From assembly GCA_951406725.2 (NCBI GenBank), contig OX597823.1, positions 43,276,001 to 43,340,000 on the forward strand: a stretch of 64,000 nt of DNA, given 5' to 3'. Source of the stretch: Octopus vulgaris (Eukaryota). Below, in pieces: positions 1 through 64,000 of the stretch. Made by a program: the position numbers and the translations under genes. The stretch's first letter is position 1. Each line of letters starts with the position of its first letter. Below the pieces are notes generated by a model, which worked only from the letters and a program-made list of their open reading frames with translations, was not told where the DNA came from and made no database searches.

Positions 1-35
1 TGGCAAGAATGAAGAAACTGAAATCTTGTGCATAC

Positions 36-100
36 CTACTGAATAATTCATGTTTGCCTCAATGTAAGTGAACGCATCCTGGTGCTCAATGAAATAGATT
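36..100 (-). CDS. Candidate internal exon (IYFIEHQDAFTYIEANMNYSV), possibly continuing the LAMP-like gene
   Basis: Acceptor gtcttcctag| and donor GTAG|GTATGC; 65 nt, open in phase 2, compatible with the phase-2 end of exon 6219-6574; peptide loosely resembles LAMP1 'LNFTRNATRYSVQLMSFVYNLS'. Confidence 0.3.
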
Positions 101-308
101 CTAGGAAGACATTGCAGCGCTGCCTTATTTGAAATGGAAAACACTACAGCGAATTCATGAAGAAGTAGCCGTAGAATAGATTAGCTCCCTCCAACTCCCA
201 ACATTATTCAATACTTGCAAATCTTGTAGCTTTGAAGAAGCAAAATTTCAACTGATATTGCAACAGCACCACCACCAACAACAACAATATACAGACACCC
301 ATATATAA

Positions 309-376
<68 letters not shown>

Positions 377-1382
377 TTCTGTATATGCGTGTGTGTGTTT
401 ATGTTCCAAAACAAACAAAAGTGAAATAATCAAACTTTGATGTAAGAACTATACGAACATCATCAGCTACAAAAAACAGATTCAGTAAAACGAACAGCAA
501 CAGGAAACAGGAACAACAACAACAACAACAACAACAACCACAACAGCAACAACAATAGTAAGATCTACTGCAAGAAAACTAACAAGAGTCAATAGCAGAG
601 ATAAGAAGCAACAGCTACATGAATAACAACAGTTGCAGATAACGTGAAACAACATCATCAACGAGAAACGCATGCAAAACAATGCCATCAACAATTGCCA
701 GCCAAGGGAAGAATCATTTTCCAGCAGAAAAACAACAGTAATAACAACAAAAGACATGTAAATAATAAGAGCAGCGCAACAGCATTAACGAACCTGACAG
801 GTTCGACAAGAACATATCTACGTGTGTGTAAACATGTGAAAATACTTCGTGTTCTATGGATTATAAAATAATAATGTTTTTAGCAAGAATAAATGTTTGA
901 AATATAATAATACACTAGAAATATTAAATATGATTTTATAATCACAACTATACAACACAACATCCCATGTCATTGTAGTTAGAGCTTGTTTTCCCAGGTT
1001 TCCAATAATAACAGTATCTTATGCTATGTCTGTTTATTAATGACTCGTTCTACACTGCCATCTACAAGACAAGTGATGGTTACTTTAGTGTAATGTTGAT
1101 GAAAAAGACAAGGGACTTATGGAACAGACTGATGCCTCTTGGCTTGACAATATTGTATCTTATTATAACACTATCATAATCTAATATAACTTTGGCAGCG
1201 AGTATATGAAGTACCGCTTGCTTACGTTAATGGCGTGTACAAACGCCAAAATCACTCAAACATATACATGTATGCACATACATACATATATACATACATA
1301 CATCAGTACATGCATTTATGCATTATGTATATATGCATGTATGTATATTTGTTTATATATATATATATATATATATACATGT

Positions 1383-1670
1383 GAAGGCGCATGGCTTAGT
1401 GTTTAGGGTATCGCACTCAAGATTGCGAGATCGTGGATTCGATTCTCTGACCGGGTGTTGCGTTGTGTTCTTAAGCAAAGCACTCCCTTTCACGTTGCTC
1501 TGCGATCATTTTGACATCTGACATGTGGCACCCAGTTGCACCTGTACATGTAATGTCGATTTGATGAAGGGGGTGAGCTTAAGTCTACACAAACATTTGA
1601 TCACTAGAAAGAAATCATCTGTGTGGCTGGTTGTCGAGCTCTCTTACGTCGTTTAACAACGGGACAGTCC
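1383..1670 (+). mobile_element. tRNA-derived CORE-type SINE
   Basis: A box TGGCTTAGTG, B box GGATTCGATTC, then CORE-like GCGTTGTGTTCTTAAGCAAAGCAC. Confidence 0.75.
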
Positions 1671-1937
1671 ATTACATATACTCATATAAATAGACATAAA
1701 AATGGACGTGGGTGGAGAGGTAAGAAGAAGAAGTAAACAACAACAACCACAACAGCAGATTAAAAAATTGACTGCGGAATTCGAACGCCAGGTCGGCTGT
1801 AAAACGATGACCACTACAATAATGCGATATTAAAATTCTTCAAAGTTTAAATTGTTCACACACGCAACCACACACACACACACACACTCACATATATACA
1901 CACATATACATATAAATATATCACGCACACACACACT

Positions 1938-1990
<53 letters not shown>

Positions 1991-2707
1991 TCCACGTTAT
2001 GCTTGGAAGAATAACAACCCAGACCTAATACTCCCAATACATGACATAAACGAAGTAAAAAGGGGTTAGTAATACCTTGGGGTCATGTAACATAGATTAA
2101 AGTCAGTAAGCTATGTTTTCCTGGTCGGTGTTAGTACATTCGTTTAAAGATATTCCCTAGTATTGATTCAGTCGAAAAAGTCCGAGGAAGAGTATCGCTC
2201 CTCAACACGAAACGAAATAAAACGAAAGCAATATATGTATGTATGTGTGTACGTACGTGTGCGTGTGTGCATGCGTGTGTGTGTGTGTAAGGATTTCTTT
2301 CCACACAGTATTCACCATGGGTCGCTATTATTACAAGTTAAGACATTTATTTTAACGTACTCATTGAATATTAAAATCCAACGCTCTATACAACAGCTAC
2401 GCGTCGATACTGAGGTAATTATTTTCGTTGAGACATATATAACACGTCAAAGGGCCATTATATCGATGCAAGTCGACGAGGTGCAAGACTAGCACTCTTT
2501 ATCTGTAGGAATGAATACCTTACAAATAATCAAAATCAGTTTCAGGTTGCAACATAACACCGAAGTGTTTGTAAAGCAAGATATTTTCTCCATTAATCAA
2601 CACATATTTATGTACCATCAACTGTCACCATTCTCTAAAAGTTTAACAAGACATCACGATAACTTTTCTTAACGACTTCAAAATTACGCACACACACATG
2701 AAGTATA

Positions 2708-2761
<54 letters not shown>

Positions 2762-2800
2762 TATATATATTCTGTTGTACACAGTACCGGGGCCTCAAAA

Positions 2801-2850
<50 letters not shown>

Positions 2851-3426
2851 TATATGTATATATATATATGATTTATTTCATTTGACCAGACAGGAAATCA
2901 ATTTTCTAAGGAAGCGGATTTCTATTGATTGAACGCTCACAGTACATTATTGATATTGATTTTATTGATTCTGGTTGAGCAAAAGATAAAGTGGGCTCTA
3001 CTGGGATTTAAAACCAAAAGACTGAGGTGCTAGATTTTGGGTGAAATATATACCGAATTAAGAATATTGACTTCTTCTGTTTGGACTACGTTCAATTACA
3101 AAAATAAAATACAATATAGAATAATGGACATGACAGTTTGGCAGTGATACTCTCTCTCCCACTCTCGCACTTTCCATATATTTACATAGATACACACACA
3201 CGCATACACACACACATGCACACACGCGCGCACGCACACTCACACGCGCACACATGCACACACATATATGCGTACATACATGCATACACACAGACACTCG
3301 CACATTCATACACATATATATATGTGCGTGTATATATACATATGTATGTGTGTATATACATATATTTATTTATATATATGTATATATTTATATATGTGTG
3401 TGTGTTTATACATACATATATATATG

Positions 3427-3477
<51 letters not shown>

Positions 3478-3519
3478 GACATATATATATATATATATGC
3501 ACGTATATATATATTGGCG

Positions 3520-3558
<39 letters not shown>

Positions 3559-3569
3559 CTGTCTGGATG

Positions 3570-3606
<37 letters not shown>

Positions 3607-3683
3607 ATAATATATATCACTATTATAATATATATATATGTAGACATAATATTTTGCGTTCTTTTCCCAGTTTGTATATATTC

Positions 3684-3738
<55 letters not shown>

Positions 3739-3741
<3 letters not shown>

Positions 3742-4456
3742 CGGCGTACGTACACTTTGGTCTCCTATATGTAAGTATACATTTATCTAAATCTTGTACG
3801 ACTCTATTCTTTCTTTCTACCAGCCCTTTCCCGATTATTTGTTCAATCCACTCTTCGTTCTTTAGTTTCCCCCTGTCACATTCCCCTGCCTTCTTTTCTT
3901 GCTCACTTTCCTTCCTCTTTTCTCTTCAGTGTGTCCCTGTAATTTTTTCTCGACCCTCCTTAATCCTTCTGTCCCTCTACCTCTACTTCTCTTTCTCTTC
4001 TCTCCCCACGTGACTGGTGTTCAGTCATGCCTGATCTTTCTTTCTTGGTTCGGCCGTCGTACGTGCAGCGTCTATATTCCTTCCTGTACCTGCGAAACCT
4101 TGTATCCCTGCCGTAAGGCTCTATTTCCACACACGCCAGCTTAATTTAATTCGTCTTTAGTCGAAAGACCCCTGTTGTTATGTCCTGTCATTTGTATCTG
4201 TGTAACATTCTCCGGTTTTAATTCCGTTTGTTTTTTCGTATACAGTCGCTGCTGTCTGCCAAGGAATCTAATGCTCTTAACTTAGTTTTTCCTTGGGGCT
4301 GGCCAAATTGGGACAATCTTGAGTATAAGCAGCCGAAATTGGAAAGATAATCTGGAACACGACTGAGGAAAGAAAACTTCGAATGACCCGTCCTTGTTTT
4401 CTTTGTATTATATATATACATATGTATATATAGCAGCGTACGTACACTTTGGTCTC
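3739..4456. repeat. Unclassified interspersed repeat with 26-bp terminal direct repeats, embedded in (TA)n
   Basis: tagc(g/a)gcgtacgtacactttggtctc at 3739-3764 and 4431-4456. Confidence 0.55.
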
Positions 4457-4457
4457 T

Positions 4458-4566
<109 letters not shown>

Positions 4567-4769
4567 TGTATATAGCAAAAGCAGGAGTGGTGTTTCCACG
4601 CAGGAAAGAAATATATAGGAAAATCTGCTGCTGAAAATGCACTTAGATTTCAAAAACTCGTGAATGTTTAAAATACAATTATTTACATATGTACCAAACT
4701 AGTTTCAAGAATATTTTTTGTTTATCAATGGTAAAAGTGTAAAAACATCGTTATAAGTTTCAATGTGAA

Positions 4770-4809
<40 letters not shown>

Positions 4810-4891
4810 TACGAGTGAGTTGACAAATGAAAGAAGGGGGACTCAACAAATTTATTGGGAGTTTCGTATATGGATCAAAATGTTTTGATCC

Positions 4892-4931
<40 letters not shown>

Positions 4932-4932
<1 letters not shown>

Positions 4933-5300
4933 TACTTGTTTCCATCACTGGACAGTACCGATGTTTGGGCACCGTCTTGAAGAGTTTAGTCGAACAAATT
5001 AACTCTAGCACTTATGCTTAAGCCTGATACTTATTCGATCAGCCGTTTTGCCAAACCACTAAGTTATGAGAACGTAGACAAAGCGGTAGTGAAGAACCAA
5101 CACAGAAACAATAACACATGCAGACACATGAATATATATATGCCACGGAGTTCTTTCAGATTCCATCTGCCTAATCTTTGGTCGAGCCGCACTCTATAGT
5201 AGTAAAAGTCAGTCACCCATCGCGCCACGCAGTATGATTGAACCTAGAAGCCAACTTCATACCACACGGTCACGCCTGCGTCTGTGTGTGTGTTTGTATA
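4932..5300 (-). mobile_element. Degenerate composite octopod SINE
   Basis: Similar by eye to the copies at 7232-7480, 36215-36640 and 39250-39710. Confidence 0.65.
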
Positions 5301-5649
5301 TATATGTGTGTGTATGTGTGTGTGTATTGAATGTATTTGAGCTTAGCTATGCAAATCAACTAGAGACTCACCAACTAGATGAATAGAATGTGTCCCCATC
5401 ATTTGCTAGTGCTAATGAGAGGATACGAGCTTCTGACCTCTTAGCTGGTTGAGTTGAATCTGCATTCTACTTTTTAAGTACGATTTACTTCGATATTGAA
5501 AGACATATGTGGAGAGAGAAAAAACCTGAATAGCAACGAAATCCCCTGCTACCTCCTAACAAATCTGATAACAATTGATTTTGTTTGCAAATAGTTTGTT
5601 CTTGAAATGTGTGTGGCTATCCATAAGCAACACAGAACTACAGAATTAT

Positions 5650-5835
5650 TCATAGGGTGATGAGGCAGGACTTCGTCGGTCCTTATGTTCTGAGTACAAA
5701 TTGTGCCGAGGTCGACTTTGCTTTTTAACCGCTTGGAGTCGATTATAAAAGTACTGGTTGAGAGCTAGGGGTCTATGTAATCGACTAGTTTCCTTCCCCA
5801 AAAGTTCAGGCCTTGGGACTATAATAGAAAGAATT
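5650..5835 (+). mobile_element. Nin/Deu-domain SINE, degenerate
   Basis: ttctgagtacaaattgtgccgaggtcgactttgct...gtcgat...aagtactgg matches the family seen at 47528. Confidence 0.65.
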
Positions 5836-6218
5836 CTTAATAGGGTAATAAAGTTTGTGTGTGTGTATGTGTGCGTGTGCGTGTGCGTGTGAGTGTGAAT
5901 GTATCTGTGTGCTAATATGATTCTTCACTTCGTTCATACGTCGCCTCACACAAATTGGCGTGTGTTATAAGGAAGGCGTGAGTTATCCACGTGCAAACAC
6001 TATCATGACATTATCCATATTACTGAAAAGCGGGAGCTTGCATATGTAGCAAGGAATATTAATTCTTTAAAATCACACCAATTGTGATGAGAAAAACTCA
6101 TTATCTTCCTGTCTAATTTTAGTTAGAAAAGGCGGGAGTGACAAATTTTAATTCGTTAAAATTAATTAAATATAGAATATGGTGGGGAATTGAGTGAGAA
6201 CCTTGTTAATACACTAAC

Positions 6219-6574
6219 ATCTCAGGGTTTGGTTCGGTATTATAAGAGTCATGAGGGCAATATGATCTAACTATTACTGCTAGGTCCCAGAATAACGAAA
6301 GAAGACATATCTTGCGATCTGCGTGTGACTTCACCACAAATCGCCCAGTGAGGCTCTTTCTTTCATTTTTGACAGGGCTACTGAAATAATAAGGATTAAA
6401 TAGATAATAATTTTCATGAAGGTAATCTATCTGGTCATGATGAATGCGATCCGTATGATAATGAGGTTTATCATGATGACCATCAGGCCGACTATGATGT
6501 TGAGTTTGACGGACATGATGTGTACGTATTAATACGGTTTCTTCACATCCACTACTATATAATAGCCACATGAC
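6219..6574 (-). CDS. Candidate coding exon: His-rich segment followed by a LAMP-family-like domain start
   Basis: Non-repetitive 133-codon ORF; acceptor ctctacattgtcag| (phase 0), donor GAGAT|GTTAGT (phase 2); 'TGRFVVKSHADRKICLLSLFWDLAVIVRSYC' resembles the LAMP-domain start G-Y/F-x-V...C-L (LAMP2 GTYSVNNGNDTCLLA, LAMP5 IFVVRENGTTCLMA). Confidence 0.5.
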
Positions 6575-6819
6575 CTGACAATGTAGAGCTAACAACGAAC
6601 GATTCAATATTTTTAAGAAATGATTTAAGTAATGACTAATTCAATTTTTTAACGGCAACTGTGTTTTCCATCATCCAAACGCTTTTTAGTTTTTTTTTTC
6701 ACTTCCCTTCTTGATACATTTTTTAAATCCATTAATTATATGAAAGAGAGCCAACGCCATGACATCGAGTTGAAAGATAGATTTCACCACATATGACATC
6801 GTCCTCCATAAAATGTGAT

Positions 6820-7217
6820 CAGTTCCCCACGTTGAGTAAGGACTTTAATGGCACTCCGTCGGTTACGACGACGAGTGTTCTAGTTGATCCGATCAACGGA
6901 ACAGCCTGCTCGTACAATTAACGTGGCTGTGCACTCCACAGATACGTGTACCATTAAAGTAGTTCTCGGGGAGATTCAGCCTGACACAGATTCTGACAAG
7001 GCTGTCCCTTTGAAATACAGGTACAACAGAAAAAAAGAGTGAGAGAAAGTTGTGGTGAAAGAGTACACTAGGGTTCGCCACCACCCTATGTCGGAGCCTC
7101 GTGGAGCTTTAGGGATTTTCGCTCAATAAACACTCACAACGCCCGGTCTGGGAATCGAAACCACGATCCTAAGACCGCGAGTCCGCTGCCCTAACTACTG
7201 GTCCATTGCGCCTCCAC
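6820..7217 (-). mobile_element. tRNA-Arg(TCG)-headed CORE SINE (octopus OR-type)
   Basis: Minus strand GGAGGCGCAATGGACCAGTAGTTAGGGCAGCGGACTCGCGGTC...GGTTTCGATTCC followed by CORE-like GCGTTGTGAGTGTTTATTGAGCGAAA. Confidence 0.85.
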
Positions 7218-7231
7218 AAATAGTATGTATG

Positions 7232-7430
7232 TATTCTTTTACTTGTTTCAGTCATTTTACTGCGGCCATGCTGGAGCACCACCTTCAGTCGAACAAATCG
7301 ACCCCAGGACTTATTCTTTGTAAGCCTAGTACTTATTTTATCGGTTTCTTTCCCGAACCGTTAAGTTACGGGGACGTAAACGCACTAACATCGGTTGTGA
7401 AGCGATGGTGGGGTGACAAACACAGACACA

Positions 7431-7480
<50 letters not shown>
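7232..7480 (-). mobile_element. SINE 3' portion with (CA)n and CR1-like tail
   Basis: Minus strand GGTGCTCCAGCATGGCCGCAGTAAAATGACTGAAACAAGTAAAAG tail. Confidence 0.75.
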
Positions 7481-7489
<9 letters not shown>

Positions 7490-7842
7490 ACACTAAGGAC
7501 TTACAATAATGAATAGGTATGAAATTCATGAAAGAATATTGAAGATAACGTTTTAACAACAGCATTTGATCCGTTGTTGTTGGATAACAATTTTTAAAAG
7601 ATTTTAAATTGTTTTAGATAGTTACCCCCCTTTCAAAACATTCAGTTTTGAAAACATTCAGTTATTTCATTGAGATTGCCGTTCACCTATTTATATATCC
7701 TTACAATAAATATATCACTGCATATTTCTTTATTCGTCAAAATCGTATAACAGATTATTTATTGAAAATGTGGAAAACATGATTTCAATTGATCTTGAGA
7801 AACTCTTCACAAAAATCTAAATATGTTTTAGTATATTTAATG

Positions 7843-8476
7843 TATTGTGTTGTCTGGAAAGTTGTAGCAGCTTATATTTCGACTATTTTAGAACATGGTT
7901 GAGTCCATAAAAAAAAGGATTCGACTACAATCCCATTTAGAGCACAATTTAAGCTATCTTTTCGTGGAAGAAAGTTTACGTTACAATAATCTGTGTTAAT
8001 TCTGTAACCCTTTAAAATGGGAGATAAGAAAGTCTATTTTTGGCACTTTGTGCTTTTCTTTTTCGGTAAAGGGAAAAATGCCTCACAAGCAACCAAAAAA
8101 ATATGCGCAGTTTACGGTGATGTTTCTTTATCCGAAAGAACTGTACAGAAGTGGATCGCAAGGTACCGAGCAGGAGCTTGAAGCTTATTGATAAGGCAGA
8201 CCATCAACGAAAGATGATGACCAAATCAGGTCATTAATTGAGAATAACCCACATTACACAACTCGAGAATTGTCAGAAATCCTCAACCTATCAAAATTCG
8301 TCGTTCATGAGCAGTTGGTAAAGCTTGGGTACACATATCGCTACGTTGTTTCGGCACTACATGAGTTGAGTGAGAAGAACCTTTTGGATTGCATTTCCAT
8401 CTGTGATTCGTTTTATAAACGGAATGAAAACGCGCCTTTTTTAAAGCAAATTTTGACAGGTGATAAGAAATGCTAA
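7843..8476 (+). mobile_element. Mariner transposon 5' half, degraded transposase (mellifera-subfamily-like)
   Basis: ATG at 8017: MGDKKVYFWHFVLFFFGKGKNASQATKKICAVYGDVSLSERTVQKW...GRPSTKDDDQIRSLIENNPHYTTRELSEILNLS...LHELSEKNLLDCISICDSFYKRNENAPFLKQILTGDKK (HTH domains plus TGDEKW-like first catalytic D); frameshifted, truncated by a SINE. Confidence 0.9.
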
Positions 8477-8481
8477 CAATT

Positions 8482-8875
8482 CTTATTTCTTTATTGCCCA
8501 CAAGGGGCTAAACATAGAGGGGACAAACAAGGACAGAAAAACGGATGAAGTCGATTACATCGACCCCAGTGCGTAACTGGTACTTAATTTATCGACCCCT
8601 GTAAGGATGAAAGGCAAAGTCGACCTAGGCGGAATTTGAACCCAGAACGTAACGGCAGACGAAATACCTATTTCTTTACTACCCACAAGGGACTAAACAC
8701 AGAGGGGACAAACAAGGACAGACAAATGGATTAAGTCAATTATATTGACCCCAGTGCGTAACTAGTACTATATTTATCGACCCCGAAATGATGACAGGCA
8801 AAGTCAACCTCGGGAGAATTTGAACTCACCGCTAAGCACTTCGCCCGACGTGCTAACGATTCTGCCAGCTCTTCG
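8482..8875 (-). mobile_element. Tandem dimer of Nin/Deu-domain SINE
   Basis: Two ~190-bp units (tatttcttta...ccacaaggg...gatgaaaggcaaagtcgacc...aatttgaac) at ~8482-8668 and ~8669-8875. Confidence 0.85.
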
Positions 8876-9501
8876 TCTTCAACCAGAAAATATTAAAAAG
8901 TCTCTGAAAGTGTATCAGAGAATTTAATGAAAAGAGGAAAAATGTGCGGTATATTCTCTCTCTTCCTCTTTGTATCATCACAAAATGGTTTTTAACCAAC
9001 ATTAATATTTCAGATATATCATTGAAATTATCATCATTATATATATATTTCTTCGATTACATGTCAATCATGTTTAATATCATACTTTTATTCTCTATTA
9101 AAATTTTCCTAATGATGAGTATCATTATTATTTTCTGCACAATTGAGAGTTTAAGGGTTACTTAATGACGTGCTTAGATTTCAGGCATTTCCTATTTTAT
9201 CACTGCCATAACTCCTATCACAGTAGATACAGTTATGATATCTACTATATGTTACAAATGTTGTCCTTTTTTCTTTGTTATTTTGTGTTTTCTTTGTTGA
9301 TATGTCCATGCCCATGATACATCACATATTACAGCCATATTGAAAATTTTCGATCTTCAGTCTTTTATGATTACACCATGTCAATTAGCCAAGAATTCCC
9401 CGTCGACGCGCACACTCTATTTTAAATGTTGCTCCATTTCTTAAATTTTAATAAGTATTTTAGAATAATTAGTTGCTCTTTTTATATCTTGATATTTTCA
9501 G

Positions 9502-9564
9502 ACGAAGACGTTCAACTGTCTTGTTGCATCTGTGAATGTCCTCAGTTCAGTCTTGTCTAGTATT
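9502..9564 (+). other. Candidate 63-nt exon (TKTFNCLVASVNVLSSVLSSI, phase 0-0)
   Basis: tcttgatattttcag| ... TATT|GTGAGT; only splice signals support it. Confidence 0.2.
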
Positions 9565-11204
9565 GTGAGTTTCTGTTTAATTAGTTCATAAATAAACTCT
9601 GGCCACCAATATCTTCCAACAACAAGCATTTGCTACTGATTCTAAACGTGATATCACAATTGTAGTAATGGTCATTTTACATCACTACCAAATTTTTGCC
9701 TTTCGAAATTTAATTCAGAGTTCGTTTTCATTTTCTAACGCTTTTTTTTTTCATTCATTCTACCATCAAACGAGTAAGCAACTTTAAGTGACACTTTTCT
9801 CATCTGCAATGTGTATAACAATATATGTTTGACAATGTTCCATATAACGTTATGAGACGTTTAGGCAAAGCCGTTTTGGCGCCGCCTGATTGGCGTCACT
9901 AACTCAAAGCTGACTTATTTGACATCAGATGTTTCAGTGTTCCACTCGCTTTAATTTTACTTCAGTTTTCTCTTCACCCCACTCTCTTTGTTTATACCTG
10001 TGAGCATATTTCTCATTATGTGTGTGAGGAGATGGTAAGTGTTTATGTTAGTCGTGTTTAGTTATTAAATTTTAATATATCTCTCTCGTTCTCCTTCTTT
10101 TTCTCCTTCGTTCTCTTTTCTTCTTTCTCTCCTTTCTCTCCCTCTTCCTCTCTTACTCCTTCTATCTGTTAGTGTGTATTTTAACTACGTTCGTGTTTGT
10201 GTTTGTCTCCAGTGCTATATATGTACTATCATTAAAACATGTTGAATGTGTAATCAACCGTGCCAGATTGTCCGCATCCAAAAAGCCGCCCTCATTCTTC
10301 GCCATATAGCTATTCATTTGACCATCCATATCCCATGATCAACAACTTTACATTGTCACTTCCCCTAAGTATTTCCCGACCTTTTTCCCCGTTCTTAGTG
10401 ACATCATATTCGCATCTTAGCTTACTCTCATACGAAATTAAACTTACTGGCGTTGTTTTATTTTTTCCATCTATAGCATTTCTATTTTGACTTAAACTGC
10501 AAATCTTATTACCTCTTTATAGATGGAAGGAAACGAACGACTTCTCTTTCAAATGTTATCTAATATTTCAAACAGCGTTCATTTTCATTATCATTCAGAT
10601 ATATTTTCACAATTCAATTGTTGCTGATTTGTATTTCAATTCTATCTGTGCTAATCATCTCATTCCAAATTCTCTTTTTATATATAAAACCAATAGACAC
10701 CTAACTTTATGTGATGCACTCTCTATATTATGATTAGTTTTCCAGTGTTTGGCATCCAATCTTAGAACCTCCCTTGTCATTCAATTTATGATGGTGCAGC
10801 TATAGAACAGTACAAGCATTATCACGAAATATATTATCTCTATTCTTTCCATACAATTCATTCGCTTCCTTGCACTAACTTCAATTCTTCTCTCTATACT
10901 TCTCAAGTTCGATCTTTCATTAATTTATGTTGTGTTTGATGTAACAGTTACGCATGCAACACACGCATAGATTTGCTGGATTTTAAGTTTCATTTTACAC
11001 TTCATGGACTCCACAGCAGCTCGAGAATTCTGTCTGTTTAACTTTTTTTGTGTGTGAGTGCGTGCTTGCTAAGACTTTGTGGATTAGACGTGTTGATAGT
11101 ATTTGGTACACACTCGGTTAGTTTTACGGTTTGTGTTCAAATGATAGTGGATTCATTTGAATATCTTATTCTTAGTATTTCGTCCTTTCAGTATTTAAAT
11201 ATTG

Positions 11205-11410
11205 CAGGCGGCGAGTTGGAAGAATTGTTAGTACGCCTGGCAAAATGCTTAGCAGCATTTCGTCTGAGTTCAAATTCTGCCGAGGTCAGCCTTGTTTTTC
11301 ATACAGCGGAGCCGATTGAATAAATACGAGTTGACAACTGAAGTTGACCTAATCGACTCACTCCTTCCTCTCACGAGTTACCGACTTTATTCCAACATTT
11401 GAAATCAGTA
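11205..11410 (+). mobile_element. Nin/Deu-domain SINE, degenerate
   Basis: ggcggcgagttggaagaattgttagtacg...ctgagttcaaattctgccgaggtc. Confidence 0.7.
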
Positions 11411-12465
11411 TTTATAGTGAATCAGTAATTTTTTCAGTCTTTTAATCTTTTAACCCTTTATTTCTTTCAATCATTGAAAAGTGGCCATGTTAGAACACCT
11501 CCTTGAAAATAAAATTTTACACGAACAAATCCACCCCATTTATCATATTTCTTCGGTGGGGTCTGGTACTTGATTTATCGCATCCCCATGTGCTTGCAAA
11601 GCGAACTTCTTAATCACACAGCCACGTCTGTGGTTAATCCTTTAACGTATTTATATGTTATGATTGTAATTTTGCCGGTTGAGGAAATTGAGTGAAAACC
11701 GTTACTGGGTGGCTTAGGAATTATTTAAAAGAAAGAAAAGCAAGTTACACGTTAATAATAATTGAATATTTTAAGCATTTAAAATATGTAGGATTTTCAC
11801 TATTAATGGAGATAGTAGATTCGCGTTGCTTCGAAATTTTCTACTAATTGAAAAAGGGCATACCATTTATTTCTGTAATAAAATATCCTGAGACAAATTT
11901 TCGTTAGTTAAATTTACTTTCCGTTTTATTTTACTTTCCGTTTTATTTTTCTGGCTATCAAGTCATTCTCTGACATGGTATATATGAGTGTACACATAAC
12001 CAAACACTCATATGAATTTACACAACATACAAACAAATATTTAACAGCATCTGTAAATGTTGCATATATCACCGTAACCAGTTTACCGACCGTTTGATAC
12101 GTAGATAGTTGTTTTAATTTATAAGTGCACAATTGCATATCCTGGATTCATAACTAATGTTTCCTCGTATATCGCAGATGATGAACTTTCCTCCAAGTAT
12201 GTAGCTGCTTCAAAGTACATGCCATTGAAAAGTCATCACAAAAAAGTCACATCTGGTGTTCTCGCTCCGATAATAGGGGGTATTTTCACACCCGTCTGAT
12301 ATTACATTTATTTTTTTACACACCACGTTCGAAATCTATGTTAACTCACGACAACTAACACAGCATGCATGAAAAAGCTACACTCATATAAATCAATAAT
12401 TTTCAACACATTGTATTGATACATACTTACATTACATACAAACACACACGCACACACACACGCAC

Positions 12466-12511
<46 letters not shown>

Positions 12512-12617
12512 ACATATATATATATACATGTATGCTTGGGCATATATTTGTGTGCATATATACACGTCCGCATATTTTTAAATATATCAATACACGTACA
12601 TACACATATACAAACAG

Positions 12618-12664
<47 letters not shown>

Positions 12665-12666
<2 letters not shown>

Positions 12667-12905
12667 TGATTGATTGATTCTAGTTTCAGCTTATGAGCTG
12701 TGGCCATGCTGGGGCACCGCCATTTGGTGTTGCTACTTGGTTTCACTTCATGAAGGCTTTCTAGCAACTGCTATTTGGTGCATGAGAGAGTTCGATGCAG
12801 CTGCCCTCGTCTGCCCCTCCTGCCGTGAAGTTGGTTCATCTGGGACACCTGACAGGAAGAGATCCAGCTTCATTTTAAAGACATCTGTATCCACCCCATG
12901 CAGGT
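12665..12905 (-). mobile_element. CR1-clade LINE 3' end
   Basis: Minus translation LHGVDTDVFKMKLDLFLSGVPDEPTSRQEGQTRAAASNSLMHQ*, 3' tail GCCCCAGCATGGCCACAGCTCATAAGCTGAAACTAG then (ATCA)n. Confidence 0.8.
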
Positions 12906-12929
12906 CTCTCTCTCTCTCTATATATATAT

Positions 12930-13829
12930 ATATGGTGAGGTGAATAAACTTTCGTCTAAATTACGCAAAAATGAAAATAACAATTTAACAGATATATTTT
13001 AACAGATATATTTACCAAAATCCCATTAAAATATCTTAAAATACTACAGAGTAAATTTATTCAATAAAATCACCATTGGCTTCAACTACGGTCTCCAGAC
13101 GACTTCGGAATCTCCTGCAACTCTTGTAGACGGTCTCCTTGCTTAAGTTGGTGAATGCTGCCATAATCCTTGCATTCAGCTTATATTTGGTACAAAGAGG
13201 TTTATTGGTCTCTCGCTCAACTGCGTCCCACACATAATAATCAAGGGATTTGCAGTCTAGGAAGTTAGCTGGCCAGATATTAGGGGTGGTGTGGTCGCAG
13301 AAATTGTTTGACAGCCATGACTGGGTTCTCCTGCTTGTATGGCAGAGTGCAGAGTCCTGTTGCTAGACGCATGGTCTTCCAGCAGCAAACCTTTTGACCC
13401 AGGGTAGCACTACCTCCTCCAGGCACTTGATGTAGGACTCCCTGTTGATTCTGAAGCCGTGTGGGAAGATGAATGTAAGCATAACGTCACCATCACTAGT
13501 GGTCTCTCCGAACACCATGATGTTGAATGGATGTTTGATTTTTATTATTCTCGTAACATATCCTCAGATTGCACTTTCCTCATATTGACACCCAAACACC
13601 CTGAAATGTCCGTATTGGAACTTCAGCCGCGAATGCCAATGCCAAGCAATACAGTATGTCGTTTCCAAATTTCTAGCAGAGTGGATTGTTTCATGGTGGT
13701 GTTTTTCTCACAGACGATGCGCCCAACCGACCCTACAATACTGTACATTCTTCAAAATCAAAAACAAACAACGCACATGCGCAAAATTAAGACTATGAAA
13801 TAGCGACAATTTACTCATCGCACCTTGTA
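12930..13829 (-). mobile_element. Internally deleted maT (DD37D) Tc1/mariner element with both TIRs
   Basis: Minus translation ...YIKCLEEVVLPWVKRFAAGRPCV*QQDSALCHTSRRTQSWLSNNFCDHTTPNIWPANFLDCKSLDYYVWDAVE...RLETVVEANGDFIE*; 37 residues between the last two Ds; degenerate TIRs tatggtgaggtgaataaactttcg / gcgacaatttactcatcgcaccttgta with TA flanks. Confidence 0.88.
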
Positions 13830-14020
13830 TGTATGTATGCATATATATATATACATATATACCAGACAAGGTAGAAAATACTAAAATAATTTTATCATGA
13901 AGAATATTTTATTACCGGTTCCAGTCAAGCATGAAAAACAATTAGATTGTGGAAAAATTAAATGAAATGTTTTAAAAAATATTTGTATAGTTTTCAAATG
14001 CGATGGACACTTTCCTTTTT

Positions 14021-14053
<33 letters not shown>

Positions 14054-14154
14054 TTTACTCATGTGGGATCATGGTAGCAGGTAGTAGTAGTCCCAACATT
14101 TGGTATGAGTTCTTGGCTTTGATTGTTTAAGCAACACTAGTAGCTGAGAAAGAA

Positions 14155-14245
14155 GGAGGAGAAGAAGAAGAAGAAGAAGAAGAAGAAGAAGAAGAGAAGA
14201 AGAAGAAGAAGAAGGAGAAGAAGAAAAAGAAGGAGAAGAAGTAGA
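14155..14245 (+). repeat. (GAA)n microsatellite
   Basis: Direct read. Confidence 0.9.
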
Positions 14246-14555
14246 GGGTGTAAGAAAAGAGGAGATAGAATAATAACAAAATGAACATATATATATGTAT
14301 AATTTAGGACAATTAGTAAGTTGCACATACTTGCATATGACAACACGCGCGCACACACACACACACATACACGCGCACACACACACAACACACATTAACT
14401 TCCAGTTGAGCGCGTGTGCGTAGTATTTATGTACGTGTTAATATATGTGCTACTTGTACATCATTAGAAAAGAAAATTAGAATCGAATACATAAACATAT
14501 ATATATATATCTACATATGTACATATATACACACACGCACACATACCACACTCAC

Positions 14556-14605
<50 letters not shown>

Positions 14606-14645
14606 TACATACATGCATATATATATATATACATACATGCATATG

Positions 14646-14677
<32 letters not shown>

Positions 14678-15208
14678 ATACATATGTGTGTGTGTATAAT
14701 GATCTAGACTTTTATTCGTATATGTCTTGTATGCCTGCACGAGCTGTAGATTTTCTTTTACATCTGGTTCTTTCTGACATTTGCTACAATTTAAAGACAC
14801 TGATTTTCTTTTGTGTTCCTCGTGATTCCAAGTCTATTTTCAACAATGAAGAATTGGTGTGTCGACGCAATCAACTTATGGTGTCCATTATGCACGTTTC
14901 ATAACATCTTTGCTATATACTTTTTTTTTATTTTGTCGGTGAAAATATATACATAATAATAAAGGATTGTCCAAGACGTGAATTAAAACTAAACTTATTT
15001 CAGAATGTATTCAATAACCAGTAAGTGAAATTGAATGAATTTCATCGACTTTGCTAACAAACTTTGATTCTGTACGAAGTTTCAGAATTCGTTGAAAAGG
15101 GCCATAACATAATATATAAATATATATAAACACACGCACACGCACATACACATATATATATATACATATATATAAACACACGCACACGCACATAAATATA
15201 TGTATATA

Positions 15209-15277
<69 letters not shown>

Positions 15278-16689
15278 GTATATATATATATATGTATGTA
15301 TATATATATATGTATATATATATGTATGTATATTTGTATGTATGTATATATGTATGTGTGTGTATATATGTAGATATATGAATGTATGTGTGTGCATGTG
15401 TAGGTATGTATGTAAGTAAGTAGCTAAGTAGGTAGGTATGAAGGTAGGTAGGTAGGTAGGTAGGTAGGTAGGTAGGTAGGTAGGTCTGAGACCAAATATA
15501 TATGCATGTACACAATAGCAGCCTAATACACTTATAGGTGCAGATACATTTATATGTGTACACTCACACATACATGAACACAGATACATATATATATATA
15601 TTCATGAGTGAATGCATGATGTATGTATATGCATGTATATATATATATACAGATGTTTGTAAATATATACATATATAGATAGATATATAGATATATATAT
15701 ATAGATAGATAGATAGATATAGATATACATATATAGACACACAGATACACACATATATATATATATATATATGTGTGTGTGTATCTATGTATTTATGTAT
15801 GTGTGCGTGTTATACATAAGTATGTATAGATACATACATGCACACATTTATGTATATATACATATATTTATACATGCACACATATATATACATATATATG
15901 TATATACGCATACATACATATGTGTGTGTGTGGGGGTGTAAATATATGTATATATATGCAAGCAGATGTTTCTGTGCACTTAAAGTAGTTTCATGCACAT
16001 ATATATTAGACGTTAAATTTTTATTCCATACCACGAACGCACTCTCGTACACACACACACGCTTTCACACAAACACACGCGCACGCACACACACACATAT
16101 ACATACACATACATATCAATGCATATATACACATACACACACGTCACACACATGCATACATTGACACGGACATATACTGTAGCACTCGCAGACACACACA
16201 CACACACACATACTTTAACAATAACAAAACAATTCTTGCTGTTTTCATTTATTTCTGTGTAATCGACAAAAACAGCTACTAACTCACACATACACACAAG
16301 TGCATACGCACATACACACACACATTCTGCACACATATGCACACATACACATGCTCGAATGCACACACGTATACGCAAACTGATAAATGGTAAAGATTTT
16401 AAAATATTATGAGAAAAATATTTATTTATGACTGTGAGAAACTGATTGAAAGTATATTTCAAATGACAAAACGAGGTGAAAATTTTCGAAAATTATTGTT
16501 TAATCTCTGATAACTGCTTTATTTGAGAATCTACTTAATTGTAGCTATCTGTGAATTCCCCATGAAAACGCAAATTAACTGCAGTATTTTTCCGGAGATA
16601 ATTTCACTCATGGACACACAGCTTTCAAAGATGAAAATGATAGATGCGTATTTCTGTCTTTCTTGGTTTTGTCAGTAGTATGTACTCAC

Positions 16690-16701
16690 TATTAATGACA
16701 T
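16690..16701 (-). CDS. Candidate first coding exon (MSLI) for the His-rich/LAMP-like gene
   Basis: In-frame upstream TGA, GGC-ATG context, donor ATA|GTGAGTAC (phase 0); joined to 6574 gives MSLIVMWLLYSSGC, a short signal-peptide-like N-terminus. Confidence 0.2.
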
Positions 16702-17149
16702 GCCAACACTATATCCGTCGATACCGATACAGACAAACAGTGATTTAAAAAATCACCGATGTTGCAACTAGCCACCGGATTATATAAAAATCATTAAATA
16801 CAACGAAAGCAGAAGGGCGCACATTGCATGTAGCACTCCCTCAACCGCTGCTTCACAGCTTAGCCTCTTGTTTTTAAACTCACTACATCCATAAGAAATA
16901 TTGTCTCCAGACGAATACCGTAGTAAATTAGCCTTCCTGTGATGATTTCGTATTAAGTTTGATATGCTGTTGGTTATTCTAATCTGATACTGCTACTGTT
17001 ATACTTAATGGTCACCCTGTCCTGTCTGAAATCAATAAAAATAGTACAACAGTAGCATCCAAATATTTAGTAAGGTTTGTGGTTTTCTAAATGAACTCCT
17101 TTCATGGGTAATCTCTTTGCTAGTTTTCTATTATTATTTCAGCTGCTAT

Positions 17150-17545
17150 AGGGGTGAGCTTTTAGAAGTGTTGGAACGTCAGAAAAAATTCCTAGCAGAT
17201 CATCCGGCTTGATGTTCTGAATTCAAACGTCACTGAGTTCGACTTTCATCTCCTTTCGGGGTCATTAAAATAAAGTACCAATGATGTAGTGGACTCAATT
17301 TAGTCAACTAACCTCTCCTACCAAACATGCCATAACTTGAAATAATATTGTTGCTTCAAGAGCAACCTTGTTGGCTTCGTCGAGGTGAAGTTTTCGGTTC
17401 CATAAATTCTGAGTTGAAACCCTGCCGAACTCAAATTTACTTACTATCTTTTCAGTAACGAGAAAATAAGTGAAGTATTGGCGTTAATGATATGCACTAA
17501 CTCTCGCCATCAGAAATGTTGGCTTTTTGCTTAAATTAGGAACAA
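17150..17545 (+). mobile_element. Two old Nin/Deu SINE remnants
   Basis: ttctgaattcaaac...ctcctttcggggtcattaaaataaagtacc and ttctgagttgaaaccctgccg. Confidence 0.6.
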
Positions 17546-18090
17546 ATTATTATTGATATATTTTGAGTGTGGCTGTTTGGTCAAATAAACAAATCCGCAG
17601 GTCTTTCAATATATTAATAAAAAGCCACTTCTGAAGTGTGATTTTTCAAAAGAAAATACACCACGTGTTAGGATGCCCGACACAAGTTCCGACAAATTTT
17701 ATATGTAAACGTATTAATGTGACTGAACGTCTCTATATGTACCTAGCTACCAAATAACAAACCCTACAAAGAAACGCACTATGTTCATCTTATGAAATAG
17801 CATTAGGTGTCGAAGGAAATGCGAAAATAATTGCAGATTACAACTAAACAAACTGGGTCAGTGTACCGAAAAGTATCTTCACTCCTCCAATCCCACAAAT
17901 ACAAGAACAGAATATTGCATTCACCTCAGGAGCAGGGTGAAGCACCAGGCGCAGGTGTAGAAACCGGCAAAACGCTATAGAACAAAAACAGTGATATGCT
18001 AGGATGAGAAGAGAGTAGGAACAGTAGCGAAAATAGAAGGATCAGTAAAAAATAACAGGAGCATCAAAAGCAGTAGCAGAACCAGGAGGC

Positions 18091-18178
<88 letters not shown>

Positions 18179-18186
18179 TAGTAGTG

Positions 18187-18229
<43 letters not shown>
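18091..18229 (+). repeat. (TAG)n microsatellite
   Basis: Direct read; explains the poly-L and poly-T ORFs. Confidence 0.95.
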
Positions 18230-18447
18230 CAGTGTGCTCATAACGTACCATAGTAATTTAATTTGAGTGGAATAGAGAAGCTAACAAATGTCTGAAGTGA
18301 TGTTGATCGTCATCCATCACATCCTTAGATTGCTGTCTCCTTCATATTACTCCTACGAACAACACATTATCATTATTTTTATTATTATTATTATTAGTAT
18401 TATTATAATTATCATCATTATCATCACCATCATCATCATCATCATCA

Positions 18448-18505
<58 letters not shown>

Positions 18506-19169
18506 CCTTTCTTCTTCAAGGAAACCGTATTATTTTTGCGTGGTTTGTAATAAATTACAGTGAAAAGGTTCGACTTTAAAGATAATAATTATAACCTGTT
18601 GACACAAAAGTATCATGCAACCATAAATATTTTCGACAATTCCTTGTAATTGCTTAAGTTTCGCTCGTTAAAATACCTCACTTCATCTCACTGCACCAAT
18701 ACAATGTCAATCACCGCACAAACCATCGCCATTACCCAGCATTGCCTATCGTTATTAAGCTGTAATCAACTTGATGTCTTCGAAACAAATTGTTTCCATT
18801 CATATTTCATGAAACTCTAATTAATCAAGAAACACGGTGTATTTACGTTTATAATAACGTACAATAACTATTTCAGTCAGATGGTTGTTGGCAAATTCTA
18901 GACATTTATTACTCATACACACCTTTCGATGATATTTCATTAGGAAAGTAACACTGAACTCTAATTTTATTTTATTCTCTGTACTTCTCTCTCCTCCTCC
19001 TCCTCCCATTTTCTCCCAGTCACTTCCTTTCCTTCTCACTCTCTTCTCTGTCTGTCTTTGTCAAGCGTATTGTATATCTGTATATATGTTCTGGGAATGC
19101 AGAGTTTTACGCTGGCGCCCTCTCCACAGAGAGCAGAGTATACTAATAAATTGATTCATTAATACTCCT

Positions 19170-19213
<44 letters not shown>

Positions 19214-19395
19214 CTATATATATATAACAAAATATATATTGTAGAAATCGATCGATTGATAGTCAGATAGACAGACAGGAACAGAGAAAATGAGAGATTT
19301 AAGATGAACGTGTGTTCACTTCTTTCGTTTCTATTTATTAGTCTTGTTCGAAATTATGTATATATATATGTGTGTGTGTGTATAATATGTATATA

Positions 19396-19446
<51 letters not shown>

Positions 19447-19685
19447 AGGGAATGGTCGTTTATATCAACTGGTTGATTTATATCGAGAATTGCTCTATAC
19501 ACCTTAATGTTACCTTTTCGTAAATGTTTGGTCAACTGAGGAAAAAGTGTCATACATTTGTTCGACGTAAGATTTTCTTTCCTAAGGTATATTTTCTTCA
19601 TGTTTACAATGCAATTCATATAACACATCGATTGCCTGAACTACGTTCAGTGATTCGTACGTTTGTGACCAAATGTCAGTTAGGT

Positions 19686-19961
19686 ATTTATCGTGTCGTT
19701 TTTATAACATATTTTAACTGCTATAAGGCTATTAACTTTGATACACAGTATGCTGTGTTTTGTTAATTGTTTAATGACCTATCCCACTTTGTATGATTAG
19801 GGCTTTTCCATTTAGTACACCATCTGTTTGGTTTGTGTGCTTTCACTTAACTAATAATCAAGACCATGATTAAGTGTGTGGTTAAGAAGGTCGCTTTGAT
19901 TTCAGTTTCAGTCCCACTGTACCGCATACTGGGTAATTGAATTTCGTAGACTGAAAGCCCG

Positions 19962-20018
<57 letters not shown>

Positions 20019-20217
20019 TAACCACACACTTAATCATGGTCTTGATTATTAGTTAAGTGAAAGCACACAAACCAAACACAAGGTGTACTAAATAGAAAAG
20101 CCCTAATCATACAAAGCGGGATAGGTCATTAAACAATTAGCAAAACACAGCATACTGTGTATCAAAGTTAATAGCAATATAGCAGTTAAAATATGTTACA
20201 AAAACAACGCGATAAAT
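19686..20217. repeat. 200-bp inverted repeat around a (TA)n-containing spacer
   Basis: Arms 19686-19885 and 20018-20217 are reverse complements with scattered mismatches (above 90% identity by eye). Confidence 0.92.
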
Positions 20218-20651
20218 GACGCCACCCCGCTGGCTAAGCGAGCAGGCCAAAAGAGTGGGAGAAAGATTGGTGAAAGAGTACAGCAGGGATCACCACTCCC
20301 TGCCGGAGTCTCGTGGGGGCTTTTAGGTGTGTTCGCTCAATAAACACACACAACGCCCGGTCTAGTGATTAGGGCAGCGGACTCGCGGTCGCAGGATCGC
20401 GGTATCGATTCCCAGACCGGGCGTTGTGTGTGTTTATTGAGCGAAAACACCTAAAAGCTCCACGAGACTCCGGCAGGGGGTGGTGATCCCTGCTGTACTC
20501 TTTCACCACTCTTTCTACCACTCTTTCTTCTGTTGGCCTGCTCGCTTAGCCAGCGGGGTGGCGTCATTCGAAGGATAAAACAATGCGAACGCATTGTGAC
20601 CAGCGATGTGTAACAACATCTGATGGTCTGGTTGGTCACGTGATCACGTGA

Positions 20652-20652
<1 letters not shown>
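20215..20652 (+). mobile_element. OR-type SINE (20364-20652, +) preceded by an inverted partial copy (20215-20363)
   Basis: Head agggcagcggactcgcggtcgcaggatcgcggtatcgattccc; arms 20215-20363 and 20414-20568 are complementary. Confidence 0.88.
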
Positions 20653-20682
<30 letters not shown>

Positions 20683-21177
20683 ATATGTATATATGAATTT
20701 ATGTATTTATGTTAACGTATATGTATATACATGTATGTACACATATGTATGTGCGTGTGAGTACCCATATAGCAGCAGCAGTGCTATGCAGTGAGTAGGC
20801 ATAAGCGAATTTTAGGCGTAGAGATGCCATTTACACTCACAGCTTTCCTAGGCGGTATTCCAGGCGGTATCCCAGGCAGAATATTCTTGGTCACCAGAAG
20901 AGAGCTAACCCTGGGAAGAAACGCGCGTCATGGAATCCGATAGGGGGTAAATGCGAAGCAGATATAGTGTTTTTACATCTTTCACCACAAGAGAGAGTTT
21001 TTCTTCATGGTAACCACTGTGAGTTATCCTTTAGAAGTTAAGAGGTTAAAATAAGTCACAAACGCATTTTAACTAACTTAAAGTTCATGTATATATATAA
21101 GGAGAATTCACACAAAAAAAGACGAAGACAGGTGGTATAGATAACAAACAGATGTATATATATATGTATGTATGTAA

Positions 21178-21210
<33 letters not shown>

Positions 21211-21480
21211 GATAACACTGGGGAACAGGCTTTTTATCTGATATTGGAGACATGTTTCCTACTAACTCTGGGGTAATGATTTCAAAAATGAAATGCGTTT
21301 TGCTCTATCACGTTAAGATTTCAACAAACTCGGGAAAATATATATATTTATGTCCATACAGATATATGTCCAGACACACACATACACGCACACGCATGTA
21401 TATATAGAACTTCATAACACTTATCACAAATTTATTATTCAGATGTATCATCTATTTATTAATCATGTACATGCATATGA

Positions 21481-21698
21481 TTGATTGATTGATTCTAGTT
21501 TCAGCTCACGAGCTGTGGCCATGCTGGGCCACCGCCATTGTTGTGGTGAAAGAGTACAGCAGGGATCACCACCATCCCCTGCCGGAGTTTCGTGGAGCTT
21601 TAGGTGTTTTCGCTCAATAAACAATCACAACGCCCGGTCTGGGAATCGAAACCGTGATCCTACGACCGCGAGTCCGCTGCCCTAACCACTGGGCCATG
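21481..21698 (-). mobile_element. Chimeric SINE: OR-type tRNA/CORE head joined to a CR1 3' tail
   Basis: Head matches the 7217 SINE; tail 21481-21540 matches the CR1 end at 12670-12725. Confidence 0.8.
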
Positions 21699-22778
21699 TA
21701 TGTCTTTAGGTTCAAATTCTCTCAACCGTGCGATTACCCACTGCAGCCCCAGTGTGACCTTCAGCTGCAGTTCTATAGGGAATCAAAGTAACTCTTTATA
21801 AAACAGGTAATCCTCTCTAACTTTTCACTAGCTATGTCGTGAATCCCGCTTTCCTGACAACTTCGTTGCATACATGATGGGGAAGAGAAAATGAATCCAG
21901 GAGCGTTGAACAAGCACAGAAAATTAGCGGTGAGTTTATACTTTTAACACGGCTTAACTATAGTCGTTCATAGTGCAATGAATTAACAATGGATAGACAG
22001 ACTGGGAAAACAGCAATGAAAGAAGGAAGAGAAAAGGGAGTTAGGAATAATTTAGAAGAATGGTTCGATGCGTTGATGCATTAATAATAAGTGATACATT
22101 TTAAGCTCCGTTAACAGTAACATCGGCTTATTTATATAATTATATTTACTGTCACGGCTAATTTCTGGAACAGGGAGACGCCTGAAGTTATGAAGCACAC
22201 TCAATGTAAATTTATTGCTCAAATGCATATGTATATGTGTGTGTGTGCGCACTCATGTTTTATGTGTGTGTGTATGTGTGTGTACGATTTCTTAAATTTT
22301 AAAGTATTTGAAATTTTCCTGAAGGGAAGAAATTATTTTCTAACATATAGAAAGCTCTATCGCTGGAATGTATATCGCAAAAACAACGACGTATTTTGAA
22401 GTAGAGGTAAAACTTGCATATATTTACAGTTCTTGTTACAGACCGTATCTGTAGTATACGAGATAGCTGCGGGATCGTTACATTTTTCTTTCCTAAAGAC
22501 CCCTTTTGAGGATAACAACACTGTACGACCGGGGGTCGTACAGTGCCAGATGACGACATCGGAATACAACAATATCTGTCAGAGCGACAACTCGTACTAA
22601 GACAGACACAACAGTGGCAAAGACTGCTTTATAACAGTTGCGACGAGGATAAACCAACTAGAAGAGGGGCTAATAAACACACGAAGTTGGTGTACGAATT
22701 TTACGTAAAACCCTATAATTATGGAAAATTTACATTATTTACATTTGTCGGATATTTGTCCTTATCTTGTTTGTTGTT

Positions 22779-22824
22779 AACACAACGTTTCGGCTGATAT
22801 ACCTTCCAGCCTTCATCAGGTGTC
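22779..22824 (-). ncRNA. Minimal type-I hammerhead ribozyme motif (Penelope pLTR)
   Basis: GACAC-CUGAUGA-A-GGCUG..CAGCC-GAAAC-GUU-GUGUU. Confidence 0.75.
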
Positions 22825-22871
22825 TTGTGGAAATTTCGAACCTGCATTCTCATTCCTGAGGTACTTTTCGA

Positions 22872-22908
<37 letters not shown>

Positions 22909-22910
22909 CA

Positions 22911-22983
22911 GGTCACTGCCTGAAATCACACTTGGAATCTTGGCGTTAGTAGCCCGCGCTCTTAACCACTACGATATATGCCC
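22911..22983 (-). other. tRNA-derived segment inside the Penelope 3' region
   Basis: GGGCATATATCGTAGTGGTTAAGAGCGCGGG-CTACTAA-CGCCAAGATTCCAAGTGTGATTTCAGGCAGTGACC: A-box-like start, anticodon loop CT-ACT-AA, decayed B box. Confidence 0.6.
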
Positions 22984-23717
22984 GTGGGCAATTATGGAGT
23001 GAATTTTAGGGTTTATAAATCTAATATTTTTCTATCCTTCCTTAATACCGGTTCCCATATGCTAGTCATATTTGCACTCGGTCTGCTTAGGAGGTTGTTC
23101 TCTCCTAGCATATGTGCTGCTTCTTTTAGCTTTCGTATTTTCCAGTAGTGTTCTCTGTCTATTATTTTAACTTCATCCCACAAGGGGAGGTGGTCTCCAT
23201 TTTTCTATAGATGATCAGCTATACCCGATTTATCAATATCTCCTCGTGACACAGCTTTGCGATGTTCGTATACCCTTATTTTGAAAGGGTGGCATGTTTC
23301 GCCTTTGCATAACCTACCACAGCTGCATGGGATGGAGTACATGCAGTCTTTGGTCATTTTGTCTTCTATTGGTGGTTTACTCGAAGGAGATATTTGCGAA
23401 GTGTAGTATTGCTCTTGATGTCATATGGGCCGTATATCTTTTGCATCTTTTCGGAGAGGTCTTTCACATAGGCTAGACAGACTGTGGGCCGTTTATTGGT
23501 TTCATCCTCTCTTTTCTTCATAATTGGAGTGGAGAGTATGTTTTGGGGGGTAATTGTTGCTTAATAGATTGTTATTGAACTTGATCATTTCTTCGTTGTG
23601 TGTATCACGATCGCTACTTATATTCTTTGCTCGATGTTTTAGGCACTGAGCAATAAAAATAATAATAACATCGAAAAATACCTTAGGAATGAGAAACCAA
23701 ATACGAAATTTCTCCAA

Positions 23718-23763
23718 GACACCTGATGAAGGCTGAAGGATATATTAGCCGAAACGTTGTGTT
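23718..23763 (+). ncRNA. Minimal type-I hammerhead ribozyme motif (inverted pLTR copy)
   Basis: GACAC-CUGAUGA-A-GGCUGA..UUAGCC-GAAAC-GUU-GUGUU. Confidence 0.75.
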
Positions 23764-24029
23764 AACAACAAACAATATGAGGACAAATACCCGACAAGTA
23801 CATTATGTAAATAACGTACCTAATTCCTCATCTCTTAAATATAGAACTGTATTATGGAAAATGTGTTTGTTGGAGTTGCAAAAGCAGCAACAACAACAAC
23901 AACTGTAAGAACAACAGCAGCAGATACAACTGCAAGAGCAACAACAGAAGCAACAGCACTTAATATTACTTCAATAAATGTTGCAATTACTGTAGTAACC
24001 AGAAAATTCAGAAAAGGTATTCTCGCAAG

Positions 24030-25100
24030 ACTATGTTCTGAATTCAATAACAGAATTCAAATACGATCGTGACAAAGGTGGTACCTTCGAATCATACTAC
24101 AGAAGATATAAGCAAATCTTCGAGGAATAATGTAAAGATTGGGACGACGAGTTGAAAACTCGCTTAATCTTGAGAATACTGGCTCCAACAGAACATGAAT
24201 GATACAGTAAAGTTTAATGACACAATATCTAGTGTAAGATTTTCAGTGAAAAAAGCTCCTTGTTCAACACACGGTAGAAGTGTTTGAACATAGAGAAAAA
24301 TAGTAATGAGCACTATATTACATATGCTGGTTGAGTAAACAGGGAATGGGAGAAGTTTGAGCTGGAGGAATTAACACCAGATATATTCACATGCCTGATA
24401 TTTACACAGGGACTAACCGTCGGAAATGACGCAGAAGGCAGAACGAGAATTCTTGCAAAGCTGGAACAAAGCTTGGATGTAACCTTGCAAAAAGTGTCTC
24501 AAGAATGTGAAAGGATACTTAATTAAGACACGACACAAAGGAAATTAAGCGTAAAGATTGTTTCCAAGTAAAACCAGTGCAGAATAGTCTGAATAGAAAT
24601 AACGAGTTTGCTAAAAAAATACGACAAACATTAGTATTTAAACCCATGCTTTGCATGTGGTGATATGCACCTGAGAGAAAGTGTCCATTTAAAAAGTGGG
24701 GTGTTTTCTTTGTGGAAATATGAGATATATAAAGTTGCACAGCAGGACGAAGAGGATAAACGTCAGAACAATGAGAAAAAAAGGGAATAGTTTGTCATCG
24801 GAAAAAATGGGTAATACAATGAACAGACAATTTGTAAATGTGAAAATTAACAATAAAATTGTAAAACTGAAGTTCGACACAGGTAGCGACATAACTATTT
24901 TAAATGGAAAAGCGTGGAAATATGTCTATAAGCCGAAATTAATTAAATCTAAAAAGACGATATTGTATCGGTGAATGCACATTGTAACGTAAAATATCGA
25001 GGTCAATCGGAAAAAGGCTGAGGTATATGTATTAAAACATTCACTTAATATATTTAGCTCAGAGTGGATACAACTATTTCATTTATGGCAAAAACACCCA
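24030..25100 (+). mobile_element. Degraded Ty3/Gypsy gag-protease fragment
   Basis: ...FKYDRDKGGTFESYYRRYKQIFEE*CKDWDDELKTRLILR...FTCLIFTQGL...RTRILAKLEQ...; protease RQFVNVKINNKIVKLKFDTGSDITIL (DTG motif). Confidence 0.85.
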
Positions 25101-25172
25101 TAAATGTTTTCTGTATGTGCGCGTGTGCCTAAGTGTAAGCGTGCGTGTCCATGTGTACGTGTGGAGGATGCT

Positions 25173-25222
<50 letters not shown>

Positions 25223-25259
25223 TATATACATATATATATGTATGTACATATATATATGC

Positions 25260-25332
<73 letters not shown>

Positions 25333-25377
25333 CACACACACGCACATATATATGTATATGTATATATATATATGTAT

Positions 25378-25439
<62 letters not shown>

Positions 25440-25637
25440 ATTACAACATGAAAGAGATCCATAGAAAATCTAGACATCATTTTCACTCCTGCACAAATAG
25501 CTCGTTCTAGTTAAGCATTGCCACGAATATTTAATTAAAGAGACGCACGCACACACATGCACACGCACGTATCCACACTCACCCACACGTATGTTTGTAG
25601 TATGTTTGTATGTATGTATGTATGTGTTTAGAAGTTC

Positions 25638-25669
<32 letters not shown>

Positions 25670-26685
25670 TTGTGTTTGGGGTAAACGTATGAGAATGTGT
25701 GACAGAGAGAGGGAGGAAGCAGAAAAAAAGAGAGAAAAAATGGGGATGTATTTTTTATTACAATCAATTGCAAGTTAAGCAGTGGCCATATAATATGCGT
25801 GTCCATCTGGGTGTGTATGAGTATTTGTACGGTATGTAATAATATTTTACACGCTGATACATCAAAGCCCAGTGATAGGCAATCATGCACAGATCCCCAC
25901 CACACGCAAAGATATGTGTCTGTGTGTGTGTTCGTGTGTGTGTATACACACTTAGATACTTATATGTATAAGTTTATATATATATATATATATTTATGCT
26001 TATGGAGATATATAAAAGCATTCATATATATATATTTATATATATGTGTGTGAATGCTTATATATATCTATATCTCCATAAGCATATATATATATATATA
26101 TATATATAAATATGCTTATGGAGATATATAAAAGCATTCACATATATATATATGCATAAGTGTGAACATATGTATATATAAATGCATATATGTATACACA
26201 CTCACACGCACACGCACACACACACACATACATACACACACGCACTCACTCATGCATACATATACGCTAAGTATTTCGAACTGTCTATGAATCAATTAGG
26301 CGACGGACGAAATACAGCGAGTTACAAACTATTTCACCCAACGGTTAATTGAAAATTAAAATAGTCTTTGAAGAAGTAAAAGAAAGCTGATATAGTTCTA
26401 TAAATCTTTCAAATTGGCATTGGAACATTTCGCAAACAGTGTACGTAACTTCGTGCCTCTTCAAATATCTTTATAGATTTTGACGTTTCTTCCAACATTG
26501 AAAATGATCAATCTAGACCACTTATACAATAATAGCCTCTCCTTTACTGCCAGCAGTCTAACACAATGCATTTCAGCATTATCATTTGAAAAGTCCAATA
26601 AAAGTTGTAAAGATTTCACTGTGATATGTCGATTATTTATCAGACTAAACGAATATATTTTGATATTGGCCATTGGTAATTCTTT

Positions 26686-27178
26686 AGTTGGCTGGGTTGT
26701 TAATTTGTTGGTTGGTTGGTTGACTGATTGGTTGGTTGGTTGGCTGGTTGGCTGGGTGGTTGGGTGGTTGGCTGGGTGGCTGGGTGGTTGGTTGGTTGGA
26801 TGGCTGGTTGGCTAGTTGGCTGGTTGGTTGGCTGGCTGGCTGGTTGGTTGCTTGGTTGCTTGGTTGGTTGATTAGTAGGTTGTTTGGCTGGCTGGTTGGT
26901 TGGTTGGTTGGTTGGTTGGTTGGTTGGTTGGTTGGTTGAGAGGTTGGTTGGCTGGCTATTTGGTTGCTTTGTTGGTTGGTTGGCTGGCTAGTTGGTTGGT
27001 TGGTTGGTTGGTCGGTTGGTTGGCTGGCTAGTTGGTTGGTTGGTTGGTTGGTCGGTTGGTTGGCTGACTGGTTGGTTTGTTGGTTGGTTGGTTGGTCAGT
27101 TGGTTGGTTGGTTGGTTGGTTCGTTGGTTCGTTCGTTCGTAAGTTGGTTGGTTGGTTGGTTGGCTGTTTGTTTGTTTA
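26686..27178 (+). repeat. (TGGT/TGGC)n tetranucleotide array
   Basis: Direct read; explains the WLVG ORFs. Confidence 0.95.
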
Positions 27179-27769
27179 CGTCAGCTCGCAACTACACAAA
27201 CTCTCAAAACTGTTAGCAAAAACACAGAATATACAACGAAGTCATACTCCCTTGCGAGTGTCGGCTGTCCTTTATTTTCTATCGCAAGGCTATGATGTCA
27301 TTTTTTAAAAATATCAAATATCCTATTACTTCCCATCACAGGCATCTTGTTAGTCCTAATGTCTAGAGATAAGAAGACAATCAAGTACTTCATATTTCTT
27401 CAAGTTTTATTCATATTGTATTTTATTGCTGCTATAAATATGTATATGTTTGTATTTTCTAGCTGTCAATAGCATAACATTATTCCTTTATTTTTTTTAT
27501 TCTTGAATTTATTTATCATTATAGTTTAGTATTTTATCCAGGTTCTAGAACATCGCATTTTCCGGGTTTTCCGACCGGAAATTAACAACTCTTTTTTTTT
27601 TTCTTTAGAAATAAAACTAAAAAAGTTAAAAATAATAATGTAAAATAACAAAAAATACAAACTTTTTTCCCTTCGATTTTTCTCCCTGAAGCCATTTCCT
27701 CAAACACTTAACTTCTCTCCGTTCCTGCTTCTAAATCTTATATTTCCCATTATGTCTCTTTCTCTATTT

Positions 27770-27802
<33 letters not shown>

Positions 27803-28723
27803 TCTCTCTCTCTCTCTCTCTTTCTATCTCCGTTCTTCCCTCCATCTTTTCGCCTGCACACAATCCCAACTTCCTTTTTCACCGTATTTATTTTTCTCTC
27901 CAATTCTTCTCTCCTTCCCATCATTAACAATCTTTTTTCCTATTCCCCGTTTCCTCACGATCCATTTCCTCTCTACTCCTACTGCATCTCTGCTTTTTTT
28001 TTTATATATTCCTCCTTCACCCTTCGTTCCAACATTTTTATTCCACTCGTTCTGACTCCCTCTCTTCTCAACTCTTTCCTTACTATCTCTACGTTTCTTT
28101 ATTCCTCATATCTCCACAGCCCATACTAATTCCATCCCTTTGTAAGGGGTCAATAGCTATAGAGATGAATTGGAATTAGTCCAAACAACTATCGTAACCA
28201 AATTCCTGACACAAAATCATAAATAAATTGAGTATAGTAACTAGAATTGTTAGACTAACAACGAAAAACGTTGGCATGATTCGAGAGTCAATTATGAACA
28301 AGAAGAGTTGTATGTCGGGGTACCGTGACAAGTAGAGCATAACATTTCGTAGAGGAAGAAATTAATTTATTTTCTTTTTCATCAAAAGACACACACCTGA
28401 AACGTTGTTCTCTGTTTCTTCTACGCGACACAGTAGCATACAAGTCTTCGTGTCTTCATTTCTTTGAAAGAATAGAAATTTCTTTTCCAAACATGCAATC
28501 AAATATTTGTAGTAAAGCAGATAAACAGTTATGTCTGGAACAAGGATGAAGAAACAGAAAATGCCCTGATGCAAAAGCAGACACACACACATACACACAC
28601 ACACGCACACACACGCACACAAACACACACACACACACACTCACATACACACATACACACACGCGCACACATGCACACAGGCGTACACACAGTTTTTCAC
28701 TCATACACATACATACATAAGTG

Positions 28724-28942
28724 TATAGATAGATAGACAGACAGATAGACAGACAGACAGACGGACGGACGGACGGACGGACGGACGGACAGACGGACGG
28801 ACAGACGGACAGACGGACGGACAGACAGACGGACAGACGGACAGACGAACAGATGAACAGACAGACAGACAGATAGACAGACAGATAGACATACAGATAG
28901 ACAGACAGATAGACAGACATATAGATAGACAGATAGATAGAC

Positions 28943-28984
<42 letters not shown>

Positions 28985-29003
28985 ACAGATAGACAGACAG
29001 ACT

Positions 29004-29042
<39 letters not shown>

Positions 29043-29125
29043 TGACTGACTGACTGACTGACTGACTGACTGGCTGACTGACTGACTGACTGACTGACTG
29101 ACTGACAGACAGTCTGACAGACAGA
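28724..29125 (+). repeat. Compound tetranucleotide array (GATA/GACA/GACG/GACT)
   Basis: Direct read. Confidence 0.95.
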
Positions 29126-29733
29126 TGTTTCAGGTAAATAAATTATATCCCATCATCAGAGACGAGTTAATACAGTTTCAATAGAGGTAATTAGCAGATT
29201 TCATTACACAAGAAGTTATTTTGGAAAGGGAGAGGTGCAGAAAGTATAGAGGGAAATATGAACATAAAAATGCGTATTGGATGTTAAAGTTTGCTGTTCC
29301 GTTATCCAGGGAATGTACTGTGTAGAATGGGTAACATTCTTATGTAGTCTCTTTTCTCTATCGACTGCCCTCTACCAATATATTCTCAAAATTTCATTCA
29401 CACAAGAGCTTTTTGAATGAACAGCACATACAGGTAATATTTGTACACTATCCATTTGAAATAACAACATACGGACTCCGATCGGAATTTACGCACCATG
29501 GACAACAAGCCTCTTTACCCATTCTACACAGTACATTCCTTGGATAACGGAACAGCAACTTTAATATCCAGCATGTATCTTTATTTTCATATTTCCCTTT
29601 ATACTTTCTGTATCTCTCTCTTTCCAGCATAACCTCTTGTATAATGAACTCTATTAATTCCTTCTATTGAAACTGTCTTAACTCTTTTCTGATGATGGGA
29701 TATAATTTATTCACCTGAAACAGCTGTAAGACC
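29121..29733. mobile_element. Non-coding fold-back element of two inverted Penelope-type pLTRs, each with a hammerhead core
   Basis: Arms ~29121-29334 and ~29515-29727 are complementary; CTGATGA...GAAAC-A(G/T)CT-GT in both arms. Confidence 0.8.
29685..29732 (+). ncRNA. Minimal hammerhead motif with palindromic stem III (ACAGCUGU)
   Basis: CUGAUGA-UGGGAUAUAAUUUAUUCACCU-GAAAC-AGCU-GUA-AGAC; the inverted copy supplies the GUCU stem I 5' strand. Confidence 0.62.
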
Positions 29734-30413
29734 GGATCTTTTCATTTTGAAGGCCAGATTTTCCTAGTTAACTAAAAAATTTGAAACTTCGTGTACTGGT
29801 AGAATGTGTCAAAAGAAAACATTATTGTAAACAAAATTGTTATTCGTAACTTAAACGTAGTTTAATTTTTACGAATTTTAACCAATGAAATCCCAGCATT
29901 GCTGCGTTATCGATATTGATAAAGAAATATAGCAGACGCACCACACACACACACACACACACATTTGCACAAAACGTACACACACATACAAACGGACATA
30001 TACATATACGCACACAAGCAAAAATACACGTTCGTGTTTTGCCACTTGCCGCAACAAATTTGCACAAAAGGTAAATAAACCAGAAGGGGGTGGGGTCAAT
30101 GTTTCATCGTTTCGGGGTCGATAAATTAAGTACCAATTACGCACTGGTGTCGAGGATTCTTTTCCCAATTTATATCACAGCTTCCGACAAGCTGGGGGCG
30201 TTGTTTCTGGCCCTTCAAAACCATGGGAGAAGCCTTTTTGGTAAAAAAAAATAAAGAAAATATTCAAAAAATATCGTTAATATTTTTATTGGGCGACGAA
30301 ATTAATCGATTTAAGAGATATAGCTGTTATTCTTTTGACACATTCTACCAGTATACGAAGTTTCAAATTGTTTAGTTAACTAGGAAAATCTGGCCTTCAA
30401 AATGAAAAGATCC
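29734..30413. mobile_element. MITE / non-autonomous DNA transposon with ~85-bp TIRs and 8-bp TSD (Merlin-like)
   Basis: TIR GGATCTTTTCATTTTGAAGGCCAGATTTTCCTAGTTAACTAAA... at both ends; TSD GTAAGACC at 29726-29733 and 30414-30421. Confidence 0.85.
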
Positions 30414-32084
30414 GTAAGACCATCTTTTTCTGTAGTTTATAACAAAAATAAGAAGAAGAGAAGAGAAAAAAGAAGGAAAAAAAAGGAAGCTGCATGTATA
30501 ATACGTAAATTAGAAGCAGCTCTACAGATGTACCAACACACACGAGATTGCGACATGGCCGACCTCACACACTTCTCATGAGGAATTCCGGAAGGAACAT
30601 CGTGAGACCACTGATGAGACGCTTCCAAAAATATAAAGAAAAAAAGCCGTTGGAAAACTGATTATAGCAGTGACTGCATCTAAGAATATCTGAAGAAGCA
30701 ATATTCCGAAATATCATATCAGACTAAGGATGATTAAATTACAACAGGTATATTGCCCATTGTCTGTATTATAGTGCATTGTTGTACCATTCAGAACTTT
30801 TTATTCTTTATTAATTTTAATGTGTTAATCTGACTGCTTTGTTATTCTGTTTATTCCATAAAATTCATTATCTGTTTATTATAAAGGTCACTGCACTATA
30901 TTTAATAAGTTAACAAGTAGCCATGTCTAGTAAACGTTGAGAGTTGAACGCATGAACCACGTTTGGAGTAGATGATTTCTTTTAAACAGCAAGTTGAAAT
31001 GAACGAATTAGACCTAATAAAACCATCCGGACGTATTGAGATACCAACAGTCGTGCACCACACCGATTAACACTTTTTGACTGCATATTTGTGGCGTCTT
31101 ACAGGAACGGTTGTTATCTCCTGTCGCAAAGCCTATTGGCAATAAACTGAGAAAAACCAATACTCAAAGAAATCCAATGATGAAGTTTCGACTGAAAGTG
31201 AATCATTTACATTTACTTGACTGACACGAGATTTGATTTTAGACACGGTGTGACGCCAAAACAGCACGAAAAATATATATTAGTCATTCAAAAACACAAA
31301 AACTGTTAAGTTGACTCAAACATTTATTCATTCGTGTCATCATTTACGCCGCACCAATTGCGACTTGGTCATTGACGCGATTTCACTGCATCAGAGGCAA
31401 TAGAATCCTGTCAGCCGTATAATTTTCTGAAAATTTAACAGTAGTTCGAGAGCTGTAGAGTAGAGGTAATTCTTTACGTATTTGTGTTCTTTGTCAATAA
31501 ATAAAAATGTTGGGTGCTGGATGTCTCTAAATAGGAGGAAGGCCGCATAGGAAAACGTGTTTAGGACACTAGGCAATGTGGATAATTGTTAAGATTAACG
31601 ATTTTTTAGAATGCTATTAATGTTACTGTAGGTGTCATCAATTCCACAAGTGGAGTGCAATGCGCTGACTTAAAGTCTAGGTTATTGAGTACCATGTTTG
31701 GAATAGGTGATTTTTTTAAAATTTTCATTTCTTTATTTTAAACAGCAATTCGAAATAATCTAATCAGATGTATGTGGAGGAATCTTACTTTATATATATA
31801 TGCATACACACGCAATACTCAGGTGTGTATGAAGCTACTCATAAGATAAAATAATTTGGAGGAACTTACGAGTTAAAAGATTTGCTATGCAGATAGTATG
31901 CGTATATTCATTCATATACACACACACACACGCACTATAGGTGTGCATATACCACTGAATATGCAAACGCTTATGTTGTATATATATATATGTATGTATG
32001 TAACTAATGAAGGTGTTAAACGAAGTGAAACAATCGGACATGCGATTTTCAAGCCATGTGGTTGTGAATATAAAGATGCTTACA

Positions 32085-32165
32085 GAAGCAGACAACTTAC
32101 AAAAACTAGCCCTGCTGGGAACAGCCTACATCCTACGCAAGACACTATCAATTCAATAATACAAC
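32085..32165 (+). mobile_element. Dong/R4 LINE ORF C-terminal remnant
   Basis: LQKLALLGTAYILRKTLSIQ*. Confidence 0.6.
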
Positions 32166-32429
32166 CTAAACAAAACAACCCACAAATACAAGACACACTC
32201 TATACAACATTTACTCAGTGAAATAAACTTCCACCAGCAAGGTAGAAAACCATAGCATTACACATTCAACACATAATACTAGCAGTAACACAACAAAAGA
32301 TAGCACAATGCCTCAATAAAAAAAGCGAACACAATACAGTACCGGGAAGATTTTGCACACTCACAACAGCAGATAAGAGCATACACCGTATCAACGAGGG
32401 AACTGACTTGGACTTTATCTTTACCATAA

Positions 32430-33000
32430 AGTTTGAGGTCATCCATGAATAACAAATGTTTGTCCCTTTGTTTGCGGATATTGAATCCATACCCAGCTTT
32501 TACTTTCCTCGGAATCAGTGTTAGTGGTATCTAGCACAGTACAAAGATCAGTGGGAACAGGCAGTCCCCTTGAAAGATGCCTCTCCTGAATTTTACTGTC
32601 CCTAAACGCTTTCCGTGTGCTGTAAGGTCCGTCCTCCAATTCGCCATACTTTTTCGAAGCAATCACTCAATATTCGATGCAATACCAAATAGGTTCATAC
32701 ATTCCATTATCCAAGAGTGTGGGATCATATCGTATGCCTTACGATAGTGGATCTATGTTATAGCTAAGTTACTTTTCCTGCTCTTGCAGTCTCTAAGTAT
32801 AGTTTTGTCTACAAAGAGTTGATCCTTGGTGCCTCTGTACTTACGCTTGCAAACTTTCAGCTCAAGTGGCAGGACTCCATTTTTGCCAGATGTTCGTACA
32901 TTCACTCTGTCAGTTTTCCAGTCATTAACTGCCACATAAGTGGAAAACAGGATATCGGCCTGTAATTGTCTACCGTATTGCCTTTTACGATGTGTTGCAA
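32430..33000 (-). mobile_element. Dong/R4-clade LINE reverse transcriptase fragment
   Basis: [51 protein letters not shown]. Confidence 0.85.
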
Positions 33001-33002
33001 GC

Positions 33003-33230
33003 ACAGCACTGCCCTACCCAAAGCTACTATTTAGCTTTGACTCCATTAGCTTCCTCAAACTTCTGATGTACTCCTTCTCAATTTTCGTTTTCATTTCCGT
33101 AATTAGTACCCTGTCAGATTCTAATGCTCCTAGATGCATAGATTATAGGAAAGCCTATGATATGATCCCACATTCATGGATAAGTGACTGCGTGAGTATA
33201 TTCAGTATAGCAGACACCATAAGAGAATTT
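33003..33230. mobile_element. Dong/R4 RT fragment with internal inversion
   Basis: 33003-33138 (-): [36 protein letters not shown]; 33136-33230 (+): IDYRKAYDMIPHSWISDCVSIFSIADTIREF. Confidence 0.75.
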
Positions 33231-33256
33231 ATTATTATTATCATTATTATTAATAA

Positions 33257-33650
33257 CTAGCAGTATCGCCCGGCGTGGCTCGGGTTTGTAAGGGAAATAA
33301 CTATACAGCATTTTTAGAGAGTTATAGCCAAAAAATAGCAAAAAAATGCATTAAAAATGGAAAAAATATGATGGTAAATTTTTTAAAAATCGTTGACTCT
33401 TCGTAGACAATTTTAGAGAGTTACTTCCCTTTAAAAAAATATGCATGAAAATGGAAAAAAATGAGGGTAAATTATTTTTAAAATCGTAGACTCATCGTAG
33501 ACACGCGCTAATACCCAGAAGGACTCGATATGAATCACGACTATAAGATACCCCGGTTTTGGTTAAACTGCACCGCAAAATGTGGGAGTAGTTAGGAATC
33601 TAAATCGAAGGGGACAGACACTCACACAACTACAGTTTTATATATAAAGA
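33257..33650 (-). mobile_element. Non-autonomous Helitron
   Basis: Minus strand 5'-TC start, subterminal hairpin CCCGAGCCACGCCGGG, CTAG-3' end, inserted between A and T, no TSD. Confidence 0.8.
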
Positions 33651-33683
33651 TAATAATTATAATAAGAGTAATAATGATAATAA

Positions 33684-33898
33684 TGGTTTCAAATTTTGCC
33701 ACAAGGGCAGCAAATTTGGTGGGATAGGATGAGTCGATTACATCGACCCCAGTCTTTCGCTGGTACTTGATTCATCGACCCACAAGAGATGAAAGGCAAA
33801 GTCAACCTCGGCGGGATTTGAACTCAGACGTAGCGGCAGACGAAATACAGCTAAACATTTCGTCCGGCGTGCTAACAATTCTGCCAGCTTGCCGCCTT
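33684..33898 (-). mobile_element. Nin/Deu-domain SINE
   Basis: Same family as 47528-47752. Confidence 0.85.
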
Positions 33899-33917
33899 AA
33901 TAATGATGATGATGATG

Positions 33918-33996
<79 letters not shown>

Positions 33997-34500
33997 TTGT
34001 TACATCGCTGAGTTGTACATTTGGTTGATACCTTCTATAATTTATCATCGTCCTTTTATATTTACAACTCACATCTTGCAGAAATCAACTTCATATTTCC
34101 CCTCGATAAGGATTTACATCAAATATATGCTCATCAAACATCAGGAAGATTTGCGGCCAAGTGCCAGGTTTAGAAATTGTAGATGCCGTTAATATTTTAT
34201 CATTATAATCATTACTGTTAATATTGTTGAAATGGTTTTACCAGCCAAATATTTTCATCGGCTTAACGCATCACAAAGACCTCGACTTTAAGCCCTCCTG
34301 AAGGAAATATCACAATATCTTCGTTCTCATTCCACTTTCAAAGCAACCATTAAAGGAAATATCAGCAACTACGAAACTTGATCTTCACAATTCCGAAATA
34401 AAACTTGAAAAAACTAAATGAAAAACACACACACTCATATGTATGTATGTATGTATATGTGTGTGTACATAAGCATACAAGTGTATGTATATATGTATAA

Positions 34501-34587
<87 letters not shown>

Positions 34588-34589
34588 TT

Positions 34590-34631
<42 letters not shown>

Positions 34632-34648
34632 TTTATATATATATATAT

Positions 34649-34721
<73 letters not shown>

Positions 34722-35404
34722 GTGTTTATGTGTATTGATATGTATGCATATATGTGTCTATATGTATTTATATATTTAGATATAAACATATGTAAAAACA
34801 AAAATATATTGTATTCAAATAAAAATTGGAATAAAAGATATTTTAAAAACAAAATATGGAAACAAATATCAGAAAAAAATACGATAAAATCATCTACTTT
34901 TAGATTCGATGCATTTTGAGATAACAAGTATCGATCCCAGGTTTATTGATTGAGTTACTGGAACAGGAGAAGAGTATACAGGGAAACGATGACTAAAAAG
35001 GTGGTTATCACTGATCGATTGCTTTGATACCACAAGGAAAGTAAGCAATCACTTGAGCAGTTTCTCTTAATTTCATTTTACATTCTTTCCTTCTTAAGTC
35101 ATTCCATACACCTTTAAAAATGGGGCTTATTTCCTATTTCTGCGTAAACAGTGCTTGTTTTATGGACAGGTATGCGTGGATGTGACATTATGTTCCCTCA
35201 CCTCTTAACAGACACATTCCATGTTATATAGTTTTAGAAGTGTTTTAGACTTATCTACGGCAATTCTAAGACTATGCAGCATAGATAATTTTAATCACAA
35301 TATACATACATATACATACATTCATATATACACACATACACATATATGCACACGCATAAAATACAGATTTTCATACATTTAAAACCTTCAGTTTCTATAC
35401 CAAG

Positions 35405-35670
35405 ATAATAAATTCACATTTATACCAATAACAATTGGTGTACTTGATTTTGTTAGTAGATACCTAAACGACAATCTGGAAAAGCTAGGATTTTCTGAAA
35501 AAGAAGGCAACCGGCCAACCTAGATAATTACAAATACAACCTTTAAGCGGATAAAGAATATATGTAAGATTTTACTTAAATTCAACATGTGACATTGTTT
35601 TTGTTATTTACGTTCCAACAATGGAGCTCTGTATCTCTGTTAGAAACCAGCTCTTTCTTTAAAGTTAAAA
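35405..35670 (+). mobile_element. RLE-type LINE 3' end remnant
   Basis: FIPITIGVLDFVSRYLNDNLEKLGFSEKE...ICKILLKFNM; a similar remnant lies at ~22400-22480 (-). Confidence 0.5.
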
Positions 35671-35756
35671 ATAGAGGAAGTGCATACCTACCTACCTACC
35701 TACATACATACATACATACATACATACATGCATGCATGCATGCATGCATGCATACA

Positions 35757-35790
<34 letters not shown>

Positions 35791-36214
35791 CATACATAGA
35801 TTGATAATTGCCACTTCTTTACATATGAAGGTCATCTCTTCAATTAATACTGTCTGGAGATCATATATGACTAGCAAGTCCTGCTCTTGACAAACAAATA
35901 CTACTGCAAATCTTAGAAATATTTTTAAGCAGAAATGTGTCTGGGATTGTAGTTAAATCCTGTCTACGAAGTGCTCGCTTCAAAATAGATTCCTCCATAA
36001 TTCGAGCTTCAAACTATTATAAATCATTTTTTTCCAAACCGATCGGTCTTGCTCCCAGCCTTCAAATTTCACATTAAGAGCCTTAAGGTTGCTTTTGACA
36101 GCATCCCTAAAACATCTCTTAGGATTTCCCCGCGAAATATTTAATGTTCGACGGGGTTTCTTCAGCGTGCTCTAATATCATTATAGGTTATTGATAATTA
36201 TCGTATTATATACT

Positions 36215-36425
36215 CTTTTACTCTTTTAATTTTTTTCAGTCATTTGACTGCAGCCATGCTGGAGCACAGCCTTTAGTTGAGCAAATCGACCCCAGGACTT
36301 ATTCTTTGTAAGCCTAGTACTTATTCTATCGGTCTCTTTTGCCGAACCGCTAAGTTATGGGGACGTAAACATACCAGCATCTGTTGTCAAGCGATGTTGG
36401 GGGTCAAACACAGACACACAAACAT

Positions 36426-36459
<34 letters not shown>

Positions 36460-36640
36460 GAATATATATACAAATATACGACGGGCTTCTTTCAGTTTCC
36501 CTCTACCAAATCCACTCACAAGTCTTTGGTCGGCCCGAGGCTATAGTAGAAGACACCTGCCCAAGGTGCCACGCAGTGGGACTGAACCCGGGACCATGTA
36601 GTTGGTAAACAAGCTACTTACCACCAGCCACTTCTGCGCC
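36215..36640 (-). mobile_element. Full-length composite octopod SINE (tRNA head, CORE, microsatellite, CR1-like tail)
   Basis: Minus head GGCGCAGAAGTGGCTGGTGGTAAG...GGTTCAGTCCCACTGCGTGGCACCTTGGGCAGGTGTCTTCTACTATAGCC. Confidence 0.85.
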
Positions 36641-37849
36641 TATATGTTTTTGTAACATTACAAAAGTCATTTAATAATTATTGGAGTTAATGGAACTACT
36701 GAGAACCAACTTACAGCTAGGTGGACTGAGATACTATAAAGATAATTCAAGCTTCAAGTCTGTATCACCAGAATGAAATAATTGTGAGTGCATTTTATCC
36801 GTAATTTTGTAATTCTTTGGTTAGGACCTGTATTATATGTTTTTTCATTCGAAGGAGGAGGTAGAGGAGTTGGAGATGATAATAATGATTACGTTGTCGA
36901 TAGTGGTAGTGGTAGTATTGGTGGTGGTGGTGGTGGTGGTCGTGGTCGTGGTGGTGCTGGTGATGGTGCTGGTGCTGCTGATGGTGGTCACGGTCATTGG
37001 CGATGGACAACAAAGCAAAAGCAACAGTAACAGCAACGATAATGATATCGACAGCTGCCCGAAACGCTAGAAATACATATATTCCTCTATCTCAGACAAA
37101 GCGTACTTCATGGTTTGAAGAAATTATATTTGTTTACATCTCCATAAAACGTCATGAATTTCTTGGAACTCTTCTGCTTGACTGTTTTATCCAAAGATAG
37201 AAGGGGGCATCATTGAAAGAATACAAATCAAAAGAACTTGACGGATTCGGTAGTTATATATTTATTCGAGATGAGATTTCATAGTCAATACGTAATTGAC
37301 ACAGGCACAAAAATACTGAATAATAATGGCCTTTTTTATGTTATTTTTTAAAAAAGAATGTTTCTTGTCTTCGACTTAGCTTCAGGAGAGAATTAAAGAA
37401 ACGACAAATAGCAAATTTTTTATTGGATTTCTTTGAGGAATTTAAAATTAAAGAACGGTCAAATAGAGTGAAAGAGTAAAAAAAAAATCTGATAAAAAAC
37501 GGCAGAAAGAAATAGAGAAAGAGACGTAAATTAACTAAGAGATAAAATGAAAAGAGGGGAAATGAATGGATAGAAAAACAGATAAGGAAGCGTAGAAGTG
37601 AGATGTGGTCGATAATGGAAATTAAGGGGTAATTATAGTGAGAAGTAAGGTTTGTGAAAGGAAGAGATAGAGATGTAGAATGATGAGAATGAAATAAATG
37701 AAATGTCAATCAGGCGCTTGAGTAAAGCAGTAAATAATTCCGACAAAGTAATTGATGTTATAAAGTAAGGGGTTTCAACTGGGATCAGTATCCTAGAAAA
37801 TGTCTTCAGCCCTGATCATTACAGTCTCGAGTCTTAATAGTCATGGGGT

Positions 37850-37995
37850 CAGTTATTCGGTTTCTTTGGTGTAGCAGTGACCAAGATCCCAACTTCCCGC
37901 TTGAACTGGGTGCCAGTCCATCGCAGGGTCGAAAATTTGCAGCTACGTGAACTGCAGCAACGTAAAAACAAGAGTTTTTTCTCAAGGACTACGCA
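37850..37995 (-). mobile_element. Old SINE remnant
   Basis: Minus strand CCCTGCGATGGACTGGCACCC plus a decayed CORE segment. Confidence 0.5.
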
Positions 37996-39249
37996 TACTC
38001 AAGATGAAATAGAGAGGTGCAGAATATAGAGAATTAAAGTATTATCATAGAAGGATAAAAAAAAGAGAATAATCAATGAAAAGAATTGGATAAAGATAAG
38101 TAATGGATTAAAATAATAGAATAGATTTGGGTTAAATGACGTGACTTAGAGAGAGCGAGAGAGAGAGAGAGAGAGATGAGAAGGATGAGAGGAAATCGTG
38201 ATGTAACATAGATATATAAGAGAGAAAGAGTAATGATAACGAGGGAAAAAAAGATATTTTAAAATGTAAAAATTACGAGAGAGAAACAGATTTTCGTAAG
38301 AGAGTATCGAAAAGGACTGCGCAATAGATAATGTTTGTCTTAAATAGACTTTATACAGTTAGCCAAAGATAGTTAAGTCAAACTGTTACTGTCTCAGAAT
38401 AGGGTTGGGAAAAAGAGGGCTTAGAGGAGATTGCCTAGTAATTACTATTGTTACCATTGATCTTTAACTCAGAGAGGATATAAGTTAATTTGTTGAGAAT
38501 TTGTCAGGTGCACACATGAATATGCCAATAAAAATTTCACTTCTGCATCATCTTGAACAGTTCTATGGTACTATTGCTTCACCTTGTGTGCAAATGTCGT
38601 GCAAAATTGATCGTCTGAATTTTTTGGACGGCAGCCCACTCTTGGAACGGATGCTAATTTTTATGAGTTATAAACATACACTTTCGCCTCGTTTCACACC
38701 ATCACTTTACACGTGAATGCCTTTAGCGGAGCCCACTCTGTTGGAAGCATTAGAACCAAGTCTGTGATTTGAGGATAAGAAGATAACCTTCCTCTCTCCA
38801 TCTCCTTCCATTAGTTTTATAGGTTCTGGAGAAGAAAAAATGCTATGAATGCTACTTTCCCTCTTTCGACAAAGTTGTAATTTTTTAAATATTTTTTATT
38901 ATAATATCGATAAAATGGCTTCTCTTTAACGGATCATTGCTGCATTCATGCTTGTGTTCAGTTCTCATAGGATCAGTCAGATGAAAAAGCAAATTTCCTG
39001 CAAGTGTAATCCGACTGAAATAGAGCAATGCCCTGGAAACCAACGAAACTCGTCAGTTTTACACTTCTGTTACGGCTTAAAGTGAACAGCTATTCCTAAC
39101 TATCGTCATATTTACAAATGTGTTGAGTGAGTTTTTTCATGGTTACATGTTTTGGCTACAAATACGAAAGAGGATACGAACAGTTAATGTCTATTCACAC
39201 TGCGGTGCAACTCTCACTGTCTGTTATATTCTTAATCTCTTATTGTCTG

Positions 39250-39710
39250 CCTTTTATTTCCGTCAGTTATTGCGACCATACTGGAGCGCCGCCTTGAAGA
39301 AATTTGGCCAACCAAGATAACCATATTACCTCGTTTTTTTTTGTTTCGTTTTTCTTTTAAGGCTCACATTTATACTATCGGTCGATTTTGCCGACCAGCT
39401 ATATCACTGACCCGTAAATTAACCAACACCAGTTGTCAAGAGGTGGAGGATGATAATTACAAACAACGACACACACACACACACACATATGTATATATAA
39501 ATATAAATATAAACACACATACACACACACACATATATATACACACATATACAACGGGTTTTCACACGGTTTTCGTTTACCAGTTTCACTAACTATTGAT
39601 AATCCCTGGGCTATACTAGAAGACACTTGTCTACGGAGCCAAACGGTGGAACTGAACCCGAGACAGAGTGGCTTCAAAGTAAGATTCTTAACTACAGAGT
39701 CATGTCTGTT
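39250..39710 (-). mobile_element. Degenerate composite SINE
   Basis: Similar by eye to 36215-36640. Confidence 0.7.
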
Positions 39711-40729
39711 CCGTCTGGTAATTTTTTTTTAGCTATGGAGATTTTTCTTTCACTAATAAGAGATATATTAGAATTTTGTTACGGTGCTGCGTGATTAATG
39801 ATCAATGATGACAATTATTGGTGTTATTTTATTATTGCTGTTGAAGTCTATGTTAATATTGATTAGTAAAATCTCCAACTGATATTTTAGAAAAAAGAAG
39901 TAGTAACGTGGGAGAGCAGGATTGTGTGGACGTCAATGAAGCAAAAGTTTTGAACGTTTTTCGTAGGACATATTCTGGGAGGGAATTAGGAACAATATCA
40001 CTACATAAGTAATTTGATGTTATTGCAGTACAGCAAAAGCCATACAAGCATGACATTACGGTCAACGAGGCTTGACTGAGATGCTGTGAGAAACGCAAAT
40101 TCACGGCGTATTTTAATGAGCATAGTAGGACACGAAATACAGATTCTGCGTTTGAAATACTGAAAATTAATTATGCATATAGGAAACAATATATCAGTCT
40201 CATTAAAACTAGTAATAATTACAGAGGCGTCAGATGATATATATTCTATCATTTGTCCACCCAACTAGAGCAAGCCAAAGCAAGCAGTTTTTCTTTGTTT
40301 TGTAGCTATGGTTGAAAAGGTCGTGTGATGGATACGGCTGAAAGTATTAAGGACACGCACTTTCCTCTTTGGTGAAGTCTCCCTACATGTTTTTAAGTTC
40401 CACTTAGCAATGAAAGTGAGGGTAGAGAGGGAAGTACTCTCTCCCAGTGAATATATCAAAAGATGGGTGGATGAGTGTGGTAAAAATGATTAGGGTGAAT
40501 GAGCCTAATTGCAAATAGGAAAAGAGCAACTGGGTGAGACTTGTGCAGTTAGTATTCCTTTCAGGGTCGGTAAGTAATTTGAACACTCGGGTCGATGTAA
40601 TCGACTTAACCACTCCACCGCACTTGCTGGCCTCATGCCAAAATTTGAAGAAAAGATAAAAATATCATTATCATCACTGTTGTTTTATTTCTCAGAGCGT
40701 TCGGTCTGCTTTACTCTGGTTGATTCAGT

Positions 40730-41340
40730 CAGAGCGGACAGCTGCCTTTTGTCAGACGTCTCACAGGGTCTTTTTCAGCACATTATAAGCTTTGATACTT
40801 TTCAATTATCGTAAAAGACATTCAATAGTCAAGTACCAATATCAAAATCCTAGCTGTCCCCAGCAGAGCAGTATTTTGGGCCCGCACTGCTTTCATTTCA
40901 ATTCCGATTTCTCTGGCATATTTCTCGAATTTGGTTGCTAGTGCTCCGAGTGCCCTTAGAACTACTGCGATGACGGACACGCTCCTCATATTCCATATTC
41001 TTGGAATTTCGTCTTTTAGTAATTTGTATTTTTCAATATTTTCTAGTTGTCTGTCACTTATGCGAGCACCCCCAGGTGTACCAATATCTATAATCTTGGT
41101 TTCCTTTTTCCCTATCTACCACAGCAAAATCTGGTGTCCGGGCACTGATTAGGGGTTCACATACGATTATAAAACCTTACAGTATCTTATAATTATTGTC
41201 CTCGGCGACTCCTTCTATTTCATGTTCGTACCGTTTCCTTCTGTGTCCAGGCCGTACATTTCAATTTGTCTCCAGTGAACAAACTTAGCTACGTTATTGT
41301 GTCTCCTTCTGTAGTGCTTTTCGCCATGTTTGCTACACTC
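40730..41340 (-). mobile_element. Dong/R4 LINE 3' fragment (restriction-like endonuclease)
   Basis: KKETKIIDIGTPGGARISDRQLENIEKYKLLKDEIPRIWNMRSVSVIAVVLRALGALATKFEKY...QNTALLGTARILILVLDY*. Confidence 0.82.
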
Positions 41341-41521
41341 ACTCACTCAATCACTCAGTCACTTACTCAGTCACTCACTCACTCACTCATGATACATGAG
41401 ATTGTTTCGTTTTCCTTTTACACTCATTCACATGCTTTTGGGCCACCTTGCCCAATATTGTTGTTGTTGTTGTTGTTGTTATTATTATTATTATTATTAT
41501 CATTATTATCATTATTATTAT

Positions 41522-41965
41522 CAAGACGGCAATCTGGTACAACCGTTGGCACGGCGGGTAAAAATGTTAGCGGCATTTCATGCATCTTTACGTTCTAAGT
41601 ATAAAATCCAGTGAGGCTTTGACTTTCATCCTTTGGATGTCGATAAAATACATATAAGTTAAGCAATGAGGATGACGCAATCAAGTTACGCTCCCCCCAC
41701 CCCGACCTTGCTAGAGTTTCTCTAAAATGTGGAAACCATTATCATAATTGTTACTGTTATTAAGGTGGCGAGCTGGCAGAATCTTTAGCAAGCCGGGCAA
41801 AATGTTCAACGGCATTTACTTTATGTGTTCAAACTCCGCCGAAGTCAACTTTGCATTTCATCCTCTTGGAGTCGATAAAATAAGTACCATCTACGCATTG
41901 CACTCGATGCAATCGACTTAAATCTGCCCTGATATTGCTGACCCTGTACCAAAATTTGAAACCAT
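41522..41965 (+). mobile_element. Two Nin/Deu SINE copies
   Basis: Heads at ~41522 and 41762 (aaggtggcgagctggcagaatc); tails gaaaccattat. Confidence 0.75.
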
Positions 41966-41973
41966 TATTATTA

Positions 41974-42534
41974 TTCAACGAGAGAGCAATGCATGCCATC
42001 AAAGAAACATCGGGGTACAGAAATACGAAGCCCAATATACACATCATGACTACAAGTCTGATAAGGGTACACCAAGCACATGCCTCAGAAACATATGCGC
42101 GCGACGTGGTGATCTCCTACCAAGATAATCGGCAGATGACTTTTCTGGTAGGGCCCAGTTAGAATTTTCTTCAGGTCGAGTAGTCCATCTTGCTCAAACT
42201 ATCCTTGAGTAAGAGTTGTTTAAGGACGTTGAATGAAACACGCATGTTTCCAGAGGTAAACTATTCAAATCATTAAGAATTTCTCTGAAACACATGGCTA
42301 TGATGCTAGATTACTACTTCTGCTCGTGATTAAAGACGCACTTATCGTCAGCCACTGAGGGACATGGTCAACTAGTTAATTTAAAACAACAAACATGCAA
42401 GTCTGTAGTATTGAGCGGAATATTTGCTGCAGCCCATCTCTTATACCAAGACAAAACATATACATGATAACACTTCCTATCAGTTAAGATCAGAAGCCAC
42501 GAGAGTTATTGTTTGGTACTGCGTCAGGGCATTT
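41974..42534 (-). repeat. ~560-bp interspersed repeat in (TAA)n; same family as 56055-56614
   Basis: Reverse-complement similarity over the whole length. Confidence 0.8.
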
Positions 42535-42560
42535 TAATATTATTATTATTATTATTATAG

Positions 42561-42610
<50 letters not shown>

Positions 42611-44915
42611 GATGATGATGATGATCATGATCATGAGTTTTAAGACGTCGCATAGCATCCATATCGTAATGTTGTTGATTGAAGATATTGTATCCAAAGC
42701 AACAACAGGAGCAATAGAAAAAGCAATCTACTGAACCCTAAAGGCTACCGATCGTACAACAATATCATCATCTGCACGCTCTCAACCGAAAGATGTCTCA
42801 TCCTCAACAGGCATCCAGATCACCAGCTTAGAAATACGCGACTGCGAATACATATCTCCCGCCACTGCCACAGATTTCTCCGACAGTGAAAACTCGTTTG
42901 GCAAGGAAAATAGTTTGGGAAAACCACCATAATATATCCTAGGGGAAAAACAAGAAAAAATACAAAATGAAAAGCACATTACAAGTGTTTAGAAGAGGAG
43001 ACACAAAAACTAACAGGCCATTACAAACCTACACACTGTACACCAACCCAATTACAAACATCTCCAACGTTATAAACTCCATCAACATTACAAATACCTC
43101 AACAAATGCAAATACACGGTAATCCAGACTAACTCTGTGAACAGCATTCTTAAAGCGTCATCAACAACACGGCCTTAGATACAATCAACAGGAACTTAAT
43201 AACAACTATTCAAAAGCACACAAGCATTACTCTAAATCATTTCATTATTCCCTCACATAACACTCCTATTGACATAAATATTTTGAGTTCAAATCCTGTT
43301 TAGGTTGTCTCAATCTTTTCTCCTCCTGAAGTCAATAAAATCGATTTCATAACGCACGCCACCCAGTGTCTGACCGTAGACCAATATGAGAAATCATAAA
43401 TAAATGTAATTTATGAATATCAATGATCGCAGCCTCTCTGCCATACAGATTTTTATTAGACATCTAAGCTAAAACCAAGAATAGACTTTACACTATGTCA
43501 TAGAAATTTCAACATATTTCTGACTCACATATTTCAAACATCGTATGAGCATTTATTATCAGCGACCAGACACCTGTGGGTTGTTTTATCCATCCACATC
43601 TGATAAAACTTCAACAAAGATATTAAATATCTGCTGCGGGATCGGTCAATAAAATTTAGCACATTGAAATCAAGAATTCGGTTTTTTTACTCAGTCTTCA
43701 TTTTACTTTTTTTTGCTTTTTAATGTTTTGTGTTCATGTTTTTCCGAGGTGGGTTTTTTGAATAACGAAACGCAAACTAAATTGCGTTCTCTGTATATAT
43801 TAATTTTGCAATACCGTTATTATATTGCTGCCTTTAGTATTGTTTCGATCTGAAGATCAGCCTCAGATAATTTGTTTTATACATAATCAATTAATTTTCA
43901 TTATTTTGGTAGAGAGAGAAGAGATGGAGAAGAGAGAAGAGGGAGAAGAGAGAAGAGTGGTGGTAGGGAGTGGGCAGAGAGTTGGAAATATCGATTTTCT
44001 TATTATTGTCGTGGTTTTGTGACAGAGTTCTCAGTTAATATTCAATTATTGCCTTGAAATAGCTTTACTTTGAAAATATTCATTACAGAGTGCCGTTGAT
44101 AACATCAAATAGATTTTTTTTTCTTTTAGCTTGCGCCTCGTCAATTTATAATTTACAGAATTTACATTTAAATTTTACGTGAAAAAAAAAGCAAGAAATT
44201 TGTATACCTATAAAGAAATACAAATAGCGAAGAAAAAACATTTTTCTCTTTTTTCATTGACATGTTGCCAAAACAAAAAAGAAGGGAATCAAAGCAAAAG
44301 TTGTATGATTTGAAAACGATGTGAAAGAAAACAAGAGTTCTTGAAAGGAAAATTGAAAACGGTATAAAGATGGTATTTAGTCACGTGTCATCAACTAAGA
44401 ACCCACCGCCATTCATAATCCGACTCAAATAAAAATAGAATTTCTCACTTTCAATGAATAAATAAAATTTACTTCGGACCCCAAGATGATTTCAAAGTTC
44501 CCGTATAGAGGAATAAATATGATTTTAGGGTCAATACTCAATCATTAAAATGTAATGATTTCGATTTTATTCCACTAGCTAGCTGTGAGGCAGTATTTTG
44601 TAGTCTTTTATTATTTTATCTGTTTCAGTCACTGACATGTGGACAAACTGGTGCAATACTTTGAAGGGGTTTTACTGATCATTGTACTGATGTATTGTTC
44701 ATTTTCTATCAGCCTCATTTTCCCGAATTGCAAACTTACGAGAACATAAACAGCCTAATGCCGGTTGTGAAACTGTGGGAAACCGGAAACATATAAAGAG
44801 AATACAGTGTGGGCAGAAGCCAAGAATTGTAAAAATACAACTGGTCCAAAAGCTTGAACCACCAGATTATGCCTACATATCGCAATATTGTGTCAGCGTT
44901 GGTAACATTGGCCTA

Positions 44916-44968
<53 letters not shown>

Positions 44969-45048
44969 AATTATATATGTATACGTATATATACATACAT
45001 ATATATGTATGTATAAGTATATATGTATATATATTTATATATATACAT

Positions 45049-45084
<36 letters not shown>

Positions 45085-45609
45085 CATACATACACAGAAA
45101 CTGTATACAATAAGCGTTAAGATCTTTCACATCGAGCTGACCGATATAAAAGGCAAAGCGTCCCGGTAAACAAAATATTAACTTGACTGGATGCCAAGTG
45201 ATGATGCACCCGCTAGAAATTACAGCAAAAAATCTTTATTGAAAGAGATTATATGTATAAAGTATATCGGGCGCAAGATTCATTGAGCAGCATTTAACAT
45301 ATATTTAGCCAATTTAGACACATTCGAGTCGTCGGTTCATCTTCGTTATAGATAATATGTCAGTATTTTAAACACCGTGCACTGCTGTTAAATATTTTTT
45401 TATATGTAAATCAGGAAGACGCTAGAAAGAGGCATTTTAAGACAATGAAAAAAAAATGATAAATTCAGTTCAATCAATCCTAAAACTACTCAGTTCTGGG
45501 ATCAATGGAATTGTTTGAAGTTTAGTTCCCTTCTCATGTATTTCGGTTTGAAGAACATATAGGGGTACAACACATCGTTGATTTCGACATCATTGCTATT
45601 CAGTATACT

Positions 45610-45800
45610 GGTTCCAAATTTAGGTATAAGGCCAGCAATTTTGTAGGAGGTGTTAATTCGATTATATAGACCACAGTGCTCAACTGGTACTGATTTTGTC
45701 GACCCCGAAATGATTATACAGCAAGGCTGGTCACGGCGGAATTTCAAATAAGAACGTAAAGTCGGAAGAAATGCCACTATGCATGTTGAACGAAATGTTA
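45610..45800 (-). mobile_element. Nin/Deu SINE, degenerate
   Basis: caactggtactgattttgtcgaccccgaaa...ggcggaatttc. Confidence 0.65.
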
Positions 45801-45916
45801 ACAGTTCCTCAGAAAAAGTTGCCTCAGAAAACGAACATATGTATTAATATTCCAGCTAAAATCCATGGATTTTGCGAATCCCTGGTAATCGCATATGGAT
45901 GGGAAATACAGCAACT

Positions 45917-46217
<301 letters not shown>

Positions 46218-46241
46218 CACACACACAGATATATATATATT

Positions 46242-46560
46242 TGTTAAATAAAATACAATGACAAAGACAAAGCAATATGATATTTCTAGGTCATTTATAA
46301 AGAGAAAGGTAATCTAATAGCTGTTTCAGGGACATAAATGATATCCCATCATCATAGACGAGTTAAGAGAATTTCAATATGAAGGAATTAGTAAGAGTTC
46401 ATTATATAAGAGATGCAAAAATTATAAAAGGGAAACTCCCTTAACTCTGATGATGGGATATCATTTATTTCCCTGAAACAGCGGTAAGATCACCTTTCTC
46501 TTTATAGATCTCCTAGAAATATCACATTGCGTTGGACTCGTAATCCTATTTTATTTAACA
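46242..46560. mobile_element. Non-coding fold-back of inverted pLTRs with hammerhead cores (same family as 29121)
   Basis: Arms ~46242-46370 and ~46437-46560; plus copy CTGATGA-TGGGA..TCCCT-GAAAC-AGCG-GTA-AGAT at 46447-46490; minus copy core mutated to ATGATGA. Confidence 0.8.
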
Positions 46561-47072
46561 TATACACGCTCACACACGACCCGCCCTAGATTCCTCACTC
46601 ATACTTTTATTGATCCGGATGTTTAACAGCGATCCTTCTGTATCACTTACAGTCTTACCTGCCTTTTGGGTCTTCTGAATACCAAAACCTCTTATATAGA
46701 TTCTATATATGATATGTTGTTTAATGTACACAGTATATAGTTATGAGATACAAATACTTTCATATACTAACGGTAATACCTAGGCAGGTTTTAAAACAAC
46801 CCTAACGTCTCTAATTAACTTTCAGGCTCTGGTCACATGGCCTATACAAGTCCAGATTTGTAAATTCAATATTTTCTAAGTATGAAATTATTAGTAGCTC
46901 ATAAATATCTGTTGTGTGCATTAAGCTATATTTATCTCTCACCAGATGGAGTACGTTTTGTTGATCTTAATTTAAGGTAACTGCAAGTTACACACACACA
47001 CGCACATACACATACATACACTCACACACGCACATACGCAAATACACAAATATATATATATATATATATATA

Positions 47073-47106
<34 letters not shown>

Positions 47107-47194
47107 GTGTGTGTGTATGTATATGTTATAATATCTTGTTGTTGAGAGAGGCCCTCTCTTTCTTTCCTGATGAGAAGATTGCATTTTACACCGT

Positions 47195-47440
47195 TTATTC
47201 CTTTGGAATAGAACCAATGTTGTCTTCGAAACATATGTCGAAAGTAAAAGAATTTTATTAAAATCTTCGTTCAACTCTATTTATTTATTTATTCATAATA
47301 CACAAATTACTGCACATTAACCCGGAGTTTCTACCTTTGAATAGGTCGCTTCAACCGTGTTACTGGCGTGAATTTTGCTACCCTGGTAACGGTTTATTGA
47401 ATTTTCCTTTGTTAACGGTAAACAAAGGATAATTCATTCA
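47195..47440 (+). mobile_element. Truncated Penelope-type pLTR carrying only the 3' half of a hammerhead
   Basis: ccaatgttgtcttc-GAAAC-ATAT-GTC; same family as ~58700-58935 (-). Confidence 0.5.
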
Positions 47441-47470
47441 TCTATTTATATATATATATATATATATATT

Positions 47471-47501
<31 letters not shown>

Positions 47502-47527
47502 TAGAGAGAGAGTGTGTGTGTGTGTGT

Positions 47528-47752
47528 GAGCTGGCAGAAACGTTAGCACGCCGGGCGAAATGCGTAGCCGTATTTCGTCTGTCGTTACGTTCTGAGTTCA
47601 AATTCCGCCGTGGTCGACTTTGCCCTTCATCCTTTCGGGGTCGATAAATTAAGTACCAGTTACGCACTAGGGTCGATGTAATCGACTAAATCCCTTTGTC
47701 TGTCCTTGTTTGTCCCCTCTGTGTTTAGCCCCTTGTGGGTAGTAAAGAAATA
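47528..47752 (+). mobile_element. Well-preserved Nin/Deu-domain SINE
   Basis: GAGCTGGCAGAAACGTTAG...GAGTTCAAATTCC...GCCCTTCATCCTTTCGGGGTCGATAAATTAAGTACCAG. Confidence 0.88.
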
Positions 47753-47929
47753 TATATATATATATATAAAAGGGTAAGCACAGTTATGCTGAGGTTGCTA
47801 CTGTACTCCGTCTCCGAATCGTGGGTTTGATTGTTTACCTGGCGATTAAACAGCTCTATAAGTGTTTTCGTCCCTTCCACCACGACACCAGTGTTGTCCA
47901 GAGACACCCATGGATGGAAGTAATCAACC

Positions 47930-48380
47930 TTTCAGCTCTTGAGCACGTACTTTATGTCTTAGTGTTAGAATCAGATGCTACGACTCTGGGACAATTGGTT
48001 CTTTTACGTTCAATCCACGTCCTTGCTGCACCACTCCTCTTCTTTCTTCAGACAGATGTAATGTTTTGCATTCTGAGCGGCTTCCGACAATCTTTTGTCA
48101 TCTTCTTTTCTCTCCTTCACATGTAGTCCAAAATTCCTCAGCAGCGAACTAACACTGGTTCTAGCTAATCCTCTAACACCTATCTCAACAAGTAGGTATA
48201 TTAATTACCATCCATTTTACAGTATATAGAGAATTATATGTGCTTTCACAGCAGCAACAGAGCAGTTAACCTCTTATTTCTAGCAGTGTAGGTGTTCATT
48301 GTTTACCGTTTTGGTGAAAAATTATTAGAATTGGGAATCACATGTGAAAATACCATCAAGAAGCTAGCAGAAGACCGCTC
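47930..48380 (-). mobile_element. Highly decayed RTE-like LINE 3' fragment
   Basis: Decayed GHV.R...D+R...RRR.GAARTW pattern on the minus strand. Confidence 0.4.
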
Positions 48381-48397
48381 GAAGGGCCTTCTACTAG

Positions 48398-48457
<60 letters not shown>

Positions 48458-48481
48458 CATACATACAACATACATACATAC

Positions 48482-48512
<31 letters not shown>

Positions 48513-50762
48513 CATACATACATACATACATACATACATACATACATACATGTATATTTCATACTTATATATCATACATGCATATATACATCAAACCGAC
48601 ATTAGGTTATTTACGAATTAGGACAAAGTATGAACAAGTATTTTCTCAAAGACACTATGAGGAAAGAAATATTAAATATGAAGCGTAGATGGCAGTAAAA
48701 TGTTCACATATGGAACAAATGACATCAAGAAGGCTGTTATATATATACACTTTATTAGATATTTTCATTCGATAAAAAATAATATAAATAACTAAAAGGA
48801 AAATATAATCGTGAAGAAGAATTAAGCGTAAAAGTAATATTATTTGATGCGTTAACGATTTTGAAGATTTTTCACTGCATTGTAGGAATTTACACTGAAG
48901 GGCATAGAAACATATTGAATAAACCTTCACTTCGATATGAATGTATGTGATGTTTTTGGTATATGTTATCCCGAAGCAAATAAACTTGATAATAGACAAC
49001 ATATTTTTCTTCATTTTTTCATGTTCTTCCAAACATTTTCATATGAAAATTTGGTTTGCAGATTTCAGATGTTTTTATCGAATTAAAAACGCTGAAAATT
49101 TAAAACGACATACAGAATGACATTTTCCTGATAGAAATTTAATCGGCTGTTTGATCAGAGGCTTAACAATTTTCTTATGTTGTTGTTGTTGTTGCTTTTT
49201 AGTATTGGAAACATTTATAGAAAATGTCCTTGCAATCTGCATGTTTATTCAATATACTATCAAATTGATGACAAATTCCGCTAGCAACTATTCACATACG
49301 TAAGCAACCCTGCAGCTAAAATAATTGTATTCTTTCTCTTTATGAGTTAATGTAGATACAAGTCACGTACATTAAAAACATGTTCACATGTTCATGATCA
49401 TGGGCCTGGACATATGATTAAATAAGAAGTCGTTTTTAGTTATGAACTTCAGAAAGGACTATTGTCACATTTTCACGCCAAGTTTTCTTAACCAACTGCT
49501 AGCGTGACTTGGTTTAAATTTCCAGATATCAATGATACTTCATAAGTAATTATATCTACAATATTCCAAAAATGAAGACAGATCTAATAGAAATTAACAA
49601 GTCTAGTATTTAATATTCAATGTGTAAAAGCATAATCCAAATTATTTTATATTTCAGTCTACATAATATTTAATATGTATATATAAAAGTGTGTGTGCGT
49701 GTTTAAGCATAATCCAAAGTGATTTTCACTCGTCACTGTCTTATACTATGAGCTGTACGATTTAACATCCCTTATTCCACTCAATTTTGTAATACATCTA
49801 TTCTCATTTTGGTGTCTGGCATCAAAATAAATGTGTTAAATGAATCAGTATTAAATTAATAATATAACATATAATTGGAGTTAGATTTCGTTCTGATTAT
49901 TGTGTTCTGATCAAATGTCCTGATCATTGTGGGTGGTCACTGAGACCTGCTTTTGCGGCTCATGCAGAATCTCTGGCTGATCGCCGACGCCTGTTATTAC
50001 AGATCAATATGTGATAATCGTAACACTGTTCCTGGCGCACCATCTTATTCAGGACCAGTGAAGAATGAATCCGCGATGAACATTGATTTTCATCCTTTGG
50101 GTTCAATAAAATAAAGTAACAGTTAAGTACTGAGCTTCATGGGATCGACAAAACCCCTCCTCCAAAACTGCAGACTTCATAACTAAATTATAAAACATTT
50201 TAATCTTATCCTTAGAACTGATTGTCTGTGTGTCCATTCAATCTGTTATTGAATTAATAAACCCTGTAGAAACCCACTTCCACGATAAAATACAGAGATC
50301 CATGACGACTAAAATAATAATAGTTCCTCTCCGTAAAGCAAAGGTCAACAACGTGGTCAATATTGACCACTGAGGTAGGGATTTATGTGGCTATCCATGG
50401 CGTTCATAAACACTTGAAATGATTTTTAGTATTAAGGTTGTGGAATTATTTCCAAACTGAATCTGAAACAGCAAGGGCATTTAAGGCTAAAACTTACTAG
50501 TATGGAACCAAATATCGATCCAGGAACTTAGCATTCTCTAAACACATATTTCACATCAAATATTCCGACTATATCAATATGACTGATTTTTTAGAGTTTT
50601 TTATCCATTTCGTCAAGTATTTTAATTAAAATTCTTTGAATATTTCTGAAAATATCCTTTGAATACTTCTTAAACGGTAACGATCCAAAAGACCGAAGAA
50701 ATTATTGCTTTTAAAGTAAGAATTTGTTTTAATAAATATACTTTTTTTCTATTTCCCTTTAG

Positions 50763-50776
50763 AAATATCCATGATG
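50763..50776 (+). other. Candidate 14-nt micro-exon (AAATATCCATGATG)
   Basis: Long polypyrimidine acceptor ctttttttctatttccctttag| and donor ATG|GTGAGT. Confidence 0.3.
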
Positions 50777-51244
50777 GTGAGTCGATAACTCATTAACGAT
50801 CTCATACAGAAGCCTATGACAAGGAGTTTGTTGATTTCTGGATTAGAGGGAGTGAAGTTGAGATATTAATTTCGGGGTATTTAACCCAAAGATGTAGCAA
50901 CTCATAACTTTTGCTAGTAGTTAGAGATTGTTCATTCATACTATTACATCAGAATTATTGTGATTGAGAACACTTCAATTTGTAATTTGGAGGAACCATA
51001 TAGTGTTTATGGGTGAACACACAAAATTTTCATAGGCTGTTTCCATTGATGTCTATGAATATTTTTTACAAAAGAAGCGTTCAATTGTTATCTAAAGAAC
51101 TGCGAATAATCTACTCTCTCTCTCTCTCTCGAAGCGTCAAAGACTTCTCCATTCTTCCTGAACGTCAGACTAGTACACTTGTTTGTCGTTCCCTCACTGG
51201 TCTTTGTCTTTTGTTTTCCGAACATTTGAAACACACAAGCACAC

Positions 51245-51293
<49 letters not shown>

Positions 51294-51311
51294 AATAATA
51301 TATATATATAA

Positions 51312-51350
<39 letters not shown>

Positions 51351-53689
51351 CATACAAACAAACGTTTATACATATATACCACAGAAAGGAACGCAGGAAG
51401 AAACAAGGAGAGAAAATAAAGAATGTGTAGTGGCTAACGATCTATCATGGCGAATGCCGGACAGAGGGGTCACACAGGAGAGCTAGGAAGAAGGGGAGAT
51501 AATAAAGTAGTGGTGTTCCCAAAATGAATGTGCGCGTGCGTATCTATAAGAGAGTATTATATGCGTGGGCAGTACTAGTGTGTGCGTGGTGCATACACAC
51601 ATATTTAATTGATTTTTGCTTTTGTAATTATACTATCATTAGATTCAAAATTCTAAAATTACTAAAAATACTAAGTCTATTATCTCTCTGTGATCTCATA
51701 CTTTAGAGGCAATTGAGTACTCCACTTTTCATAAAACTCCTAATGTAACTTACACTGAGAATAAAATGGTTATGTGTCATTCCCAGATGATCTAGTCTCA
51801 GATTTTATTGAGGAGCTCGGGAGATTGCCTCCGATAAGTTATAAAGCACGCAGAAGTTTAACAGTATTTACCATCTGAAGTGTTTATTTTGTATTTCTTT
51901 TATCATGTTTTCCATATTTCCATTTATGTGCTTCGTCTTTTTTTTTTGCTACATTTACGTGTTTCTGATTGTTTGTTTTTATTATTATTTTGTGTATCTG
52001 GTTTTTAATTTAATCTGTCTTAAAATATTGCATTGTAAATTAAGTGGAGAAAAAATGTCGGAACTATAATTGCTTTGCGACATTTATTCCGGCTCTTTAC
52101 ATTCAGAATTCAAATACCGCAGAACTCAACATTGATTTTCATCCTTTGGGTTCAATAAAATAAAGTAACAGTTAAGTACTGAGCTTCATGGGATCGGCAA
52201 AACCCCTCCTCCAAAACTGCAGACTTCGCAACTAAATTATAAAACATTTTGTATTAAATATTTTTAGCACAAACTGCTTTCATAGAAAATTAAGTAAGAT
52301 TTAATGTAGTGAGAAAACATTTTGTCATGTCGGTGACTAGTTATGTGAACGTGTTTAGCGTGCCATGAAAGCAGAATCAATAAGAAATAACAAAAGAATT
52401 GCATTAGAAAGCAAATAGCCCGATTTCAAGCCAGTTTTGAAGAGCAAATGTAAAAAGACAACATAATGTGTAATAAGCTGAAAATTCACACGTCAATTTC
52501 GTTGACAAAATATTATTCGCGTTGTCAGAACTAAGGAGTATGTTCGTGGACACTAGCAATCGGAAGTGGGACGATGGTCTTTCAGCACATGTTTTTCACG
52601 GACCATGATAGATATAAGCTACTTGGTTCCATAAAGTTTTCTACCACCATTGTGTCCATTTGTTTGGTGACGCCTTGGGCCTGGAGACAATTGGATTTAG
52701 CACCAAGAGATGGACGGTGAAGAATACGAGAAAACTAAAATAAGCAGCTTAACCTCTGACAAGCTTTAAGTGAATGTGCAAAAGGTAAATCGACTAATTT
52801 GCATGCGCTGCCCTCCGAGCTTTCTGCCTACATGCCAGATTTATCGACCCTACTGTTGGCAGTAGTCTACCGTACCTGGAAAGATTACCATCTGTGTAAA
52901 CAAGCGATAGAGTGTACATACATGGAAGGAGGCGTAAAAGAACGAATTTCTCGACAAGTTATGGCCCATAAGTCTGTAAAATGCAGAGTTTTAATTTTTG
53001 TAGATATATTCGTAGACAGGACAGAGCTTGAAAATGCTTCTCAGTGCCACCAATTTCAGACCTGTTTTCAATGCCTATATCATTGCGATAAATTTACATT
53101 AAGTATGAAAGGCAGCCAGCTATCTTAATCTAATATTGCTTTTGTTACATATCACGGATCCGTATGAATGTGCATATACGCAGTACTCATACTGTAGTGC
53201 AACTTATCAGAACAGTCACGAATAACAATCTCAATCTGTCACGTGTTTCACCTTCCATTCTTTATGTAGATTTGGGTGTTTGGACCATCGCTAAGAAAGC
53301 TAGAAGTATCAGGAATGTCACGCTAAATATTCCTAACATGATCTAAGTTACGTTACATATAACACTAAGAAATATTACTGCTGTAAGTTTGCCTTTTGCG
53401 ATGTATTTACGTTAAGTATGATACACAGATTGCTACTTTAATCTAATATTGCTTCTCTTACAGATAATGGAGCTGTATGAATGTGTGTTTGTGGTGTCAG
53501 CGTGTGTGTGTATGTGTATGAGTATGTGTACGTGTTTGTGTTTGTGCTAAATGAATATACGTATATATATATATCACGATTTTAAGCACGCTCGTATGGC
53601 ACATTACAATCTGTATTGCAAATTAGGCCCTTATGGCCAAAAAGATTTATTACTTCGATTACATAGCGCTGTCATTATTATTATTATTA

Positions 53690-53869
<180 letters not shown>

Positions 53870-54029
53870 TTGACGTTTTATTGTTGCTAACTATTTCTAT
53901 TAAAGTTTTGACCGGAAAGAAAGGTTAAATCATCAAAAACATATATATATACATACATACATATATATATATGGCTTATAAACACCTTCCACGCTGCAAT
54001 TGTTTTCGTATATATATATATATATATAT

Positions 54030-54240
54030 ATAAAGTTAATCTAAACAAGAAAACACAAAAAAACACAACAACGCGAGGACGTGGAACAAATATAGTATTA
54101 TTGGACGCTAAGGAAAGAAGGAAAGAAGAGGGTTTAACGTTTCGAGCGGAGCTCTTCGTCGGAAACATAGAAGGAAAGATCCAGAGAAGGGAAGACAGAG
54201 GAAAAAAAATCGCCAACAGTACACACGAGGTCACATTTTG
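54030..54240 (-). mobile_element. Solo Penelope-type pLTR in (TA)n with a variant hammerhead at 54132-54166
   Basis: Minus strand GUUU-CCGACGA-A-GAGC-UCC-GCUC-GAAAC-GUU-AAAC. Confidence 0.65.
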
Positions 54241-54278
54241 TATATATATATATGCATATATATTTTTTATATATATAT

Positions 54279-54337
<59 letters not shown>

Positions 54338-54716
54338 CCTATAAGTATGATATGTATGCGTATTTGTGTGTGTGTGTGTTTATGTTGGGGGCAGTGGTGA
54401 GTGTTAAGAAACAAAGAACCGATAAGTGAAATCATGTCTATTCTTTCTTAAGAAAATCTTGTCATCCTCACTATAATCATCAGACTCTATACCTCAGATT
54501 TCTGCGATAGTAAATAGGCACGAGATGTCGACTAAAGAAAAATATCCTAAAATATAGTCATGTGAAGTGATGAAAGCAGGACTATACATGATAACAAGGT
54601 TGCTACTTAATCATATTTTCTATCTGTACTCAAACACACTTGCCAGTTAGCTCTGTCATATCTAACTAGTCAGACAGACAGACATACATACAGACAGACC
54701 GACAGATAGATGGATG

Positions 54717-54807
<91 letters not shown>

Positions 54808-54978
54808 GGATAGATAGATTGATACATATATAGAGAGATAGAGAGATACATTAAATTATAGATAGACTGCTTGATAGCTATCTATCTGGTTTTCTCTATA
54901 TATATATATATGTATATATATATAGAGAGATGGATACATAGATATAGATATAGAGAGGTCGATAGAAAGGACACTGGC

Positions 54979-55081
<103 letters not shown>

Positions 55082-55185
55082 ACAGACAGTCAGACAGATG
55101 CCTATACAGTTTTATGTTTGTTATTGCTTATTTACGTATTTATTTATTTATCTATATATTTATTTACCTATTTATTTCATTTCAG

Positions 55186-55340
55186 CAAGAACATTTCCAA
55201 AGAAATTGTCGCGGAAACAGTTTGGCTAGGGTACAAAGCATAAAAATTGAATTGACAGGTGAAAGCGTAGAATCTGTCGCCTCGAAAGATTGTTCCGACG
55301 AGCTAATATATATGAACTCAATTTCAACTTTACATCAATC
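55186..55340 (+). CDS. Candidate coding exon QEHFQRNCRGNSLARVQSIKIELTGESVESVASKDCSDELIYMNSISTLHQ(S)
   Basis: Acceptor tatttatttcatttcag|, donor CAATC|GTAAGC, 155 nt open in phase 0; no family recognised. Confidence 0.3.
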
Positions 55341-55401
55341 GTAAGCTGAGAAGAAAGGGACGCTTTGTCCAATATTCTGTTGTGTTACTTTGGTGAATGT
55401 A

Positions 55402-55498
<97 letters not shown>

Positions 55499-55862
55499 CT
55501 TTTCTAAACCATATATACTTAGAATTCAATAATATCATCATTTGATGGTAGATTGTTGAGTGTAATCTGTATGTGGTGTATTAAGGTAGGGAGCGAGGGT
55601 GAAGGCCAAATGTCTCCAAGCAGACACAAATAAAATTTAAGTAGTTTGATCTCCGGATTTGAAAGGAGAGAAAAATAAATACTCTTTCCAAAGAAGATAA
55701 TATATTACTTTTTTATGTGGATTTTTTTATATGGATTGCTGACTGTATACAGCTACACATGCGCAAACAGCAATACACAACACGTTGAACGAAACATTGA
55801 AACATAACTGGGTGCACATAATTTCACATACATACATTCACAAACACACTCACACGTGTATC

Positions 55863-55921
<59 letters not shown>

Positions 55922-55995
55922 GTTTATTTATTTATTTATTTATATTATGTATATATATACACACATATATATACTATGTATATATAATACTAATA

Positions 55996-56054
<59 letters not shown>

Positions 56055-56058
<4 letters not shown>

Positions 56059-56614
56059 GCCCTGATGCAGTACCAGGCAATGGCTCTCATGGCTTCTGAT
56101 CTTAACTGATTGGAAGTGTTATCATGTACGTTGTTTTGTCTTGGTATAAAAGATGGGCTACAGCACATATTCTGCTCAATACCACAGATTCGCTTGTCAG
56201 TTGTTTGACCTTAACCAGTTGAGCATGTCCCTTAGTGGCTGACGATATGTGCATCTCTGATCACGAGCAGAAGTAGTGGGGGAGCATCATAGCCATGTGT
56301 TGAGAGGGATTCTTTGGGGTTTGAATAATTCACCTTTGGAAACATAGGTGGTTCTTTCAACATCCTTAAACAACCCTTATTCAGCGACCTTTTGAGCGGG
56401 ATGGGCTACTCAACCTGAAGAAAAGTCTAACTGGGCCCCATCTGCAAGGTCATGTGTTGTTTATGTTGATATGAGATCACCATGTCGCGCACATATAGTT
56501 GTGATGCATGTGCCTGGTATACCCTTATCAGACGGGTAATCATGATGGGTATATTGGGCTTCGTATATTTTACCCCAGTGTCACTTTGATGGCATGAACT
56601 GCTCTCTCACTCAA
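56055..56614 (+). repeat. ~560-bp interspersed repeat flanked on both sides by (AAT)n
   Basis: Second copy at 41974-42534 (-). Confidence 0.8.
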
Positions 56615-56639
56615 TAATAATAATAATAATAACGATATT

Positions 56640-56922
56640 TTTATAAGCTTAAAGCATATAAGAGATCACTGTATATTGACTAAAGAAAGTAGTCTAATAT
56701 TGGGGCATATAAGCCCTCGACAGAAAAAAGTAGGTTTCCAGCACGGGTGTAACTCAAAACCGCGCCTCTGTGTACGTTGGTGTAATATTGCTACACTTGT
56801 CGCGAAGGTACAGATGTGTGAGTTCGAGTCCCACGCGTACTGGAAACCCACTTTTTCCGTTGAAGGCTTATAGATACCAACAACAGACTATTTTCTGTAG
56901 TCAAAAGTTTTAAGCTTATAAA
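56640..56922. repeat. ~280-bp fold-back with a Pol III B-box in one arm
   Basis: Arms ~56640-56772 and ~56810-56922 are complementary; GAGTTCGAGTCC at 56820-56831. Confidence 0.75.
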
Positions 56923-56923
56923 C

Positions 56924-56999
<76 letters not shown>

Positions 57000-57029
57000 T
57001 TCATCATCATCATCATCATCATCATCATT

Positions 57030-58250
57030 ATTATTTCTTCGTAACACAGTGTAGGTAAAAATGCACCGGAGTCTTTAGTCATTAGACAGGTAATACTTTC
57101 TTTAAGATGTGCGCTGTGCCCAATAAGGCTGCTTTTTGTAAGACATTGATTTTGTATGGGATTTCTAGTTGCCTTAAGAAGTCTTGATCACCCCTGGTAT
57201 CACTTTTACATTACCCTCTCGATTTCTATAAAGTCTTGCCATTTCCATTTTCAATTCGGAGTACTTGGTGACATTTTCAACCTCTTTACTCACAACGTTC
57301 ATGTCATTTGGTACGGCTACATCAATAATCTGACAGTATTTCTCAATATGACAATATCCGCCGACGGTGTTCGATTATTCGATCCGTCTGAAAATCATAG
57401 TACCAGAGTATCCTTACTTTTCCTTCCTTCTCTATAGCGTTACTTCGTACATGCTCATACCAGTTCTCTGTTACATCATACTGGTATTTACGGAATAAGA
57501 GCTTGTATTCTTTTTGTGCAAGGCACTCATATCCACTTACCAAATGAGTCACATTTTCCGTACTTTTTCCACAGTCAGCATTTCTGGATGTCAGAGGTTT
57601 TATAGCAGTTATACTTCACTGAATTGGTAGTGGGAGCCTAGTCTTCTACAGCAATGATCAGGCTTTCGCTGCTACGCTTCAAATCACCCCGCTCAAGCCA
57701 TGCGCACGATGCTGTATTATCCTTAAAGTCTTGTGTTTTCCTTTCAAACTGTCCATGCATTCTCATTTCTAGAAGGTCTTCTTTTCTCTTCTCCTCAGCT
57801 CTTTGGATAAATTCTTCTTTGCCTATCATTTCATCTGCATTTACACCAACATCTTTCGCAGCATATTGCAGGAGGTCTTCATCACTATTTATCAAATACT
57901 CTGCAAGCATTCTCCTTTCTCTCTTTATACAATGGTCTATTCTAATTAACCCTTTTCTACCATTCTTTCTTTTCATATGCAGTCTATTTACGTTTGCTTT
58001 AGAGTGTAGCGCCCCATCCAGCGTAATGAACTTTCTCGTCCTTCTATTCAGTGTTGATATTTCCTCCTTATTCCATCTGAGGATGGACGCACTATATCTA
58101 ACCACCGCAACTGCCCAGATATTCATTGCGGTAATCAAATTTTTGGCATTCAGGTTGGATTTCAACACCATCTTCACCCTTTTATGATACGCCTCACTGA
58201 CCTTGACTTTCATTTCTTTGTTTAGAATGTCACCCTGCTCCAGAATCACT
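57030..58250 (-). mobile_element. 5'-truncated Dong/R4-clade LINE (RT thumb, CCHC knuckle, REL endonuclease)
   Basis: 203-aa ORF ...NLITAMNIWAVAVVRYSASILRW...RLHMKRKNGRKGL...MHGQF...WLERGDLKRSSESLIIA; CGKSTENVTHLVSG; DFQTDRIIEHRR; LQKAALLGTAHILKKVL*; 3' end abuts (TGA)n(TAA)n. Confidence 0.92.
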
Positions 58251-58627
58251 AAATCCTTTCACTGAAAGGTATATGTACGTGTATATGAAATGGATGTCTG
58301 TCTGTGTGCGTGCGTGTACGTGTGTGTGTGTGAGAGAGAGAGAGAGAGACAGGGAGAAAGAGAGAGAGAGAAAGAGAAAGAGAGAGGGAGGTAGAATGAG
58401 TGAGTGAAGGTGTGTGTCGTGATGATTGATCTCTTTTAAGGTACACATATATAGGAAAACTGTGATGTCATAGTCGTTATCGTATAAAATGTTTACGATA
58501 GTTGATTTACGGAAAAGATTATAATGTTAAATTTTTTAAATGCAAATATGTGAATGGAAATTAAGTTTTAGTGAACCAAATCCTTGTGAGTGGATTTGAT
58601 AGACGGAACCTGAAAGAAGCCCGCCGT

Positions 58628-58693
<66 letters not shown>

Positions 58694-58868
58694 ATGGATG
58701 CGTGTATTTTTCATTTGTTTACAATTAACACGGAAAAAATAGATAAACAGTTACCAGGGCAGCAAAAAATCGAACAAGTATTAAGGTGGTAACACCCTTT
58801 TGGAAAGGTAGAACCTCCGGGCTGATGTGAAATATTTTGTATAATATATATAAATAAATAAATGGAGT

Positions 58869-59009
58869 TAAACGCAGGTGTTATTCAAATTCTTTTACTT
58901 CCGACATAGGTTTCGAAAACAAAATTGGTATTATTCCAAAAGAATAATACCAATGTTGTCTTCGAAACATATATAAGAAGTAGAATAATTTGAATAACAC
59001 CTGCGTTTA
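58869..59009. repeat. ~140-bp near-palindromic hairpin at the end of a pLTR-like repeat
   Basis: taaacgcaggtgttattcaaatt...ttggtattattc / gaataataccaa...aatttgaataacacctgcgttta with a ~5-nt loop. Confidence 0.85.
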
Positions 59010-59013
59010 TATA

Positions 59014-59048
<35 letters not shown>

Positions 59049-59049
59049 C

Positions 59050-59350
59050 TCAAAAAGAGACCGATAGATTAGTACTAGGCTTACAAAGAATATTTCCTGT
59101 GGTTGAATTGTTCGACTAAAGGCAGTGCTCCAGCATGGCCGCAGTCAAATAACTGAAATAAGTAAAATAATAAAATAATGTATATCTATATATATATGTA
59201 TATATGTTCCAACATTTAACACTATAGTCTTTGGTAGGCCCGAAGCTATACTAAGAGACACTTGCTCATGTTGGCACGCTTGTGGGGGCTGGACTCGGAG
59301 CCATGTGTTTGGGGAGCAAGCTTCTTACCACACAGCAACGCCTGCACCTA
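59050..59350. mobile_element. SINE tail (+, ~59050-59170) and SINE head (-, ~59215-59350)
   Basis: gtgctccagcatggccgcagtcaaataactgaaa; cttcttaccacacagcaacgcctgcacc. Confidence 0.7.
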
Positions 59351-59386
59351 TACATATAGGAAAAACATAGTAGCAACATCAGTGTT

Positions 59387-59920
59387 GCTATAATTTCTAC
59401 AGAGTATCTGTAGAGATACGATAACCTTAACAAAAAATGTAACAGCGCACTGCTAACGCTGTAAAACGCGGTATAACAACGTTTAATATACTTTATAGTA
59501 TATTATTGTTGCATAACGAAATATCACAAGTCATTTGTATTTACGTACCAGCTTCCAGGAATGCGTATAGTATGTATATTTGTTTATTCAGTAACAATAT
59601 ACTATATATAGTGGCTATTTAGGCAATGTGTTCGAGGATGATTAATGGGTTAGATGGTTGCTGATGAAGGGGTAACAAAGCATATATGGCATATACAAAC
59701 ATTACCCATTTTTCATCTTCGATTTCATTGTTTGTTTACATCTGACGTCTCGTATACGAAACGTTGGAGAAAATCAATGTTGGCTAAAATTTCTACAGGT
59801 TATCTGTAATGATGACCTTAATATAAAAGTGCACTTCTAACGCCGGTGAACGCGGTATTGACTTATAAAAAACGTTTAATATACTTTATAGTATACTACT
59901 GTTGCGTAACGAAATATCAC
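59387..59920 (+). repeat. Diverged ~140-bp direct duplication
   Basis: Copies at ~59387-59528 and ~59783-59920 (shared aacgtttaatatactttatagtata...aacgaaatatcac). Confidence 0.8.
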
Positions 59921-61314
59921 GTGCCTAAATGTTATTAGTAAATTATGATCAAAATGAATATTTCTCTGTACAAATAAATTCTGGCGCCAAGTTTTGAGTA
60001 CCTCGTTTTCAAAGTTGTGCAAACTATTCTGGTCAATTCTTTTTCGTGCATTTTCTATCTTATGTTTCCCCGAAACAAAAATGCGTAAAAATAAGTACAA
60101 TAAATGGAGGCAAAATATTTGGGATGCCCACTCGTTATTCACCTCAAAACAGTAAGATTGCTATTCGTTAATACATTAGCAAAACTAACGTATTCTGAGG
60201 GACGAAAGACGCTAAATTAGCTTGTTTTACTGGCTTAAGTCTGTCATGAGCCTTTGGACTGATAAACTCAGAGATTAACTTGGTTTCAGTGCTATATAAG
60301 TAAGAATACAACAGCCACCTCTACTAAACTGGAAGCTAGGTAATTGAAGGGTTAACGTCCTCGCTATTACTGGAACTAGTTTACAAATGAGTGGACTGAA
60401 ACAATCTGAAATAAGACCTTTTGCTCAAAAACGTGACGCACCATCCGGTCCGGAAATCGAAATTACGATTTTACGATCGTATATCCAACACTCTCACCTC
60501 TAGATAACTCATCTTCACTTTATCTTTTTCCTCAAAAATATTTAGTAAAATATAAGATGGATGATAGTAAAATATAATGATTGAGAATATCAAATTTTAA
60601 TGAAATGACCGTGAATGATAGTTCAACTTCTAGAATAACTCACTGTAACAACGATAATTTAACGGCATTATTATTAAGTTTCTTCATCAACATCGCCAAC
60701 AACTTTCAAAGAATAACCATAACAATCGCAACATTATTGCAGCAAAAGCAATGTTTCACTTTAACTGTTTTTGCAAGTACTACCATCAGCATCACCATAA
60801 TTATCACCATTTATTGTCTTTATTCTTGCATGAAAACCGCCACATTTATCTTAAATAACATTAACATTACTACCATCATGATGACGATGCATATGTCATG
60901 ACACTTGTTATCAGTTAATTATTGATGCACAAATTATCTGCATTTAATTAGTGATGCTTATGATTAATAATCTAAAAAGTACAATAAAGAATATTTAATA
61001 AAAAGCAATACACATTTTAAACATTTCGTTGTCAAACATAATCGAATACACTATGAAACGAGACCAGTTTCATCTCAAAGTGAAGCCTTTATTAAGCAAC
61101 TTACACGCTGTTGCCAATGCCGTCTGAGAGATATATAGTAAGTAGCTGTTTAGAGTGGTTACTCTATATTATATTCTTGCTAAATGATTTGCGTAACGCT
61201 GCTAGAAGTATTAAGTCAATGCAGCCATATCTCTATTATTGTTCTATCATGTAATAATCGTTTTTAACGGTGGATCTTCATTTAGATGAAGTTATGAATA
61301 ACCACTTATAGACT

Positions 61315-61793
61315 TTTTTCTGGGATTAAAATGTAGTAACATAGTTCTTTATAGAACAGCCATATCATAGTGGCAAAAAAGCGTTACCGTCTAGTATTGT
61401 TACTACATTTAGAGATTTTAGAACTAGCTATTTTACTAGTTACGTGATCAGCGGCTGTGTACCGCTTCCCTATTTATATATTGTGAGTAGGGACGCTTGA
61501 CTGCCATCTTTAGCAGGAACGTGTCCAGTACCAATGAAGGGTAAATATCCAGAAACCATTGTCTACTGGTCTTCTAAAGCTAGAGCGGGGTGATTCGCTC
61601 TCTTTCCTACAATATTTTGGACACAGGTTGTGTGTCAGTAACCAACTGGAAAAGACGTTTTCTTGGGGCTAAAATGTAGTAACATAGTTCTTTATAGAAT
61701 ATCCATGTTATAGTGACAAAAAACGCTACTGTCTAGTATTGCTACTACTTATATCTCATTTAGAGATTTTAGAACTAGCTATGTTACTCGTTA
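61315..61793 (+). repeat. ~130-bp direct duplication with an internal inverted repeat
   Basis: Copies at ~61315-61442 and ~61658-61793; aaatgtagtaaca...tgttactacattt in copy 1. Confidence 0.82.
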
Positions 61794-64000
61794 GAATACA
61801 AAACTTTTTCCTGGAAAATGTCGAAGGTTGCACGTAGATGGAGAAAATGCAAAGTGTTACTTTGATATAATTGTAAGATGCCTGTCATATTCATACATAT
61901 AGGTTCGTGCCCAACAAGCAGCCTTTGACCTTTCTCTCTAAGTTGTTTTAACCCAATATACAACATGCTTATTACCTATAAACTTTTCCAAGTCGAGTTT
62001 AACTGTTAAAAACGATATATTTATTATCTCTAGAAGTTTCTATTTTTCATATGATGTAAACAATGTATATTTCTTCCTAGTAAGAACAAACTTTCTAAAA
62101 TGGATGAAAAAAATTTGAAGGGTTGCTTTGATATAAGGGTAGCACATCTGTCATGTTTACAGAAGTGAGTTACTGTCTTACGGACAGCCTCTAGCCTTAT
62201 TTCTATCCAAGAGGTTTTTTAAGCTAATGTTCTGAATGCTAATAATTATAGCATTATCTGCTTTGTGTGCCCACCTTCCAAAGCCATTTATTTCATATCA
62301 CTCGCTGTTTCGAAAATTTCTATGACGTAAATACCATAATAGTCATATCTGCCGCAAGTATCATAAGTGATCTGTCACTTTTACTAATTCTGCTGCTTTA
62401 TCAACTAATCCTCTTACTACCACCAATACCTTGATTACAGCTGGTATTACCGACGCTATTACCATTACTGTTACAACTGTAATCTCAACTGTATCTGTCA
62501 ATAACAGCTGCCAATTATAACACAATATCGACAACAACAAATGCTACTACTATCAGCAGTTTACACGGGGTTATATTTAGTATAACTTTGACGGTTTATC
62601 ATCAACATCCGATTGGTTAACTCTTTATATTTCAGACGAAATTTAACAAGGCTGGAGAGTAAATTCGATAAAGATTAAGTTTGTTGCATTGATTCAACAA
62701 TAAAACAAGTCACCGCAGGCAAAATTAAGTTTAGGAAAAATATTTTCCTTTATTTCCTATTAAATTTAGATTTTGGTTTAATTATATTTTATTCTTTAAC
62801 GTAAATGTCAAGGAACATAGTTCAACAAGTAAATTTCATCAGAGTTGATTTGGTCTGTTTTTATGATGCTTTTCTTTTTCCAAATGATTTTCAAACTGTT
62901 TTTCCTTTTTCCCTATCACATACATTTTTCGAGATACGAGTTTTGATTTAATTTTATGTTGTTTACCTTCCTTATAATTCAAATTTTGTTTTACACTTTT
63001 ATCTTTAAATTTGCTAATGTTTTGACTCCTGAGGAGGTAACCAAGAAAGCCATGGTACACCATTACGACTGTACGGCACTTTCAAGTTGTTTAAAGAAGA
63101 TTAACCCCTCGCAGAGTTTTGACGCGTTTTGACGTGTTATTTTTCATTTTGAAAGCATTAAAGGGGTTTCTTCAAAAGACGTAAACTATTTATTTAAACT
63201 TAAGTACATAAACTTGTGTCACGTTATATAACACACTGTGTTCTTATTCCTATCAAGATGGAGTCAAAACTACTGCAGATGAAACATATATTGTTGAAGC
63301 TGCAATTGGCGAATGTACTTGATTTTTTATAGATTCCGTGTATGAATCAGAGAGGTTAGGTTCATTATTTTTCATTTGCTATAAGAAAACGTGAGCGATC
63401 TTACGAAGTCTTTAGAAAATTATTAAAAATAAAAAAATAAAAACAGAATTCATCGCCTCTCTCTTGGTAGAAAGGTACTACTCGATTAACGAAAATGTAA
63501 CATTGAAATGTTTATATTTCTAAGTGGTGGCTCGTGAAATTACTGAAATTTTTGCTCAGTTTATATGAAACGCAGCTTGCAAGTGAATGGTAACTTCATA
63601 TTAATTGATGGAAATGTATGACAATCTATCCTCGTAGCCCTTTAAGTGCATTTAAAGAATCTTATGTTAATGAGGATACGTCTTTATATCAGTTCAAAAC
63701 AAGTGTCACCAACGATACCTTTGTGAAAATATTCAAGTAATTAATATTTCGATAGGCAAACAAAGACAGTCACCAAACAATGCTGTTTTCTGTCTATAGG
63801 ACATAACACAATTATAGAGCGTGTCTGTCTCATAAACAACATTTACTCAAAGAAAATATCTTAACCACTTCTTCAAGATAAGCTCCGTTCAATGTAGACA
63901 TTTGTTACTGTCACGAGAAAAATAAAAAATGACACGATTTGAATTTCCCTTATTAATATTTCTAAACTTAATTGCTGTCAAAAATTAAAGAGAGTGCTTT

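Follow-up and report, generated by a model that had tools for sequence, protein, structure and literature searches.

The locus studied here lies in the genome of Octopus vulgaris, where a decayed GIY-YIG reading frame is followed by a tRNA-like segment, a microsatellite and a hammerhead-bearing terminal repeat (pLTR). This arrangement raises the question of what kind of repeat it is and which polymerase would read it. The earlier note had proposed a short Pol III-driven repeat, either a SINE or a retrozyme-like system, that depends on the reverse transcriptase (RT) of Penelope-like elements (PLEs). The locus turned out to be a damaged member of a high-copy Penelope-type family that codes for protein and the terminal repeat of which opens with a tRNA-derived piece. 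Our preferred reading is that this piece is a Pol III promoter that probably starts the element's own RNA. A bolder version, which is tentative and to which we would give a probability of roughly 0.4, is that an autonomous coding element captured a tRNA-type promoter and is read by Pol III from end to end, with a 2.5-kb ORF purged of terminators, an uncapped RNA that would be translated and solo copies that arise as by-products of internal priming.

Structure of the insertion

The window, i.e. the whole stretch of DNA that was analysed, comprises 64,000 nt of contig OX597823.1, and the parts of the insertion within it are listed in Table 1. The co-oriented order described in the earlier note, with the GIY-YIG stop followed by a tRNA-like head with an ACT loop, (CAA)n and the hammerhead pLTR, is present in full on the minus strand, where 29 nt separate the end of the ORF stop at 23013 from the beginning of the head at 22983. 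The remnant of the ORF is 88.5% identical to a longer copy (L011), and the ATG within the pLTR is the one that opens the ORF in tandem copies. The pLTR ends at 22729, in one of the clusters of 3' ends of the family (240-259, see below). The hammerhead consists of the CUGAUGA core (22819-22813), the GAAA-CGUU segment (22791-22784) and stem I (22824-22820 with 22783-22779), all on the minus strand. Its stem III is palindromic, its stem II forms in fold predictions of the monomer, and cleavage is predicted after 22784. The inverted second pLTR with its tail and the 11-nt direct repeat, both in Table 1, had gone unmentioned in the earlier note. An empty-site joint for the locus was not among the joints listed.

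Table 1. Features of the insertion and their positions in the window
Feature	Position	Strand	Remarks
11-nt direct repeat, left copy	22719..22729	+	likely target-site duplication
pLTR without tail	22729..22873	-	carries the hammerhead and an ATG at 22853-22851
Minimal type I hammerhead	22779..22824	-	motif in sequence
(CAA)11 microsatellite	22874..22906	-	sequence
tRNA-derived head	22907..22983	-	A box 22976-22966, ACT loop 22952-22946, B box 22932-22922
12-nt near-palindrome at the 5' edge of the head	22979..22990	-	inferred start (~ -6) falls inside
TATA-like hexamer over the ORF stop codon	23012..23017	-	~25-30 nt upstream of the inferred start; putative function
3' end of PLE ORF (thumb and GIY-YIG region), 5'-truncated, with stops and frameshifts	23013..23654	-	
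Inverted 5'-truncated pLTR	23652..23851	+	hammerhead 23723-23758, 30-nt Penelope tail 23822-23851
11-nt direct repeat, right copy	23852-23862	+	same 11-mer as the left copy; the pair brackets the whole insertion

Other repeats were observed in the surroundings. A decayed frame that adjoins the insertion (23927-24900, plus strand) contains zinc-knuckle-like and aspartic-protease-like motifs as well as many stops and is probably the remnant of an LTR retrotransposon. A distinct tRNA-headed SINE-like repeat occurs at three sites of the window (21705-21531 on the minus strand, 20268-20509 and 7049-7206), and a 200-nt, 95% inverted repeat about an (AT)n core at 19686-20217 is possibly a MITE-like element.

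An abundant coding family

Walking upstream from family copies led to the RT and to full-length copies. The column majority of 29 aligned copies contains one open frame of 835 codons (a CDS of 2,505 nt), which opens at the pLTR ATG upstream of the hammerhead, reads through the hammerhead and stops 29 nt before the next head. The unit is thus head-(AAT)n-pLTR-ORF, in partial tandem. The translated frame matches RVT_1 (E=7e-7) and has 314 relatives at E<=0.001, one of which (P0004, 51% identity) possesses a similar hammerhead-encoded peptide near its N terminus. The Pfam match to GIY-YIG is weak (E=0.23 in P0004), and the motif was recognised by visual inspection of the translated frame. Partial-tandem pLTRs, an inverted 5' copy and an optional tail were all found in the family. 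Judged by its sequence, the family is an EN+ Penelope-like element of the C-terminal GIY-YIG type.

The tRNA segment is a fixed part of this family and not a one-off insertion. It follows the ORF in all ten RT-selected loci that reach the ORF end (19 loci were examined besides the query), and it is also found before the 5' pLTR, alone in L165 and in tandem in L155 and L162. From seven loci in 80 arbitrarily placed 10-kb stretches, one of the seven being a weak old fragment, we estimate ~24,500 loci per genome of 2.8 Gb (95% range 9,900-50,500). The junction, head and pLTR queries yielded at least 2,111, at least 449 and at least 3,339 candidates, respectively. All copies examined are decayed, with a non-CpG divergence of 4-6.5% in the pLTR, and target-site duplications of 8 nt or longer flank only 3 of 16 solo copies, compared with 2% in shuffled pairings. 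The family densely covers contigs of four runs, of unspecified library type, filed under four other organism codes, and one record among those listed bridges the ORF end and the head. Many copies among L153-L180 retain no more than the first 300-560 nt past the 5' pLTR and then jump to the 3' part or to a pLTR, which suggests frequent template jumps.

The tRNA-derived head

Aligned to 30 genomic tRNAs, among which there was no Ser tRNA, the head reached z values of up to 7.4 against shuffles, with Arg-TCG and Ala-TGC as the best partners. ARAGORN made no tRNA call in the window and none in 140 head copies at default stringency (3/140 at 90%), and Rfam gave neither a tRNA nor a hammerhead match at E<=10. 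By sequence the head is tRNA-derived, but its cloverleaf fold is lost and it is not a functional tRNA gene.

A check of the consensus boxes had also been proposed. In the family majority, the A and the B box are intact and match what we take to be the type-2 consensus. In the head copy of the window both are decayed; this had been noticed for the B box, while the A box, which departs from the family majority at two positions, had been overlooked. Among 106 arms of single copies the A box passes in 71 and the B box in 43, the losses being mostly due to CpG decay.

The (CAA)n tract is confined to a part of the family, which in most copies carries a variable-length (AAT)n instead. We could rule out (CAA)n as a target site, since it is internal to the unit and its length varies across the family. 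Other repeats are present inside the (AAT)n tract of L033, L051, L069, L078, L081 and L082. By eye they resemble the end of what we presume to be an R4/Dong-type element, for which the tract would then be a secondary target.

Where copies start

Among the 55 arms that reach head position +10, 50 end between -15 and +10, where 20% would be expected from the truncation rate inside the head (nominal p 2e-29, the arms not being independent). They belong to 84 arms that reached the 3' part of the head and that came from head-free queries and from random stretches, two per locus and picked by similarity ranking. The commonest ends are +1, +4 and -6, and four ends at -14 are probably due to an alignment slip into an inverted head. 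Upstream, in the ORF, the truncation rate is only ~0.002 per nt. In the random sample, four of the five head-bearing loci start at the head. The secondary arms of all loci, ORF-selected ones included, show a weaker peak (13 of 46 at risk), and 16 of these 46 extend into the ORF up to the scaffold end. Moreover, the sequence immediately preceding the head of solos corresponds to the end of the ORF, not to unrelated flanks. The remaining five of the 55 arms continue across the head, which shows that there were longer RNAs as well.

Taken together, template RNAs very probably began at the head. RNase P-type processing at +1 was ruled out, since the fold is lost and 17 of the 50 ends lie at -15 to -6. 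That most copies reaching the head start there is likely because Pol III begins the RNA of the element at this point.

Where copies end

On a 3'-end scale of 295 nt, with the predicted cut at 191, the ends of 311 arms were placed. Six of them fall at 186-196, compared with 97 at 240-259 and 107 at 280-295; 51 arms break at the microsatellite, and most ends are found 50-100 nt past the cut site. The template spanned an uncut hammerhead, and an RNA ending at the ribozyme was not the template. This contradicts the proposal that a self-cleaved RNA ending at the GUU site is copied, and head-to-tail units bounded by cut sites, as implied by a retrozyme-like system, are not the pattern of the family.

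In inverted pairs, a tail was found on exactly one arm in 28 of 38 cases (18.8 expected, p=0.002). It has been shown that the RT of PAc starts at two internal sites in the early ORF, requires RNA up to +172 and uses uncut RNA (PMC11167929), and a minimal hammerhead with a palindromic stem III was reported to cut only as a dimer (PMC4209133). The two clusters of 3' ends and the tail on one arm match the internal priming of PAc.

Two further observations concern the ribozyme. The CUGANGA core has a single free position and the two subfamilies differ there, a pattern to be expected if the master copies were under constraint to keep the ribozyme. In addition, L501 (1389-2352; G000:C24 near 27.709 Mb) is a headless head-to-tail array of four to five units of ~250 nt, each composed of the pLTR and the first ~70 nt of the ORF side, and represents a retrozyme-like tandem derived from this Penelope family.

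Solo copies

Solo copies made of head and pLTR without GIY-YIG exist, as had been anticipated, and they are the majority of head-bearing copies. Their existence does not imply a SINE lineage. There are two linked subfamilies, and solo, long and ORF-leader-bearing copies occur in both, in a split of 43:8 for solo and 26:9 for long copies (Fisher p=0.28); the split was made with three hand-picked sites, and a threshold-based comparison gave no diagnostic columns. A solo-only subfamily was not found in either of two samples (75 solo with 57 long arms, and 39 with 67), although a small lineage could be missed in samples of this size. Two of 28 variable columns differ between solo and long copies at p<0.05 uncorrected, one of them being the variant carried by the head query. 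The mixture in both subfamilies speaks against the Penelope-dependent SINE lineage of the earlier note.

Three copies, L165, L476 and L493, start at head positions +1, +4 and +4 and extend 346, 838 and 166 nt into the ORF side. They belong to the seven copies scored as head-keeping among 51 pLTR-to-ORF junction copies; three others have their first base within the head, and the seventh is a read-through from an ORF further upstream, for which L155 provides a second case. The copies that start at the head and extend into the ORF indicate that head-started RNAs ran into the ORF. Of the complete solos, 24/39 carry the tail and 15/39 lack it. A better account of the solos than an independent SINE lineage is that they are copied from the 5' leader of the element itself. 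A back-joint in RNA reads that would match a small circle was not among the joints listed, from libraries not made for small circles.

Which polymerase reads the element

On the coding strand of the majority CDS there is not a single run of four or more T. Synonymous shuffling predicts 2.9 such runs (P=0.027), and a calibration on 30 other PLE ORFs predicts 6.1 (P about 0.002). The control ORFs show no deficit, with 184 T4 runs observed and 176 expected; all eight near-full-length controls carry 4-19 runs, and three short controls have none. The controls were taken from other organisms (of 80 loci, the 30 in which the RT frame spans 350 codons or more were kept and 50 were dropped), because a search of the same genome for a headless PLE family with a distant PLE protein returned the same family at all 30 loci kept of 74 matches. 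Runs of four or more G are absent from the CDS as well (expected 1.0-2.5, P=0.29-0.09, not significant), and base composition may therefore account for some of the T4 deficit. Nine single copies contain 0-5 T4 runs each, a noise that is masked by the majority sequence.

The distance of the start at the head is typical of type-2 Pol III genes. Together with the boxes and the lack of T runs, this suggests that the tRNA-derived Pol III promoter probably starts the element's own RNA. RNA-seq data were uninformative and bear neither for nor against Pol III: three unstranded runs from one study, the species label of which may not be that of the host, showed no start or end peak, and 73-77% of the aligned reads continue into unlike sequence. 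In rotifer PLEs, which are without tRNA heads, the 5' end of the pLTR is likewise fixed and palindromic, and a putative TATA/Inr promoter has been described (PMC3846280). The peak of 5' ends hence marks a start site and does not name the polymerase.

Proposed mechanism and alternatives

In the reading we prefer, Pol III would start at about -6 of the head in tandem or full-length masters, meet no T4 terminator, cross the uncut hammerhead and enter the ORF. The family's RT would then prime internally on the uncut element RNA. Priming at the first junction would give SINE-like solos of ~250-300 nt, as copies of the 5' leader, and priming at the next junction would give ORF-bearing copies, including that of the window. 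Translation would begin at the first ATG, after a two-codon upstream frame. That the same Pol III RNA also serves as the translated message is the least certain step.

A capped RNA would be easier to translate, and it may be that the start site is real but used by Pol II, with the TATA-like motif at the ORF stop setting it and the tRNA piece as passenger or helper. The hexamer does lie 25-30 nt upstream of the 5'-end peak, the Penelope element of D. virilis has an internal, LINE-like promoter (PMC2377424), and pLTRs of A. vaga have a putative TATA/Inr (PMC3846280). We nevertheless regard transcription by Pol II as unlikely. It leaves unexplained the intact A and B boxes in an unfolded head, the T4 deficit and a start at what we take as the type-2 Pol III distance; moreover, the family majority, with G at the sixth position of the hexamer, is a weak TATA match. 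Still less probable is a promoter-free origin of the peak, in which stalling of the RT or fold-back of the new cDNA at the palindrome of the head edge interrupts the copying of a long RNA. Some junctions are indeed palindromes centred at the head edge (e.g. L038, L051, L053, L059 and L063), and such junctions dominate the loose-end consensus in RNA reads. However, the 51 head-start arms are of several kinds: 21 lack a neighbouring arm of the family (four of them being inverted arms fused to mid-ORF), 14 are joined to a shorter inverted partner, one to a longer partner and only 15 to another head-start arm; with such mixed junction types, fold-back at a local palindrome cannot account for most of them. 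The longer stem II of the hammerhead gives no comparable peak, and a stall at a tRNA fold would place ends 3' of it, whereas this fold is lost. We therefore consider this explanation very improbable.

The remaining alternative keeps Pol III but assigns it to a separate RNA of ~250-300 nt, transcribed from 3' heads or solos and amplified as a Penelope-dependent SINE or retrozyme. Solos are, after all, most of the head-bearing copies, a short RNA might be initiated from the 3' head of any long copy and terminate in a neighbouring run of T, mobilisation of other sequences in trans by pLTRs is known (PMC3846280), and the tailless solos could derive from such an RNA. Yet the 3' ends do not stop at the ribozyme, a solo-only subfamily was not found in the samples above, and what precedes the solos is sequence of the ORF end. 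In addition, most complete solos are tailed, and by analogy the PAc rule would require ORF sequence beyond the tail in their template. This alternative appears improbable to us, and we favour transcription of the whole element by Pol III from the head.

Significance

The transcription mode of PLEs is known for very few families. If the Pol III reading is true, a coding retroelement would depend on a polymerase that is normally tied to short non-coding RNAs, at a visible sequence cost (no T4 across ~2.9 kb), and would provide a naturally occurring case in which to test whether a Pol III transcript is translated without a cap. Irrespective of the polymerase, the copies provide a genome-scale fossil check on the internal priming seen in vitro for PAc, with two 3'-end clusters, the tail on one arm and an uncut hammerhead. 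They also show one route to SINE-like repeats, namely from the leader of an autonomous element itself. For genome annotation, there is a risk that tens of thousands of solos are wrongly entered as SINEs or tRNA pseudogenes.

Comparison with known systems

With tRNA-derived SINEs, the solos share the A/B-box head, the lost fold, a 3' part common with an autonomous partner and a copy number of tens of thousands. They are set apart, by comparison of descriptions, in that the head is on the autonomous element itself, the termini are those of a Penelope element and our samples contained no short lineage of independent standing. Octopus reportedly has the tRNA-derived SINEs OK, OR1 and OR2, said to have been described by Ohshima and Okada in 1994. 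OR2 has been cited as a CORE SINE (PMC4758252), and a 2026 repeat annotation of octopus counts 190 Penelope-like families, in the part available to us without detail on promoter heads (PMC13282606).

The octopus family resembles canonical EN+ PLEs such as PAc/Poseidon of anole in the features described for them (PMC11167929, PMC8557442, PMC3846280): a single ORF of ~835 aa with RT and GIY-YIG, the start of which lies within the pLTR so that it overlaps the hammerhead, an arrangement in partial tandems, an inverted 5' pLTR, an optional tail of 30-40 nt on one arm, two RT start sites and AT-rich targets. A 300-aa piece of the octopus ORF is 38% identical to an 836-aa Anolis protein (P0057). Unlike these elements as they are described there, the octopus pLTR opens with an A/B-box head and a microsatellite, and its unit is free of T4 runs. 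A pair of A and B boxes was found downstream of 0/30 control PLE ORFs (up to 700 nt downstream; six had less than 200 nt). Full-text literature searches, judged by titles, abstracts and selected passages, turned up no paper that describes a PLE with a tRNA head on its pLTR, with Repbase, Dfam, SINEBase and subscription journals outside this search.

Non-coding type I hammerhead repeats related to PLE pLTRs are also the basis of the metazoan non-LTR retrozymes (bioRxiv 10.64898/2026.07.22.740005, PMC7761336). These are described as head-to-tail tandems that give circular RNAs, whereas the octopus solos are dispersed and single or head-to-head. In the main text of the preprint (bioRxiv 10.64898/2026.07.22.740005), the words 'tRNA', 'pol III' and 'promoter' are absent.

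The nearest precedent for a promoter combined with a hammerhead is the schistosome repeat Sm-alpha/Sj-alpha (PMC6765202), in which a Pol III promoter is followed by a hammerhead within a retroposed repeat, the same order as in octopus, where Pol III is inferred. According to its description, the schistosome repeat is non-coding, tandem and self-cleaving in vitro (PMC6765202). In octopus, on the other hand, the module serves as terminal repeat to an element that encodes a protein, its hammerhead is minimal and its copies span the cut site.
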